Origin: Minisyncoccota bacterium
Lineage (GTDB): Bacteria > Patescibacteriota > Minisyncoccia > Phycocordibacterales > UBA9973
DNA: 64,000 nt
Direction: 5' to 3'
Assembly: GCA_031413715.1 (NCBI GenBank)
Contig: JANOFO010000007.1
Location: 90,338-154,337 of the forward strand
Of the stretch, positions 1-64,000 are shown piece by piece (position 1 is the first letter of the stretch; each line of letters starts with the position of its first letter). The position numbers and the translations under genes were made by a program. The notes beneath the pieces are model-generated. The model was not told the DNA's origin and made no database searches. It was given only the letters and a program-made list of their open reading frames with translations.

Positions 1-633
1 CCAAAGCTCATCCTTTGGTCCATGACCGAATGAAGGTGGATCCATGATAATCGCATCATATGTTCTCCCGCGTTTGATTTCTCTTTTTAGAAACATAACT
101 ACATCATCGATGATCCACCTTATGGGTTTGTCTTCCATCCATGAAAGCTTGGTGTTTTCCCTCGCCCATGCAACTGCAGTTTTTGATCCATCGACATGAC
201 AGACCCAAGCTCCAGCCCGAGCACAAGCAAGTGTCGCGCCTCCTGTATAGGCAAAAAGATTCAATACTGAGATGGGATTATCTCTTTTAGTTTTTTCTTC
301 GGTGATTATTTTCTCCATCCATTGCCAGTTTGGAAGCTGTTCAGGGAAAAGACCGGTGTGCTTGAATGATGTCGAGCGAATCGAAAAAGTAAAGCCGCCG
401 AATGATATGATCCAGTTTTTTTCTATACCCTCTTTAATGACCCACTTAGTGCGATTAGCAGTGCGAGTAAATATAAGATCAGCATTTTCCCATATCTCTT
501 TTTCAAGTCCTTTTTTCCATAAGGCTTCAGGATCTGGGCGCATGAGTGTATACGAGCCATACCGTTCAAGCTTTTCACCTTCGCCAGAATCTAGGAGTTC
601 ATAATCTTTTTCTGTTTTAGTTTTTAATATCAT
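1..633 (-). CDS. class I SAM-dependent RNA methyltransferase, RlmI/RlmK-like; 3' end lies beyond the window start
   Basis: Manual minus-strand translation from the ATG at 633 gives MILKTKTEKDYELLDSGEGEKLERYG...FAYTGGATLACARAGAW...AIIMDPPSFGHG, with a SAM-binding glycine loop and a DPPxF motif. The ORF runs off the window edge, so it is absent from the ORF track. The + ORF 272..604 is its shadow. Confidence 0.6.
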   Translation of the reverse strand, partial: MILKTKTEKDYELLDSGEGEKLERYGSYTLMRPDPEALWKKGLEKEIWENADLIFTRTANRTKWVIKEGIEKNWIISFGGFTFSIRSTSFKHTGLFPEQLPNWQWMEKIITEEKTKRDNPISVLNLFAYTGGATLACARAGAWVCHVDGSKTAVAWARENTKLSWMEDKPIRWIIDDVVMFLKREIKRGRTYDAIIMDPPSFGHGPKDELW

Positions 634-669
634 GCTTGTCCGAAATAAATTTTAATAAATTTGGGCGGA

Positions 670-1602
670 TTATCTTAAGTACTTATTAATATTGGATATA
701 TGCTCTTTGTACGTTTTGGCTAAATGTATTGCTCCCGTCTTGTCGTGCAAGTAATAAAAGTACGCCGAATCTTCAGGATAAAGAGCAGCTTTGATCGCGC
801 GGAGTCCAGGGTTGCCAATCGGTTCACTTGGAAGCCCCATAGTAACATATGTGGAGCGATCTGCATCAACCTGAAGTAGCATTCTATTTTTTAGTCTTTT
901 CCATAAGATACCTGCAACAAGTGATGCGTCAGATTCACCTTGCGCCTCCTTCTCTACCAGTGATGCCATTGTTATGATCTCATCTAAGCTCCAACCAGAG
1001 CTCTCTATATCTGCCAGAAGAGAAGAAATGCGTTTCTTAAACGTATTACTTAATTCATCGATAAGTTCACTCGATGTGGTGAGTGGGAAAAAGAAATAGG
1101 TATCAGGAAACAAGTATCCTTGCTTGCTCTCGGGATCAGACAAAAATAAATCACGGCGGAAAGCTTGAAGGTTAGTCGCAAAGAGCGTGGCAATCTCTTC
1201 ATTCGTCATGCCTTCTTTTATAGTAATTCTTGTTGGATTAATATGGTGGTTTCCACGAGCAAGCATCCAGGCCACACTCCATACTGGCATATTCTCTGTA
1301 AAAAGATAGTCGCCGCGTGGAACATTCCGACGTGATCCAAATACTGTAACAAAGAATTTAAGCGCGGTGACACGACGCACTATATTGTGAGATTTTAAAT
1401 CCAGAGCTATGGATGTAAGTGTCTCTCCGGAAGCGATATGGATAAGGGTTCCTTGCCGATTTGCAATACTTTGGTTCCACACGGGAGCCCATGTCATGTA
1501 GTAGATGAAGATAAGAGCGAAAGCAACAATGAAAAAAATATTTAATATTTTATTATTGCCAAATTTTTTTCTCACTTCTGGAACAATCTCATTCATATTC
1601 AT
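670..1602 (-). CDS. mltG: endolytic murein transglycosylase MltG (YceG family)
   Basis: N-terminal TM anchor and C-terminal YceG-like signature ...LPSEPIGNPGLRAIKAALYPEDSAYFYY... Confidence 0.75.
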   Translation of the reverse strand: MNMNEIVPEVRKKFGNNKILNIFFIVAFALIFIYYMTWAPVWNQSIANRQGTLIHIASGETLTSIALDLKSHNIVRRVTALKFFVTVFGSRRNVPRGDYLFTENMPVWSVAWMLARGNHHINPTRITIKEGMTNEEIATLFATNLQAFRRDLFLSDPESKQGYLFPDTYFFFPLTTSSELIDELSNTFKKRISSLLADIESSGWSLDEIITMASLVEKEAQGESDASLVAGILWKRLKNRMLLQVDADRSTYVTMGLPSEPIGNPGLRAIKAALYPEDSAYFYYLHDKTGAIHLAKTYKEHISNINKYLR

Positions 1603-1605
1603 AGA

Positions 1606-2904
1606 TTATTGAGGCAAATTTGCTGGAGGTTTCGCAATTTTAGACTCAATACGCTTGAAGCTTGGAGTCTCTGATACCATACCTGGGAAGTGAAAAATTG
1701 TTGCAAGTTCACGACTGGATAAAACGAATATTTTTGGCGAGCCGGATGGGAAAAAAGCGTTGAAAATTTTTGGATATTTAAAAGAATATTGTATTGGTGG
1801 ATGAAAAAAGGTTCTCATGCGAAAGAAATTGAGTGTGCGTCTTTTATACTTGGTAAGTGCGCGACCAGTAGGATCTGACCATGGTGCATCAAACTGCGTA
1901 GAATTTACACGATCAAATTCATTAATATCTGGCTGAGCATATTGACGCCAAATCAAGCGAGAGGCGCGACGTAGATTATTAAACTGAGCCTCGGTGTTAT
2001 ACCTCTTATCTGCAAGAGTTACGACCCGAATACCACAATCAAAGTGAATGAGACTTATATTCTCAGTCACTACTTTAATGAGATTGGTCACCGGCGAAGG
2101 AGTACGGACGTCCATACCGAACGTTCCTTCATCATTTTCATTTTTTTGCGTACGCGTGTATGGTTTTAGTATTTCAAACATGAATTCTCGACCTGCTTGA
2201 TAGAAATCAACGTGTTTACCTGTGTGATGACTATGGTATGTTTTAATACATTGTCGCACGACAATCTGTATCCACATCTGCTGACCTTTTGGTAATGAAC
2301 CGAGAAGTTCGATAACCGGAGTAATCGGATCAATTTTGAATTCTTCTTTGGTGCCACTCTTCAACTCTTCCATATCTCGATATGTCCGAACAGGTAAAAA
2401 ATCTTCTTTGAGTTTAGTATATTCACAACCCCACATATACCAATCACCATTCTTTTTAAAATGAGACACGTGAAGAGTATAATCATCCACTTCCATCACT
2501 TTAGCCTGTGGATACTGAGCATATATTTGGGTTTCAATAAGATCGCGCATACGGGTTGGGGAACGGATAAAGAAATGTACTTTCCCATCAATTGATGCCA
2601 TTTCCAAAGAAAACCAAAACCATGGGGCACCTTGGATGTATTGTTCCCAGAAACCTTTATTACTTTTCTGATACAGAGCATTAGAAAAGAATAATTCCAT
2701 AGCAGCCGGAGATTTGATGACATCACGCGGAACATGAATTTCCAGAAGCACCCATTTGATCCCCATAATGAAGCGCTCCTGTCTGTAATGATGCCACAAA
2801 CGCAAGGCCACAATAGCCAGTGGAATAGGCATGAGATACCCAATAGCAACAAGGAGTATTTGCAGTACATTAAAATTGTGAGATGAAAAGAAATCTGAAA
2901 TCAT
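1606..2904 (-). CDS. hypothetical membrane-anchored protein
   Basis: 432-aa ORF with N-terminal hydrophobic helices; no motif recognised. Confidence 0.4.
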   Translation of the reverse strand: MISDFFSSHNFNVLQILLVAIGYLMPIPLAIVALRLWHHYRQERFIMGIKWVLLEIHVPRDVIKSPAAMELFFSNALYQKSNKGFWEQYIQGAPWFWFSLEMASIDGKVHFFIRSPTRMRDLIETQIYAQYPQAKVMEVDDYTLHVSHFKKNGDWYMWGCEYTKLKEDFLPVRTYRDMEELKSGTKEEFKIDPITPVIELLGSLPKGQQMWIQIVVRQCIKTYHSHHTGKHVDFYQAGREFMFEILKPYTRTQKNENDEGTFGMDVRTPSPVTNLIKVVTENISLIHFDCGIRVVTLADKRYNTEAQFNNLRRASRLIWRQYAQPDINEFDRVNSTQFDAPWSDPTGRALTKYKRRTLNFFRMRTFFHPPIQYSFKYPKIFNAFFPSGSPKIFVLSSRELATIFHFPGMVSETPSFKRIESKIAKPPANLPQ

Positions 2905-2915
2905 GTTATAAAAAA

Positions 2916-3056
2916 TCAGTTACCATAATACGTCGTAGTGGTAGTAGTGGTCTCTATTTCTTTCGTAAAAGATCCTGAGAACAACCCTATTAAAATAAGA
3001 ATAATCACGAGTCCTGCCACTATCATGATAATACTTAAAATTCCACGCTGATACAT
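2916..3056 (-). CDS. small single-pass membrane protein, 46 aa, poly-Thr tail
   Basis: Manual translation MYQRGILSIIMIVAGLVIILILIGLFSGSFTKEIETTTTTTTYYGN. It is below the ORF-track size cutoff and sits between two minus-strand genes. Confidence 0.25.
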   Translation of the reverse strand: MYQRGILSIIMIVAGLVIILILIGLFSGSFTKEIETTTTTTTYYGN

Positions 3057-3082
3057 GGGCTTATTATATCATACACAATATA

Positions 3083-3112
3083 AAAATCCCCACGTATATA
3101 TGGGGATTTTTA
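3083..3112 (-). terminator. rho-independent terminator-like hairpin (bidirectional)
   Basis: 10-bp perfect stem aaaaatcccca / tggggattttt with an 8-nt loop, flanked by A and T runs, immediately 3' of the CDS ending at 3122. Confidence 0.5.
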
Positions 3113-3121
3113 TAAGGCACC

Positions 3122-4153
3122 TTATGCTGTTATATAGAGTCCTTGCTTATTCTTTTTGAAGTATTTGGAATTCTGAAGATTGACAAGAATAGTGTTCTTT
3201 TTTAAATATCTCTCTTTCATAACTTGATCAACGATATCTTCTTTGGACATCGGGCCGTTTTTCTTCAAGAGTTCCTTGATGACATCGCGAACGACGCCTG
3301 ATTTGTAACCCCATTCAGAAAGTGCATAGATACCACGCCCAACGAGAACAAACCTTGAATCTTTAATGAGTTCATTGTGGCAGGTAGCTGTGTGGCACTT
3401 TTTATCAAACGTAGCTGCAACAGCTTTTGCAACTTCACGAAAATGCATCGGTGAGCCATGCTTACGCATCATTAAGAATGCATAGTCTTTGACACCGCGA
3501 GTCTTTATGCTCGAAGAAGTAGACTTACCCCATTCGCCGAGCGGATTTCGGGAAATAGTCTTTGACATAGCGAGCCAACGCTTGGCGATCTCTTCATTCT
3601 TGTATTGTTCTGACAATGCTTTGACTTCTTCAAGAAACCTTGCAACAAGTTCACTTTCTGAAACTAGTTCATCATCGGAAAGATTCTCATACAGATTCTT
3701 GAGTGATGCATGAACTTCCTCTGCGATTTCATCATCAACGCTCCAACGAGTTTTAAAATGGTCGTCTTCTTTATGTTTCTTGAAATCATCTCCAAGGGTT
3801 AGATACAAGTGTATATGATTCTGAGTGAGCTTGTCTTTTGAAATATGAGAAAGAAGTTCTTGTTCGGAAACAACCGCACCGAGAGTGTGCATGAGCTTCT
3901 TTAATTCTTCAAAAACTGCTTTCTCGTCTTTAAAAGTGGTGGACTTACGGATAAGCGTAAGCGCAGCATTTTCTATCTGTCTGACACGTTCGCGTGTAAT
4001 GCCGTATTTTTCACCAATGGCTTCAAGGGTCTTCCTTTGCGCGTCGTCAGTAAGTCCAAAGCGATTTACTACCACTTCATATGCCCTCTCTGGCAGATTC
4101 GAGAGCATTCGCTTAGTGACTTGTTTTGGTTTAAATGTAATAGTATTGGCCAT
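3122..4153 (-). CDS. DNA-binding protein with an N-terminal sigma-70 region-4-like HTH and a C-terminal HARE-HTH-like domain
   Basis: GEKYGITRERVRQIENAAL resembles sigma-70 region 4.2. C-terminal ...RFVLVGRGIYALSEWGY resembles the HARE-HTH motif of RpoE-delta and ASXL proteins. Confidence 0.5.
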   Translation of the reverse strand: MANTITFKPKQVTKRMLSNLPERAYEVVVNRFGLTDDAQRKTLEAIGEKYGITRERVRQIENAALTLIRKSTTFKDEKAVFEELKKLMHTLGAVVSEQELLSHISKDKLTQNHIHLYLTLGDDFKKHKEDDHFKTRWSVDDEIAEEVHASLKNLYENLSDDELVSESELVARFLEEVKALSEQYKNEEIAKRWLAMSKTISRNPLGEWGKSTSSSIKTRGVKDYAFLMMRKHGSPMHFREVAKAVAATFDKKCHTATCHNELIKDSRFVLVGRGIYALSEWGYKSGVVRDVIKELLKKNGPMSKEDIVDQVMKERYLKKNTILVNLQNSKYFKKNKQGLYITA

Positions 4154-4265
4154 TTGAGTTTAGATCTAATTTAATAATCATTTTCTACTAGTTTGATAAT
4201 ATCATTAGTATTAAATAAAGTCAACTTTTTATGATACTTCTTGTAAAATAAGGCTAGATGTACAG

Positions 4266-6077
4266 TTACCCTTTCGTTTTAGCTTTGGATCTTGATTGCT
4301 CCGTGAGGAATTTCTTGCGCAAACGGATATTCTTTGGTGTAATTTCAAGGTATTCATCGTCTGCCATGATCTCAAGAGCACGCTCAATAGAGAGTTTATA
4401 TGATGGCTTCACATTTACTGCCTCATCAGTACCTGATGAACGCATGTTTGAGAGCTGTTTGCCCTTTGTCGGGTTTACAGACATCTCATCGCCTTTAGTA
4501 ACGTTGCCGATAACCATGCCTTCGTATACTTCATCACCATGTTCGACATAAAGTATGCCGCGCTCTTGCAAAGTCCAGAGTGAAAATGCGACAACTTTAC
4601 CGCCAACCATCGATGTCATTGAACCAACATCGCGCTTCTTGATCTCTCCTGCATAATCTTTAAATCCAATGAACTGTGATGAGAGTAAGCCTTCACCTTT
4701 TGTGTCGACAACAAATTGTCCGCGGTAACCAAGAAGTCCGCGAGTTGGAATTTCAAGAAGTATACGAGTGATGCCTTCTTTCTCATGCATGTTCATAATC
4801 ATACCGCGACGCGCAGTTAGCTTTTCAATAACTGAGCCAGAAAATTCATTGCGTACATCTATTGTAACTTCTTCGTACGGTTCCAACTTTTTTCCATTTT
4901 CTTCTTTTATGATTACGTGCGGTTGTGAAACTTGAAGTTCATATCCTTCGCGACGCATATTTTCAAGCAAGACCGCGATGTGAAGTTCTCCGCGACCATA
5001 AACTAGATAACCTTCTTGCATCTCTTCTTCATCCGTTCCATCAAAATTTATCTTGAGGCCCACATTGATTTCAAGTTCTTTTTCAAGACGTTCGCGAATC
5101 TGACGGCTTGTAACATACTTGCCTTCACGTCCAGCAAACGGAGAGTCATTAACCAAAAAATTAAGAGAGATTGTCGGTTCATCTATAGCGATTGAAGAAA
5201 GTGCAGGAGTTTCTGCGTTGTTGACAATCGTCTCGCCGATGAAAACATCCGGAATACCTGCGATAATTGCGATATCACCTGTGTTTAGTATATCGACTTC
5301 CTTACGGGCAATGCCCTCGAATGTGAACATTTTAGTTATCTTTGTTGTACGGGATTTACCAGCATCATCCTTTACAATGATCTGCGAACCGGTTTTAATT
5401 GATCCCGCATATGCACGTGCAATGGCCAAACGTCCCAAGAAATTATCGTAGCCGAGATTGAAAACTTGAGCTTGGAATGGCTTATCCTCGTCTTTTGATG
5501 CTTCAGGTACCATTTCGAGAATAAGATCAAGCAATGGAGTAAGATCTTTTGAGTCGTCAGTGAGATTATTTTTGGCAATTCCTTGACGGCCGATAGCATA
5601 GATCGTCTTGAAATCAATCTGCTCTTCGTTAGCACCAAGCTCTAGAAATAGTTCCAGGACTTCTTCATGGACTCGGTTTGGATTTGCTGCCGGTTTATCA
5701 ATTTTATTGATAACAACAATTGGTTTAAGCCCGAGTTCAAGAGATTTTTTGAGCACAAAGCGAGTCTGCGGCATCGGACCTTCTTGTGCATCTACAAGAA
5801 GAAGCACAGAATCGATAGCACGAAGCACACGCTCAACCTCAGAACCGAAGTCCGCGTGGCCGGGGGTGTCGACGATATTGATCTTAGTACCTTTATAATT
5901 TACTGATGTATTTTTAGAATAGATAGTGATACCACGCTCAAGTTCAAGGGCATTTGAGTCCATAGTGGCACCTGTATCATTCATCCCGCATTGCTTCATA
6001 AGCTCATCAGTAAGAGTAGTCTTACCGTGATCCACGTGTGCAATGATTGCGATATTTCGTATTTCTGTAGGTTTCAT
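4266..6077 (-). CDS. typA: translational GTPase TypA/BipA
   Basis: [11 protein letters not shown]1 motif, [11 protein letters not shown]-like domain order, 603 aa. Confidence 0.95.
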
Positions 6078-6177
6078 ATAATTTTTATGTTTTGAGCGAA
6101 AATAAAATCGCCTCTCTGGCGAAATGTAGATTCAATATATCATAGATTTAATGAAATGTAAAATCAAAAAGATTATA

Positions 6178-7272
6178 CTAAAGCAACTTTACAATATCGT
6201 TATAGGTAATAACAATCATAAGAAGCATGAGGAGTCCGAAGCCGATAGCATTTACAGCATTGGCAACAGCGGGCTTTATGCGAGAACCTTTAATTTTTTC
6301 TATAAGTAAGAATAGCAACCGTCCACCATCAAGCGCTGGGAATGGAATCAGGTTAATAACTGCAAGATTAATAGAGATGAGTGCAGTAAAAGACAGTAGA
6401 TATATGAATCCAAATTTTGCTGCGTCACCTACAACTCCGACAATACCAATAGGTCCCGTAATAGCAGATATATCCCCTTGGCCTTTGATTCCATCGGAAA
6501 TAAGATGATAGAACCCAGAAACAGTGGCCACCGACAAATCCCAAGATAATTTTAATCCTTCCCATAATGCCTTATGGACTGGAAGCTTGAGTGTACCTAT
6601 TATATCCATACTGATGCCTATCATAGGTGTATTTTCTGTCTTACTTATTTCTGGAGTGACAACCGTCTCTTTATTTTCTGGCCCGCGCTTATAATCCAAA
6701 GTTATCTCTTCATTCCCATGTTTTTTTACGAAATATTGTACGCTTTCAACCGAAGGAGTCTCTGTTCTATCAATAGCGGTTTTCATCAAGGCAAGTTTAT
6801 CACCGACTTTAAGTCCAGCTTTCTCAGCTGGAGAACCAGGTAGGACGCTTGTGATTGTAAGAGCTTGATTTTCTAGAACAGAGCCAGTCGGTGTCGCACC
6901 AGCCGATGATGGTAGTCCAGACATGAAACCAATTGAAAGTAAGAGCCATGCTACAACGAAATTCATAGTTACTCCAGCAAGTAGAACAGATGCTTGAAGA
7001 TATTTTGGCTTGTTTACAAAACTCCTACTACTGTCGGGACCGTTCATTGATTCTTCATCAGGATTCTCTCCGAAAATTTTTACATAGCCGCCGATAGGAA
7101 ATGCATTGATACGATACATCGTCTCTCCTTTTCTGAAGCTCCATAGTTTCGGCCCCATACCAAAAGCAAATTCATCCACGCGTATCCCAGATTTTTTAGC
7201 AACAATAAAATGCCCCCATTCATGGGACACGACAAGGACAAGCAAAATTATCAAAAAGATTAGTATATTCAC
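6178..7272 (-). CDS. rseP: RIP metalloprotease RseP (site-2 protease)
   Basis: HEWGHFIVAKKSG HExxH motif in TM1, a central PDZ-like segment and a C-terminal LDGG motif. Confidence 0.85.
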   Translation of the reverse strand: MNILIFLIILLVLVVSHEWGHFIVAKKSGIRVDEFAFGMGPKLWSFRKGETMYRINAFPIGGYVKIFGENPDEESMNGPDSSRSFVNKPKYLQASVLLAGVTMNFVVAWLLLSIGFMSGLPSSAGATPTGSVLENQALTITSVLPGSPAEKAGLKVGDKLALMKTAIDRTETPSVESVQYFVKKHGNEEITLDYKRGPENKETVVTPEISKTENTPMIGISMDIIGTLKLPVHKALWEGLKLSWDLSVATVSGFYHLISDGIKGQGDISAITGPIGIVGVVGDAAKFGFIYLLSFTALISINLAVINLIPFPALDGGRLLFLLIEKIKGSRIKPAVANAVNAIGFGLLMLLMIVITYNDIVKLL

Positions 7273-7277
7273 TTTAT

Positions 7278-7811
7278 TTAACTCATTATCTCGGTTTCTT
7301 TCTTGGCAAAGACTGCTTCCAAGTTTTTGTTCGCTTCATCTACGCATTTCTGAATGTCCTCTTTGGCGCGATTCTTGTCATCTTCGCTCATCTCTGATGT
7401 CTTATCCATCTCATCTCCTCGCTCTTTCCTAACTTTAATACGAGCCTCTTCGAGCTTCTCTTTTAAGACTTTGGCGAGCTTGGTGCGATTCTCGGTAGTA
7501 AGCATTGGGAATATTACTCTTACCCCATCTGAATCTGAGGCAACGCTGAGTCCAAGGTTAGCGGCGGATATCGCAATCTCTATGTCTTTGATCTGATTTT
7601 TATCCCAAGGAGCTATGCGTAAAGTCTTTGGATCTTCAATATTTACAGATGCTACATTTTTAATAGGCATCCTTGATCCATAGCTTTCAACCTGGACGCT
7701 GTCGAGCACCATTGGCGTCGCCCGGCCTGTATGAACTTGCGCATACTCGTGACCAAGCCAATCTTCTGTCTTTTTTAATTCTTGCTTAAAATTTGTTGTG
7801 TTGTAAGCCAT
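7278..7811 (-). CDS. frr: ribosome recycling factor
   Basis: Full-length RRF-like 177 aa; ...VHTGRATPMVLD...IEDPKTLRIAPWDKN... Confidence 0.95.
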   Translation of the reverse strand: MAYNTTNFKQELKKTEDWLGHEYAQVHTGRATPMVLDSVQVESYGSRMPIKNVASVNIEDPKTLRIAPWDKNQIKDIEIAISAANLGLSVASDSDGVRVIFPMLTTENRTKLAKVLKEKLEEARIKVRKERGDEMDKTSEMSEDDKNRAKEDIQKCVDEANKNLEAVFAKKETEIMS

Positions 7812-7823
7812 ATACGTTGTTTA

Positions 7824-8522
7824 TTATATCACAATGGCCAGGTGTTCTAAAATCATTTTAACTGATGCACCAGGCAAAGACAAATAATCTCGCGCCTTAC
7901 CAAGCTCATCGAGTGCAAACTGTATATCTTTATTTGTTTTATCTGATAGAAACTTCTTACGCACAATCTCTTCAAGCCCGTTAATAAGTTCTGTAGCATG
8001 AAACCGTACACTCCCACTACCAATACTATCTTTATGTTCTTCAATAAGGTCACTCACTAATTTGATCCGATCTTTCGATTTGCTTTTATAAAATCCTAGA
8101 GCATTTTTTGCTCTATCCACATTCTCTTTTCGTACTTTAATAACATGTGCGCGAGATAGGATCGTATCGAGCAGCATTCGAGAATTCGGCACCACAATAA
8201 AAAAGTGAGTGTCCGCTTTTGGTTCTTCTATCATCTTGAGGAGCGTTCTTTCTGCGTCGTGATTTATAAATTTAGTTCCAATAATACAGATCTTCTTAGT
8301 TTCTGTTATCCCCATTTCACTATGCCACTCTTTTATCTTTTCACTATCTTCTACAGTAAATGAATTATAGACCTGACACAAAACATCCGAACTCGCGCGA
8401 CTGGCATCACCCCGCTCTTCTAAGTATACACGTAGATCGAGAGCAACCGTATCAGGGTCACCTTCTACTATGTAGCTATGATAGAGAGTGTTTGGAAATA
8501 AATCTTTGAACGAAGTGGTCAT
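7824..8522 (-). CDS. holB: DNA polymerase III delta-prime-like subunit (short)
   Basis: ...ERTLLKMIEEPKADTHFFIVVPNSRMLLDTILSRAHV resembles the LLKtLEEPP...tILSR box of the clamp-loader delta-prime subunit. Confidence 0.6.
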   Translation of the reverse strand: MTTSFKDLFPNTLYHSYIVEGDPDTVALDLRVYLEERGDASRASSDVLCQVYNSFTVEDSEKIKEWHSEMGITETKKICIIGTKFINHDAERTLLKMIEEPKADTHFFIVVPNSRMLLDTILSRAHVIKVRKENVDRAKNALGFYKSKSKDRIKLVSDLIEEHKDSIGSGSVRFHATELINGLEEIVRKKFLSDKTNKDIQFALDELGKARDYLSLPGASVKMILEHLAIVI

Positions 8523-8526
8523 ACAC

Positions 8527-9597
8527 CTATTCTACTCCAAGTGGGAAAATATCGGCAAGTTCACCAGAGTAATAAAATTCGTATGCAATATCTCCAAACG
8601 TATAGTCCACATTATTGATGTTTATTACCGTGCCTCCTACTTGAGGATTTGGTTTGGGTACAGAATAATAGAAGCCGAGATTATAGAGTGTGGCCAGAAC
8701 TTCTGGGCGATTGCTTATATCGTAGCCTGCTTTTTCCCACTGAGTTTCTATCTGCTTTATATATAAACCAACATACAAGTACGGGTAGTAAGGGTTTTTC
8801 GCATTGGTAATGCGGTCAAGTCTTTGGGATTCTAGACCATTCGGATTTGTATAATCGACGATATGTTCCATCTCGGAACCAAGATAAAATGGTGATGAGT
8901 CATCTTTTAAGTGCTCTTCAATTTGAAGTACTGTCTTGGGCTTAAGGCCAGCGATGCCGAAAGAAGTATTGGAAAGCGAGGCCAAAATTTTCAAAGGCTC
9001 GAAATAACTCTTGAATGATTCACGTCTGCTGTTAAAAAATCTAAATTGCTCGCCAATCACACCACCGAGTATTAATCGCGGCGAGACACCCACGTCAGCA
9101 GCCGCTTTTTTTATAATATCCTGATCGCGAGTGAAGACTTCACGCATAAGATTCCACTGATCCGTATCCGCCCAATTGTATGCCGAAATTGGCAATATTA
9201 TTTCTTTCGAACCAGTAGTATTGCATGTATCCATACTCGCTGTATAGAAAAAATCGTTCTCAAATCGCCTAGACGCAACTTGGATCATTTTTAGAAGCAC
9301 ATTTTCATCTGTTCCTCTGGAAAGAGAACGATATATATTTATAGCGGTAAGCGGAGCGTATTTACCAAGAGTATTTATTTGGCACGTAATCACAAGATCA
9401 TTAAAGGTATCTGTTTCAGAAGAGGAAGTTTTATTTAAATTGAAATAGGAGTTACGCTCCGATATTGAACCTTTTACATTAAATATTCCTGTATGCATAC
9501 CGACATATACGAGGCAAAATATAAATCCGATAGCGGCAAAACCACACAAAAGAATAAGAAATGCCTTTCGATGGATATGTTTCTTTGAAGTATTCAT
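8527..9597 (-). CDS. hypothetical membrane-anchored extracytoplasmic protein
   Basis: N-terminal TM helix followed by a roughly 320-aa Tyr/Asn-rich domain; no recognised motif. Confidence 0.4.
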   Translation of the reverse strand: MNTSKKHIHRKAFLILLCGFAAIGFIFCLVYVGMHTGIFNVKGSISERNSYFNLNKTSSSETDTFNDLVITCQINTLGKYAPLTAINIYRSLSRGTDENVLLKMIQVASRRFENDFFYTASMDTCNTTGSKEIILPISAYNWADTDQWNLMREVFTRDQDIIKKAAADVGVSPRLILGGVIGEQFRFFNSRRESFKSYFEPLKILASLSNTSFGIAGLKPKTVLQIEEHLKDDSSPFYLGSEMEHIVDYTNPNGLESQRLDRITNAKNPYYPYLYVGLYIKQIETQWEKAGYDISNRPEVLATLYNLGFYYSVPKPNPQVGGTVININNVDYTFGDIAYEFYYSGELADIFPLGVE

Positions 9598-10610
9598 TAT
9601 CTCTTGCTGAGAATTGTCTTCTTATAAGTTTCGAGGTGATTAAGTGCTTCACCCGTACCACGAGCAACACACAGAAGTGGCTCATCCGCAACATACGCTT
9701 TGACGCCTGTTCTGCGATAGATAAGATCCGCTAGATTGCGAAGCTGTGATGATCCTCCAGTCATTATTATTCCATCATCGATAATATCGGCGGCAAGTTC
9801 GGGTGGAGTGAGGGAGAGAACATCTTTAATGGCGTTTATCATCGTACGAAGTTCTTTGTCGATTGCACGGACGATTTCATTGGTAGAGATCTGGGCAGTG
9901 CGAGGCAATCCTTGGATAAAATCACGGCCTTTGATAGTAATGGTAAGCTCTTCTTCAAGCGGTACAGCTGCGCCAATTTTCATTTTGATAGCTTCAGCAG
10001 TTCGGTCCCCTATTGCTAGATTAAAAGTCTTCTTTATGTAGTCAGCGATAGCTTGGTCGATCTTATCTCCCGCGCATTTCACCGATGTAGAAGCAACAAT
10101 ACCACCGAGCGATATCACCGCGATGTCAGTTGTACCACCACCAATATCCATAATCATGTGACCCTTGGATTCGTGTATCGGAATACCCGCACCGATAGCA
10201 GCGAGAATCGGCTCCTTGACCACGTATGCGTTTTTTGCTCCAGCGCGAACTGCGGCTTCTACCACCGCACGGCGCTCAGTGGATGTTATGCCTGCAGGCA
10301 CTGAAACCATGACATCAGGCTTAAATAAATTATATTTTCCGAGTGCTTTGTTTATAAAATATCGAAGCATTGCTTCAGTTACTCTATAGTCTGCAATCAC
10401 ACCATCCTTCATAGGACGATAGACCATAATATTTTCGGGGGTTTTGCCGATCATGTCTTTAGCCTCAGTACCAATTGCGAGTATTGTATTGTCTTGCTCA
10501 GAAACAGCCACGACAGAAGGTTCATTTAAGATGATACCTTTACCAGGGAAATACACGAGTGTATTGGCTGTTCCGAGATCAATGCCTAATTTTTTAGAAA
10601 ATAAAGCCAT
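9597..10610 (-). CDS. mreB: rod shape-determining protein MreB
   Basis: LGIDLGTANTLVY phosphate-1 motif; actin/Hsp70-fold signatures throughout. Confidence 0.9.
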   Translation of the reverse strand: MALFSKKLGIDLGTANTLVYFPGKGIILNEPSVVAVSEQDNTILAIGTEAKDMIGKTPENIMVYRPMKDGVIADYRVTEAMLRYFINKALGKYNLFKPDVMVSVPAGITSTERRAVVEAAVRAGAKNAYVVKEPILAAIGAGIPIHESKGHMIMDIGGGTTDIAVISLGGIVASTSVKCAGDKIDQAIADYIKKTFNLAIGDRTAEAIKMKIGAAVPLEEELTITIKGRDFIQGLPRTAQISTNEIVRAIDKELRTMINAIKDVLSLTPPELAADIIDDGIIMTGGSSQLRNLADLIYRRTGVKAYVADEPLLCVARGTGEALNHLETYKKTILSKR

Positions 10611-10655
10611 ATATATAGAGCTACTATAGCACAGAAGTTATGCTAGGATAAAGGT

Positions 10656-12608
10656 ATGTATATCGCGACAGTTATACCGATAAAAAAAGGTCTTCAAAAA
10701 GAATATTTGACCTATTTCTCTGCTCAAGAAATACCGCTTGGAACTATTGTCACGGTACCAGTACGAACCAAAACTGTTGACGCTATTGTGATAAGTATGG
10801 AAGACGCGCGCTCAATGAAGAGTGATCTAAAGAGCGCGGAATATAAATTAAAAAAAATTATTGGAGTAAAAGGTCGCTCCCCTTTCACTCGAGAGTTTTT
10901 CGTGGCATGCGAGCGAATGAAAGACTACACCGTAAGTAACACGGGCAACATTATCAAATCAATGCTTCCTACCGTATTTCTTGAAAATATACCTCTGCTT
11001 GATCTATTACAAAATGTAGAAGCGACAGAACGATCAGAGAATATAAAACATGAGAAAGTTATTTTTCAGGCTCTTACGCCTGATCGTATTGCGTTTTATC
11101 GGACACTTATTCGTGAAGCATTTGCCAAGAAGCAATCTATTTTTATCTGCGTACCGACTCGCTATGATATTGAAGAATGGAGAGGAGCGCTTGTAAAAGG
11201 TATCGAGCAGTACGTTTTTGCTTTTCATGGCGAAATGACCAAGAAGATCCTCATAAATTCTTATAACAAGGCAGTTAATGAAGCACACCCGATCCTGATC
11301 ATCGGTACCGGTATGTTTCTATCTATCCCTCGAGTAGATATAAAAACAATTATTATCGAACATGAGAGCTCGGATGCATACAAGCAGATAAGCAGACCTT
11401 TTACAGATATACGCAGTTTCGCTGAGATTCTTTCCTCAATTCAAAAATCTAAGCTTATTCTAAGCGACACGCTTCTGCGACCAGACACACTCTATAGACA
11501 TGAAGAAGGTGAACTTGGAGAAGTAGCTTCCCCATTATTCCGTCTGCCCCAAGCAGAACGGCAGATTGTCGTCGATATGAAAGAAGAAACAGATGCTAAG
11601 GGCGCGAAAAAGTTTACCGTCCTCTCTGAAAAAATAAAAAAAATCATTGAGACTGCAATCGATAAAAATGAGTCGGTATTTTTATTTTCTGTTCGTAAAG
11701 GTCTCGCAGGTGTAACCGTATGCCACGATTGCGGACATACGCTTCTGTGCCCTAATTGCTCCGCTCCAGTTGTTCTCTATGGTGCCAAACAGCGCACTGC
11801 AACCAAGATGGCCACTGCGCGGATATTCATGTGCAACAAATGCGGACGAAAAGAAACTACAGAAATCCGTTGTCCGGAATGTACGAGTTGGAATCTGACT
11901 CCACTGGGTGTTGGTACTGATCGAGTCTGTGAGGAAGTCCGAGCACTTTTTCCAAAAACTTTTGTCATCCAAATAGACAAGGAAGCTACTCCAACTGATA
12001 AGGAAGCAAAAAACGCAATCAATTTGTTTTATAAAAAGCCAGGAAGCATTTTGATCGGAACTGAAATGGCATTCTCATATCTCCATAATGAAGTGACACA
12101 TAGCGCTATTGTATCCTTGGATGGACTCCTCTCTATACCCTCTTTCAATATTACTCAGAAAATTTTGCATATTATTGAGAAGCTACACTATATAACAGAG
12201 AGTAATATGATCATACAGACGCGCATCCCCGAGAATCAGATTCTTCGGTATATACTCTCTGGCAATGTCTTGCCGCTATATCGTGAAGACTTAAAAGAAA
12301 GGAAATCGTTTGGCTACCCGCCATTCAAACGACTTATAAAGATCACCTTCGCAGGCACTGCAGGAGAGACAGACAAAGCTCGCACCTTTCTCGATCGCTT
12401 ACTTGGTAACTACGATCCGCAAATATTCTCGGCGTTCATCGGCCGGGTTCGCGGCCAGTACATTACAAACACTGTCATAAAAGTAGATCCGTCTTTATGG
12501 CAGCTTCCGACAAGCGAACAACACCTGACTCCTTCTTCTTTACGAGAAAGCCTCTCTCATCTACCTCCATCTTTTTCTATTAATGTCGATCCAGAGGATT
12601 TGTTATAG
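10656..12608 (+). CDS. priA: primosomal protein N' (PriA)-like; helicase motifs degenerate
   Basis: PriA domain order with the Cys-rich zinc-binding insert CHDCGHTLLCPNCSAPVV...CNKCGRKE...CPECTS. Walker A, DEXH and motif VI positions are substituted (see findings). Confidence 0.7.
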   Translation: MYIATVIPIKKGLQKEYLTYFSAQEIPLGTIVTVPVRTKTVDAIVISMEDARSMKSDLKSAEYKLKKIIGVKGRSPFTREFFVACERMKDYTVSNTGNIIKSMLPTVFLENIPLLDLLQNVEATERSENIKHEKVIFQALTPDRIAFYRTLIREAFAKKQSIFICVPTRYDIEEWRGALVKGIEQYVFAFHGEMTKKILINSYNKAVNEAHPILIIGTGMFLSIPRVDIKTIIIEHESSDAYKQISRPFTDIRSFAEILSSIQKSKLILSDTLLRPDTLYRHEEGELGEVASPLFRLPQAERQIVVDMKEETDAKGAKKFTVLSEKIKKIIETAIDKNESVFLFSVRKGLAGVTVCHDCGHTLLCPNCSAPVVLYGAKQRTATKMATARIFMCNKCGRKETTEIRCPECTSWNLTPLGVGTDRVCEEVRALFPKTFVIQIDKEATPTDKEAKNAINLFYKKPGSILIGTEMAFSYLHNEVTHSAIVSLDGLLSIPSFNITQKILHIIEKLHYITESNMIIQTRIPENQILRYILSGNVLPLYREDLKERKSFGYPPFKRLIKITFAGTAGETDKARTFLDRLLGNYDPQIFSAFIGRVRGQYITNTVIKVDPSLWQLPTSEQHLTPSSLRESLSHLPPSFSINVDPEDLL

Positions 12609-12614
12609 CCATTC

Positions 12615-12902
12615 TTGCCTCGCATACATATATATGATACTATGTCCCCACATATGATTACTGTCATTGAGGTCAAGAAAAATACAAATGAAAGCAACAT
12701 GAACCTAGTTCGTCGCTTTTCACGCAAGGTTCAGGAATCTGGTATCATACAGAAAGTAAAAAGTAAACGCTATAACGAGCGCGATTTATCGAAACTAAAG
12801 ACAAAGCAAGCAACCCTCAAGCGCCTCGCTCGTCGTAAGAATCAGGAGAAGCTTATCAAGCTCGGCAAAGCTACCAAAGCTCCCATCCGCGGCCGACGTT
12901 AA
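12615..12902 (+). CDS. rpsU: 30S ribosomal protein S21
   Basis: ...NLVRRFSRKVQESGIIQKVKSKRYNERDLSKLKTKQATLKRLARRKNQ matches the S21 pattern. The track start at 12615 is a TTG; the ATG at 12654 is the more likely start. Confidence 0.7.
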   Translation: MPRIHIYDTMSPHMITVIEVKKNTNESNMNLVRRFSRKVQESGIIQKVKSKRYNERDLSKLKTKQATLKRLARRKNQEKLIKLGKATKAPIRGRR

Positions 12903-12905
12903 AAT

Positions 12906-13292
12906 ATGGCAGACAAAGAATTCTGCACAATTAGAAATACTACAAAAGACAAGCTTCCACGCTTGTCTTTTGTGTCTATAAAAAATAAAATACTTGGACA
13001 GAAATATGATCTGTCAGTGAGTTTTATATCTCCGCGAGAACAAAAAAAGATAAATAAAAAGTACCGCGGAAAAGACACGACGACCAATATCCTATCTTTT
13101 TCTCTTTCAGAAGATTCTGGTGAAATCACATTTGATCTTAATAAGGTCAAAGCCGATGCTCCCCAATTTGATATGACCTATCCTCGATTCTTAAAATATC
13201 TGTTTATCCACGGCTGCTTGCATTTGAAAGGTTTCGAACATAGTAGTACAATGGAAAAAGAAGAGAAGAAATTTCTCAAGATTTTTAAGTAA
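12906..13292 (+). CDS. ybeY: rRNA maturation endoribonuclease YbeY
   Basis: YRGKDTTTNILSF and HGCLHLKGFEH (H..HGxLHLxGyDH zinc motif). Confidence 0.85.
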   Translation: MADKEFCTIRNTTKDKLPRLSFVSIKNKILGQKYDLSVSFISPREQKKINKKYRGKDTTTNILSFSLSEDSGEITFDLNKVKADAPQFDMTYPRFLKYLFIHGCLHLKGFEHSSTMEKEEKKFLKIFK

Positions 13293-13311
13293 ACTCTTCA
13301 CTTTTTAACTA

Positions 13312-14487
13312 ATGGCAAAAATGAACTACACTTGCGGTATTGACGTGGGCACGCATACGACGCGGGTGGTAGTCGTGGGCTATACAAAAGAAGATAAATC
13401 TCCGTATACCTTGGCTGTCGGCCAAGCGGCTACTTCTGGTATGCGCTTGGGCTACATAACCAATACTGACCATGTGGCAACAAGCATCAAAGAGGCTTTG
13501 CGACAGGCTGAAAAAACTCTTGGATTCAAAATTCGCAAGGCATATGTATCGATCGGAGGCATAAGCTTGGGTTCGATTGTTTCTATTGGTTCAGTAGTTA
13601 TCTCTCGAGCTGATCAGGAAATAACTCATCTAGATATTTCTAAGGCTCTCGCCGACAGCGAGGAGAATTTAGAAATCTTGAATAAGAAAATAATTCATAT
13701 TATCCCGATCGGATACAAACTTGACGGCAAGGATATCCACGGCCGACCCGAGGGCATGAAAGGTGTGAAGCTTGAAATAAAAACACTCTTTGTCACGTGC
13801 TTGAAGCAAAATATAGAAGATCTTATTACTTCTCTTGCTCTTGCAGGAATAGAAGTGGAAGATGTTATCGCATCGCCTATTGCAAGTTCCGTTATGCTCC
13901 TTGGAACCAAGCAGCGGGCTGCCGGGTGCGCCCTTATCGATATAGGAGCCGAAACAGTGGCTATTGCAGTCTTTGAAAATAACCTTTTAATGTCACTTCA
14001 AGTCTTTTCTATAGGCAGCATGGACATTACCAAAGATGTTGCTCTCGGATTTAAGATCGCCTTGGAGGAGGCAGAGAGTATCAAGCTTGGCTCTGTTACC
14101 GGAGGAGACTATCCAAAGAAAAAAGTGGATGAGATCATTGAAGCGCGTCTTTCAGATATATTTGAACTGGTCGGCAACCACTTGAAGCGCCAACGGCGCA
14201 GTGAACTTTTGCCTGCAGGTGTCGTGATCACTGGTGGTGGTTCACACATCGGTCGTATAGAAGAACTGGCACGCACTCAACTGAAGCTTCCTGCACGAGT
14301 AGGACCAGTAGACAGCGCAATTATCAATAAATTTAAAATTCGTGATTCTTCCTGGTACACCGCATACGGACTTGCGCTATCAGCTACTGATTCATCTTTG
14401 AATAGCAATATCCATAGTTCTATTGGAGATAATATAAAGCAAGTAAAAGGATTTTTCAAAACTTTATTGTCTCAGCTTTTACCATAA
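13312..14487 (+). CDS. ftsA: cell division protein FtsA
   Basis: Actin-fold N-terminus CGIDVGTHTTRVVV; sits immediately upstream of ftsZ. Confidence 0.8.
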   Translation: MAKMNYTCGIDVGTHTTRVVVVGYTKEDKSPYTLAVGQAATSGMRLGYITNTDHVATSIKEALRQAEKTLGFKIRKAYVSIGGISLGSIVSIGSVVISRADQEITHLDISKALADSEENLEILNKKIIHIIPIGYKLDGKDIHGRPEGMKGVKLEIKTLFVTCLKQNIEDLITSLALAGIEVEDVIASPIASSVMLLGTKQRAAGCALIDIGAETVAIAVFENNLLMSLQVFSIGSMDITKDVALGFKIALEEAESIKLGSVTGGDYPKKKVDEIIEARLSDIFELVGNHLKRQRRSELLPAGVVITGGGSHIGRIEELARTQLKLPARVGPVDSAIINKFKIRDSSWYTAYGLALSATDSSLNSNIHSSIGDNIKQVKGFFKTLLSQLLP

Positions 14488-14593
14488 AACTCTCTTTTGT
14501 CAAAAAATGGAGGTGTAGCCTTTTTATAAATTTCTGCTATTATGTACCTACAAAAGATATATTATTAAAAGCAGTAATTCACCTATCATAAAT

Positions 14594-15766
14594 ATGGCTA
14601 AAATCACCACAGACGTTGAATCTTTCGCTCGAATCAAGGTTATTGGAATCGGCGGATCAGGCAAGAACGCCCTCAATCACATGATAAGTTGCAAAGTCAA
14701 AGGAGTCGAGTTTATCGTTATGAATACCGATACTCAGGACCTCCATAACTCCTTCGCTGAAAAGAAAGTCCACCTTGGCAAGAACCTTACCAAGGGTCTT
14801 GGCGCAGGTATGAACCCTGAAATCGGCAAGCGTGCAGCCGAAGAAACAAAGGCAGAGATCCAGGATGTCATCAAAGGCGCAGATATGGTTTTCATCGCAT
14901 GTGGAATGGGTGGAGGTACAGGAACAGGAGCAGCTCCTATTGTTGCTCAGGCTGCTAAAGAACAAGGCATACTTACTGTTGCTGTTGTAACAAAACCTTT
15001 CTCTTTCGAAGGTAACCAGCGCATGAAACTCGCCGATGAAGGATTGGCGCTTCTTGAACATGAAGTAGATGCAATTTTAGTAATTCCAAATGACAGACTT
15101 ATCATTATCTCTGGCAAAGAGGTAGGTTTCCGTGAAGCATTTGCGATGTGCGATGAAGTTTTGAAGCAAGCAGTTGAGGGAATTTCGGAACTAATTACTA
15201 CTCCAGGCATGGTGAATGTTGACTTTGCTGATATTCGTGCAGTCATGCACGATGCAGGTTCAGCACTGATGGGCGTAGGTATCGCAGCTGGCGATGGCCG
15301 TGCTGAAAAAGCAGCTCTAGCTGCTATCAACTCGCCTCTTCTTGACCTTTCTATCTCTGGTGCAAAAGGCGTACTCTTTGCAATATCCGGCGGTGATGAT
15401 CTGACAATTCATGAGATAAGTGAAGCCGCAAAAGTAATTACAGAATCCATAGACAAAGATGCAAAAGTCATTTTCGGTACTATCCGCGACGAGAAGCTTA
15501 AAAAAGGTGAGATGAAAGTTACCGTCATTGCCACCGGTTTCCCTACCGACATGCCACGTCGTTCACTTTTTCAGAGTCAAGCTCGTACAGGTGATCAAAC
15601 TATAGCCACAGCAACAAAAGAAGATATCATCCAAGCAGTCACGAAGGAAACAGGAAAAGACTCTGACTATATAAAAAAGACCGGCAAAGAAAAAGAGGAT
15701 GATCTATTCATAGATGATACAGATGACTGGAGCACTGTTCCAGCATTCTTGAGACGTAAAAAATAG
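14594..15766 (+). CDS. ftsZ: cell division GTPase FtsZ
   Basis: GIGGSGKNALNHM and the GMGGGTGTGAAP tubulin signature. Confidence 0.95.
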   Translation: MAKITTDVESFARIKVIGIGGSGKNALNHMISCKVKGVEFIVMNTDTQDLHNSFAEKKVHLGKNLTKGLGAGMNPEIGKRAAEETKAEIQDVIKGADMVFIACGMGGGTGTGAAPIVAQAAKEQGILTVAVVTKPFSFEGNQRMKLADEGLALLEHEVDAILVIPNDRLIIISGKEVGFREAFAMCDEVLKQAVEGISELITTPGMVNVDFADIRAVMHDAGSALMGVGIAAGDGRAEKAALAAINSPLLDLSISGAKGVLFAISGGDDLTIHEISEAAKVITESIDKDAKVIFGTIRDEKLKKGEMKVTVIATGFPTDMPRRSLFQSQARTGDQTIATATKEDIIQAVTKETGKDSDYIKKTGKEKEDDLFIDDTDDWSTVPAFLRRKK

Positions 15767-15773
15767 TATAAGC

Positions 15774-15885
15774 AAAATCAAAAATAGTCATCTTGTAGGA
15801 CACGCATATTTTTCTGTTGAAAAATTGCTCTGCTCGCGCCAGTCGCGCTTGTGCAAGTTCCTACAAGATGACTATTTTTGATTTT
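15774..15885. repeat. perfect 27-bp inverted repeat around a 58-nt loop, between ftsZ and trxB
   Basis: aaaatcaaaaatagtcatcttgtagga at 15774..15800 is the exact reverse complement of 15859..15885. Confidence 0.8.
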
Positions 15886-15896
15886 TAGTATAAAAT

Positions 15897-16850
15897 GTGA
15901 CAATGTACGATTTAATTATCTTGGGTGGCGGACCGGCTGGTACTGCAGCAAGTGTTTACGCTGCTCGTAAACAATTAAAAACTGCCTTGATCACCAGTGA
16001 ATTCGGCGGCCAATCTGTGGTATCCGAACTTATCTACAACTGGATTGGAACGCCCGAAATATCTGGCAAAGACCTTGGAGAGAATTTGAAAAAACACGCC
16101 CTTTACTACAAGGGGGCATTTCTTGATGTCATAGAAGGAGAAAAGATTACCAAAGTAGAAAAGAAAGATAAAGTTATTACTATTACTACAGAATCTGGAA
16201 AGACATACGATACTATGACATTACTCGTTGCTACAGGAAGTGGCAGGCGTAAGCTCGATGTCACAAACGCTGAAAAATTTGAAAACAAAGGGATCACCTA
16301 CTGTGCATCATGCGATGGTCCCCTTTTTGCAGATCAAGATGTTCTTGTCATTGGCGGAGGCAATGCCGGCTTTGAGACGGCGGCACAGCTCTTGGCATAT
16401 TGTAAAAGCGTGACGATGGTTCATCGAAGTGCAGATTTCAGAGCAGATGAGATCACAGTCAAAAAAATATTTGAGAATCCGAAATTCAAAGCGATTACCA
16501 ATGCAGAAATAACGGAAGTAAATAGCCTGCCCGTGCAGGCAGGTGATCCTCAATTTGTAAGCTCTCTTACCTATAAAGATAAGATTTCTGGAGGGTTAGT
16601 GACCATACCGACAACTGGTATATTCGTCGAAATTGGTCAGATCCCTAATACAGATTTTATGAAAGGAATTGTGGATATCGACTCGTTTGGTAAAATCGTT
16701 GTAGACCCTATGACCCAGATGACTAAGACCCCTGGCATCTGGGCAGCTGGAGACTGTACTAATGGCAGATACCATCAGAATAACATAGCAGCCGGCGACG
16801 CGGTAAAAGCACTAGAAGATCTCTATATCTGGGTGCATAAGAATAAGTAA
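15897..16850 (+). CDS. trxB: thioredoxin-disulfide reductase
   Basis: LIILGGGPAGTAASVYAAR FAD motif, CASCDG redox CxxC and GGGNAGFE NADPH motif. The track start is a GTG; the ATG at 15903 is likely. Confidence 0.9.
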   Translation: MTMYDLIILGGGPAGTAASVYAARKQLKTALITSEFGGQSVVSELIYNWIGTPEISGKDLGENLKKHALYYKGAFLDVIEGEKITKVEKKDKVITITTESGKTYDTMTLLVATGSGRRKLDVTNAEKFENKGITYCASCDGPLFADQDVLVIGGGNAGFETAAQLLAYCKSVTMVHRSADFRADEITVKKIFENPKFKAITNAEITEVNSLPVQAGDPQFVSSLTYKDKISGGLVTIPTTGIFVEIGQIPNTDFMKGIVDIDSFGKIVVDPMTQMTKTPGIWAAGDCTNGRYHQNNIAAGDAVKALEDLYIWVHKNK

Positions 16851-17597
16851 TTACTTATTTACTATTGTTTCAAGTCTTTCTAATTCTTCAATTGTATTCA
16901 CTCCAAGAGCTTCTTCTGGACTTATAGCAACAGATGCAATACTTTTCTCAGCGGCTGCATGCTCTACGAGATCTGTTAGATAGTACTCACTTTGTGCATT
17001 TTCGTTTTTTAGTTTTGCCAAGTGTTCAAAGAGCCATTTCTTTTCGAAACAAAAATAGCATGGATTTACTTCCTTCAATTCTTTTTCAAATTCGCTCGCA
17101 TCTTTGAATTCTACGCTACGGACAATTTTCCCATCTTCTGCACGAACAATCCGACTAAACGGTTTATAAAAAACTTGGTACCAATCATCGAACGATGGTA
17201 CCGTAACAGTCGCCATTGTAAGTGAGCAATTACTTTTGGCGTGAACAGCTATCAGGTTTGCAATCATAGCGCCTGTAACCGCAGGAGCATCGCCATAGAG
17301 CACGAGTATATGTTCCACAGACTCGGGAATACTTCCTTCAGTAACTCTTACGGCATGACCAGTGCCAAGTTGTTCTTCTTGAACTACATAAGTCGCTTCA
17401 GTTCCCAAGTGATTTATAATTTCTTCTTTTTTATATCCGACGACAAGAATAGGTTTTCCTACAACACCACTATGTTTAACTGCTTGCATGAGATAGTCAA
17501 TTATCGGCTTACCATTAAAAAGCACTAGCGCTTTTGGCATCTCAATATTCATTCTTTTTCCTTGCCCACCGGCCAGTATTAGGATTTGGGTATTCAT
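16851..17597 (-). CDS. sugar-1-phosphate nucleotidyltransferase (GlmU N-terminal-like domain only)
   Basis: ILILAGGQGKRM...MPKALVLFNGKPIIDY...QEEQLGTGHAV matches the GlmU/NTP-transferase N-terminal signature; 248 aa, so no acetyltransferase domain. Confidence 0.7.
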   Translation of the reverse strand: MNTQILILAGGQGKRMNIEMPKALVLFNGKPIIDYLMQAVKHSGVVGKPILVVGYKKEEIINHLGTEATYVVQEEQLGTGHAVRVTEGSIPESVEHILVLYGDAPAVTGAMIANLIAVHAKSNCSLTMATVTVPSFDDWYQVFYKPFSRIVRAEDGKIVRSVEFKDASEFEKELKEVNPCYFCFEKKWLFEHLAKLKNENAQSEYYLTDLVEHAAAEKSIASVAISPEEALGVNTIEELERLETIVNK

Positions 17598-17617
17598 AAA
17601 GTGTAATTAATTTTTTG

Positions 17618-17690
17618 TGCGCGATAGAGGAGTCGAACCTCTGACCTACCCCACGTCAAGGGGTCGCTCTACCAACTGAGCTAACCGCGC
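17618..17690 (-). tRNA. tRNA-Val (anticodon GAC)
   Basis: The reverse complement folds as a 73-nt cloverleaf GCGCGGTTAGCTCAGTTGGTAGAGCGACCCCTTGACGTGGGGT...TTCGACT...ATCGCGCA with anticodon loop TTGACGT. Confidence 0.85.
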
Positions 17691-17698
17691 ATTGCTTG

Positions 17699-17785
17699 CG
17701 GAAGCGGTGAGATTTGAACTCACGAGAAGTTTTCACCCCTGCCGCTTTTCGAGAGCGGTGCCTTCAACCACTCAGCCACGCTTCC
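17699..17785 (-). tRNA. tRNA-Ser (anticodon CGA), long variable arm
   Basis: The reverse complement is GGAAGCGTGGCTGAGTGGTTGAAGGCACCGCTCTCGAAAAGCGG...GTGAGTTCAAATCTCACCGCTTCCG. The anticodon loop CTCGAAA and a class II variable arm fit Ser. Confidence 0.8.
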
Positions 17786-17893
17786 GCCCGCCATTATACA
17801 GAATTGGAACTATATTATCAATAATCGTCGGAGCTTGTTAAAACTACAGAAATAGTGTAATCTACAGTTTAATTCGCAATTGGTGTATCTAAA

Positions 17894-17945
17894 AAAGGGC
17901 ACAGTGTTTTTCCTGGACAAGTACCAAGAGTGCCCTTTTTAAAAA
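17894..17945. terminator. bidirectional rho-independent terminator
   Basis: aaaaaagggcac...gtgccctttttaaaaaa: an 8-bp GC-containing stem flanked by an A-run and a T-run, 3' of the minus CDS 18054..18515 and 5' of the tRNA pair. Confidence 0.5.
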
Positions 17946-18053
17946 ATTTGATCTTTTAGTTTTCTCTGAGCCAATAAAAACGATTACCGTCTTCATAACA
18001 GGGTATATCGTTACCTCTCCAGATTCTGGAGAGGTTTTTTTATTGGAAGAGCA

Positions 18054-18515
18054 TTATTGAGATCCTGGCTTTTTTAAATCAGCAATTTGGAGTGGGCTTT
18101 GAATCTGAGGCGGTGTCATATCTATTTCTCCGAATTGCCTCTCATAATTTTTGATCTGACCATCTATCCATATAGCAATACTCTTCATCTGCTGGGGAGT
18201 AGCAGCAAAAGAGTCGAGGCTGTTGCCAGAAGTTATAGCAAAGGAAAAGAATTCCTTGCCATATGCTCCAATAGCTCCATCGCAGAACTTCTTGGGCAGT
18301 TGATTCATGTCTATTTTTGTTGGGTCAATCATGAATGTAATTATAGCATTAAAAACGATGAGGTAATAATAATTCCCTCTTTGATATCCGAAAGCTAAGT
18401 CACCCGATTGAACAGTTAGGCTATTTGGTAATATTCCAGAGGTGTGACCATTGTATAATCTAACATATTTCATATATCTTTTGCGATTTTTCCAAAAATG
18501 AAGTAATATAGGCAT
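18054..18515 (-). CDS. hypothetical protein
   Basis: 153-aa ORF with no recognised motif. Confidence 0.4.
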   Translation of the reverse strand: MPILLHFWKNRKRYMKYVRLYNGHTSGILPNSLTVQSGDLAFGYQRGNYYYLIVFNAIITFMIDPTKIDMNQLPKKFCDGAIGAYGKEFFSFAITSGNSLDSFAATPQQMKSIAIWIDGQIKNYERQFGEIDMTPPQIQSPLQIADLKKPGSQ

Positions 18516-18622
18516 TACTGGCCCTATATCGTCTAGCCTAGTTAGAATGTAGTGGATGTGGGCTTTTCAAACCGTAACAGGTAGCACAGTTGAAAATTAT
18601 TATGTTATTGTAGTTTAGTTAT

Positions 18623-18697
18623 GGCCCTATCGTCTAACGGTTAGGACATCGGCTTTTCAAGCCGGTAATCCGGGTTCGATTCCCGGTAGGGTCACCA
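18623..18697 (+). tRNA. tRNA-Glu (anticodon TTC), CCA encoded
   Basis: GGCCCTATCGTCTAACGGTTAGGACATCGGCTTTTCAAGCCGGTAATCCGGGTTCGATTCCCGGTAGGGTCACCA with anticodon loop TTTTCAA. Confidence 0.85.
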
Positions 18698-20309
18698 AAC
18701 GATTCACTTCATCCATAAATTCAGGTTCTATGTTGTAAACACAACATAATTCAGGAGTTTTAATAGTTGGATAGTGATAATAGAGATTGGAAGGAAAAAG
18801 TAGGGTTCTTAAAACTCTAAGGTCTTTCACATAGATGTCTTCCCAAATTTCAGGAAGATGCTTTAGAAATTCAACCCCTGTATCAACAACCCTATCTATT
18901 TCAAGTTCAGGAGAGGACAACTCACTCAAATCTTTTTGTAATTGCAATATTTCTATTTTGCACTTTTCATTTGCTGGTAAAAAGTCTTCATCTGATATCT
19001 TTGTTTCAAGTCTTAGATTTAGCAACTTATCTTTCTTGTCTCTTATTTCTGCAATCCTCATGTTAATTTTCTTTTCCGAGGTAGTAATAGAATTCAATTC
19101 ATTTTTATGAGCAAGTTTAATTGCCTCTTTGAGAACATCAAAGTGCTTATCATCAGGGGTCATCTTTGTAAGAAATTCAGTAAACTCTTCTTCCATATCT
19201 TTCTTTGGTATAGCAGTCCTCTTAGGACAATCACCACAAAAACAGCCATAATACTGGTAGTACTTGGTTTTACCTTTTGTCTTTCCTCCAGAGATACTCT
19301 TGCCACAACCACTGCATTTTATACCCCGCAGGGGATAGTCAGGACTATCCCTATTACGAGCTAACTTTCTTCCAGCCACACCTCTTTTATTACCACTACC
19401 ATTAGCTTCATTAAAGAGTTCAACAGAAATTATTGGTTTATGGCTACCTTCAACATCAACACCAAATTTTTGAACCACAATTCTGCCACAGTAAATTGGG
19501 TTTTTAAGGATTTTAGCGACTAGTTGCTTGCTTATTTTCATACCATGCCTACTTTTTTGTCCGCACTTATTTGCCAATCCTGCCAATTCCTTACAACTAT
19601 ATTTTCCCGTGATATGCTTCTCAAAAATCATTTTTATCACTGGTGCTCTTTCTGAGTGAGGAATAATAATTTTGTTGCCTAATTTATCTTTTGTATTTAC
19701 ATATCCCCAAGGAGCACCATTAGGCCATAAACCTTTGAGTGCTCTTGCTTTCATTCCTTCACCAGTTCTTTGAGACCTGACATCATTATCAAACTGAGCA
19801 AAGGCAGCCAGCATTGTTTCTTGCAATTTACCGCTAGGACTATCATCAAAAGCCTCTGTTACAGAAACTAAAGAGATATTTAATTTTTTAAGAAAGCTTC
19901 TAAATGCAAGATGTTCACCAGCGTTTCTGAAAAATCTATCAACTTTGTATATGACAACTCTGTCAATTTGTTTTTTGTTCTTATCACAGAACCTCAGCAT
20001 TTCCTGAAATCTTGTTCTGTTTTCCGTCTTCGCACTCTCTCCCTCTTCTCTAAATACTTTTAAGACAGTATGTTCAGTTCTTTTAGAGAATTCTCTGGAG
20101 AACTTTTCTTGATTGTCTAAGCTAAAATTCTCAACTTGTTCTTTTGATGACACACGCACATAGATGACATCATTTTTAGGTTTTTCTATTTTAGGTTTTA
20201 TTTTCATAAATTTGTTATTAGTTAATTTAAACTCTTTTCCCAAAAATCTCAAAATGTTTGTTCTGGAATTAAAGAGCTTATTGTTCTTGTAATTTGGTTT
20301 GCACGGCAA
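18657..20309 (-). CDS. large serine recombinase (integrase)
   Basis: VIYVRVSSKEQ catalytic-Ser motif, a recombinase domain, a zinc ribbon CSGCGK...YYGCFCGDCPK and a C-terminal coiled coil. The likely true start is the ATG at 20207 (MKIKPK...). The 3' end overlaps tRNA-Glu. Confidence 0.9.
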   Translation of the reverse strand: MPCKPNYKNNKLFNSRTNILRFLGKEFKLTNNKFMKIKPKIEKPKNDVIYVRVSSKEQVENFSLDNQEKFSREFSKRTEHTVLKVFREEGESAKTENRTRFQEMLRFCDKNKKQIDRVVIYKVDRFFRNAGEHLAFRSFLKKLNISLVSVTEAFDDSPSGKLQETMLAAFAQFDNDVRSQRTGEGMKARALKGLWPNGAPWGYVNTKDKLGNKIIIPHSERAPVIKMIFEKHITGKYSCKELAGLANKCGQKSRHGMKISKQLVAKILKNPIYCGRIVVQKFGVDVEGSHKPIISVELFNEANGSGNKRGVAGRKLARNRDSPDYPLRGIKCSGCGKSISGGKTKGKTKYYQYYGCFCGDCPKRTAIPKKDMEEEFTEFLTKMTPDDKHFDVLKEAIKLAHKNELNSITTSEKKINMRIAEIRDKKDKLLNLRLETKISDEDFLPANEKCKIEILQLQKDLSELSSPELEIDRVVDTGVEFLKHLPEIWEDIYVKDLRVLRTLLFPSNLYYHYPTIKTPELCCVYNIEPEFMDEVNRLVTLPGIEPGLPA

Positions 20310-20319
20310 ATAGCCACAT

Positions 20320-20526
20320 TTATGGGGAATTACCTGCTGACGCTAGTAAATCCTCCGCATTCTGTGGTTTTGGTGGTTTAAAGTGCTGTTTAATCTGTAG
20401 CCTGACGAGGAATAAAGCCAGTTCATATAGATTTTTGGCAGTTTTCTCTAAATCCTGTTCTGGAACTTTTGAATTGATTCTTTTCAGGTGTTCTATTATT
20501 TTTTGGACTTCTTCTGTGTTAAACAT
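20320..20526 (-). CDS. small hypothetical protein immediately upstream of the recombinase (candidate accessory or directionality factor)
   Basis: 68-aa ORF on the same strand, 11 bp from the recombinase track start; no motif recognised. Confidence 0.3.
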   Translation of the reverse strand: MFNTEEVQKIIEHLKRINSKVPEQDLEKTAKNLYELALFLVRLQIKQHFKPPKPQNAEDLLASAGNSP

Positions 20527-20598
20527 AAAAAATCCCCTGTTGGGGACTTCTTGAAGTCTATACTTTGAGTTTCTTTTAAGGTCCTAACTCATCCTAAT

Positions 20599-21327
20599 TC
20601 AGTAGTTTCTAAACACTGCTGGTTCTTGTTGGCGAAACAAGGATTGATTTATACCTTTTATTTTTAACTTCCTATTCAAATTAGCTACCAAATTTGAAAT
20701 TGATTTTTTCTCCCTCCCTCCCATTTTAGTATATTCATCTTTTTCACCTTTAATTGTTTCCCAGATATCACCATAGCTAACAGGTATTTTAGGTTTTGGT
20801 TTAAACATGATTTCACAGAAATAAGAATAATTTGTATTTGGATAAATCTTTAATTTTCTTTTACCAATAATAATTTCATTGTTTATATAATATGACTTTA
20901 GGTTAGATTTATAAATGCCTATATTTAATAATGTTTCAGTTTTTTTTAAAAATAATTTCCAGTTATATATTTCCAAAATCAATGAATCTTCATCATCTTC
21001 CAAGTAAACTCCTGAAACAGGGTTGATATCTTCTTTGGTCTGGGATACAATTTCATCCCCAATTTTAGTAATTGTTCCATTTAGAATATTTATCCATATT
21101 GACTCAGGATTAACTTCCCCTATATTCTGGTTTAGATATTGAATAAAATGCCTTGCCTCAGCTTTATTAATAGAAGATTCTTTTAGAGTATCAAAAGGTA
21201 TTTTCACTACCAAAGGCTCTTGTGTTGGAAATAGTACAGACTGTTCTTGAATCATTTTAAGCAACAGAGCTATTTGCTCTTCTTGGTGTAGGGTCAAGCT
21301 ATTTTCTTTCATACTTAAATAATACAT
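20599..21327 (-). CDS. hypothetical protein (element cargo)
   Basis: 242-aa ORF in AT-rich cargo; no motif recognised. Confidence 0.4.
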   Translation of the reverse strand: MYYLSMKENSLTLHQEEQIALLLKMIQEQSVLFPTQEPLVVKIPFDTLKESSINKAEARHFIQYLNQNIGEVNPESIWINILNGTITKIGDEIVSQTKEDINPVSGVYLEDDEDSLILEIYNWKLFLKKTETLLNIGIYKSNLKSYYINNEIIIGKRKLKIYPNTNYSYFCEIMFKPKPKIPVSYGDIWETIKGEKDEYTKMGGREKKSISNLVANLNRKLKIKGINQSLFRQQEPAVFRNY

Positions 21328-21589
21328 ACAAAAAGCAATAAAACAAAGCTTCTTTGATTTTTAGGTAAATAGAGGTAAAATGAAAGCATAATTTAATATA
21401 TAAAGTAGCCTAAACCTTTAGAAATAGAGGCATGGTGAAAAAACCAGTCAAGCATAAAGAACCTATCATATAGGGTTGCCTTGACTGGTCATATCTGGAA
21501 ACGGATATGGGGAGCGAAAGCTCTCACCTATGTGGTAGGCTTTTTGCGTCTTACCATGGGCTTATTATTAAAACGCAGAAAGAATCTTT

Positions 21590-22201
21590 ATGAAAAAATA
21601 TATTACAATTTTATTTTTAGCAGTATTAATAACCCCTTCAATTACTTTTGCTTCTTGGTGGAATCCTTTTTCTTGGTCAAAAGATTCCAAACAAGCTATA
21701 GATGTTATTGAGCCAACATTAATTCAAGCAACTGATAAATCCACCTCAGTAATTGAAACAAAACCTAAAGAAATTAAAGTTATTGAAAAAATAGTAGAGA
21801 AGCCAGTTATTCAGACTATTTCAGTTCAAGACCCTGCTTTACAGAAACGGATTAAACAACTGGAGTTAGAAAACCAAGAACTTAAATTACAGATAGAAAA
21901 ACTAAAGGCTTTACAACAACAAGTGCAAACACAAAAAGAAGAGATTGAATCATTAAAAAGTGTACCAGTCTTTTCAAAAGATAAAGAATGTGAGGAAGCA
22001 AAAGAATTCATTAATTCTACTGGTGAAAAAGTAACTGATTTAAGAGAACGGCAAGCAAAGGAAATTGCTGATTATATGAAGAACGGAATAAAATTGCAAA
22101 AAGACATAGACGCAATAAAAAATAAGTACCGTACAGAAGGAAGCCAAATTGACAAAAAAATCAAATCAGCTAAAGATAAAATTCAACTTTATTGTGATTA
22201 G
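21590..22201 (+). CDS. secreted coiled-coil protein
   Basis: Signal peptide MKKYITILFLAVLITPSITFASW, then a charged, Gln/Lys/Glu-rich coiled-coil-like region. Confidence 0.5.
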   Translation: MKKYITILFLAVLITPSITFASWWNPFSWSKDSKQAIDVIEPTLIQATDKSTSVIETKPKEIKVIEKIVEKPVIQTISVQDPALQKRIKQLELENQELKLQIEKLKALQQQVQTQKEEIESLKSVPVFSKDKECEEAKEFINSTGEKVTDLRERQAKEIADYMKNGIKLQKDIDAIKNKYRTEGSQIDKKIKSAKDKIQLYCD

Positions 22202-22235
22202 AAACTGTTGATTCTATCTAATTCTATCTACTTTT

Positions 22236-22552
22236 AAAAGACCCCTGAAAAGTGTTAAATAAACCAAATTAACCTAATTTAAAAAGACCTCAAAAAGTGT
22301 GTATTAAGCAAATTAAGCGAAATCTTTTTTGCTACTAAAACTTGGTATATATACCTAAATTAACCTAATTCTAGGATATTCCTCTAAACTGCTTATTTTA
22401 CAAATTTACCAAAATCATTTCTGGTCTCTAAAAGTGGTATTTATAGCAAATATAGCAAATCTCTTTTTGGGTCTGAAAAGTGTTAATTATATCAGTCTAA
22501 TCAGAATTTCTCTGGTGTCCAAAACTGCGAATTATATCAAAAGTATCAAACC
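22236..22552. repeat. about six degenerate direct repeats, 45 to 50 bp period, iteron-like
   Basis: Units share a core GGTCTnnAAAAGTGnTAnnTATAnC, for example gacccctgaaaagtgttaaataaacc, ggtctctaaaagtggtatttatagc, ggtctgaaaagtgttaattatatc and ggtgtccaaaactgcgaattatatc. They lie directly upstream of the CDS starting at 22590. Confidence 0.5.
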
Positions 22553-22589
22553 TTAAATTGGACTTTTAAATAGGCTTTATTGGTGTATA

Positions 22590-24107
22590 ATGCAAATTAT
22601 GTCTTCATACATTAAATCAATAAAAATTACTGAATTTGAAGGAGCTTTAGACCAGACTCTGGAATTTGAAGCGGGCTTAAATATCTTGAGCGGAGAAAAT
22701 GGAACTGGTAAAACAACGGTATTAAAGAAAATTAAAGAATTTGCAGGAGGTAATAATAGCAATTTAACTTTACTTTCTGACATTTCAGATATAACACTAC
22801 CAAACCAACTCAGTATTTACGCTCTTAGCCCAAAGAGAAATTCAGAAAAGAAGACTATAAATAATACTTTTTCACATCTCCGTTCTATAAGCAAAACGAT
22901 GGATACGCAGCTTGAGGAATTAAGAAATAGAGCAATTAACGATAATACTTTTGAAGCATATCCATCATTTGGAGAGTTATTTATTTTATATTTTGATGAA
23001 AAATGCAAAGACGGTGGAGAGCAAATTGGAAAGATGAATGAGGTAACTACTGAATTTAATAATCTTATACAAAAGGTTTTTCCTGAGTACTCCTTTGTTT
23101 CAAGTTGGGATTCCGTGTCTGGAAGACCAGATATAAACCTTAAAATCAGCAACCGCTCTCCCCTTAGTTTAGATAAATTAAGTTGTGGACAACAGGAAGT
23201 TCTGTCTTTGATATTTAACATTTATACTTCAAAGGGAAAATATAATATCTATTTAATTGATGAGCCTGAAATACATTTAAACTGGAACTTAGAAAAAGGA
23301 TTATTCCAATTTTTGGATTGGTTCTGTGTAAATCACAATAAGCAAATTATTACAGTTACTCACTCACGTACTATCTTTGAAGAACCATTTTATGAAAAGG
23401 CGAAGTTTTTGGTTTGGGAAGATGTAGTTATAAAATATCAAAGTGATATTTCTGATGCTCAGCGTGAAGCTATTGTAGGAGAATTAGCAGCAACCATAAA
23501 TGTTGTTGCTCCTACTTCTAAGACTTTCTTTGTTGAAGATAAAATGCATGAATTTGTTATTGATACTATTGCTCAAAAGCTAGGTAAAGTAATCTCAACA
23601 GTTAAGTGTGGAAACTCTGCAAATGTAAAAAGTTTCTATGGACTATCAAAAGATAAAAGTAGTGCTTGGAAAGAACATGGCTATTATGTTGTTGATGGAG
23701 ACAATGAGGGTAATCCTTTTCCAGGAGAACCAAGGTTTATCCACTTAAATAAATATTCCATTGATTCATATATATTTAACTTAGAGTTGCTTTCTGAGGT
23801 TCTAAATAAGACAGTTGAAGTTATACAAACAGAGATATTGTCTGTAATGCAGACAAAGAAATTAGCTATTTTTTCAAAAGGTAAAAATGCAAAATTTGGA
23901 CATGCATTGATAGACAAAATGACAAGCGATTACATAACAGAAGCACATTTGGCACTTGTAGATTGCACAGAAATTTTAGAAGGCTTTGCTCAATTACAAG
24001 GTAAATCATCGCAAGACTTGTTTGTAGAATATATTGAAAAGGCAAATCAAAAAGGAACATTGAATAGTATTTTTGACTCAGAACTTATTGACGTAATAAA
24101 TGCTTAA
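22590..24107 (+). CDS. OLD-family / PARIS-like ABC ATPase fused to a TOPRIM-like (DUF4435-like) C-terminal domain
   Basis: Walker A LSGENGTGKTT, ABC signature-like LSCGQQ, Walker B/D-loop IYLIDEPEIHLN and H-loop ITVTHS. The C-terminal FFVEDKMHEF...YVVDGDNEG fits a TOPRIM Glu followed by a DxD motif. Confidence 0.6.
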   Translation: MQIMSSYIKSIKITEFEGALDQTLEFEAGLNILSGENGTGKTTVLKKIKEFAGGNNSNLTLLSDISDITLPNQLSIYALSPKRNSEKKTINNTFSHLRSISKTMDTQLEELRNRAINDNTFEAYPSFGELFILYFDEKCKDGGEQIGKMNEVTTEFNNLIQKVFPEYSFVSSWDSVSGRPDINLKISNRSPLSLDKLSCGQQEVLSLIFNIYTSKGKYNIYLIDEPEIHLNWNLEKGLFQFLDWFCVNHNKQIITVTHSRTIFEEPFYEKAKFLVWEDVVIKYQSDISDAQREAIVGELAATINVVAPTSKTFFVEDKMHEFVIDTIAQKLGKVISTVKCGNSANVKSFYGLSKDKSSAWKEHGYYVVDGDNEGNPFPGEPRFIHLNKYSIDSYIFNLELLSEVLNKTVEVIQTEILSVMQTKKLAIFSKGKNAKFGHALIDKMTSDYITEAHLALVDCTEILEGFAQLQGKSSQDLFVEYIEKANQKGTLNSIFDSELIDVINA

Positions 24108-24158
24108 GGATGAATTCTCTAGATGTTTCTTTATGTAAAATTATGGTAAAATACAAAG

Positions 24159-24872
24159 ATGGAAACAGCAAGCCCTATTATAGTGGTTAGTACAGCAATT
24201 CTTACAAGCTTTTTTACATATTTTTTTACTTTCAATCAATACATAAAACAACGGCAAAGAGAAGAAGTAAGAAAAACATATATTGAAGATGGTATAGGTA
24301 GAGTAATGCAAGTCACAGAATCAGTTTCTCAGGCTTGTTATTTTAACTTTACAAAAGTAATTAGTGCACTAGATATTCTAGAAAGAAATTTTGGAGGGAA
24401 AGAGATTGAAAAAGAAATTTTAAATAATATTTTTCTGGAAATGCAAGATGTAAAAGTTGCCCCAGATTATGGAAATCTAAAATTGGCAATTTTTGATAAC
24501 CAAACCCTTATTATATGGGTAATTCAATCTTGGGCAGAATATCAAAAACTAAACGAATATCTAAGGCATTATATATTTCAAGAATTTAAAGCATACTTAA
24601 ATGATTCAACTTTATCCGAAGATAAGAGAAAAGAATTTTTGATTAAATTGAGAGAACAAGTTCGCAATCATTGGAACAGAGTAATTAACAACAATGAAAT
24701 ATTAAGGGGTCAGTTATTGTTACTACAAGTTGAAGCTGATAAAGCAAATATTTCAAATATTCAGGAGATAGATAACCTAGCAAAGAAAGAAGGGGTTTTA
24801 AAAGTTTTAAAAGCCATAGAAGATGGATATAAAAAAATTAAAGATAATCCAGTAGATATTACAACACTTTAA
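24159..24872 (+). CDS. hypothetical membrane-anchored protein downstream of the ATPase
   Basis: 237-aa ORF with an N-terminal TM helix, 52 bp after the ATPase stop on the same strand. Confidence 0.4.
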   Translation: METASPIIVVSTAILTSFFTYFFTFNQYIKQRQREEVRKTYIEDGIGRVMQVTESVSQACYFNFTKVISALDILERNFGGKEIEKEILNNIFLEMQDVKVAPDYGNLKLAIFDNQTLIIWVIQSWAEYQKLNEYLRHYIFQEFKAYLNDSTLSEDKRKEFLIKLREQVRNHWNRVINNNEILRGQLLLLQVEADKANISNIQEIDNLAKKEGVLKVLKAIEDGYKKIKDNPVDITTL

Positions 24873-25036
24873 AATTCAACTTCTAATTCCTAACATTTAA
24901 ATACCATTAAGGGAAGAGACTGGAAGTAGTTCTTGTTGGATAACCCTGTAATTTAAAGGTTTTTCAAAGTTAGAGATTATCTTTTCCAGCTCCTTAAAGA
25001 AGTTTACATAGGGTTTTGAGTCTGGTATCATTAAGG

Positions 25037-25085
25037 TCACACATACTTAAAAATCTGCACTGCTGCAGGTTTTTAAGTATGTGTG
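25037..25085. terminator. perfect 17-bp-stem hairpin between convergent genes
   Basis: tcacacatacttaaaaa ... tttttaagtatgtgtga around a 15-nt loop containing ctgcag palindromes. Confidence 0.4.
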
Positions 25086-25254
25086 AAAACGCAGGTATAA
25101 TTTTTCAGAAGAAAAATTGCCGAGTTGGGGTCGCGAGTACTTACGTAGAATTTGAGCAAAGCGAAAATTATACTTAGTAACTTGTGACCACATAGATTAG
25201 TACCTGTAAGGTTCGATAAGCGTACTCGCGGTCCCCATAGCTCACAAAGAAATT

Positions 25255-26394
25255 TTATTTACTATTTAACCCTCCAAAAGATGGGAAGTTGTGTACGTCG
25301 TAATCTTTTCTTATGTTTCGAAGATGTAATTTAATCGCCTTGTTATAGGTAAAACTTTTATCAAGAAGCAATTTTGCACCTTTAACGATTTCTGGAATCT
25401 TTTTTTCAATAAGATCATCTGCAACACAAGCCACTCTTTTACCCTCTCTCAAGAGCCTGTCACATTCTTTGGTTCTATTATCAAGAGAGGGGTATGAATT
25501 ACACTTAGGAAGAACCGAGTAAAATGGAACATCATTTAGGAAATATAATGGCCAACGACAGGTAGCAATTTCTAACCATGGCGTATCAACAAGAAAAGCA
25601 AGAAATGCAAAACCAGTATGTGGGGAAAGAAATATATCGCATTTTTCTATTAACGCTATCTGATTCCATAGACCGATATTGTATGCAGACTCCGCATTTT
25701 TAAGATGCTTGACCAAATAGTCTATATCATTCAAAGTAAAATCTTTTGTGAAAGTTCTATGATGGTCACTTTTGGTGATACCCGTAAAGTAAATTTTAAG
25801 ATTTGGTATTGCCTTTTCTAATGCCAAACAGATTTTAAGCCACATTTCAACAGACGGACTTTGCCTTAATCCTTTAGCGCCTCCAAGCATGATTACAACT
25901 GTAGGGCCACGATGCTTAAACTTCTTTGTGAATGTTTTTGCTTTTGTTGGAATAGGAAGGGTAATTTTTTGATTTGATACAGCCGGTAGAATACTACCTT
26001 CATTGTCTCCGTTTTGCTTAACATAGCCCTTTGCAATCTTGGCAACAAATATTTTATGTAACACTTCTTGAGTTTTTACTAACTCTGGTCTGTCGCTTAC
26101 TTTTACCAGTCGACCCGCTCGATTATCAGTACTTATATAATCCCAATTTTTGGGAATCCTTTGAAGACATTTTGCCTTTTCTCCGTCCTTGAAAACCTCA
26201 TCCGTTGAAATGGAATATGTTTTCTTAATCCATGGACATGCGTCTGCGAGTTCTGTCGGCGTATTAGCATTGAGCAACAAATATACATCAAGATTTTTGT
26301 TAGCGAGCGAATAACCCTTGGCAAGTTTTAATGCTTCAACTGCGTGCCCGACGGGTGGGTAGTATACCCAGTTAAGGAGTAGTTTTTTCTTCAT
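25255..26394 (-). CDS. glycosyltransferase family 9 (heptosyltransferase-like)
   Basis: VVIMLGGAKGLRQSPSVEMWLKICLAL and CDIFLSPHTGFAFLAFLVDTPWLEI resemble GT9 C-terminal motifs (KrWP...; DSGpmHlAaAlg.P). Confidence 0.55.
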   Translation of the reverse strand: MKKKLLLNWVYYPPVGHAVEALKLAKGYSLANKNLDVYLLLNANTPTELADACPWIKKTYSISTDEVFKDGEKAKCLQRIPKNWDYISTDNRAGRLVKVSDRPELVKTQEVLHKIFVAKIAKGYVKQNGDNEGSILPAVSNQKITLPIPTKAKTFTKKFKHRGPTVVIMLGGAKGLRQSPSVEMWLKICLALEKAIPNLKIYFTGITKSDHHRTFTKDFTLNDIDYLVKHLKNAESAYNIGLWNQIALIEKCDIFLSPHTGFAFLAFLVDTPWLEIATCRWPLYFLNDVPFYSVLPKCNSYPSLDNRTKECDRLLREGKRVACVADDLIEKKIPEIVKGAKLLLDKSFTYNKAIKLHLRNIRKDYDVHNFPSFGGLNSK

Positions 26395-26732
26395 GAGACA
26401 ATTATATCAAATCATGCGTATTTATCTTAGTTGTAAAATTGTGATAATTCTGATCTATGAGATAAAAATGTGAAAATACGCTTATACTACCAATAATCGG
26501 GTTCCAATTTGCACTAATATTAGGATCACAGATTTTAGCTTATATTATATAGCTCTATTCAAGTCGAAAGGCCTTGACTTTTGGGCTTATTTATGCTATT
26601 GTTCAAAGATAGGAGTGGATCTTTAACAAAATTTGTTTTCGAGATTGTTGCGAGAGTAGTTTTCGGCTTCCCTTTTTGCGAAGGTTAGAGCTACTCTCGT
26701 AAACAATCAAATTAAAAACAAAAAATAAACTT

Positions 26733-27236
26733 ATGACACCTGCAACAACTCCAGCTACAACAACTGGAACACCTACTCATCATGCAGCAGTACCTGCAAC
26801 CCCTGACAAAAAAAGTTATGGAGGCCTTGTGCTACTAATGGTAGTAATTGTAATTTTAATTATTATTTTACAATCAATACCTGGTAAAAAAACGACCAGG
26901 AGAGATACTCTGAAAAAACAACTTACTACTGTAGTACAACAAACATTTGATACCTATCCCCCAATTGATCCTCAAACCTTTGAGATCAATGGATCATTTT
27001 CAGAAAAGAAAATAATCCGGGACGGATATTATGTATCATTTGTATGTAATCAGCCGTATCAGATACGGAAAAGTAATGATAAATTAGTGGAAAGCGAAGC
27101 AAATAAATCTGCAAACATTGGTCTGTATAAGGCCGAGGAATCAATCGAAAATTCGCTTCTTGAATTCCGCACATTAAATGATGCGACCACAACAATGACA
27201 CTCATTTTCACACCGATGAAAATCAAAAAACACTAA
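26733..27236 (+). CDS. hypothetical membrane protein (Thr/Pro-rich N-terminus, one TM)
   Basis: MTPATTPATTTGTPTHH..., then the hydrophobic helix LVLLMVVIVILIIIL. Confidence 0.4.
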   Translation: MTPATTPATTTGTPTHHAAVPATPDKKSYGGLVLLMVVIVILIIILQSIPGKKTTRRDTLKKQLTTVVQQTFDTYPPIDPQTFEINGSFSEKKIIRDGYYVSFVCNQPYQIRKSNDKLVESEANKSANIGLYKAEESIENSLLEFRTLNDATTTMTLIFTPMKIKKH

Positions 27237-27241
27237 GAATT

Positions 27242-28111
27242 ATGAAAAAATTAGCCAAAGAGATAGTTTTCCATAAATGGAGTAACTATCTGACAGCAGT
27301 TTTGATATCATTCCTGCTGTTTATAATCCTGTACTTCGTCCTGTACGGAAGGATACAGAGTAAAATTGAAACAACTCATATAGTAGATCTCGTAGCTTTC
27401 TTTGGACTCCTTGCTGTAAGCATTGGAGCAGTATATGGATCAAAGCTAATTTCTCCACCGAGGAGAAAGAGGCATCTCATTGACATTTTCGGTGAAGAAA
27501 CTGAAGTGTGGATCACCGGAACAACCCGGTTCGGCTTTTATCTTTTCCATTTCGATATTGGTAGCCAGACAATTAGTGTTGAAGAAGATGAAATAATCGT
27601 TACCACTATTTGCGCCGATAGAAAAGGCAAACTAATAGAGATGAGATTAAGCGGCGTATGGAGAGTAGGTAAACATAACTGGCAAATGACTAACTTCAAA
27701 AAATTAGATGAGAATAGACAAGAGAATGAAGTAATTTTCAGTAACATGCTTGACAGAGCCAATGTTAGGCTGGGAGGAAGGAAAGAATTCTGGTCTCAGA
27801 TTCATGGAAAAGATTTACACAAGAGTATCCTCAACGATCCTATTTTCGTGGAGGATAAAAATGACTACGGCATAGAATTCCCATCACTATCATTGACTGT
27901 CAAATCAGCCGATCAAGCTACCGACAATTTCAACGCTCAGTATGATCGTGAGCTGGCGAAGTATATGTCCAAATACCCAATAGGTTACAAATTTACTCAC
28001 AAAGAATTAAAAGAAGCGAGTGATTTGATATTTGCTAAATTGGGTCGAGCTAAAATGCTTATTGTCAGAGGCGGAGCTATCGTACGAACTGATGCTGATG
28101 CATTGATGTAA
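27242..28111 (+). CDS. hypothetical membrane protein
   Basis: 289-aa ORF with two N-terminal TM helices; a 5-bp gap after the upstream ORF suggests an operon. Confidence 0.4.
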   Translation: MKKLAKEIVFHKWSNYLTAVLISFLLFIILYFVLYGRIQSKIETTHIVDLVAFFGLLAVSIGAVYGSKLISPPRRKRHLIDIFGEETEVWITGTTRFGFYLFHFDIGSQTISVEEDEIIVTTICADRKGKLIEMRLSGVWRVGKHNWQMTNFKKLDENRQENEVIFSNMLDRANVRLGGRKEFWSQIHGKDLHKSILNDPIFVEDKNDYGIEFPSLSLTVKSADQATDNFNAQYDRELAKYMSKYPIGYKFTHKELKEASDLIFAKLGRAKMLIVRGGAIVRTDADALM

Positions 28112-28140
28112 ATTAATTTGATCTTTTAGAGTTATAAAAT

Positions 28141-28178
28141 AAAGAAGCGCACGGTCTTACCGCAAGCGCTTCTTTTTT
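28141..28178. terminator. bidirectional rho-independent terminator between convergent genes
   Basis: aaagaagcgcacggtcttaccgcaagcgcttcttttttat: a GC-rich stem with an A-run 5' and a T-run 3'. Confidence 0.6.
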
Positions 28179-28186
28179 ATATCCAC

Positions 28187-29374
28187 TTATTTTTTATATT
28201 GTATAGCAATCCAATAATCGAAATTGCCTGTTACCGGTGGAGATTGGGTATAATATTGTTCTTCAAGAGAAAGCGCGCCCGCGTCATAGAGCGTAGAAGT
28301 ACTGGTAAGGCCTTTCAGCCTTGCAATCTCAATAAGAGCATTTCTTATAGCTTTTCCACGAGCTTTGCTGAGATCTTTGTCTACTCCCGAGTCCACTACA
28401 CGCCAGTACGTGGAATCAGATACATAGCTGTTAACGAGTGGGTTCGGCTTTGTACTTCGATCAGCTGGAGTTGGAAGTACTTCCGGCGCAGTAACTTCAG
28501 CCAGATTACAGTCATTGACAGTACCAGCGCCCAAGGGTCCTCGGACATCCCACCAGACATAGTAGAGCTTGGTTGATGGATCGTACATAGTCTTCCTATC
28601 ATAGACATGAGGATAGTCTAGACGGTCAGCAGGCGCAATACCGCTTGCTGCTATATATTTGGCTCTGGCATCAGCTCGTATGATTTGAAGGGCTTTATAC
28701 TCAGTACTATCACTTGCTGTGACTACTGCCTGCCAGCAAACTGTTGGTTTTTGTATATAGACCTTTGTAAATGGATTTGTTGTATACGTGCTAGCCGGCA
28801 ACTGTGGTGTGCTAGGAGCAATCCCTGGGGTCTGTGTAAGCGAACCACTAGATGTGAATATATCTTGGCCGGTGTTAGGTGAATTAGGAACATTGGTAGT
28901 GGGAGGAGTGGTGCCATCAACAGTATAGTCCCCGCTATTTTTGTTTATCTTAATATTCTTTACACCCAAGGTATCCAAGATTATATTCATAATCCCAAAT
29001 ACTGCCACCATAATAAAGAGTCCGATCACTCCCCAGAGCATATGAGATTTGCTTTTCTTCCGGATTTCCTCGCTATTGGGCGAAAGAAAGTACTGAGCTA
29101 CTCCATAAAGAAAGTAGGTCAAGGCACATGCAAAGAGAAAGAGAATAATCGGGTTGATGATAACCCTATTGATACTCATCATAAGCGTTTTCACGCTTGC
29201 CTCTGCAACCGGAATGAACTGGAAATCCATAAAGTTCCCTATTATATTATGGACAGAGTATGCCAGCAGATGGGATAGGGACACATGGTATATCACTCTG
29301 ATTGACTCTCGCACCTGTAACACCAAATGTACTTTGGAAGACTGCAATGATACCCCAGAAAGCCAAGATGACAA
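28187..29374 (-). CDS. pilin-like (TrbC/VirB2-like two-helix module) protein with a Thr/Pro-rich extracellular region; paralog 1
   Basis: N-terminal module ...ILFLFACALTYFLYGVAQYFLSPNSEEIRKKSKSHMLWGVIGLFIMVAVFG... is shared with four neighbours. The likely true start is the ATG at 29182 or 29179, because the track start overlaps the upstream paralog. Confidence 0.5.
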   Translation of the reverse strand: MSSWLSGVSLQSSKVHLVLQVRESIRVIYHVSLSHLLAYSVHNIIGNFMDFQFIPVAEASVKTLMMSINRVIINPIILFLFACALTYFLYGVAQYFLSPNSEEIRKKSKSHMLWGVIGLFIMVAVFGIMNIILDTLGVKNIKINKNSGDYTVDGTTPPTTNVPNSPNTGQDIFTSSGSLTQTPGIAPSTPQLPASTYTTNPFTKVYIQKPTVCWQAVVTASDSTEYKALQIIRADARAKYIAASGIAPADRLDYPHVYDRKTMYDPSTKLYYVWWDVRGPLGAGTVNDCNLAEVTAPEVLPTPADRSTKPNPLVNSYVSDSTYWRVVDSGVDKDLSKARGKAIRNALIEIARLKGLTSTSTLYDAGALSLEEQYYTQSPPVTGNFDYWIAIQYKK

Positions 29375-29615
29375 AGAGTCCGATAAGACCCTGGATGATC
29401 ATGCCGCGGGCTTTCTTTTTTTTCTCCTCATCGGTTGAAAGAGTGTATTGTATGACACCCCAGATAAAATAGACGACGGCAAGAGTAATGAGTACAGGAA
29501 TTATTCTGTTTAGAATATTAGCTGTAGTACTGATAATATCGAAAAATGTTACCGCTGAAACACTGAGTGGGGCTATGACAGCTGTTATAGCACCGATTGA
29601 AATGAATTTCTTCAT
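29247..29615 (-). CDS. pilin-like two-helix module protein; paralog 2
   Basis: ...IIPVLITLAVVYFIWGVIQYTLSTDEEKKKKARGMIIQGLIGLFVILAFWG... Confidence 0.5.
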   Translation of the reverse strand: MKKFISIGAITAVIAPLSVSAVTFFDIISTTANILNRIIPVLITLAVVYFIWGVIQYTLSTDEEKKKKARGMIIQGLIGLFVILAFWGIIAVFQSTFGVTGARVNQSDIPCVPIPSAGILCP

Positions 29616-29741
29616 GATAAATTATCTATAATAATAACGACTTTTTAATAATATTCATTGAACCCGCGACCGCAGGCAATGATAGGAACACACTGTTTTA
29701 CATGATTATTATATCACAAATGAGCCCTAAATTAGCAAGCT

Positions 29742-30038
29742 TTACTGAGAAAGCTGTGGAATAAGAGTTTTGATGCCAAAGGTGCTCGTAAGAACACCGA
29801 CCAGCCCCCAAATACTTATCATGACAAATAAGGCTATCAACCCCCAGATCATAAAACTCTTGCCTTTCTTGCGCTTTTCTTCATTGTCAGGATTCAGGAA
29901 ATACTGGATAATCCCCCATATGAATCCGGCAACGGCAAGCGTCAAAAGAAGAGGGATTATTGATTGGACGAGCGTACAGCTGGCCCAGTTGAAGATATTA
30001 CCCAAGGTGTTTAAATCAATTGTTTGGCAGTCTTTCAT
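29742..30038 (-). CDS. pilin-like two-helix module protein; paralog 3
   Basis: ...IIPLLLTLAVAGFIWGIIQYFLNPDNEEKRKKGKSFMIWGLIALFVMISIWG... Confidence 0.5.
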   Translation of the reverse strand: MKDCQTIDLNTLGNIFNWASCTLVQSIIPLLLTLAVAGFIWGIIQYFLNPDNEEKRKKGKSFMIWGLIALFVMISIWGLVGVLTSTFGIKTLIPQLSQ

Positions 30039-30044
30039 AATATA

Positions 30045-30830
30045 TTACGTCGTGCTTTTAATTTCGTCGACCGTTCCTTTAATAGCGTCTGCTACCACAA
30101 AAGCACCAAGCAAAAGAGCTGCGCCGATGAGAGTATAAAGGAGGGCTTGTTTTGCTTTCTTGAGTTTCTCGGAATTGCCGGCAGCGGTTACAAAAAGAAA
30201 ACCACAGTAAATAATGGCGAGTGCCACAATCGGTATTCCGATAAGAAGGACGAAATCAATTATAGCTCTTATAAAAGAAGGAATGTCCTGAAGATTCGGG
30301 CCTAGAGGATTCTTGATGCCGGAGTTTATCTTAACATCAGTACCATTTCCAGGAGGGATGGTACCATTATCTGGTGGAATAGTGCCGTTGTTTGGAGGAA
30401 TTGTGCCATTACCAGTTGTAGCTCCAGCTGTACGAGCATATCTAAACGGTACTTTTTCTGGATTAATTGAAACAACTCCATTAATGTATGGAAACGCTTG
30501 AACTTCAAGATCGTACGACCCTGGATCAAGAGTGATAGTTTTTTTAGTTACTGCTTGTTTAGGATCCATATCGCCAAATACAATTGTCTGGACCTTTTTT
30601 CCTCCTGTTGATGTATATAGATCGCCCATTACATTGTATTTAGTAGAAGCTACATTGGTAAGCGTAATAGTGAGTGTAGTCTTATCCGCTTTATAACTCA
30701 TAATGACAGGGCTCGCTGCAAGAACTATATTTGCAATGAATAATGAACCAGTAACAATAAATACAAAACTATGTCTCGCTATTATTGAAAGTAGACGATA
30801 TTTATTTTTTCTAAGTATATTCATATGCAC
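30045..30830 (-). CDS. secreted protein with NGTIPP repeats and a C-terminal pilin-like two-helix module; paralog 4
   Basis: Signal peptide, GNGTIPPNNGTIPPDNGTIPPGNGT repeats, and C-terminal ...IPIVALAIIYCGFLFVTAAGNSEKLKKAKQALLYTLIGAALLLGAFVV. Confidence 0.5.
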   Translation of the reverse strand: MHMNILRKNKYRLLSIIARHSFVFIVTGSLFIANIVLAASPVIMSYKADKTTLTITLTNVASTKYNVMGDLYTSTGGKKVQTIVFGDMDPKQAVTKKTITLDPGSYDLEVQAFPYINGVVSINPEKVPFRYARTAGATTGNGTIPPNNGTIPPDNGTIPPGNGTDVKINSGIKNPLGPNLQDIPSFIRAIIDFVLLIGIPIVALAIIYCGFLFVTAAGNSEKLKKAKQALLYTLIGAALLLGAFVVADAIKGTVDEIKSTT

Positions 30831-30861
30831 ATTATAACACTTATTATTTAATAGTAGTCAC

Positions 30862-31347
30862 TTAACAATCAGGTATTTCATTGCCAAGCCAATTTAAACA
30901 AGGATCGGCATTCACGATAGAAAAAATCGTATGTATTATGAGCCATGCGGCTAACGCTATGATAAAGCCAAAAATTGCATGCATAATCATCTTTTTGGCT
31001 TTGGAGCGACTTTCAGAATTACCTCCTGAAGTAATCAATTGAAATCCAGCATAGACTAGTATGAGAGCTACAAGTACCGGTGCTATAACGAAAATTAGAA
31101 AATCGATAACGTTATTTATCAGTCCCATGAGGAATCCAAAGTCACACTGCTTCGCGACCACACTCTCCATGACTGGTTCCCCTTTTTCAAGGACAGGTTT
31201 ACCCGTCGAATCAACCTTGGGTACTTGGATAACCTTGCCACACTCGGGAACCAAGCCCGCGGCATGAGCTATACCTAGTGGCACAATCGGGCTAATGATA
31301 AGGACAAGCCCAACGATATATCCGAGCAATTTTTTATTGAAAGACAT
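30862..31347 (-). CDS. secreted protein with a C-terminal pilin-like two-helix module; paralog 5
   Basis: Signal peptide, and C-terminal ...IAPVLVALILVYAGFQLITSGGNSESRSKAKKMIMHAIFGFIIALAAWLII. Confidence 0.5.
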   Translation of the reverse strand: MSFNKKLLGYIVGLVLIISPIVPLGIAHAAGLVPECGKVIQVPKVDSTGKPVLEKGEPVMESVVAKQCDFGFLMGLINNVIDFLIFVIAPVLVALILVYAGFQLITSGGNSESRSKAKKMIMHAIFGFIIALAAWLIIHTIFSIVNADPCLNWLGNEIPDC

Positions 31348-31348
31348 A

Positions 31349-32659
31349 TTATTTCTTAATTATGGAATCCAATTGGTTACTTGCTTTACCTAATGCATCT
31401 TCTACTGAAAGCTTGTTAGACACGATGTTATCTAAGAGCTCTCCAAATATTTCATCACTTCCCTTTGGATCCGGATCAAGCCACGCTCGAGAAATAATAG
31501 CAGAGTTAAAGAATGTAAAAAGATAAGGATCAGTAGGCTTGGTAGAGAGAAGCGCACGTGATGCTGGTGGAAGAGAGACTGCGGCTGCCAGATTCTTGGC
31601 TGTATCCCCTGCACTCAGAAGTGTAGCCACACCGAAATCTCCCGCAAGGTTGGCAGACTTCTTGTTAACCGCCACCGCATATATAGTACCATAGGTACGT
31701 TTGGTATTGGTGCCTCGGGTTTGCAGCACATCTGTGACATCAAAACTAAGATTTGGATTAACTGATTCTATCTTGAACAATTCGCTTGCATGACCAAGAT
31801 ACATTGCAAGCCTACCTCCGGTAAACATATCAGTAGAATTCGGGAGCGCCCTGCTCCATGAATAGGCGGCATCTGATGGGTTAGAGAATTTTATGAAAAA
31901 CTCAAAGATCTGTTCTGTAGGTGAAATTGGAAGCGAGGCGTTATTTCCGTTAAGTACTGACGAGTACGAGCCATTGCTTCCTAGGGCAACAATCTGATTG
32001 TTGCTTTGTAGAAGAAGCGTAGCGAGTATGTCTTTGACGTTTGTTATATTCTCGTATCGCCCGAGGGCTATAGCGCTCTGTAGTACAGTACCATCATCTT
32101 TCTTTTTTGTGAGTTTGGAAACAAAATTAAAGAGCTCATCCCAATATGCTGGCGGAGAGACGATGCCCTCATTGGAAAGAATGTCCTTATTGTAGTAAAG
32201 TACTACAGGATCAACAACAACTGGAAAGCCTATCAATCCGTCTTTTCCTAAATAAATATTTGCTCCATCAATATACGTATCGCGAAATGTTTTCTCTGGA
32301 TAGCTCGCATAAGGAATATTATAAATGAAATCTTTGTTTTTTAGAATCATATCCGGAGTTATAAAGAAAAGATCAGGACCCGTGCCAGAGGCAAACGCTT
32401 CAATCAGGTTTTGTTGGTATGTAGAAAGTGGTTTTTTGACATAGCTCACATTCAAATCCCTGTTGGTTCCTACCATATCAGAGAACACCTTATTGAGTTC
32501 TGAACTGCTATCAAACGTCCCCCAGATTACAACCTTACCCGAAAGAGTAGTGCTTGTACTCGACGATCCTCCGATTTTTAAAATTCCGGAAAATATCATA
32601 ACTGCAAATACAAAGAAGGCTAAAAAGATTGCGACCACGATTGTCTGAAAGTTATTCAT
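31349..32659 (-). CDS. extracellular solute-binding protein (ABC transporter family-1-like), orphan
   Basis: N-terminal TM/signal anchor and ...KVVIWGTFDSS...GPDLFFITPDMI..., typical of the sugar-type SBP fold. No permease or ATPase genes are adjacent. Confidence 0.65.
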   Translation of the reverse strand: MNNFQTIVVAIFLAFFVFAVMIFSGILKIGGSSSTSTTLSGKVVIWGTFDSSSELNKVFSDMVGTNRDLNVSYVKKPLSTYQQNLIEAFASGTGPDLFFITPDMILKNKDFIYNIPYASYPEKTFRDTYIDGANIYLGKDGLIGFPVVVDPVVLYYNKDILSNEGIVSPPAYWDELFNFVSKLTKKKDDGTVLQSAIALGRYENITNVKDILATLLLQSNNQIVALGSNGSYSSVLNGNNASLPISPTEQIFEFFIKFSNPSDAAYSWSRALPNSTDMFTGGRLAMYLGHASELFKIESVNPNLSFDVTDVLQTRGTNTKRTYGTIYAVAVNKKSANLAGDFGVATLLSAGDTAKNLAAAVSLPPASRALLSTKPTDPYLFTFFNSAIISRAWLDPDPKGSDEIFGELLDNIVSNKLSVEDALGKASNQLDSIIKK

Positions 32660-33179
32660 GCATTAAAATTATACCATACTGATGAGCCGAGGCAGAAATG
32701 TTTTCGAGATATTTGAACCCTCGACGTGTAAACAATTCCTTGGCCTCTAATTCTTTTACGACATACATTCTAGCTGGACCCATGCCACTGAAAGATTCCT
32801 TCCAGTCAACAACAAGCACTTTACCACCGGGTTTCAGTACTCTTTTTACTTCATCTACTAGACCAAGTTTATCTGATGCCGAAAAAAGGACATTAGAAAC
32901 AATGACTCTGTCTATACTATGCTCTTTCAATTTGGTGCCTCCTTCACATTCTATATCACCCCAAATAACATCGACATTCGTTATTCCTAATTCTTTCAGT
33001 TCAGCATCCAATTTTTTGAGCATGTCTTTCTGGATTTCTATTGCATATACTCGGCCTGTCGTTCCCACTTTAAGAGATGCTTCTTTTGTATAAAATCCAG
33101 TTCCTGCCCCAAAGTCAGCAACACGCATACCTTCCATAAGTCCAAGCGCGGCGACATTTTGTTTAGGATTTGCAAACAT
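32652..33179 (-). CDS. class I SAM-dependent methyltransferase
   Basis: RVADFGAGTGFYT motif I and an acidic motif II ...VYAIEIQ. Confidence 0.7.
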   Translation of the reverse strand: MFANPKQNVAALGLMEGMRVADFGAGTGFYTKEASLKVGTTGRVYAIEIQKDMLKKLDAELKELGITNVDVIWGDIECEGGTKLKEHSIDRVIVSNVLFSASDKLGLVDEVKRVLKPGGKVLVVDWKESFSGMGPARMYVVKELEAKELFTRRGFKYLENISASAHQYGIILMHE

Positions 33180-33235
33180 GATTTAATTATATCATGGGTT
33201 AGCTCTTAGCTACTAGCATAGCTCTTAATTAGAAG

Positions 33236-35710
33236 CTAAAGGCAAGTTATCGAAGCGATGCTATCGCCTGGGCGGAGCTTCATGATGGTAACACCTTGAG
33301 TTTGTCTGCCAGATGTAGGAATTGATTTGAGATCCACACGTATCACTTGGCCTTTTTGCGACACAGCTATGATCTCGTTCTCGTCTCCGACAATTTTGGC
33401 AACAATTAGTTTTCCTGTTTTTGGGGTCACTTTGGCAGTTTTAATGCCTGAGCCGCCGCGCTTTTGAGTTTTGTATTCTTTAATATTTGTTTTCTTACCA
33501 AGACCATTAGAAGAAAGTGAGAGGAGAGCTAAAGCAGTCTCACCTTTCGGAATGTTATCGACACCGATGACGAAATCCCCTTTTGAAAGCTTGATAGCGC
33601 GTACACCTCCGGCGGCACGACCCATTTCTCGTACGTCGGATTCTCTGAACCTAATTGATTGGCCGAGAGTTGTCGCAAGCATAACATCATCTCCTTTTGA
33701 GATAGCGAGTACAGCCTGAAGTTCATCTCCCTTCTCGAGCTTGATCGCGATCAAGCCGCTTCTACGGACATCTTTGAAACTCTCAGCGGCAACTTTTTTG
33801 ACCACGCCCATCGATGTCACCATCATCAAGTGTTCAACTGTTTTCTTTGCTTCCTTATCTATCGGAAGTATGGATGTCACCTTCTCATCTCCTTCAAGTG
33901 AGAGGAAATTCATAATAGATTTGCCTTTCGTAGCGCGCTTACCCTCAGGGATATCGTACATTTTAATCTGATAGGCTTTGCCGCGGTTAGTGAAAAACAA
34001 AAGGTCACTATGAGTACTTGCAGTAGTGAGCATTATGACAAAGTCTTCTTCTTTTGTCTCTATATCTATCACCCCCACACCGCCGCGCTTTTGAGTGCGA
34101 TACTCTCCAGGATCGGTACGCTTGACGTAGCCACCCTTAGTGAACACAAGAACTGACTCCTTTTCTGGAATAAGATCTTCTTCATTGATAGTTTTAACAC
34201 CACCCTTGACGATGCGTGTGCGACGCTCATCACTATATTTCTCCTTAATATCTTTAAGTTCTGTAGAAATGACGGTAAGCATTTTCTTTGGACTGGCAAG
34301 GAGCGCTTCGAGTTCTTTGATTAATTCTTGCTTATCTTTGAGCTCGAGTTCCACATTCTTGCGCTCGAGTCCGGCAAGTTTCTGAAGCTTCATTTCAAGT
34401 ATTGCGATCGCTTGGAGATCGGAGAACTTAAATTCCTTCATCAAGTTTGCTTTAGCGGTTGCAGTATCTTTGGATGCGCGAATAACTGAGATGACTTTAT
34501 CTATATGATCGAGCGCCTTCTTCAATCCGAGCAATATATGCTCACGTTCTTTGGCTTTACGCAGATCATATTCGGTACGACGACGGACAACAACCACTCG
34601 GTGGCTAATAAACTCGGAAAGCAGGCTCTTAAGCGACAAGGTTTGCGGTACGCCATCTACGAGAGCGACGATATTGAAATTAAACGACTGTTCAAGCTGC
34701 GTATGTTTATAGATATAATTGAGTACTTTCTCAGGAATAATTCCAGACTTTAGATCAATAGCGATACGAATATCCTTGGTCGATTCGTCACGAAGACCTT
34801 TTATGCCTTCAAGCTTTTTCTCTTGCACAAGCGCCGCGATGGATTCTATAAGCGCTGACTTATTTACGCGGTATGGGATGGAGGTGATGATAATCTGAAA
34901 TGTTCCGCTTTTTGCCTCTACGATCTCCGCTTCACCGCGAGTGACTACTCCGCCTCTACCAGTCGAATAGGCATGGAGCAAATCTGCTTGGCCATATGCA
35001 ATTCCGCCCATCGGAAAATCAGGACCTTTGATAAATTCCATCAAATCCTCCGTAGTAGCGTCTTTATTTTCAATCAAGTGAATAGTAGCATCAATTGTTT
35101 CAGATAGGTTGTGCGGAGGAATATTTGTCGCCATACCAACAGCGATACCAAGCGTACCATTGAGCAATAAGCTCGGAACTGCAGTAGGGAGAACCGTCGG
35201 CTCTTTGCGAGTCTGATCGTAGTTTGGACGGAAGTCGACTGTCTCTTTCTCAAGATCAAGTAAAAGCTGTGATGATAGGCGAGCCATCTTAGCTTCCGTA
35301 TAACGCATCGCTGCTGCATTGTCTCCATCAATAGAACCGAAGTTACCTTGACCAAATATAAGCGGATAGCGATATGAAAAGTCTTGAGCCATACCTACCA
35401 TGGAATCATAGACCGCCACATCACCGTGCGGATGATATTTACCGAGCACTTCACCGACAACTGTGGCTGATTTACGAAAACGACCCTGATATGTAAGGCC
35501 CATTTCGTTCATCGCATAGAGAATCCGACGATGTACTGGTTTGAGTCCATCACGCACATCAGGAAGCGCGCGGTCAGTAATAACCGACATCGCGTAGTCG
35601 ATGAATGACTCTTTCATTTCAGTACTGATATTTACCGAAACAACATTCTGATGATCCCCGCCTGAATGATCATCAGATCGGGCAGGTACTTTTGGCTCTT
35701 CTTTTGGCAT
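33236..35710 (-). CDS. gyrA: DNA gyrase subunit A
   Basis: ...[37 protein letters not shown]... contains the active-site Tyr region. The C-terminal beta-pinwheel has GyrA-box-like QKRGGVG. Confidence 0.9.
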
Positions 35711-35711
35711 G

Positions 35712-36029
35712 TTACTGGTTTTCTTTTGGTTCTACAACAATAAGATCTATCTGCTTTTGTGATGTTTCATCAGTCGCGTCTTTAGATGATGTCTTTCCGA
35801 CGCTTGCGCTTATGTCGTCATAGGTACTTGAAATGGAATTCGCAAAGAGTTTAAAAGGCTGCAGATTATCTTCTTGTTTACTTGCGACAGTTTCACTGCT
35901 AAACCGGTCAGTGAGATTATACACCCAGACGCCAATGACTAAAGACATGCATACGACCATAGAACCAAGTAAAATCTGCTTGCGAGCAACTTCGTTTTTT
36001 GATTGTAACTTTCTTATATATGAATTCAT
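35712..36029 (-). CDS. small membrane-anchored hypothetical protein
   Basis: 105 aa with one TM helix; start overlaps the gyrA stop. Confidence 0.35.
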
Positions 36030-36057
36030 AATTATTTTAAAAAATAGTTATAATAAT

Positions 36058-36738
36058 CTACGACGATAAAACTATTATTTCACCTTCACGGCCAACGAGC
36101 TCTTTGGCTTTAATTGTGAGCTTTTCGATTGGTGATACTTTCTCTTGTCCGCCTTCTTTAAGAAAGCTCTTCAGTGTCGCTTGGTCGTATTCCATCGGTA
36201 TAATAACTTTCGGCTCAAGTGATACTGCGAGCTTGTATGCCTCGGCTGGTGTAAGGAGTTCTTTATTGCCTATGGGCACAAACAATATATCAGGTGATTC
36301 AATTTCTCCTGCCACATCAGAACTCAACTTCCCTTCTGATACACAACCCAGGAAGCAGATTGATATGCCTTCTATGGTAAGCGTGTATATCGTATTGATA
36401 TATTTTTTTCCTGCCTGCGCAGGCAGGCCGCCAAGCTCAGTCTCGGTCATGATACCTTTTATAAAAATGTCTTTGATCTCGTAGTCGCCAGGGCCTTTGA
36501 CTTCAAAAGGAACCGTTTCGCCATGAGACACCAAGTCAAATCCGTTGTAATCAGGATGATTTGTGGTAGAAAGAGCGATCACTGAGCCAAAACGAGATAC
36601 AGACTCCTTGGAATCTTTACTAATAGGGTTCATTGCGATTACCAACTCTCCTTGCTGAATTTTGAAGAATTGCTTGCCCAAATACGTGATAATCATGCAT
36701 GCATTATAGCAGATTTTGGACAAAAAAAGAACCCTCAT
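36058..36738 (-). CDS. MBL-fold metal-dependent hydrolase (UPF0173-like)
   Basis: MIITYLG... beta-lactamase-fold pattern, with ...DILFVPIGN...PAEAYKLAVSLEPKVIIPMEYD at the C-terminus. Confidence 0.55.
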   Translation of the reverse strand: MRVLFLSKICYNACMIITYLGKQFFKIQQGELVIAMNPISKDSKESVSRFGSVIALSTTNHPDYNGFDLVSHGETVPFEVKGPGDYEIKDIFIKGIMTETELGGLPAQAGKKYINTIYTLTIEGISICFLGCVSEGKLSSDVAGEIESPDILFVPIGNKELLTPAEAYKLAVSLEPKVIIPMEYDQATLKSFLKEGGQEKVSPIEKLTIKAKELVGREGEIIVLSS

Positions 36739-36793
36739 ACTTATTTAATCAAATAAATATTGAGAGTTCCCGGTTTAGCCACCTTCCAAATGG

Positions 36794-37150
36794 TCAGTTT
36801 AAATACGGTTGGTATGCCATTTCATATACCAGCTCGTAAATTTTTTCTTCTGGTGGTGTAGTAATATTATACTTACCTATTCCAACGCCAAAGTATTGGC
36901 GGAATTCTGCGGCCATATGAGCATGCCATTCAAAAATGGCCACCAGTTTATAGGCTGCACTTCGTACAATAGTCTTAAACAAAAATTTACCTGAAGCAGC
37001 CAAATCTTTGATTTCATCTCTAAAGACAAGGATGCTGTAAGCTAAGTCTTTCTGCAATTCAAGAATTTTCTTATCACAGGCTTTTTGCATTAAAGAGCAT
37101 GGTACATTAAAGGCATTCACGGAATAGTCCGTTTTTTGGTTCAAGTTCAT
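36794..37150 (-). CDS. hypothetical protein
   Basis: 118-aa ORF; no motif recognised. Confidence 0.35.
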   Translation of the reverse strand: MNLNQKTDYSVNAFNVPCSLMQKACDKKILELQKDLAYSILVFRDEIKDLAASGKFLFKTIVRSAAYKLVAIFEWHAHMAAEFRQYFGVGIGKYNITTPPEEKIYELVYEMAYQPYLN

Positions 37151-37381
37151 AAAATAACAAATTTTGGGTTAGAAGATTGGGTTAATTCACTTATCTACAT
37201 TATATAACCTAACTACTAGTTAAAGTCAATAAATGATCTGCTTGCTAAATATAACTTTCTGTAGTATATTTACTGCATTATAAGCCCAGATTGAGAGTAA
37301 CCCTTTATGTTTACTTGGAAGGCCAAGAATCATTGAGAACCTCAAACTGTGCCGCAACCCATTCAACTTCGCTCAGGGTAA

Positions 37382-38569
37382 ATGCCCTCTTCGATTGTTC
37401 GGGATAAAGTGCGGTTTTTATTGTGCTCAGAGGGCACAAATTTAATTATGAAAAAAGACGAAACAAAAGAAAGTGATATAGTTACAAGTATCGCCGAGAA
37501 TGCCAAGATTGAGCTCTCGAGCGTCGGTAAGATGCTTGATAAGGCGGAACTACCCCCAGCTGTTGATGCGCTTGTCGAAGGCCCAGTGATTTCTATACAG
37601 AAATCATCTGTCTATATTGATCTCGCTCCATTCGGTACAGGTATCATTTACGGACGTGAGTTTATCAATGCAAAAGATATTATCAAGAAGGTAAACATCG
37701 GTGATGTCGTCAAAGCAAAAGTAGTATCTACTGATAACGATGAAGGATACATAGAACTATCGCTCAAAGAGGCAAAGCAAGCCCTTATCTGGAGCGAAGC
37801 CGACAAAGCAATCAAGTCTAAAATCCCACTTGAGCTTACTATTAAAGAGGCCAACAAGGGCGGACTTATTTTGGAGTGGCAAGGCATTCAAGGATTCCTT
37901 CCTGCATCACAACTCAAGAGCGAGCATTATCCTCGTGTTGAAGACTCTGATAAAGACAAGATATTGAAAGCACTCAAAATGCTCGTCGGTAAACGCATCA
38001 ATGTGGTTATGATTTCTGCATTGCCAAAGGAAGGCAAGCTTATCTTCTCCGAGAAAGACAACAACCCTGAAGAACGCCAGGAAATTATCGGAAAGTACCA
38101 TGTGGGGGATGAGCTTGAATGTAGTGTTGCCGGTATCGTGGATTTCGGTGTGTTCTTGAAAATTGAGGAAGGCTTGGAAGGTCTTGTGCATATTTCTGAA
38201 ATTGATTGGGGTCTTGTAGAAGATCCAAGAGCGATGTTTAAGGTTGGCGATAAAGTCAAAGCCAAGGTCATAGAAATAAAAGATGGCAAGATTTCCCTCT
38301 CCATCAAGGCTCTTAAGGAGAATCCGTGGCATGAATTCGAAAGTACACTCAAAAAAGGTGATATCGTTTCTGGTGTAGTGATCAAGTTCAACAAGCACGG
38401 CGCCCTTATCTCTATCAAGCAAGGTGTGGCGGGACTCGTCCACAACTCAAGCTTTGGTTCCGAAGAGAAGCTCAAGAAGACTCTGGAGCTCGGCAAGACA
38501 TATGACTTCCAAGTCACATTGTTTGAACCGAAAGATCAGCGCATGACACTCGTCTATCTAGAAGTTTGA
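37382..38569 (+). CDS. rpsA: S1 RNA-binding domain protein (ribosomal protein S1-like, four S1 repeats)
   Basis: Repeated S1 OB-fold patterns (GDVVKAKVV..., GDELECSVAGIVDFGVFL..., GDKVKAKVIEI..., GDIVSGVVIKF...). The likely start is MKKDE at 37448. Confidence 0.7.
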   Translation: MPSSIVRDKVRFLLCSEGTNLIMKKDETKESDIVTSIAENAKIELSSVGKMLDKAELPPAVDALVEGPVISIQKSSVYIDLAPFGTGIIYGREFINAKDIIKKVNIGDVVKAKVVSTDNDEGYIELSLKEAKQALIWSEADKAIKSKIPLELTIKEANKGGLILEWQGIQGFLPASQLKSEHYPRVEDSDKDKILKALKMLVGKRINVVMISALPKEGKLIFSEKDNNPEERQEIIGKYHVGDELECSVAGIVDFGVFLKIEEGLEGLVHISEIDWGLVEDPRAMFKVGDKVKAKVIEIKDGKISLSIKALKENPWHEFESTLKKGDIVSGVVIKFNKHGALISIKQGVAGLVHNSSFGSEEKLKKTLELGKTYDFQVTLFEPKDQRMTLVYLEV

Positions 38570-38675
38570 TTAATATTTTGCTATAATAATTTCATGGAAA
38601 AAGTTGAACTCAAATGAAATATCAACTCCCTATGTAAAAGTAGAATACTGGATGATCTACCTATAAAATATTACA

Positions 38676-39167
38676 GTGAATAAAAGAACACAACAAAAAG
38701 GTTTTACTCTCATAGAGCTACTAGTAGTAATCTCTATTATTAGCCTTTTGTCTAGTATAGTCCTCGCAGCTTTAAACTCTGCTAGGTCAAAGGGTCGCGA
38801 TGCTGTCAGATATCAAACTGCAAACCAGATAAAAACTGCGTTGGAGCTGTACTTTACCAATTACGGCTATTACCCAGTCTGTGGAGGAAACGTTCATTGC
38901 ACTACGGTAGGAACATATAGTGCTCTCAGTACGCTTGCAGTAGTGCCTACATATATATCAAGTATCAAAGACGATCCAATAAATGCCAACGGCTATGGAT
39001 ACTTTTATGGTAGAGGATATATAAAAACAGGAACTAATTCATTCTTATATACAGGAGCCGAAACAGACTATATTTTTGGCATGAGACTCGAAAATAGCTC
39101 TGCTCCCACTTATAGCGGCTGGACTAACCCTAATCTAAATTACCTCGACAGCAATAGAAATCAGTAA
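38676..39167 (+). CDS. type IV pilin / pseudopilin with a prepilin-type N-terminal cleavage/methylation domain
   Basis: MNKRTQQKGFTLIELLVVISIISLLSSIVLAAL has the class III signal GFTLIELLVV. Confidence 0.8.
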   Translation: MNKRTQQKGFTLIELLVVISIISLLSSIVLAALNSARSKGRDAVRYQTANQIKTALELYFTNYGYYPVCGGNVHCTTVGTYSALSTLAVVPTYISSIKDDPINANGYGYFYGRGYIKTGTNSFLYTGAETDYIFGMRLENSSAPTYSGWTNPNLNYLDSNRNQ

Positions 39168-39207
39168 GTGTCCAGAATGGAAGCTTTTAAGGGTTATCAT
39201 ATAAATT

Positions 39208-39792
39208 CTAGTTATACAACGTCATCGCTTTATCTTTGCCTTCGGCGGAGATAGTAACAATTATTTCAGTGACTTTTTTGGAAATCTTTTTTAGTTCCTT
39301 CAATTCATCATCTTTGAAATTACCGAGAAGAAATTTGAGTACTTGCTCTTCCCCTTTTGGTTTCTTAATTTTACCTGTTGGTGTATGAGGCGAGACGCCA
39401 ATACGGATCCTGACAAACTCCCGAGATTTTACCTTCTTGATGACTGATTCGAGTCCATTATGCCCCCCGGAGCTCCGATTGAAGGAAATCTTTAGGCTCC
39501 CAATCGGTAAATCGATGTCATCATATACTACAATAAAATTTTTGAGTTTCTTTGGGCTATCTATAATCTGCATGACTGCATTCCCAGAATTATTCATGAA
39601 CGTATTGGGTAAAAGGAATTCTGCTTTCTCTTTGTTGAGTTCCCCTTTTGCTCTCCATGATTTCAATTTCATATCGTTTTTCCAATCTGAAAAATCATTC
39701 GCTTTGGCAATGTTCTGTAAAACAATCCGCCCGGCGTTATGGCGATTGCTTTCATGTTCTTTATTTGGATTTCCTAAACCAGTGATCAGCAT
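39208..39792 (-). CDS. pth: peptidyl-tRNA hydrolase
   Basis: LITGLGNP...NRHNAG N-terminal signature. Confidence 0.9.
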   Translation of the reverse strand: MLITGLGNPNKEHESNRHNAGRIVLQNIAKANDFSDWKNDMKLKSWRAKGELNKEKAEFLLPNTFMNNSGNAVMQIIDSPKKLKNFIVVYDDIDLPIGSLKISFNRSSGGHNGLESVIKKVKSREFVRIRIGVSPHTPTGKIKKPKGEEQVLKFLLGNFKDDELKELKKISKKVTEIIVTISAEGKDKAMTLYN

Positions 39793-39861
39793 AAAAAAAT
39801 TATATCATACGATCAGGAATTGTACTAAAACACAATAAAACATCTTCTGTCAATAGTCTTT

Positions 39862-40485
39862 GTGTGTTACTATAATGCTTATATGGAGGATAACAATAAT
39901 AAGGAACGAATTGCCCCTGTTCAAAAATCCAAATTGGGGAAGCATGCCGAGAACGCATGGGATCTGATCAAGTTCGCAATTATCGCACTTGCGATTGTTG
40001 TACCGATCCGCATGTTCGTAGCTCAACCATTCGTAGTGAGCGGTGAATCGATGTACCCTACATTTGATGATGGACAGTATTTGATCGTCGATGAGTTATC
40101 ATACAATCTAAATGGCGCTCGTCGTGGCGATGTTGTCATCTTCCGTTACCCGCTTGATCCATCTCGATTCTTCATAAAGAGAGTCATAGGTATGCCGAAT
40201 GAAAAGATAGATATCAAAGACGGCAAAGTAACAATCATAAATAAAGAAAAACCTAATGGTTTTGTGCTTATCGAGGATTACATAGATGAGCCGTTCCATA
40301 CAACGGCCACATATACCACTGGCACTGACGAGTACTTTGTCATGGGCGACAACCGCAACCGAAGCTCTGACTCACGTATATGGGGAGTCTTGCCAAAGAA
40401 GTTAATGATTGGGCGCGCATTTGTGCGACTTCTACCACTCAAAACCTTATCATATTTGCCAGGAGCAATAGAAGAAACGAAATAA
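39862..40485 (+). CDS. lepB: signal peptidase I
   Basis: SGESMYPTF catalytic Ser box, RGDVVIF and GDNRNRSSDSRIWG box E. Confidence 0.9.
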   Translation: MCYYNAYMEDNNNKERIAPVQKSKLGKHAENAWDLIKFAIIALAIVVPIRMFVAQPFVVSGESMYPTFDDGQYLIVDELSYNLNGARRGDVVIFRYPLDPSRFFIKRVIGMPNEKIDIKDGKVTIINKEKPNGFVLIEDYIDEPFHTTATYTTGTDEYFVMGDNRNRSSDSRIWGVLPKKLMIGRAFVRLLPLKTLSYLPGAIEETK

Positions 40486-40492
40486 ATAATGT

Positions 40493-41788
40493 ATGAATAC
40501 TGAAAAGAAAAAAGGAAGTAAAGAAGTAACATCGGTCAAAGGAATGCGCGATATTATAGACACTCAATATTATCAATTCCAGGGGTTTTTTGAAAAAGCT
40601 CAGGAGGTGGCAGTTTACTATGGCTTCAAGCCGATCGACACGCCTATCGTAGAGCATGAAGAGGTTTTCACCTCAGCTATTGGTATCGGCACTGATATCG
40701 TCGACAAAGAAATGTATACCCTCAAAACAAAAGGGGGTGACCATTTGGCACTTCGCCCTGAGCACACCGCAGGACTTATGCGTAGCTACATCGAGAACGG
40801 TATGCAGACCCTTCCCCAGCCAGTGCTTTTTTATAACTACGGTCCAATTTTCCGCCACGACAATCCTCAAAAAGGACGCTATCGTCAATTTTGGCAATTC
40901 GACATGGATGCGATCGGGTCAGAAAAAAGCATTCTCGATGCGCTTGTCATCAAGACTGCCTGGACAGTACTTTGCGAGGCAGGTGCTTCAAATCTTTCCA
41001 TAGACATAAACTCTATCGGTGACAAGGAGTGCAGGCAAAGCTATATTCGCGAGCTGGTTTCATATTATAAAAAGCATTTGAATGCTCTTCCGCCTATTGA
41101 CCGTGAGAGACTAAAAGTAAATCCCCTTCGAATCCTCGATTCAAAAGAAGAAAAAACGATAGAGCTCAATCAAGGTGCCCCAGAAACGCTCTCGCACCTA
41201 TGCCCTGCTTGCAAGAAACACTTCAAGGAAGTGCTTGAGTACTTGGAAGAGATGGAGATACCGTATTCGATAAACAAATGCCTCGTGCGTGGACTCTCGT
41301 ACTATACTCGTACCGTATTTGAAATCATGATACCAAATGAAGAAGATGGCAAGCTCGTCACTATTGCCTCTGGAGGACGCTACGACTATCTGGGCAAGCA
41401 GTTGGGAGCAAAAAAAGATGTACCGGCCGTCGGCTCAAGTATCGGAGTCGATCGAGTCGTTGAGGCCCCGTGGTTTGCCAAGCTCTCGCCCCGTATCATC
41501 AAGAAGCCAAAGATATATTTTATCCAACTTGGCTTTGATGCAAAATTAAAATCACTCAATGTCATAGAAATACTTCGCAAAGGAAAAATCCCGATAGCTC
41601 AATCGATATCAAAAGACAATCTCGGTGCTCAGCTTGCAGTCGCAGAAAAGCTCGGTATGCACTATGCGATAATCTTTGGGCAAAAAGAAGCGATGGAGAA
41701 CTCGGTGATTTTCCGCGATATGATAAATCGCTCACAAGAGACAGTAAAACTGCCAAAACTTTTAGAATACATAAAAGAACTCAAATAA
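40493..41788 (+). CDS. hisS: histidine--tRNA ligase
   Basis: GMRD motif, FRHDNPQKGRYRQFWQFDMDAIG motif 2 and a C-terminal anticodon-binding domain. Confidence 0.95.
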   Translation: MNTEKKKGSKEVTSVKGMRDIIDTQYYQFQGFFEKAQEVAVYYGFKPIDTPIVEHEEVFTSAIGIGTDIVDKEMYTLKTKGGDHLALRPEHTAGLMRSYIENGMQTLPQPVLFYNYGPIFRHDNPQKGRYRQFWQFDMDAIGSEKSILDALVIKTAWTVLCEAGASNLSIDINSIGDKECRQSYIRELVSYYKKHLNALPPIDRERLKVNPLRILDSKEEKTIELNQGAPETLSHLCPACKKHFKEVLEYLEEMEIPYSINKCLVRGLSYYTRTVFEIMIPNEEDGKLVTIASGGRYDYLGKQLGAKKDVPAVGSSIGVDRVVEAPWFAKLSPRIIKKPKIYFIQLGFDAKLKSLNVIEILRKGKIPIAQSISKDNLGAQLAVAEKLGMHYAIIFGQKEAMENSVIFRDMINRSQETVKLPKLLEYIKELK

Positions 41789-41813
41789 ATCCACCAAAAT
41801 TTTTGTAAAAACT

Positions 41814-42362
41814 ATGATTGAAATTGTTCAAAATGGTCATCCTGCGCTCCGCAAAATTGCAAGCGAAGTATCACGTGCGACTATCTCAAAACCAAAAATA
41901 CAAAAGGTCTTGAAAGACATGGCTCAGGCTCTCCACTCGCAAGATGACGGAGTGGCTATCGCGGCACCGCAGATAGGAGTATCACTTCGGATATTCATCG
42001 TATCAGGCAGAATTTTTGAAGAAGATTTCATTCGAGGCAAAAAACCGGAAAAAACAGCTAGAAAAATAAAGTCGATTCATAAAGATTTAGCTTTCATTAA
42101 TCCAGTTTTCAAAAAAATATCAAAAGATAGAAAGCTTCTTGCAGAGGGCTGTTTGTCAGTGCGGCCTCTGTATGGCAAAGTCCGCCGGGCTACCAAGGCC
42201 ACAATGGAAGCTTATGATGAGCATGGCAAGAGGTTCACCATGAGCGCATCAGGACTACTCGCACATATTTTTCAGCATGAGACTGATCATTTGGATGGCA
42301 TATTGTTCATAGATAAAGCGCGTGACATCCATGAATCAACATCAGATGAAGAATATAAGTAG
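41814..42362 (+). CDS. def: peptide deformylase
   Basis: GIAAPQIG, EGCLSV and HETDHLDG metal-binding motifs. Confidence 0.9.
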   Translation: MIEIVQNGHPALRKIASEVSRATISKPKIQKVLKDMAQALHSQDDGVAIAAPQIGVSLRIFIVSGRIFEEDFIRGKKPEKTARKIKSIHKDLAFINPVFKKISKDRKLLAEGCLSVRPLYGKVRRATKATMEAYDEHGKRFTMSASGLLAHIFQHETDHLDGILFIDKARDIHESTSDEEYK

Positions 42363-42412
42363 GGATTATAGCAAATAGAGTAAAATGAATAGTGAGATAA
42401 GACAATAAATAT

Positions 42413-43261
42413 ATGAAAAACATTTCCTTTGCATTTTTTGGTACTCCCGAATTTTCACTATTCGTACTTGAGGAAATAATTTCTGCTGGGTATTCCCCTT
42501 CATTGATAATAACTACACCAGACAAGCCAGCCGGACGAGGACTCGAAATTTCCGAGTCGCCAGTAAAGAAGTTTGCTATCGAAAACAATATTCCAGTACT
42601 TCAACCAGAAAAACTTGATGAAAAGTTTATTAAAGAATTAGAAGAAAGGAACTTAGAGTCATTTATAGTAGCTGCTTATGGAAAGTTAATCCCAGAATCT
42701 GTTTTGTCGATTGCAAAATATAGAGCTCTTAACGTACACCCATCACTCCTGCCAAGATATCGAGGCACTTCACCAGTCGAAAGCCAGATACTCGCTGATG
42801 AAAAAGATGTAGGCGTTACAGTTATTGAAATGGATAAAGAGATGGATCACGGACCTATAGTTGTAAATGAACATATTGATATACCAAATTGGCCAGTATC
42901 TCGAGATACGCTAAATCATATTTTATGGAAAAAGGGCGGGCAGATACTCTCACAAGTTATTCCTAAATGGCTTGAGGGTAAAATCCAAACAGTAAAACAA
43001 AATCATGAAGACGCTACTTTTACAAAAAAAATACACAAAGAAGATGGGCTTATTGACATATCGAAGCAAGGAAAAGAAAATTTCCTAAAATACTTAGCCT
43101 ACGAAGGTTGGCCAGGAGTATTCTTTTTTAAAAATGGAAAAAGAATAAAAATAACGAGAGTGCGATATGAAAACGACTCGTTCATCATTGAACGAGTCAT
43201 TCCCGAAGGGAAAAAGGAAGTTTCTTATGATGAATTCTTAAAGTCTAATATTTCGAAGTAA
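42413..43261 (+). CDS. fmt: methionyl-tRNA formyltransferase (short form)
   Basis: FGTPEFS N-terminus and NVHPSLLPRYRG formyltransferase motif. Confidence 0.85.
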   Translation: MKNISFAFFGTPEFSLFVLEEIISAGYSPSLIITTPDKPAGRGLEISESPVKKFAIENNIPVLQPEKLDEKFIKELEERNLESFIVAAYGKLIPESVLSIAKYRALNVHPSLLPRYRGTSPVESQILADEKDVGVTVIEMDKEMDHGPIVVNEHIDIPNWPVSRDTLNHILWKKGGQILSQVIPKWLEGKIQTVKQNHEDATFTKKIHKEDGLIDISKQGKENFLKYLAYEGWPGVFFFKNGKRIKITRVRYENDSFIIERVIPEGKKEVSYDEFLKSNISK

Positions 43262-43628
43262 ATGGATTTCTATCAGAAAGGCCTTTGAGCATCTTTTTGA
43301 TGCTTGCTGCCCCCCGCTTAAATAGCGTTTTTTTACGATCTTTGTTATTGCTGATTTTCTGCGTTATTTCTTCTTTGGCATCATCGATAGCAGAGTATAA
43401 GTCACTTTTCTCTGACATAGCAAAGAATTTTTCACCGTTCATATTTATATCGAATTCGGCTTTGAATACATCACCTTGCTTGTGGTGATTTGTAGTCTTT
43501 CCGATTTCTACGTGGCCTGTAATCTCACCATCTTTTCTAAATTTTTCTATCGTACCCAGACGCTTGTTCACGTAATCATTAATCGCACCAGTTAATTCCA
43601 TATTTGTCGCTTTTATATTGATGTTCAT
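43245..43628 (-). CDS. hpf: ribosome hibernation promoting factor (RaiA/HPF, short)
   Basis: MNINIKATNMELTGAINDYVNKRL... sigma-54-modulation-protein fold pattern, 127 aa. Confidence 0.85.
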   Translation of the reverse strand: MNINIKATNMELTGAINDYVNKRLGTIEKFRKDGEITGHVEIGKTTNHHKQGDVFKAEFDINMNGEKFFAMSEKSDLYSAIDDAKEEITQKISNNKDRKKTLFKRGAASIKKMLKGLSDRNPFTSKY

Positions 43629-43800
43629 CCCGTTAGAGATAGTCCCCCGTAGGTGGACGTATCTTATTAATTATTATTAATATATAAAACTGAGGCGACC
43701 CATATTTATTATACTACAAAACTCAGATAAAACATCTCTCTAATGGGATTCAGAATTTTTATATCTAGCAACAAACAACAAATAGAGCTATAATGTAACT

Positions 43801-43926
43801 ATGAAAAAAGAAATTAAAATGCATCAAAAGAGTCCTGCCAATGGATTGTATCGAGCATCTCGCCTACCGACTGCTGTAAAAAACTTCGGCAACCGCCAGA
43901 TTCGTAAGGCAAAGAAGTCAAAATAA
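43801..43926 (+). CDS. small basic protein, 41 aa, unassigned
   Basis: Manual translation MKKEIKMHQKSPANGLYRASRLPTAVKNFGNRQIRKAKKSK; below the ORF-track size cutoff. Confidence 0.2.
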   Translation: MKKEIKMHQKSPANGLYRASRLPTAVKNFGNRQIRKAKKSK

Positions 43927-44022
43927 GACTCAGAAGTTTCATGTATCAATCAACTCGTATTTCCATTGACTACTTTCCTTATATATGACATAATGTATTT
44001 GAACCTTTAAAACTCGTTAAAT

Positions 44023-44430
44023 ATGACAACTAAAATCATGTTGTTTATCGCCTTATTTGTATTGTCATATCTTATGACTATGCAAATAATTTTGGGCATA
44101 AAAACCCGCAAGAATATCTGCCACTTGAAAGACGGTGTACAACCGTTTACAAAGCACAAAAAATATGGAAGGATTATATTCTTCTTTATGTTAGCTTTGG
44201 TAATTTCTATCGAATTAATGGTAAGAATTAAAGGCAGTGTAGTAAAGACAGATGATCTTTTCTACTTCCACATTGCATTTTCCAGCGCATTTTTTGTGAC
44301 TACTTTTTTCCTTAATTGGCCATTTAACGGTCAGAGGAGCAAACATCACAAAGAGATGGCGTATTGGGGGCTCACCTTCTTCTTAGTTATGATTGGAACA
44401 GCTGTTCCAATCATCTTACGATTAGAATGA
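44023..44430 (+). CDS. hypothetical multi-pass membrane protein
   Basis: 135 aa with four predicted hydrophobic helices. Confidence 0.45.
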   Translation: MTTKIMLFIALFVLSYLMTMQIILGIKTRKNICHLKDGVQPFTKHKKYGRIIFFFMLALVISIELMVRIKGSVVKTDDLFYFHIAFSSAFFVTTFFLNWPFNGQRSKHHKEMAYWGLTFFLVMIGTAVPIILRLE

Positions 44431-44447
44431 TAACCTTTTATTTTGTC

Positions 44448-44486
44448 GCAGCCCATTCCCTTCACAGAGAATGGGCTGCTTTTTAT
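44448..44486 (+). terminator. rho-independent terminator
   Basis: gcagcccat...atgggctgc 9-bp stem followed by a tttttattt run, 18 bp after the stop at 44430. Confidence 0.55.
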
Positions 44487-44539
44487 TTACCCTTGACTAA
44501 TTTATTTTCAAATGGTAATTTGAGCAAAACCGCAATGGT

Positions 44540-44911
44540 ATGAAAATTAGTGAAGATAAAACCATCTTAGATCTTCTCTTTCGTAAGGCACAAAAGAATA
44601 ATGTTAGGGAGTGTTTGAATTTCTTAAAAAACGTATTGACACTCAGTAACTCTTTCAGAACAGCACTTTTGGAGAAAGACCGAGTTGGAAAAAAATTTAA
44701 CAAAACTGACCGAATTAGAAACGAAATTGACAAGTTGGTGAATAAGGAAGGAGTAATCCCCCAGTTTATCAATGAGTTAATTGCCATCATTCGGAAGGGA
44801 AAAATTGAGACAATCAGAACAGAAATAAAAGACAAAAAAGTGGAGGTTACTGCCATCACTGATTTTGATCAGCTTTTATCAAAACTACTGATGCCTCAAT
44901 TACAAGAATGA
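44540..44911 (+). CDS. hypothetical charged protein
   Basis: 123-aa Lys/Glu-rich ORF, followed by the inverted repeat gaatgattt...aaatcattc and a T-run. The overlapping minus ORF 44497..44859 is judged a shadow. Confidence 0.35.
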   Translation: MKISEDKTILDLLFRKAQKNNVRECLNFLKNVLTLSNSFRTALLEKDRVGKKFNKTDRIRNEIDKLVNKEGVIPQFINELIAIIRKGKIETIRTEIKDKKVEVTAITDFDQLLSKLLMPQLQE

Positions 44912-45050
44912 TTTAGCTTTAATTTGGCAAATCATTCTTTTTTATTTAAGAGAAATAATTTTGCTTTTTTAAGCCAATTTTGATAGTATTCATACATTCT
45001 GGAGTAGACTGATATGGATCAGGACTTAGGATGTGAGTGCATAAAAGCAT

Positions 45051-45125
45051 TCCGGAGTAGCTCAGCGGTAGAGCAAGCGACTGTTAATCGCTTGGTCGCA
45101 GGTTCGATCCCTGCCTCCGGAGCCA
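45051..45125 (+). tRNA. tRNA-Asn (anticodon GTT), CCA encoded
   Basis: TCCGGAGTAGCTCAGCGGTAGAGCAAGCGACTGTTAATCGCTTGGTCGCAGGTTCGATCCCTGCCTCCGGAGCCA with anticodon loop CTGTTAA. Confidence 0.85.
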
Positions 45126-46727
45126 GATAGGATTAACATCAGCGAAAGCTGGTGTTTTTCCTTTATTGACGGGCTCTTTTGGCGGTTCGAAACTCTTTTT
45201 TTCGTCTACTTTTTCTCCCAACATCTGCATTACGCGGTCAGAGACCATTTTAAAGGCTTTGTGGTATGAAATCTCAACTTTCTTGCCATTTATCGTCGAG
45301 TTCGAAAATAAAAGGGACATAAGCAACTTCTTGTCGTCGACCATCTCGATACTGCTTCGGTTTACATAAATCTTTCGCGCTTCCTTTGCCATTTGTAGAA
45401 AGGTCGATCCCATATCGTAGTACTTGAGGTTGGCATTCTTATGCTTATTGAGGCTATCCATCACTTCCTCCTGCTCGATCTTGTACTGCTCATACTTTTT
45501 CTGATAGAAATCCTCGCTTATTTTGCCGTCGATCTTGTCGTCGTATATCTTGTCCAATCTCTGCGTGGCTACTTGGTAGCGTCGCTCGAGCTCGCCGGTG
45601 GCCTTTTCTCTGAATTCTATTTCCTCGCCGTGGCTTTCCTTGAGAGCTGTTTGGACCCAGCCAAGCATGTTTTCTATTGCCTCATCGTGCCTGGAGCTTA
45701 GTTGCTCAATATTCTCCATTACCTGCAAATCAACATTTTCCTGTTTGACCCATTCTCGCTGGGAACAGTTTTTATAATGGTTACAGTGGCCATACCAGTG
45801 GCCTTTCTGTATCTCCCACGTCACCTTTCCTTTGCATTCGTCACAGCGGAAGACATTTTTAAAAAGCGAATTATGCTTATTGTGTTTCGGCGTGCCGTTG
45901 CTATGCATAATGTCTTGGCACCGCATAAATAATTCTTTGGTGATCAATGGCTCATGTTCACCTTTACCGACCTTACCATTCCAACGATTCATTCCATAAT
46001 AAAACGGATCGCCGAGAAGCTGATGGACTCGCGAGTGACTCACTTTGTTTCCTCCTCGAGATCGCATGCCGAGCTTATACATTTCTTCGGCCAGTCTTTT
46101 TGTTGAGCTTACGTTTGTAGCATAGAGATCAAACATTTTCTTAACCAGTGGTGATTTTTCTTCGTCTAGCACATGAATTTTATGTCCTTTCTCGCCGATG
46201 GTTTTATATCCGAGCGGAGGCTTGCTCGGTAGCCAACCTTGAGCAAGTTTTTCTTTCTGTCCTTTCTTTACGTTTTCGGAAAGGAGTCGGATGTAGTATT
46301 CGGCCGTTGCTACTTTCACTCGCCACATAAACCATTCGTGCGACTTGGAGTCCTTGTGGAGAGTACATCCTTCTTTGACTAGATGGATCGTATGCTTTTC
46401 ATCGGCCAGTATCCACTCGTCGATTATCGGCACATCGGCAAAGTTACGGGTTAAGCGGTCAGTCGTTTCCACGAAGATCGTGTTGATCTTGGACTTGGTT
46501 ACATATTCCAACATTTCGTGAAATATCTTTCGCTGGATTTTTCCAGCGGCCGACTCTTGAATGGCAAAAACTTTTACGAGCTCAAAGCCGTTCCGGTCAG
46601 CATAATCTCGCAAAAGTTTCTCTTGAGCCGGAAGCGAATAGCCGGTGTCCTCCTGATCCTTGGAAGACACCCGGGCATAGCCTACGGCCTGCATCGATTG
46701 ATTTTCTTGATTCATTATCATAATCAT
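45084..46727 (-). CDS. large serine recombinase (integrase)
   Basis: AVGYARVSSKDQ catalytic motif, a recombinase domain, a zinc ribbon CDECKGK...HCNHYKNC and a coiled coil. The C-terminal 14 codons are antisense to the tRNA-Asn 3' half. Confidence 0.9.
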   Translation of the reverse strand: MIMIMNQENQSMQAVGYARVSSKDQEDTGYSLPAQEKLLRDYADRNGFELVKVFAIQESAAGKIQRKIFHEMLEYVTKSKINTIFVETTDRLTRNFADVPIIDEWILADEKHTIHLVKEGCTLHKDSKSHEWFMWRVKVATAEYYIRLLSENVKKGQKEKLAQGWLPSKPPLGYKTIGEKGHKIHVLDEEKSPLVKKMFDLYATNVSSTKRLAEEMYKLGMRSRGGNKVSHSRVHQLLGDPFYYGMNRWNGKVGKGEHEPLITKELFMRCQDIMHSNGTPKHNKHNSLFKNVFRCDECKGKVTWEIQKGHWYGHCNHYKNCSQREWVKQENVDLQVMENIEQLSSRHDEAIENMLGWVQTALKESHGEEIEFREKATGELERRYQVATQRLDKIYDDKIDGKISEDFYQKKYEQYKIEQEEVMDSLNKHKNANLKYYDMGSTFLQMAKEARKIYVNRSSIEMVDDKKLLMSLLFSNSTINGKKVEISYHKAFKMVSDRVMQMLGEKVDEKKSFEPPKEPVNKGKTPAFADVNPIWLRRQGSNLRPSD

Positions 46728-46826
46728 TTAGTTAATAATTTTGTTGGTTCGAATGCGACTTTTCGTACCACGACACACCCTATACTAATTTTTCGGACAC
46801 GCTAAGCTCGAGTTGCCCACAATCGG

Positions 46827-47435
46827 TTATTCTCCGTCTGCAAGCCACTTTTTTATTATCGCGGCTTTCGCATCGGGATATTGATTGCGTGCGAGTGCCA
46901 GTTGCATTTCATAAGGAATAAACTCCCAGCGTTCGCCTGGAGACATCTCGCTAAAGTTGATCTTATTAAGTTGAAGAGTTTCTTTCGGATGACCCTCCAC
47001 ACGATCCAGTAGTTCCTTGATAGCGGACAGCTTCACGCCATCGTTCTGGCTTCCCATAAGAGCGACGAGCATTTCGTTGGCCAAACGAAAGTTTTGCTCA
47101 CGAACACGTACACCGGCTTTTCGGACAATGTCCACGGTTTCCTGATGGATCGCATCCATTTCCTGTTCGTACAGCTCGTAGGTTTCCCGTAGCGTTCCCG
47201 ATTGCCTGAACCAGTCTTTGACGGTTTGCTCGGTGAATTTGGCTTTTCTACTTTTTTCAAACCGATGATTGATATCCTCGGCGATGTTTTGGTAGGAATG
47301 CCCTTTATATTTCAGCTCGAGTGCTCGCTCGTGGTATTTGGTTATGTGTTTAAGCTTGGCCATAAAAGTGGAGTTTAGTGGAGTCTTTTCTTGCTCTCGA
47401 TTGGGATGATGAGGAGCGGTCTTCCGGTTGTCCAC
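46827..47435 (-). CDS. hypothetical protein (phage-like cargo)
   Basis: 202-aa ORF; no motif recognised. Confidence 0.4.
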   Translation of the reverse strand: MDNRKTAPHHPNREQEKTPLNSTFMAKLKHITKYHERALELKYKGHSYQNIAEDINHRFEKSRKAKFTEQTVKDWFRQSGTLRETYELYEQEMDAIHQETVDIVRKAGVRVREQNFRLANEMLVALMGSQNDGVKLSAIKELLDRVEGHPKETLQLNKINFSEMSPGERWEFIPYEMQLALARNQYPDAKAAIIKKWLADGE

Positions 47436-47581
47436 TCGATGATGTAAGCGGCCGCTTGAGCTCTTACGACTTTGTCTTTGCTTCCCAGAAGTGAGATCAG
47501 AACTTTCGCCGCTTTTGGCATGTTCTTTCGGATGATCTCATCAGCGATTTCAATTTCAGTTTTCTTTTTATGATTGGTCAT
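47375..47581 (-). CDS. small hypothetical protein overlapping the downstream gene by 61 nt
   Basis: 68-aa ORF. Confidence 0.3.
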   Translation of the reverse strand: MTNHKKKTEIEIADEIIRKNMPKAAKVLISLLGSKDKVVRAQAAAYIIEWTTGRPLLIIPIESKKRLH

Positions 47582-47586
47582 GGATT

Positions 47587-48174
47587 TTAGTAATTACGCT
47601 TGTGTCGATTCGACGAGAACGACATCTTGGCCACGAGACTCGCTTTCATCTCGTTTATTTTCTTAATTTGGTTTTGGCCGTTAACTTCTTTATAATTTTC
47701 TTTAATTTCTTTTAAACCCTTAGCTTCTATATCATCGCCGTCTGACGCAGTGTGCATGTCATGCCGTCCGGTATTTCGTGTTGATCGGCCTCCGTCCTGC
47801 TTCAAATGTAGGACGGAGAGCAATGTAATGCTTCGGGGTTTAAACTTTGCATCTTCACCACGGATTTTAGTGATAGCGATAAAAGTCCACTCCTCGAGCT
47901 TGTCCAAACATTTCTTTATCGTTCGCCAATCTTTGAGGCCAGAGTAAATCAAAAGCGTCTTATTTGATGCTTCGATGGTCTGGCTTGCCTTATTGGAGGC
48001 AATTTCGGTTAAGGCGCAATAGACATTACGAAGATTCCGATATGCATCAACACCAATGTGCTTATCAAGCCACTGCTGGCGCATAAACCGCAAAGCCGGT
48101 TTGTCTTGGTAGGCAAACGGGGCTTCGCGGTAATCTCGGACCTTATGCTTCTTGTCGCTTGGGTACATTGTCAT
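47587..48174 (-). CDS. hypothetical protein (phage-like cargo)
   Basis: 195-aa ORF. Confidence 0.4.
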   Translation of the reverse strand: MTMYPSDKKHKVRDYREAPFAYQDKPALRFMRQQWLDKHIGVDAYRNLRNVYCALTEIASNKASQTIEASNKTLLIYSGLKDWRTIKKCLDKLEEWTFIAITKIRGEDAKFKPRSITLLSVLHLKQDGGRSTRNTGRHDMHTASDGDDIEAKGLKEIKENYKEVNGQNQIKKINEMKASLVAKMSFSSNRHKRNY

Positions 48175-48442
48175 ATGGTTCTATGAGCGTTCGACCACTG
48201 GTGATGTCCTCAGTGTAGAATCGCGACAAAGCATCGTAATAATTTACGAGATTGAATGCTATGTCGTGCAGGTCTTGGTCATTCACTTCCTGACCGAAGT
48301 CTCTTTTGAGAATCACGCGAAGCTTCTCCAGCGTTTCCGGTTTTATTTTCACAGGTCTTAGTTCTCGGCATAAATCCGTACTTTGACCTGTTTGAGCTCG
48401 TTGAAGAACGCTTGAGGCTCGACTTGAAGCTCGCGGCTCCAA
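48143..48442 (-). CDS. small hypothetical protein
   Basis: 99-aa ORF overlapping its neighbours, typical of compact phage operons. The alternative ORF 48358..48600 overlaps it. Confidence 0.3.
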   Translation of the reverse strand: MEPRASSRASSVLQRAQTGQSTDLCRELRPVKIKPETLEKLRVILKRDFGQEVNDQDLHDIAFNLVNYYDALSRFYTEDITSGRTLIEPYDNVPKRQEA

Positions 48443-48766
48443 TATCGCTTCACCAGAGAATCCAAGTCCGGGCTCTTGCCGAAGCAGAAGAGCACCTTGT
48501 GCGGATTTCCCCGATCCACGACCTCAAGAGAATCAGGAATAAATAATAAAAGCACCGCGACCAATGCCAGGTCGGCGGTTTTGTAGTAATTGTTTTCCAT
48601 ATTTTGGCATTTTCATTGTCATTAACTTCCTCTCACACACTTTTATTGTTGCAGTTGGACCGCACCTCTTTACATACTCTTTAGGTAAATTCAGAAACAA
48701 AAAAGATGGCTATTTATGCCGCTTGTAAAAAAGTTATCAAGAAGGGTCGGGAGAGTACCAGCGATT

Positions 48767-49396
48767 TTATTCCTTTTTCAAAATTATGCCCGGATAAATT
48801 CGATATCCGGAGTCTCGGTATCCTTCTATTAGTTTAAAGACACCGAGTTCTTTATGGGCGATCCTGTTCATGGCATCAACGGCACTCTCAAGCGATTTCC
48901 TGGATACGAAACCGCAGAGTTCTATCAGAGTTTCAGTTGGCACATAAGTTTTGTGAGCGATCAATGTCCGGAGCATCTTGTCCCGGTAGCTATTTACTTC
49001 CAAACGATAGCAATGGTCGCTTTTAGGTTCGCAGTAGAGTTCATGGTCAGTTGAAAAATAGACTATCGTTTTGTTTTTGATTGGCTGGATCGGCGTGGTT
49101 ACTTTTTCAAACCAATAATCCACCACGTCCTTAGCTATCCTTTTTCTCTCGCTTTTGTTTTGTTTCTGGTATTCCTGTATGCCGGATAAAATGTTTTCTG
49201 TTTTGGCTAGCCGGTTTTTGTATTCCAGTTGGGCTTCCCACATTTTTTGACTCAAAGTTTTTACGACTTCGGTCGCTTCTCTTAAAGCCAACACGAGTCC
49301 GGCATTATCAAAAGCATTTTGGACCGCGTCTTTCGTTGCGATAATATCAAATCTATAACAGCTCTCGATCGAGACTTTCGTCATTGTCATAATCAT
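48767..49396 (-). CDS. hypothetical protein (phage-like cargo)
   Basis: 209-aa ORF. The 10-bp inverted repeat gctcgcgatc...gatcgcgagc lies just upstream at 49413..49454. Confidence 0.4.
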   Translation of the reverse strand: MIMTMTKVSIESCYRFDIIATKDAVQNAFDNAGLVLALREATEVVKTLSQKMWEAQLEYKNRLAKTENILSGIQEYQKQNKSERKRIAKDVVDYWFEKVTTPIQPIKNKTIVYFSTDHELYCEPKSDHCYRLEVNSYRDKMLRTLIAHKTYVPTETLIELCGFVSRKSLESAVDAMNRIAHKELGVFKLIEGYRDSGYRIYPGIILKKE

Positions 49397-49664
49397 TATC
49401 AGTTAAACAAAAGGCTCGCGATCCGTAATCACAAAAGTGACGTAGATCGCGAGCTCTTGGGCCCGGAATGCCTTTCAGGTTTGCCTCGTAGGGCGCTTAT
49501 TTAACTGTTGGATTCATTTTATCACTTTTACCTGTTTAGCCATAGTTCAGCGCGGTGGACAAAAAGTACCGATTCTGTCCAGTACAGCGATTTAACTGCT
49601 CAAAATCGGCGTTTCCGTAATGATACAAAAGTGTACTAGTTCGGAAATGGTTAAACTAATTATC

Positions 49665-49693
49665 TTGCAATCGATTCAAATATAGCATATAAT
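49665..49693 (+). promoter_or_regulatory. sigma-70-like promoter for the abiEi-abiEii operon
   Basis: TTGCAA, then a 17-nt spacer, then TATAAT, about 40 bp upstream of the ATG at 49733. Confidence 0.35.
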
Positions 49694-49732
49694 GTACTGG
49701 AACTAACCTTTAAGGTTATTTCTAGTCTATAT

Positions 49733-50350
49733 ATGGACAATAAACCAACCAAAGGTGAATATGTAGAGGTCTTATTGAGATCTCCTAAAACCGTCTTTTC
49801 CACCAAAGATGTTGCTTTGTTGTGGGGTGAAGAAAAAGAACAGACCGTTAGCGGACGATTGTACAAATACGTTAAGGCTGGAAAGTTGATCAAAATTCAT
49901 CGTGGTATTTATGCAAAAGACAAAAATTATAATCGCTTTGAATTGGCTACTCGCATTTATACTCCCTCCTACATAAGCTTTGAGACTGTATTGACTCGAA
50001 CTGGTATCAATTTCCAATTCTACGGAAACATTTTTGTCGCCTCGTACGTGACTCGAAATATTGAAGCTGGTGATCAGAAAATATCATTTATCCGGATGAA
50101 AGACTATGTCTTGAGTAACACTACCGGCATTGAGCATCAGGATGGCATTGCTACGGCCACCAAAGAGCGGGCTTTCTTGGACCGGATTTATGTCAGCAAG
50201 GATTATCATTTTGATAACTTAAACGCATTGGATTGGGACAAAGTCTTTCAGATTTTGCCGATCTATAACAATAAACGGATGGAGAAAAAAGTTAAATCCT
50301 ACTTTAAGCATTATAAAAGTGATCAACCAACTCAATCAAAAAATATATGA
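49733..50350 (+). CDS. abiEi: AbiEi-family antitoxin / transcriptional regulator
   Basis: N-terminal winged-HTH pattern ...RLYKYVKAGKLIKIHRGIYA. It overlaps the downstream toxin gene by 4 nt (ATGA). Confidence 0.7.
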   Translation: MDNKPTKGEYVEVLLRSPKTVFSTKDVALLWGEEKEQTVSGRLYKYVKAGKLIKIHRGIYAKDKNYNRFELATRIYTPSYISFETVLTRTGINFQFYGNIFVASYVTRNIEAGDQKISFIRMKDYVLSNTTGIEHQDGIATATKERAFLDRIYVSKDYHFDNLNALDWDKVFQILPIYNNKRMEKKVKSYFKHYKSDQPTQSKNI

Positions 50351-51042
50351 AATTAGATTACTCAAAACACAAAAATATTTTGTTGCAGATTTTGAAGGAT
50401 ATTTATTCCGATACATCTATCGCGCCTCATTTGGGCTTTAAGGGTGGAACGGCCGCTCTGTTGTTCTATGGCTTGACCCGTGATTCGGTTGATTTGGATT
50501 TTGATCTATTGAACGAAGAAAAAGAAACTGAAGTATTTGAAAAGATTCAAAAAATGATTTCCAGTTACGGGACTGTCGTTGATTCTAGAATTAAGAAATT
50601 CAATCTATTGAATGTTCTCTCATATGCCCCTGGAGCTCAAAGAATAAAGGTTGAAGTTAATCGTAGAAATTTCAGATCGAAGTATGAGCTAAAGACCTTG
50701 CTTGGCATATCAATGTTGGTAATGGCGCAGGAAGATATGTTCGCCCATAAGCTTATGGCTATGCACGAGCGTATCGGTAAAACGAGCCGTGATGTGTACG
50801 ATGTTTGGTATTTCTTGGAAAATCACTGGCCGATTAATAAAGAGATTGTTGAACAGCGTTCCGGCAAGACATTCAAGGAAGTTTTGCAATTGACTGCCGA
50901 ACAATTGGAGAAAATGGACAATAAGCACGTTCTCGATGGCTTAGGTGATTTTCTTACGGAGCCACAGAAAGACTGGGCTAGAGCAAAGTTAAAATCCGAG
51001 ACTATCTTTCTTTTGAAAGCTCGGATGGAAAGCGAAAAATAA
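50347..51042 (+). CDS. abiEii: AbiEii/AbiGii-family nucleotidyltransferase toxin (DUF1814)
   Basis: FKGGTAALLFYGLTRDSVDLDFD NTase G-x(n)-DxD motif and SRDVYDVWYF motif. Confidence 0.8.
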   Translation: MKLDYSKHKNILLQILKDIYSDTSIAPHLGFKGGTAALLFYGLTRDSVDLDFDLLNEEKETEVFEKIQKMISSYGTVVDSRIKKFNLLNVLSYAPGAQRIKVEVNRRNFRSKYELKTLLGISMLVMAQEDMFAHKLMAMHERIGKTSRDVYDVWYFLENHWPINKEIVEQRSGKTFKEVLQLTAEQLEKMDNKHVLDGLGDFLTEPQKDWARAKLKSETIFLLKARMESEK

Positions 51043-51047
51043 CATTT

Positions 51048-51239
51048 ATGCCAAAGGAAATCGCCATCAAAACTGAGAAAGAAACCTACATCAAGTGCAA
51101 GAAGTGTGGCACTGAGATTTTTTCTATTACGTATGGGGATTTAACCTCATGTAAATGTGGGGCTGTTTCTGTCGATGGCTCTAAAGAATTAGTGAGAGTT
51201 GTCGGTAAACCAGAGGATTACGAAGAAATCCAAAAATAA
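51048..51239 (+). CDS. small zinc-ribbon protein
   Basis: CKKCGTEIF...CKCGAVS CxxC...CxC pattern, 63 aa. Confidence 0.35.
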   Translation: MPKEIAIKTEKETYIKCKKCGTEIFSITYGDLTSCKCGAVSVDGSKELVRVVGKPEDYEEIQK

Positions 51240-52917
51240 ATTTATGCCTGAAAAAGATTTACAAAAAGAAATAATAGATTTGAAAGCCGAAGTAAAAAGG
51301 CTGAAAAAAAGTCGTCAGTACGGCTTGGTTTGGGAGCATAAGCCCGAGGATATTGTTTTAGAGAGCAATGAGAATATTCCCATTCTTAAGGAAGTAAAAG
51401 GCAAAAAAGTCTTTATTGATAGTTTGGTGCCAAACAACTTTTTAATCGAAGGCGATAACTATCACGCCTTGGCAGTTTTGAATTACACTCACCGCCGACA
51501 ATTTGATGTGGTTTATATCGATCCTCCCTATAACACCGGCGCTAGAGATTGGAAATACAACAATGACTTCGTTGATATAAACGATGAGTACAGACACAGT
51601 AAATGGCTGTCTTTGATGGCTAATAGACTTGTGCTAGCAAAAAATCTTCTCAAGGAAGATGGTGTACTCGTTATTGCGATCGACGACAACGAAGTGCATC
51701 ATCTACGGGTTTTACTCGAACAGCTGATGCCCTCGTATGACGTTACTTCGATAACTCTTGTGCATAATCCGAGAGGAAACATAACAAATAACTTCGCACG
51801 TACCCACGAGTATGCTCTTTTCGTTATCCCGAAAGGGCTATCTGCTATATCCCGCACGAAAAAGGATAATTCGGTATTAAGAAAAATGCGAAGATGGGGT
51901 CATAATTCAACACGAACAGCACGACCCACGATGTTTTATCCGGTCTATGTCAAAGATGGGAAGATTTCCCGAATCGGAGAAGCTCCAGAGAAAGATTTTC
52001 ATCCAAAAAATAAAAACATCAAGTTGGCCACCGGCGAAATTGAGGTATGGCCTATCGATCAGGACGGCGTAGAACGACGTTGGAATTTCGGACTTGATAG
52101 AGTGAATGATGAACTTGAGAGAATGGTTGCTGTTGAAGCAAAGAGTGAGTTTGATATTTTCTTAACGCAAGAAGATACGACGACCAAAACAGTCTGGACG
52201 GAAACGGACCTAGAAGCCGGAAGACATGGATCGACTTTGGTGAAAACAATCACAGGAAAAGACTTTCCTTTCCCTAAATCCATTCACACAGTCAGAAAGT
52301 GTTTGGAATTAATTATTGGTAATCGTCCAAATGCAAAAGTCCTAGACTATTTCGCAGGTTCCGGAACAACAGGACATGCGGTATTGGAAATCAATAAAGC
52401 CGATGGAGGCAACCGGCAATTTGTTTTGTGTACGAACAATGAGAGTAATATCTGCGAGGAAATAACGTATGAGCGAGTTAAAAGGGTAATAAAGGGCTAT
52501 AAGAACGGAAAGGATGAAAAAGTAGTGGGTATTCCAGCAAACTTTGCTTATTACAAAACAGATTTAATAAGTGTTGGCTTGCTAAAGAAAATCTCGGACG
52601 ATGCAAAAGTTAAGGTTACCTACCAAGCTGGAGAGATGATCGCTGTGCGTGAGGATACACTGAATGAAGTCGAGAAGAACGACTGGTGGCAAATCTTCGA
52701 GGGACGAGGACGAATGACTGCAATTTATTTCAAAGAGGATAAAGCCAAGCTTGCCGAACTGATAGCAAAATTGGAAAAGAAAGATGAGCCTATTGCTCTG
52801 TATATCTTCAGCTGGGGCAAGAACGAGTACAAGGGCGAATATTCTTCCGCCAGTATCCGAGTCGAGGATATTCCCGAGCCAATCCTTGAGGTGTATAAGG
52901 AACTAAACCGCCTATAA
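51199..52917 (+). CDS. mod: Type III restriction-modification methyltransferase (Mod), N6-adenine/N4-cytosine class
   Basis: VVYIDPPYNTG motif IV precedes FAGSGTTGHAV motif I (beta-class order). The likely true start is the ATG at 51244. Confidence 0.85.
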   Translation: MSVNQRITKKSKNKFMPEKDLQKEIIDLKAEVKRLKKSRQYGLVWEHKPEDIVLESNENIPILKEVKGKKVFIDSLVPNNFLIEGDNYHALAVLNYTHRRQFDVVYIDPPYNTGARDWKYNNDFVDINDEYRHSKWLSLMANRLVLAKNLLKEDGVLVIAIDDNEVHHLRVLLEQLMPSYDVTSITLVHNPRGNITNNFARTHEYALFVIPKGLSAISRTKKDNSVLRKMRRWGHNSTRTARPTMFYPVYVKDGKISRIGEAPEKDFHPKNKNIKLATGEIEVWPIDQDGVERRWNFGLDRVNDELERMVAVEAKSEFDIFLTQEDTTTKTVWTETDLEAGRHGSTLVKTITGKDFPFPKSIHTVRKCLELIIGNRPNAKVLDYFAGSGTTGHAVLEINKADGGNRQFVLCTNNESNICEEITYERVKRVIKGYKNGKDEKVVGIPANFAYYKTDLISVGLLKKISDDAKVKVTYQAGEMIAVREDTLNEVEKNDWWQIFEGRGRMTAIYFKEDKAKLAELIAKLEKKDEPIALYIFSWGKNEYKGEYSSASIRVEDIPEPILEVYKELNRL

Positions 52918-52922
52918 AATAT

Positions 52923-55199
52923 ATGTTTGCACTAAAACCATTTCAGGAAACCGCAGTATCAAAACTCAAGAACGAGTTTCTTTCGCTGTGGAAGTTACCG
53001 AATCAAAACACACCGCTTGTTTTCAAATCTCCTACCGGCTCGGGCAAGACCATTATGCTGGCGCAGTTTTTGCGCGATATCGTAAGCGATCCACGCTTTG
53101 AAGGTAATGACGTAGCGTTTGTGTGGTTCTCGTTCAGCGAGGACTCATACGCACAGAGTAAGAAGAAACTCTTTGAATACTATGGTGGCGCATCAGAACT
53201 CGACTTGATTGACCTTAACGACCTTTCCCGTGGGAAACTTCATAAAAATGATGTTTTCTTTATTAACTGGCAAAAGATTAAAGGTAAAACAAAGGATAGT
53301 CGAAAGCTTCGCCGTGAAAACGAGCAAGGACTCACATTCGACAATTTTATAAACGAAACTCATGACGATGGACGCAAAATTGTTGTGATCATCGACGAGG
53401 AGCATATTGGTTCGGATACAGAACTAGCGCTGGAAGTCGTGGACGGACTCATCAAGCCGAAAATAACGCTTCGAGTATCTGCTACGCCAAAATATATCCC
53501 TACCCGCGCCGATACTGCGGGTTATGTCGAAGTAAAGCGAGCCGAAGTTGTGGAGGCCGGACTTATTAAAGAAAAGATTGTTTTTCAAACTGAAGAAGAT
53601 TTAGGACAAAAGGCAGTCAAGAAACTCGATCAAGATGAGATGCTTTTGGAGCTTGCTTATAACAAACGGCAGGACCTTATTGATCTATACAAAGAAATTA
53701 AGACTGAAGTAAATCCGTTGGTGCTTATCCAGTTGCCAAACGATGACCAAGCCACGAAAGAAACAAATGGTACGACCAAACAACAGATTGTTTTGGACTA
53801 CTTCAAGCGCAAAGGTGTGAAAGAAAACGAGATCGCCGTATGGCTCTCAAAAGAAAAGGAGAACCTTGAGGATTTGGAAAAGAGCAATTCTCCGGTCTCA
53901 TTCCTCCTATTCAAGCAAGCGGCCGCGACCGGCTGGGATTGTCCACGGGCTGGCGTGCTTGTGATGTTTCGCGAGATTAAGAATCCGACTTTTGCCATTC
54001 AAACTGTTGGCCGTATTTTGCGTATGCCGTTTGGAACTCATTTTGCTCATCCCGAGCTTAACCTCGGTTATCTCTACACAAACTACAAGCGCAACGAGGT
54101 GCTTGCGGAATATGCCAAGTCAAAAACGGAAAATCGCCCAGCGATCAATGGCAGTTATCGTAAGAAAAACATAAAGCCGGTCAAGCTTGAATCCGTCTTT
54201 ATGACACGTGCCGACTATAACGATCTCGGTGATACATTCCAACAGACATTCAAGAAAGTTGCGGATAAGAACCTTGATATTAAGAATTTGGATTTGAAAC
54301 CAAAAGTAACGAATGGTCTTATTGTTGGTGTCGAGATTGACGACTATGACAACTTTACGAAAGAGCTTTTTGAGGAAGGTGGGAGTCATGACCAAGAAAT
54401 GTCGAGGCATGACCTCGAACGACTCTATAACCTGCTTTGTTTCAAGATAATTGCCAAGCAGACAGATGAGAATAGAAAATTTGCGCCCGAACGTTCGTGG
54501 GGAAAGCTAAAAACCGCACTCAATATCTGGCTTATGGGTAAGCTGGGAGCTTCGCGTACTGATGCTTACAAAATTATTGTAAACGATCTTGTGAGTCCGG
54601 CAGGCGCTCTTGCTCCCGTCATTGGTGATGCACTTCTTGAGTATCGCCCTCTTCGAGAGCAGGAAGTTAACAAGAAATCTGCCCGAGCGAAGCGTATCGA
54701 GCACATCGAAATTCCGCGTGAGGCACTGTTCTTTACCGATCAATATGAGTCTATTACTACAAAGAAATCCGCGATGGAACCATTTTGGCTCGAGAAAGGA
54801 ATGTTTGGTGCGGTAAATGAAAAAGCTTTTATTGAATTTCTCGAATCTCCAAAGAATAAAAACGTAGTCTGGTGGTACAAAAATGGCGACTCCGGAAGCG
54901 AGTATTTCTCAATCTCTTACTATAATTCTGATGAGAACAAGGAGAAGCTGTTTTATCCCGACTGGATCGTTCAGTCTAAAGGCGAGGTTTATATCCTTGA
55001 TACCAAAGCCGGGATAACCGCCGAGAGCAATGACACAAAATATAAAGCTGAAGCTCTACAAGCATGGCTCAAAGGTAGGAAAGGTTTTGATGGTGGTATT
55101 GCAGTTCAAGACGGACCTAATGGCTGGAAGATAAATCGGAATGCTAAATATACTTACGACTCGTCAATGAAAGGCTGGGAGGTTTTTGAATTGAAATAG
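52923..55199 (+). CDS. res: Type III restriction endonuclease / helicase subunit (Res)
   Basis: SPTGSGKT Walker A, VIIDEEH DEXH box and QTVGRILR motif VI; 758 aa, 5 bp after mod. Confidence 0.85.
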   Translation: MFALKPFQETAVSKLKNEFLSLWKLPNQNTPLVFKSPTGSGKTIMLAQFLRDIVSDPRFEGNDVAFVWFSFSEDSYAQSKKKLFEYYGGASELDLIDLNDLSRGKLHKNDVFFINWQKIKGKTKDSRKLRRENEQGLTFDNFINETHDDGRKIVVIIDEEHIGSDTELALEVVDGLIKPKITLRVSATPKYIPTRADTAGYVEVKRAEVVEAGLIKEKIVFQTEEDLGQKAVKKLDQDEMLLELAYNKRQDLIDLYKEIKTEVNPLVLIQLPNDDQATKETNGTTKQQIVLDYFKRKGVKENEIAVWLSKEKENLEDLEKSNSPVSFLLFKQAAATGWDCPRAGVLVMFREIKNPTFAIQTVGRILRMPFGTHFAHPELNLGYLYTNYKRNEVLAEYAKSKTENRPAINGSYRKKNIKPVKLESVFMTRADYNDLGDTFQQTFKKVADKNLDIKNLDLKPKVTNGLIVGVEIDDYDNFTKELFEEGGSHDQEMSRHDLERLYNLLCFKIIAKQTDENRKFAPERSWGKLKTALNIWLMGKLGASRTDAYKIIVNDLVSPAGALAPVIGDALLEYRPLREQEVNKKSARAKRIEHIEIPREALFFTDQYESITTKKSAMEPFWLEKGMFGAVNEKAFIEFLESPKNKNVVWWYKNGDSGSEYFSISYYNSDENKEKLFYPDWIVQSKGEVYILDTKAGITAESNDTKYKAEALQAWLKGRKGFDGGIAVQDGPNGWKINRNAKYTYDSSMKGWEVFELK

Positions 55200-55201
55200 A
55201 C

Positions 55202-56386
55202 ATGATATTAGAACCAGAAAAATCAGAGGAAGAAATAGTTGATAACTATCGCACCGATACGCTTTATACGCATAAATTCAAAAATGATGCCGGTAAGTAT
55301 TTCACTATTGTTTCAAGAGATGGTAATAATGTGCCAGATGCAGTCGATGTAGAACATCCTTATCCTGTAATAAGGAATAAGATTAAAACCACATTTACTT
55401 TCATTAAACAAAATAATGAAATTACGGATGTATCGTTTAAGCGCTTCAAGTACTACAAGAATAAAGGCTATGTTGAGCAAGAAGAGCAAATTGTTTTTTC
55501 ATTCCCGTTTTTCAAACAGATTATCGGCTACCTACAACTTCTCTCGGAACTAAATCTTGTTGATGTGAATGAGAGGAGAATAGCACTTGCTGATGACAAC
55601 CTACCAAATTTAGACGATGAGACCAAGAAGAAGATTAAAACTCTTTTACTACGAAAGGACGGGCAACAAATCATAGAAGAGGTGTTGGCTAGTGGAATTA
55701 TAACCTCGACTGACATAGTTAATATTGGATATCGCAAGAAGCAACTTGAGATTTTCGACAAACTTATAAACCAAGCTGATTATTTCTCGACCTATGTATC
55801 AGAAAATGAACTTACTGATACCCGCCACGAATCGGTCTGGCAACATTTTTTCCATACTAACGATTGGATTTTTGGTTATGGATTAGATTATCGTTTTCTT
55901 GGCATCCTACAAAAAGAAGCTCATGTAACCGGCTCGGATGTTGCTGGGAAGGATTCTGTGATAAACGATTTTCTATTAGGATGTAGTAAATTTACAGTTT
56001 TAGTTGAATTAAAGAAGCACGACACTCCGCTATTTGGTAAAGACAAGAATCGCTCAAATTCTTGGACTCTTTCCGATGACTTAATATCCGGTCTTTCTCA
56101 AATCCTAGAACAAAAAGCGAGCTGGCAGATTTCGGCGGAAACAAATCCTAGTGGAAATTTTGATGATCAAGGAAACCCAATAAAACAAAAGACTATTGAC
56201 CCCAAAAGTATTCTTGTTATCGGATCAACTAAACAATTTGACGGGGATGAAAAAGAAAAACAAATCAAAGCAAAAACATTTGAACTCTTTCGGCGTGATT
56301 CTAGGAATATAGAAATTCTCACTTACGATGAATTGTACGAGAGGGCGAAGTTTATTGTTGAACATAAATTTAAAGCTAAAAAATAA
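55202..56386 (+). CDS. DUF4263 (Shedu SduA-like) PD-(D/E)xK nuclease-domain protein
   Basis: C-terminal ...WQHFFHTNDWIFGY...DFLLGCSKFTVLVELKKHDTPLF...SQILEQKASWQ...KSILVIGSTKQF...NIEILTYDELYERAKFIVEH matches the DUF4263 layout (D-x(n)-ExK, then ...TYDdLl). Its start is 2 bp after the res stop. Confidence 0.55.
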   Translation: MILEPEKSEEEIVDNYRTDTLYTHKFKNDAGKYFTIVSRDGNNVPDAVDVEHPYPVIRNKIKTTFTFIKQNNEITDVSFKRFKYYKNKGYVEQEEQIVFSFPFFKQIIGYLQLLSELNLVDVNERRIALADDNLPNLDDETKKKIKTLLLRKDGQQIIEEVLASGIITSTDIVNIGYRKKQLEIFDKLINQADYFSTYVSENELTDTRHESVWQHFFHTNDWIFGYGLDYRFLGILQKEAHVTGSDVAGKDSVINDFLLGCSKFTVLVELKKHDTPLFGKDKNRSNSWTLSDDLISGLSQILEQKASWQISAETNPSGNFDDQGNPIKQKTIDPKSILVIGSTKQFDGDEKEKQIKAKTFELFRRDSRNIEILTYDELYERAKFIVEHKFKAKK

Positions 56387-56535
56387 TGAGAAGAAAACGG
56401 GACCCGAAATTTAAGGTTGAGGTGGTTTATAAAGGGGTACCGGACAAGAAAGATAACGTGCGCCAACTTTGGGATTTGCTAGTTTCCTTGCCTGATCCAG
56501 AGAAAGTGTCAAGGGAGATTAAAAAGGCTAATTGA
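56386..56535 (+). CDS. 49-aa ORF translationally coupled (TAATG) to the DUF4263 gene
   Basis: Manual translation MRRKRDPKFKVEVVYKGVPDKKDNVRQLWDLLVSLPDPEKVSREIKKAN. Confidence 0.2.
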   Translation: MRRKRDPKFKVEVVYKGVPDKKDNVRQLWDLLVSLPDPEKVSREIKKAN

Positions 56536-56643
56536 GTATGTAAGTCTATTTTGAGAAGTGGTATAATATTATTAATCAATTTATAAATAATTAATCGCCA
56601 GCTATTTTATTGGATCAAAATACAATAAAGCGACTGGTTCAAT

Positions 56644-59013
56644 ATGAATATGAAAATATTATATAAACTCAGTTCGTTTTTATTAGTATTCTCTCTCGTT
56701 ATCCTACCAACCGCTCCGGCCTTTGCTCAACTGGGAGATGTATCAGCACCGACAGTTGAAGCTTCTCCGGCTCCAGCACCCGAGCCCACACCTCCTCCAG
56801 TAGTTGAACCTACACCGGCTCCCGTACCGGAAACAGAAGGTCTTGAACCAGAAGTTCAGACTACAACTGAAGTATCAACTCCTCCAGTAACTCAATCCGG
56901 GCCCGAAGTTTCCGTAGGAACTGGATCAGGAGTTACGGTTACGGATACAATTGCACCCACCATCTCCGGTGTGGCCGATCTCTCACTTGGTTTAAGCGAA
57001 GCCACGATCGTTTGGACTACAGACGAACTTGCCGTCTCCCAACTTGAATATGGCACGACACAAAGCTATGGCCAGAGCGTCACACTTCCCGCAACTGGTC
57101 TTCTTGCTCATACAGCCATACTTCTCAACCTTTCTCCAAATACCACATATTACTACTGCATCCACGCCACTGATCTAGTCGGCAACACGAGAAATTCCTG
57201 CGGGCATACGTTCCAAACAGCAGCGCATCAGAGTGTCGAGGACACGACACCGCCAAATGTCACCTTGATTACTGTTGCTCCCATCACCACCACATCGGCA
57301 ACGATAAACTTCACCACCGACCTTGTCGGTAATGCTCGCGTCGAGTACGGCATGACTGCAGGGTATGGAGAAAGCACACCGCTTGATACGACCTTGAGCT
57401 TGAACCACAGTGTCGCTCTTTCAAATCTAACTCCAAACACCTTGTACCACTATCGTGTCATTACAAGCGACGAGCTTGGCAATGAGAGCATCACTTCCGA
57501 CGAGACATTTACCACCGAATCTATTGCCGCCGTTGATGCGGGAGTGACTACTCCTGAAACAGTGAACGTAGGTACGGGACAAACGGGTGTGAATGCATCG
57601 GTTGTCATTTCCGCTGTCGATACCGTATCAATCAGCACCTCGGCGGCAACGATCACTTGGCACACCAATCTTCCATCGGATTCACAAATCGAATACGGCG
57701 ACAGCGAGAATTTCGGGTCGCAAAGCACTTTGAGTTCAGCATTGACGACTTCGCATTCCGTCACGCTCACCGGTCTCGCCCCAAATACCAATTATATTTT
57801 CCGGGTGAAATCGAAGCCTCTTGGCGCAAGCGTTGCTACTATTTCGCAAAACTATGAGTTCAATACGCTCAATCATTCGATTCCAGTCGTCGCTCCGGCA
57901 AACATCATTTCCGTTTCTTCCGGATCGGTGACGAACACTGGGGCGACTATCAGTTGGACGACGGACAAGGATGCAACATCGCAAGTTGAATATGGATTGG
58001 ACACGACATACGGCTCGCGCAGCACTTTCCAGTCAGGCCTTGTCACAAGCCACTCGGTTTCTCTCGCAGGACTTTCTTCCGGCACGACATACCACTACAG
58101 AGTCAAGTCGGTTGATGAAGCTGGTAACATTACCTTTTCGGAAGATTACACCTTCACCACATCGGGTACTTCTTCGGGTGTTGTGGCACCGCATGTCACA
58201 CCAACACCTATCGGTGAGGCAGTTACGCCCGTAGTCGACGTAAACGGAGCCGACTCGCAGGTGATCTTCGAGATCAATGAGGGGAATCCAGATATTGTCG
58301 AAGATGTCGTAATCGAGCGTGACGGACAAGTGATCTACGAAGGAACAAGCCAGACCTTTACTGACACTAATCTTGTAAACGGTCATGACTATCACTACAC
58401 CGTCTTTGCTCGTGGGGGCGGAGGATCAAGTTCGGGGAGAGTCAACATTACCATCGCTCCGCAAGCAGGAGTTCGACAGGTTCAGTTTAACGAAAGTGGC
58501 ACACTTGCATCATCAACCCCAGCATTTCACTTCGTGAAGACATGGCAAAAAGGTGACAAGGATATCGAAATCGAACATTTGCAGGAAATTCTCGTTGCAG
58601 ACAAAGATTCATATCCGGAGAAATATGTGACTGGTTACTTCGGCTCTTTGACTCAAGCCGCACTCAAACGTTTTCAGGCAAAGCATGGACTTTCGCAGAC
58701 AGGAATTGTTGATGTGGTAACCCAAGCAAAACTTAATACTGTCTCTCATTCTGAAACAAAGCTCAATGTCCCGCATGATTATGTTGTCTTCTCAACTGAC
58801 CTCAAACGTGGTGATCAGGGCGAAGCGGTCAAAGACCTGCAACAATATCTGATCCATGAGGGTAGCTACGTCGAGGCACTCGTCTCCGGCTACTTCGGTA
58901 ATTACACCCACAATGCGGTAAAGAAATTCCAGACCAAATATGGTGTGACTCCGGTATCAGGGTTCGTCGGTTACAAAACACGTCACAGAATGCAACAGCT
59001 TACTGGAATGTAG
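56644..59013 (+). CDS. secreted surface protein: Pro-rich linker, five tandem FN3-like (purple-acid-phosphatase-N-like) repeats, two C-terminal peptidoglycan-binding domains
   Basis: Signal peptide ...PTAPAFAQ, APAPEPTPPPVVEPTPAPVP, five copies of the Q(L/V)EYG.T..YG......L.T.HSV.L.GL.PNT.Y.YRV pattern, and two PG_binding_1-like GD(K/Q)...L(Q)..L......GYFG..T..A(L/V)K(R/K)FQ.K(H/Y)G modules. Confidence 0.7.
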   Translation: MNMKILYKLSSFLLVFSLVILPTAPAFAQLGDVSAPTVEASPAPAPEPTPPPVVEPTPAPVPETEGLEPEVQTTTEVSTPPVTQSGPEVSVGTGSGVTVTDTIAPTISGVADLSLGLSEATIVWTTDELAVSQLEYGTTQSYGQSVTLPATGLLAHTAILLNLSPNTTYYYCIHATDLVGNTRNSCGHTFQTAAHQSVEDTTPPNVTLITVAPITTTSATINFTTDLVGNARVEYGMTAGYGESTPLDTTLSLNHSVALSNLTPNTLYHYRVITSDELGNESITSDETFTTESIAAVDAGVTTPETVNVGTGQTGVNASVVISAVDTVSISTSAATITWHTNLPSDSQIEYGDSENFGSQSTLSSALTTSHSVTLTGLAPNTNYIFRVKSKPLGASVATISQNYEFNTLNHSIPVVAPANIISVSSGSVTNTGATISWTTDKDATSQVEYGLDTTYGSRSTFQSGLVTSHSVSLAGLSSGTTYHYRVKSVDEAGNITFSEDYTFTTSGTSSGVVAPHVTPTPIGEAVTPVVDVNGADSQVIFEINEGNPDIVEDVVIERDGQVIYEGTSQTFTDTNLVNGHDYHYTVFARGGGGSSSGRVNITIAPQAGVRQVQFNESGTLASSTPAFHFVKTWQKGDKDIEIEHLQEILVADKDSYPEKYVTGYFGSLTQAALKRFQAKHGLSQTGIVDVVTQAKLNTVSHSETKLNVPHDYVVFSTDLKRGDQGEAVKDLQQYLIHEGSYVEALVSGYFGNYTHNAVKKFQTKYGVTPVSGFVGYKTRHRMQQLTGM

Positions 59014-59069
59014 CATTTGGTTTTTCTCAGCCTTGCTTAGTATACCCCCTAGGGGGTATACTTGTTTAT

Positions 59070-59345
59070 ATGAAATATATGGATGATAAAAATAAAGGTC
59101 GGATCATTCGGCGACTCAAGCTTCTTGAGGGTCAAGTGCGTGGCCTTCAGAAAATGGTTGAAAATGATACCTATTGCATCGACGTGATCACTCAAACGTC
59201 GGCAGTAAAACAAGGACTCTCAAATGTTGAAGACTTGTTGCTCGAAAATCATCTCAGTGGATGTATCCTCGACCAAGTAAAATCTGGTCAAACCAAGAAA
59301 GCAAAGGAGGAAATTCTAAAGGTATATAAACTCAAGAGAAAATAA
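59070..59345 (+). CDS. csoR: CsoR/RcnR-family metal-sensing transcriptional repressor
   Basis: ...LEGQVRGLQKMVENDTYCIDVITQTSAVKQGL...HLSGCI has the Cys-His-Cys metal ligands of the DUF156/CsoR fold. Confidence 0.8.
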   Translation: MKYMDDKNKGRIIRRLKLLEGQVRGLQKMVENDTYCIDVITQTSAVKQGLSNVEDLLLENHLSGCILDQVKSGQTKKAKEEILKVYKLKRK

Positions 59346-59346
59346 T

Positions 59347-61653
59347 ATGCCCAATAATATTCATAGCCAAACCTACAGAGTAAAAGGAATGCACTGCGCT
59401 TCGTGCTCCTCGATCATCGAGAAGACCTTTAAGAAAGTAGAGGGTGTGCAATCCGCAGAGGTAAACTACGGCACAGAGAAAGCCAAAGTATCTTTTGATC
59501 CGTCAAAGACGAATCCTCACGACCTTTCAAAGCATATCGAGCCCCTTGGTTACTCACTAGAAGTTCCTTCCACTGCCGAGGAAATGGGAATGTCTGAAAG
59601 CGAGCATGCTGGACACCTAGGTCTCAATCAATCAAAAAAAGAAAAGCTTGCCGAGGTCGCTGATATGCGGACAAAGGTAATGACGGCTATCCCTCTCGCT
59701 ATTTTCAGCATCATCGTCATGGGCTGGGATATCTTTGCTCAATTTGGAATCTTTTCCGCAATGTCTACAGTTGTGTCTGAGTTCGTCCATCACCTTTTAC
59801 CGATCTTTGCGACATACGTACTCTTTGTGGTCGGCAAGCCCTACCTTTTAGGTTTCTATCGCTTCTTGCGTTACGGCAAAGCAAACATGGATACACTCAT
59901 CGGTATCGGTACGTCAATCGCATTTCTATACAGCTTTATCATCACCGCTTTTGAAGAACCGCTCCGCCAGTTTATAAATGTTGAGCATACATATTACGAC
60001 GTTACCATCGTAGTGATAGCTTTTATTACTCTCGGCAAATATCTCGAAGCGAAGGCAAAAATTAAAACCGGAGACGCTATAGAGAAACTACTTAATCTCC
60101 AAGCTAAGACAGCCATCGTCATCCGAGACGGCAAAGAGCAGGAAGTACCTATCAATCAGGTTGTTCATGGCGACAGTATTGTGGTCAAGCCAGGTACTCG
60201 CGTTCCGGTAGACGGGACCGTGTCTGAGGGCTCGTCATTTGTAGATGAATCAATGGTTACCGGAGAGTCCATGCCAATTGAGAAAAATGTCGGCGATCTT
60301 GTTGTGGCCGGTACGATCAATACGACTGGATCATTTGTATTTAAAGCAACAAAGGTTGGATCGGAGACACTGCTTGCCCACATCATCAAAATGGTTGAGG
60401 ACGCGCAAGGCAGTCGTGCTCCGATTCAAGCACTGGCTGATAAAATTTCGGCTGTATTCGTTCCGATTGTCTTAGTCCTCGCTTTTGTGGCACTAGGTGC
60501 GTGGCTTCTTTTAGGCACGTCTACGCTCGGTTTCTCTCAAGCTCTTTCGTACGGACTTACTTCGTTCGTTGGCATTCTGGTCATCGCATGTCCGTGTGCG
60601 CTTGGGCTTGCGACACCGACGGCGATTATTGTTGGTGTCGGTAAGGGGGCGAAAGAAGGAATTTTAATTAAGGACGCCGCGACTCTTGAAAAGCTTCATA
60701 AGGTCAATACGGTTGTGGTAGACAAGACCGGCACGATCACTAAAGGCAAGCCGGAACTTGTCAGTGTGCAGAATCTATCAACATTACCGGAAGAAAAACT
60801 CATCTCTATTCTTGCAACGCTTGAAGCCAAATCCGAACATCCTATTGCTCATGCCGTACTAGAATATGCGAAGACAAAAAATATTCCTCACATGTCAGCT
60901 TCTGGTTTCGAGATTATCAAAGGAAAAGGGGTAAAAGCCGTTATTGAAAACACCGAATACTTTGCTGGAAATACAAAACTCATTTCTGATCTCAAACTAT
61001 CTTTTGATCTAAATAAAATTGAGGCGGAAACCTTACAGGGCAAGACTCCGGTGATCCTTGCTACAAATGAGGTGGTGCTGGGTGTGGTTATGGTGGCAGA
61101 TGCTATCAAACCAGAGGCTGTTGAAGCGGTAAAAAGTCTGCACAAGCTTGGCATAAAAGTCATTATGCTAACCGGTGATCACAAAAACACCGCTCAGGCA
61201 ATCGCTAAAGAAGTCGGGATAGACGATGTGGTGGCCGAAGTGCTTCCGGAGGATAAGCTCAATAAAATCAAAGAGTTGCAGAGTCAGGGTCGTATCGTTG
61301 CTATGGCTGGTGACGGCATCAATGACGCCCCAGCACTTGCTCAAGCCGATGTGGGTATTGCTATGGGGACCGGCACGGACGTGGCTATCGAGACTGCTGG
61401 CATCACACTTTTACACGGTGATATCTCCAAGTTGGTAAAAGCCGTTCGCTTGTCCAAGCTCACTATGCGAGGAATAAAACAAAATCTTTTTTGGGCTTTT
61501 ATCTATAACATCATTGGTATTCCACTTGCCGGAGGATTATTTTTCCCGATTTTTGGTTGGCTCTTGAATCCAATATTTGCAGGGCTTGCGATGGCATTCT
61601 CAAGCGTTTCGGTGGTCGGCAACTCATTACGACTTAAGGCAATGAAAATATAA
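59347..61653 (+). CDS. copA: copper-translocating P1B-type ATPase
   Basis: N-terminal HMA GMHCASCSSI, TM CPC motif CPCALGLATP, DKTGTIT phosphorylation site and GDGINDAPAL. Confidence 0.95.
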   Translation: MPNNIHSQTYRVKGMHCASCSSIIEKTFKKVEGVQSAEVNYGTEKAKVSFDPSKTNPHDLSKHIEPLGYSLEVPSTAEEMGMSESEHAGHLGLNQSKKEKLAEVADMRTKVMTAIPLAIFSIIVMGWDIFAQFGIFSAMSTVVSEFVHHLLPIFATYVLFVVGKPYLLGFYRFLRYGKANMDTLIGIGTSIAFLYSFIITAFEEPLRQFINVEHTYYDVTIVVIAFITLGKYLEAKAKIKTGDAIEKLLNLQAKTAIVIRDGKEQEVPINQVVHGDSIVVKPGTRVPVDGTVSEGSSFVDESMVTGESMPIEKNVGDLVVAGTINTTGSFVFKATKVGSETLLAHIIKMVEDAQGSRAPIQALADKISAVFVPIVLVLAFVALGAWLLLGTSTLGFSQALSYGLTSFVGILVIACPCALGLATPTAIIVGVGKGAKEGILIKDAATLEKLHKVNTVVVDKTGTITKGKPELVSVQNLSTLPEEKLISILATLEAKSEHPIAHAVLEYAKTKNIPHMSASGFEIIKGKGVKAVIENTEYFAGNTKLISDLKLSFDLNKIEAETLQGKTPVILATNEVVLGVVMVADAIKPEAVEAVKSLHKLGIKVIMLTGDHKNTAQAIAKEVGIDDVVAEVLPEDKLNKIKELQSQGRIVAMAGDGINDAPALAQADVGIAMGTGTDVAIETAGITLLHGDISKLVKAVRLSKLTMRGIKQNLFWAFIYNIIGIPLAGGLFFPIFGWLLNPIFAGLAMAFSSVSVVGNSLRLKAMKI

Positions 61654-61655
61654 CT

Positions 61656-62669
61656 ATGAAAACCTACACATTCCATGTCACTGGTACCCACTGTGCATCA
61701 TGCAAAATCTTAATCGAGGATGTTTTAAGTGAGCAATCTTTTATTAAGAGCTCGCAGGTTAACTTGAAAAAGGAAACGGTCACTATCGAGATCGAGAGCG
61801 AACAAAGTGCCGAAGAAGTGGCGCAACTACTGACAGGTAAAATAAAACCCAACGGCTACACACTTTCAGTTAAAAAAGTGATTCAGGAAAAGAAATCTGA
61901 CGATGTTATCTGGAAAGCAATCCCAATCGGTCTTATATTCTTGATACTATTTTTTATATTGCAAAAGTCAGGCATTCTTAATCTCGGTATAGGCGGCACC
62001 ACAACACCGGCGACAAGCTTTATTATCGGCCTCATCGCATCGGTGTCGAGCTGTCTTGCGATAGTTGGCGGTCTGATCCTTTCGCTCTCTGCGAAAGTCG
62101 CGCAGGACGAAAGCACCAAGACCAGTAAAAAGCAGTTTATCCTATTCCACGGCGGTAGACTGTTTGGCTTCGCAGTACTCGGTGGTGTATTGGGTCTCGT
62201 CGGGCAAGCGATCGGTATCAGCTTCACCTTTTCTGCGATCCTTGGCCTCATTGCATCGAGCGTGATGATACTGCTCGGTCTCAATCTGGTGGGCGTTATC
62301 AAGAAAAATAAGGTCTCTCTGCCAACCGGCATATTCGCGTATTTTAGAAAAATAGAACATTCGACCTTTGCTCCGATCCTCATCGGTATTGGCACGTTCT
62401 TCTTGCCGTGCGGATTCACTCAAGCGATGCAGGTCGCCGCGCTTTCAAGCGGATCATTCGTGTCCGGACTCCTGATCATGCTTTCGTTTGCGCTCGGTAC
62501 GCTCCCAATGCTCGCGCTCCTTTCATTCGGATCGGTGTCATTCGCTCACTCGAAGCACGCGCCACTGTTTTTCAAATCAGCCGGTATTGTTGTGATCGGA
62601 CTCGGAATCTTTGCACTCCTTGCAGGTCTTGCCGGACTTGGAATCATCCGTCCTTTATTTAACATTTAA
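61656..62669 (+). CDS. HMA-domain protein fused to a polytopic membrane domain (putative metal permease, TauE/SafE- or CcdA-like)
   Basis: N-terminal HVTGTHCASCKILIE HMA motif, then more than six hydrophobic helices with SSCLA and LPCGF Cys motifs. Confidence 0.5.
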   Translation: MKTYTFHVTGTHCASCKILIEDVLSEQSFIKSSQVNLKKETVTIEIESEQSAEEVAQLLTGKIKPNGYTLSVKKVIQEKKSDDVIWKAIPIGLIFLILFFILQKSGILNLGIGGTTTPATSFIIGLIASVSSCLAIVGGLILSLSAKVAQDESTKTSKKQFILFHGGRLFGFAVLGGVLGLVGQAIGISFTFSAILGLIASSVMILLGLNLVGVIKKNKVSLPTGIFAYFRKIEHSTFAPILIGIGTFFLPCGFTQAMQVAALSSGSFVSGLLIMLSFALGTLPMLALLSFGSVSFAHSKHAPLFFKSAGIVVIGLGIFALLAGLAGLGIIRPLFNI

Positions 62670-62689
62670 CTTTTTGATATAATAAGCTT

Positions 62690-63094
62690 ATGAACAAAAC
62701 CGCCTCAATCATCATCACAATCGCCCTCGTTGTCGGTATCGGCATTGTCTTTCTTGGCGGTTCAAAATCAAATAACAATACTTCTGCTGTTTCTAGCCAA
62801 CCTACATCAAACGTCGAGATAAAAGGCGGCGTTCAATACGTAACGATTGATGCGAAAGCCGGTTATGCTCCAAAAGTATCAACGGCGAAAGCTGGCATTC
62901 CAACCAAGCTCGTTGTAAAAACGAACGGCACCTATGACTGCTCGGCTTCTTTGGCGATTCGGTCAATCGGATATCAAAAAATACTGCCGCAAACGGGAGA
63001 AGAAACAATCGACATTGGCACTCCGAAAGCCGGAGAGCCATTACAGGGAGTGTGTGGTATGGGAATGTATAACTTTTTGATTAATTTTAGTTAG
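62690..63094 (+). CDS. membrane-anchored cupredoxin-like copper-binding protein
   Basis: N-terminal TM anchor and C-terminal ...GTYDCSAS...GVCGMGMYNF, resembling the Cys...(H/C).M.M ligand pattern of cupredoxins. Confidence 0.45.
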   Translation: MNKTASIIITIALVVGIGIVFLGGSKSNNNTSAVSSQPTSNVEIKGGVQYVTIDAKAGYAPKVSTAKAGIPTKLVVKTNGTYDCSASLAIRSIGYQKILPQTGEETIDIGTPKAGEPLQGVCGMGMYNFLINFS

Positions 63095-63376
63095 ACTAAA
63101 CCAGTCATATTTGCTTAATGTTTCAAAAGTTAAGCAAATCGTCCCATGCGCTCAAATTTGGTTTTACGGCTCATCAGTGTCGCAATTGGTGCAAAGCTCT
63201 TACTCTCGACACAAAGCTCGCCACAGGGGCAAACAGCTGGGGAATCAGGGGTTACAGGTTCTCGTACTTGGCCAGCAATCCTTTCATCTGGTCTAAAACC
63301 ACGGTAGGATATTTGTACTCCTCCGCCCAGTCAAAAGTTCGAAAATCGTTGAGCAGGGCGAGCTCGTAAAAATCTT

Positions 63377-63410
63377 AAGTCCCCCATCTGGGGGCTTTTG
63401 ATTTTTTGAG
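63377..63410. terminator. rho-independent terminator-like hairpin (bidirectional)
   Basis: aagtccccc atct gggggcttt followed by ttgattttttg, with an A-run on the 5' side. Confidence 0.45.
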
Positions 63411-63505
63411 CTCCGGAGAGAAAGCAAACTGCTTTGCTTTCGTGCAGGGAGCGAAAGATTGGTGCTGTTTTGTTTACAAAACCACCAATTCACGCGCTGT
63501 AGGCG

Positions 63506-63525
63506 AGATCTCCTGCCTCCGGAGC
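63506..63525 (+). repeat. direct repeat of the tRNA-Asn 3' end (candidate attR of island 2)
   Basis: gatctcctgcctccggagc here versus gatccctgcctccggagc at 45105..45123; 14 nt identical plus flanks with one single-base indel. Confidence 0.45.
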
Positions 63526-63635
63526 AAAATTTTTAGCCCCGCCCGAACGACTGTTCAGTCGGGCTGGCATATATTTCAATGGTTATTTTTTCTACCTTCT
63601 TAGGAAGTTCGAACCTAGTTTGTTATAATTCAATA

Positions 63636-64000
63636 ATGGACAAAGTACCAGGACAAAATAGAAAACCATACCTAATAAAATTTGAACAAACAGATAAAGG
63701 TAAAGAAGGTTTACTAGAAGCAGAACTTATATCAGGAGAAAAAATTACACTCAAATTCTCCTCTCGCTTCCAAGGGAAAATAGAATTGCTCAAAAAAGCA
63801 TTATCTGCAAAAAATTACGAGGATTTATATACTGCTATATCAAGGATTCCATCAAATGAAATGGAAGAACTCACTAACGATGAAATTGTTTATTTTATAG
63901 AAAATAACCCTGAGGGTTACACTTTAGACGATTACAAAAAGTCATATCCGGAAGGAGGTCTAAAAACTGAAAATAATCCAATCGGTGTTGAATACACTTT
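63636..64000 (+). CDS. hypothetical protein, 5' partial view (continues beyond the window)
   Basis: Open frame from the ATG at 63636 (MDKVPGQNRKPYLIKFEQTDKGKEGLL...) runs uninterrupted to the window end. It is absent from the ORF track, presumably because no stop codon is reached. Confidence 0.35.
   Translation, partial: MDKVPGQNRKPYLIKFEQTDKGKEGLLEAELISGEKITLKFSSRFQGKIELLKKALSAKNYEDLYTAISRIPSNEMEELTNDEIVYFIENNPEGYTLDDYKKSYPEGGLKTENNPIGVEYT

Follow-up and report, generated by a model that had tools for sequence, protein, structure and literature searches.

A Shedu nuclease gene behind a Type III restriction-modification operon in a Minisyncoccota bacterium: a probable portable accessory with interchangeable restriction partners

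The window analysed here is a 64,000-nucleotide stretch of contig JANOFO010000007.1 from a Minisyncoccota bacterium (assembly GCA_031413715.1), and it carries on its forward strand a mod gene, a res gene, a Shedu nuclease gene (sduA) and an ORF of 49 amino acids (orf49), in that order. All four ORFs are present, and the spacings between them are 5, 2 and −1 bp: mod ends at 52917 and the res ATG is at 52923, res ends at 55199 and the sduA ATG is at 55202, and the sduA stop codon overlaps the orf49 start codon in a TAATG at 56383-56387. Every catalytic motif of Mod, Res and SduA is intact in the sequence.

The surrounding region would be the cargo of an island integrated at a tRNA-Asn gene by a serine recombinase. 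The tRNA-Asn gene (45051-45125, + strand, found with ARAGORN) marks the left end of the island, and its 3′-end is overlapped by a large serine recombinase gene on the − strand (45084-46727) that encodes Resolvase and Recombinase domains. The right end is placed at about 56.55-56.64 kb from gene content and a shift in G+C alone, the G+C climbing from 0.37-0.44 to 0.50 past 57 kb; neither an attR copy of the tRNA-Asn 3′-end nor a long direct repeat turned up when these were searched for. Immediately 5′ of the restriction-modification (R-M) genes, and on their strand, is a type IV toxin-antitoxin/abortive-infection pair (49733-51042) made up of AbiEi (49733-50350; PADLOC AbiEi, 1.4e-57) and AbiEii (50347-51042; PADLOC AbiEii, 5.4e-78; PF08843, 8.8e-19), and a pair 72% identical to it lies downstream of a related R-M system in locus L148. 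The pair is followed by a 63-amino acid DUF7695 zinc-ribbon ORF (51048-51239, + strand; PF24749, 3.5e-13) that ends 4 bp before the mod ATG and with which the operon may begin; a 43%-identical copy lies directly 5′ of mod in locus L091, and no copy was found in the other loci. The cargo would accordingly be ordered AbiEi/AbiEii, DUF7695, mod, res, a slot gene (sduA in the window) and orf49. Many related loci likewise have serine recombinases 2-3 kb 5′ of mod, and this Type III R-M lineage is common on serine-recombinase islands of Patescibacteria-like genomes.

The mod gene (51244-52917, + strand) encodes a Type III beta-class N6-adenine DNA methyltransferase of 557 amino acids that matches PF01555 (N6_N4_Mtase, 1.4e-24) and 12 PADLOC MTase_III models at 1e-25 to 1e-70, the best at 2.1e-70. 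Its motifs follow the beta-class order, with the DPPY of motif IV (VYIDPPYNTG) preceding the FAGSG of motif I (DYFAGSGTTG). The original prediction had begun the operon at a TTG at 51199, a start that would overlap the DUF7695 ORF; homologues all align from residue 1 of the form that begins at ATG 51244, which is most likely the true start. The res gene (52923-55199, + strand) encodes a Type III restriction subunit of 758 amino acids with the SF2 helicase motifs TGSGKT (38-43), DEEH (158-161), SATP (186-189) and QTVGRILR (360-367), and with a C-terminal PD...(D/E)xK motif (YPDW 678-681, LDTK 692-695). Motifs I, II, III and VI and the nuclease motif are invariant or nearly so in 83 family members, the nuclease motif being kept in all 83. 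Res matches PF04851 (ResIII, 1.3e-14) and Helicase_C in Pfam, its matches to PADLOC REase_III models are weak (1.4e-18), and no matches were obtained against PDB chains or NCBIfam; the C-terminal half has no match in PDB, NCBIfam or Pfam, and the putative nuclease is assigned from its motif alone. Assignment of Res to Type III is based on the Pfam and PADLOC matches, the motifs and the gene order. As in the canonical Type III systems EcoP15I and EcoP1I, mod precedes res, Mod is beta-class, and Res combines an SF2 ATPase with a PD-(D/E)xK motif at its C-terminus. Unlike in those systems, Res is short and so diverged that no PDB chain matches its sequence, mod is preceded by a small zinc-ribbon ORF, and res is followed by a variable gene. 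Judged by motifs and relatives, the Mod-Res pair is predicted to be a complete and self-sufficient Type III R-M system.

The third gene, sduA (55202-56386, + strand), encodes a 394-amino acid Shedu nuclease that has an N-terminal region. A beta-sheet with a helix spans residues 1-135, a helical linker residues 136-200, and the DUF4263 PD-(D/E)xK nuclease residues 209-379; the nuclease matches PF14082 (SduA_C) at 1.7e-29 with 103.5 bits against a gathering cut-off of 27. The PADLOC SduA subfamily model PDLC00392 is matched over its full length (8.9e-148). The catalytic set comprises E210 (motif I), D256 (motif II), E269 and K271 (the ExK of motif III) and Q300 (motif IV); these residues are invariant in 80 homologues and align with E204, D249, E264, K266 and Q295 of Bacillus cereus Shedu, as listed by Gu et al. 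A model of SduA resembles solved Shedu structures in its fold, and the nuclease fold and the catalytic E, D, ExK and Q are common to B. cereus Shedu (PDB 8TI8/8TI9; Gu et al.) and Escherichia coli Shedu (PDB 8PS4/8PS5; Loeff et al.). Both characterised proteins also resemble the window protein in length and in the layout of N-terminal region, helical linker and C-terminal DUF4263 domain. The window protein is predicted to be a Shedu nuclease complete in itself, with a putative regulatory region at its N-terminus. In B. cereus Shedu, the N-terminal domain imposes auto-inhibition (Gu et al. 2023, bioRxiv 10.1101/2023.08.10.552793). The gene spacing, the Type III identity of mod and res, and the DUF4263 nuclease proposed for the third gene were all borne out by these comparisons.

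The original prediction had also taken the tight spacing as a sign of joint function. Gaps of 20 bp or less separate 16 of the 42 same-strand gene pairs in the window, and short intergenic gaps are ordinary in it. The 2 bp between res and sduA is compatible with co-transcription and was rejected as independent proof of functional coupling, since this control shows tight spacing to be commonplace. In a scan for promoters and terminators, terminator-like sites were somewhat commoner than expected (12 found, 5.5 expected), none of the 12 lying between res and sduA, and the number of promoter-like sites (16; 17.2 expected) did not exceed that in shuffled sequence. Given the 2 bp gap and the lack of a predicted terminator, sduA is probably transcribed from the R-M operon.

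The small basic orf49 (56386-56535, + strand), which overlaps the sduA stop codon, has no family match in Pfam or PADLOC, and no homologue was found 3′ of SduA elsewhere in 80 genome loci or in contig look-ups, the small ORFs that follow other SduA genes being unrelated to it. It is kept in locus L091 at 65% amino acid and 82% nucleotide identity, with compensating indels that preserve the frame, where it follows a non-Shedu gene with the identical TAATG overlap. A role as a Shedu partner was rejected on these grounds, and the idea that a tiny fourth ORF travels with Shedu gives way to a likely real gene that appears, from its conservation, to belong to the backbone of the R-M element.

Comparison of related operons indicates that the position after res is a variable slot. 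Among the 63 close relatives of Res whose downstream sequence is long enough, 5 have a DUF4263 gene there (a sixth, L105, fell 2 bp under the cutoff and is not counted), and about 90% of close relatives are without Shedu. Loci L090 and L091 have near-identical R-M genes (Res 96%, Mod 95-97%) with non-Shedu genes in the slot. Aligned as DNA, the window and L091 lose their homology exactly at the slot ATG and regain it 8 nucleotides before the slot stop codon. Of 70 loci, 47 have an ORF on the res strand no more than 20 bp past res, and these ORFs fall into 25 unrelated clusters; the slot has been filled by at least 25 unrelated gene families. Occupants include a CBASS cyclase, an AriA/PtuA-like ATPase and SLFN/AlbA_2 proteins, and more than 15 further families had no Pfam or PADLOC match where tested. 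The R-M system is predicted from these comparisons not to depend on SduA. A role for SduA as a substitute for a missing Res nuclease was also considered and rejected, the Res nuclease motif being conserved across the family.

The converse survey covered 77 loci with full-length relatives of the window SduA. An R-M gene directly adjoins the SduA relative on the same strand in 31 of the 77, a count that, like those for the slot, is approximate because some metagenome loci are near-duplicates and rests on gene calls by a crude longest-ORF heuristic. By position, with R-M seeds drawn from the neighbouring genes, an R-M gene occupies −1 in 27 of 73 loci (37%) and +1 in 10 of 73, always co-oriented, and the rate falls to 0-2% more than five genes away. 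Because R-M genes are enriched at −1 and +1 and always lie on the same strand, the adjacency is beyond chance, and homologues do recur beside R-M genes as had been anticipated. A Res homologue is directly upstream, at a distance of 0-4 bp, in six loci (L002, L003, L007, L008, L009 and L047), five of which also have a Mod homologue; the other loci have other R-M types or none. SduA copies with 80-92% identity are found after Type I, IIS and IIP systems and also on their own: 91% behind a Type IIS AlwI system (L081), 87% behind hsdM-hsdS-hsdR (L001), 80% behind a Type IIP system, NgoPII, carried by a similar recombinase element (L084), 84% as a stand-alone gene (L082) and 82% behind a 5′-truncated res (L087). 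In five Type I loci (L016, L019, L030, L042 and L048) SduA lies between hsdS and hsdR. Identity in the N-terminal domain is 82-92% across R-M partner types and 85% when SduA is solo, with no dependence on the type of partner. SduA would on this evidence be an autonomous, portable module with interchangeable R-M partners, and its link to R-M is apparently not specific to Type III.

The pairing of Shedu with R-M is already catalogued, and the window locus is one more example. The original prediction did not regard the arrangement as a standard architecture; of the 5,499 Shedu genes counted by Gu et al. (2023, bioRxiv 10.1101/2023.08.10.552793), 602 lie in R-M systems of Types I to IV and 87 in BREX. 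In their cases too, among them Type III systems, the Shedu gene is on the strand of the R-M operon, either inside it or as its last member. They provide a count and examples without an analysis of dependence, to which are added here the roughly 40% R-M adjacency of this subfamily, the interchangeable partners, the variable slot on a Type III backbone and the persistence of SduA after R-M decay. The figure of about 40%, compared with 11% of all Shedu (Gu et al.), suggests more than co-inheritance, and SduA may depend functionally on restriction in some specific way. The embedding of defence genes in immune systems is general, and Payne et al. (2024) describe it as ‘guilt by embedding’; the surrounding systems in the passages considered here are Hma, BREX, DISARM and Type I R-M, with no mention of Type III, and prrC inside the EcoprrI hsd operon is discussed as a precedent. 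As in embedded or appended genes in the sense of those authors, the slot gene is co-oriented and unrelated occupants are found at the same position in related operons. PrrC in EcoprrI, TgvAB in the Vibrio cholerae Type I R-M system and the cases of Payne et al. are likewise independent defence genes that share the strand of a host operon and lie within it or at its end, with variable occupants at one position. Unlike in these cases, the window slot follows res at the 3′-end and is not internal; unlike for PrrC, no PrrC-like masking is indicated in the window.

Taken together, these comparisons make it fairly probable that the locus combines a self-contained and probably co-transcribed Shedu nuclease, as an accessory, with a self-sufficient Type III system, in a layered defence and not a hybrid. 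Mod would be expected to methylate host sites, and Res, as an SF2 ATPase with a PD-(D/E)xK nuclease, to cut unmethylated incoming DNA. The slot after res would be filled by Shedu as an interchangeable accessory and not a subunit, the two layers being inherited and expressed together. Any cooperation would presumably proceed via a signal common to all R-M types and not via protein contacts, a candidate being the free DNA ends made by restriction. Cleavage by B. cereus Shedu reportedly occurs near 3′-overhang ends. End sensing has been described in the literature for E. coli SduA.

Three other explanations were weighed. The site after res could be a mere hot spot of recombination or expression, with Shedu as one of many cargo genes and no interplay with restriction, as the 25 unrelated slot clusters, the precise boundaries of the cassette swap, the ordinariness of short gaps in the genomes concerned and the mostly independent defence types of the slot genes would allow. 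This is unlikely, since the SduA subfamily adjoins four R-M types in several phyla, always co-oriented, with an enrichment confined to −1 and +1 that one local hot spot cannot account for, and Gu et al. find the same pattern across all Shedu. Slightly less likely still is a PrrC-like back-up guard, in which SduA would be latent while R-M works and would be released to destroy DNA or cause abortive infection when a phage anti-restriction protein disables R-M. The embedding mirrors that of prrC in the EcoprrI hsd operon, the precedent discussed by Payne et al., and the loci with SduA between hsdS and hsdR and the N-terminal auto-inhibition of B. cereus Shedu (Gu et al.) also speak for it; yet a latent complex would have to contact the unrelated Res, HsdR, AlwI and NgoPII proteins with an N-terminal domain that stays as similar across them as in the solo copy, and SduA persists behind a truncated res and stand-alone. 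A true hybrid enzyme, with Res and SduA in one complex and the Type III helicase delivering DNA to the Shedu nuclease, is very improbable: the 2 bp spacing suggests coupled synthesis and the Res C-terminal half is common to the helicase upstream of SduA in L008 (61% identity) and the res remnant in L087 (89%), but Res has its own conserved nuclease motif, most close relatives of Res are without Shedu, SduA is found with non-homologous partners or alone, and Res and SduA do not co-diverge.

Nor do the data resemble an obligate composite of R-M and Shedu, as the partners co-occur in few relatives and their identities are discordant (SduA 88% and Res 44% in L002; SduA 75% and Res 84% in L007). 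Of the cooperating or hybrid module originally proposed, the linkage proved real, and Type III specificity and the hybrid enzyme were not supported, the partners being exchanged, Res relatives mostly being without Shedu, and SduA being kept in one locus where res is 5′-truncated.

A more tentative proposal, somewhat short of even odds, is that the Type III lineage may offer a dedicated expression slot 3′ of res that exchanges unrelated defence effectors as precise ORF-sized cassettes, from the start codon to just before the stop, and that the Shedu subfamily might be specialised to restriction products. The occupants listed for such a slot are Shedu, a CBASS cyclase, ABC/OLD-type ATPases and SLFN/AlbA_2 proteins. 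If true, the slot after res would be a source of new defence genes, and a Shedu specialised to restriction products would explain why about 40% of the subfamily adjoins R-M genes of every type.

The locus alone does not change what is known. The wider sequence evidence indicates that R-M-linked Shedu would be portable and partner-independent, which argues against models of specific protein contact and favours co-inheritance, co-expression or cooperation via a signal common to all R-M types. Most occupants of the variable slot in this widespread Type III lineage have yet to be characterised, and a screen of them for a role in defence would be possible. Reduced genomes of the Patescibacteria type seldom have CRISPR-Cas, and stacked nuclease defences on small integrative islands may for that reason be an important part of immunity in these organisms.

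The original prediction of a tightly packed defence operon was confirmed from the sequence in its layout of reading frames, which all lie on the plus strand. By ORF translation, res occupies 52923-55199, the third gene, sduA, which encodes the 394-aa Shedu (DUF4263) nuclease, 55202-56386, and the 49-aa orf49 56386-56535; the junctions read TAA-aatat-ATG between mod and res, TAG-ac-ATG between res and sduA, and TAATG between sduA and orf49. The mod gene, previously started at TTG 51199, is better started at ATG 51244 (end 52917) on the basis of ORF translation and homologue alignment: residue 1 of the ATG form is the alignment start in all Mod homologues, and a start at the TTG would run into a 63-aa DUF7695 zinc-ribbon ORF (51048-51239, plus strand; PF24749, 3.5e-13). 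This ORF stops 4 bp short of the mod ATG, has a 43%-identical copy at the same position only in L091, the locus with the closest restriction-modification (R-M) relative, and may be a small regulator or the first gene of the operon. Mod matches PF01555 (1.4e-24) and 12 PADLOC Type III methyltransferase models (best 2e-70), with the beta-class motif order in which DPPY precedes FAGSG. Res matches ResIII (1.3e-14), Helicase_C and PADLOC REase_III (1.4e-18); aligning 83 relatives shows conservation of its helicase motifs I (TGSGKT), II (DEEH), III (SATP) and VI (QTVGRILR) and of the C-terminal PD-(D/E)xK motif YPDW...LDTK, and Res thus has its own nuclease.

Recurrence of Shedu homologues beside R-M genes is real. 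Scanning one genome per species yielded 80 loci with full-length SduA relatives (39-88% identity to the window protein), and an R-M gene is immediately adjacent in 31/77 loci. Counted by position, on longest-ORF gene calls and with survey seeds that were R-M proteins picked from SduA-neighbouring genes, R-M genes stand at position -1 in 27/73 loci and at +1 in 10/73, on the same strand in every case, and the rate more than 5 genes away is 0-2%. A Res homologue lies directly upstream of SduA, 0-4 bp away, at L002, L003, L007, L008, L009 and L047. Many other SduA genes are embedded in Type I operons (hsdM-hsdS-[sduA]-hsdR, or behind hsdR), and further ones adjoin MmeI-like or Eco57I-like Type IIG enzymes or fused M-S proteins; these assignments were confirmed with Pfam on representatives. 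The short res-sduA gap is uninformative alone, because 16 of the window's 42 same-strand gene pairs are spaced by no more than 20 bp. At L007, on a Candidatus Poribacteria chromosome (OZ242354.1, 876084-897244; 6.5 Mb genome), a mod-res-sduA block (Res 84%, SduA 75% identical) lies beside a serine recombinase homologue, which indicates transfer of the block across phyla. At L008 (2568-11170) an SduA 73-75% identical follows a 936-aa helicase with HsdR_N and ResIII domains, and the C-terminal half of that helicase shares 61% identity with the window Res. The genes before it encode a 473-aa protein lacking any family match and a NERD/UvrD_C/TBP-TOTE protein of 941 aa; the locus showed no methyltransferase and may represent a distinct conflict system in which the C-terminal module of Res has been reused.

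The proposal that Shedu here forms a Type III-specific or hybrid module was not borne out, and it was rejected on five lines of evidence. Close relatives of SduA occur beside unrelated R-M types or alone: behind a Type IIS AlwI system (91% identical, L081), behind hsdR (87%, L001), behind a Type IIP NgoPII system carried by a similar element with a recombinase and a primase (80%, L084), and stand-alone (84%, L082). SduA also outlives its partner, as at L087 (1616-4283), where an intact SduA (82%) follows a 5′-truncated res that has lost the N-terminal helicase lobe (Walker A and DEEH) and is 89% identical to Res residues 278-757; the place of mod is taken there by a ParB-N6_N4 methyltransferase gene in divergent orientation, and L088 (621-3294) shows the same arrangement. 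Judged by its identity of 82-92% across differing partner contexts, the SduA N-terminal domain does not track the R-M partner. The identities of the two proteins are discordant, with SduA at 88% and Res at 44% in L002, and at 75% and 84%, respectively, in L007. In a reverse survey of 80 metagenome loci with Res 68-96% identical, again on longest-ORF gene calls and with several near-duplicates among the loci (e.g. L102, L104, L107, L108, L110), a DUF4263 gene follows Res in only 5 of the 63 loci having at least 1.3 kb downstream; L105, with 1,298 bp downstream, is a sixth such locus, and the same SduA subfamily (78% identity) appears only at L097 and L098.

The position immediately 3′ of res is a hypervariable slot. 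Among the loci around Res relatives, an ORF of 100 aa or more, co-oriented with res, starts within 20 bp after it in 47/70; by sequence these ORFs form 25 clusters unrelated to one another. Besides Shedu (55202-56386 in the window), the occupants include a CBASS oligonucleotide cyclase (L122, 2e-109), AriA/PtuA/GajA-like ABC ATPases (L117, L128), SLFN/AlbA_2 proteins (L091, L096) and a PDC-M36A-like candidate (L103); for most, neither Pfam nor PADLOC gave a match. Shedu thus represents one alternative among many at the 3′ variable position of the Type III operon. In L090 and L091 the R-M system is essentially that of the window (Res 96%, Mod 95-97%), followed in L090 by a 503-aa protein without a family match and in L091 by an SLFN/AlbA_2 protein and then a 244-aa protein. 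DNA homology between the window and L091 is 90% over 51228-55205, ends exactly at the slot ATG, and picks up again at 56378, 8 nt ahead of the sduA stop, to continue through orf49. The small basic protein encoded by orf49 has no match among Pfam and PADLOC profiles and no homologue downstream of SduA in any other SduA locus; it is conserved in L091 (5657-5808; 65% amino acid identity, frame preserved by compensating indels), where the gene before it is a different one but the TAATG overlap is the same. Together with the 8 nt before it, orf49 forms the conserved right flank of the slot (56378-56535) and is likely a genuine small gene belonging to the R-M backbone.

The operon is part of an island beginning at tRNA-Asn (45051-45125, plus strand), whose 3′ end is overlapped by a large serine recombinase gene (45084-46727, minus strand). 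Several small minus-strand ORFs follow, then an AbiEi/AbiEii pair (49733-51042, plus strand; PADLOC 1e-57 and 5e-78), then the run from the DUF7695 ORF to orf49; G+C climbs to 0.50 past 57 kb, where housekeeping-type genes start, and an attR repeat was looked for at the right end in the window and not found. Homologues are annotated as Patescibacteria or Paceibacterota. In the window the AbiE pair immediately precedes the R-M operon in the same orientation; in L148 (8442-9742) a pair 72% identical to it follows the related R-M system, so AbiE travels with the R-M lineage in differing positions. A second island of the same design occupies 18623-24872, with tRNA-Glu (18623-18697) overlapped by a large serine recombinase gene (18657-20309, minus strand) and low-G+C cargo (0.29-0.32) that includes an AriA/AriAB-like ABC ATPase (22590-24107; PADLOC 1e-29) and unannotated ORFs of 203, 237 and 242 aa.

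Shedu genes within R-M systems are already catalogued: 602 of 5,499 lie within Type I, II, III and IV systems and 87 within BREX, and Shedu was suggested to be a possible complement to all of these systems (Gu et al., bioRxiv 10.1101/2023.08.10.552793; later Mol Cell). Embedding of defence genes is described for Hma, BREX, DISARM and Type I R-M by Payne et al. (bioRxiv 10.1101/2024.01.29.577857), who treat PrrC as a back-up encoded inside the R-M operon of EcoprrI; a further case is TgvAB inside a V. cholerae Type I system. In the window, two complete nuclease systems with intact active sites are co-oriented and 2 bp apart, and a terminator scan found no terminator-like site between res and sduA. 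The mod-res genes and sduA would share a transcript; Mod would protect host DNA, Res would cut unmethylated invaders, and SduA would act independently via its own N-terminal sensor. The structural models are of moderate confidence. Since the same SduA occurs beside R-M enzymes that are not homologous to one another, cooperation of any kind would have to rely on a feature shared by them all. The simplest candidates for that link are co-inheritance and co-expression; restriction-made DNA ends, which characterised Shedu enzymes recognise, would be a further candidate by extrapolation from distant homologues. The rival readings, judged less likely, are a PrrC-like guard, pure hitch-hiking and a physical hybrid. 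The observation behind the original prediction was correct and the association genuine, but the evidence favours Shedu as a modular accessory rather than part of a hybrid system. The most useful lead is the variable slot after res.
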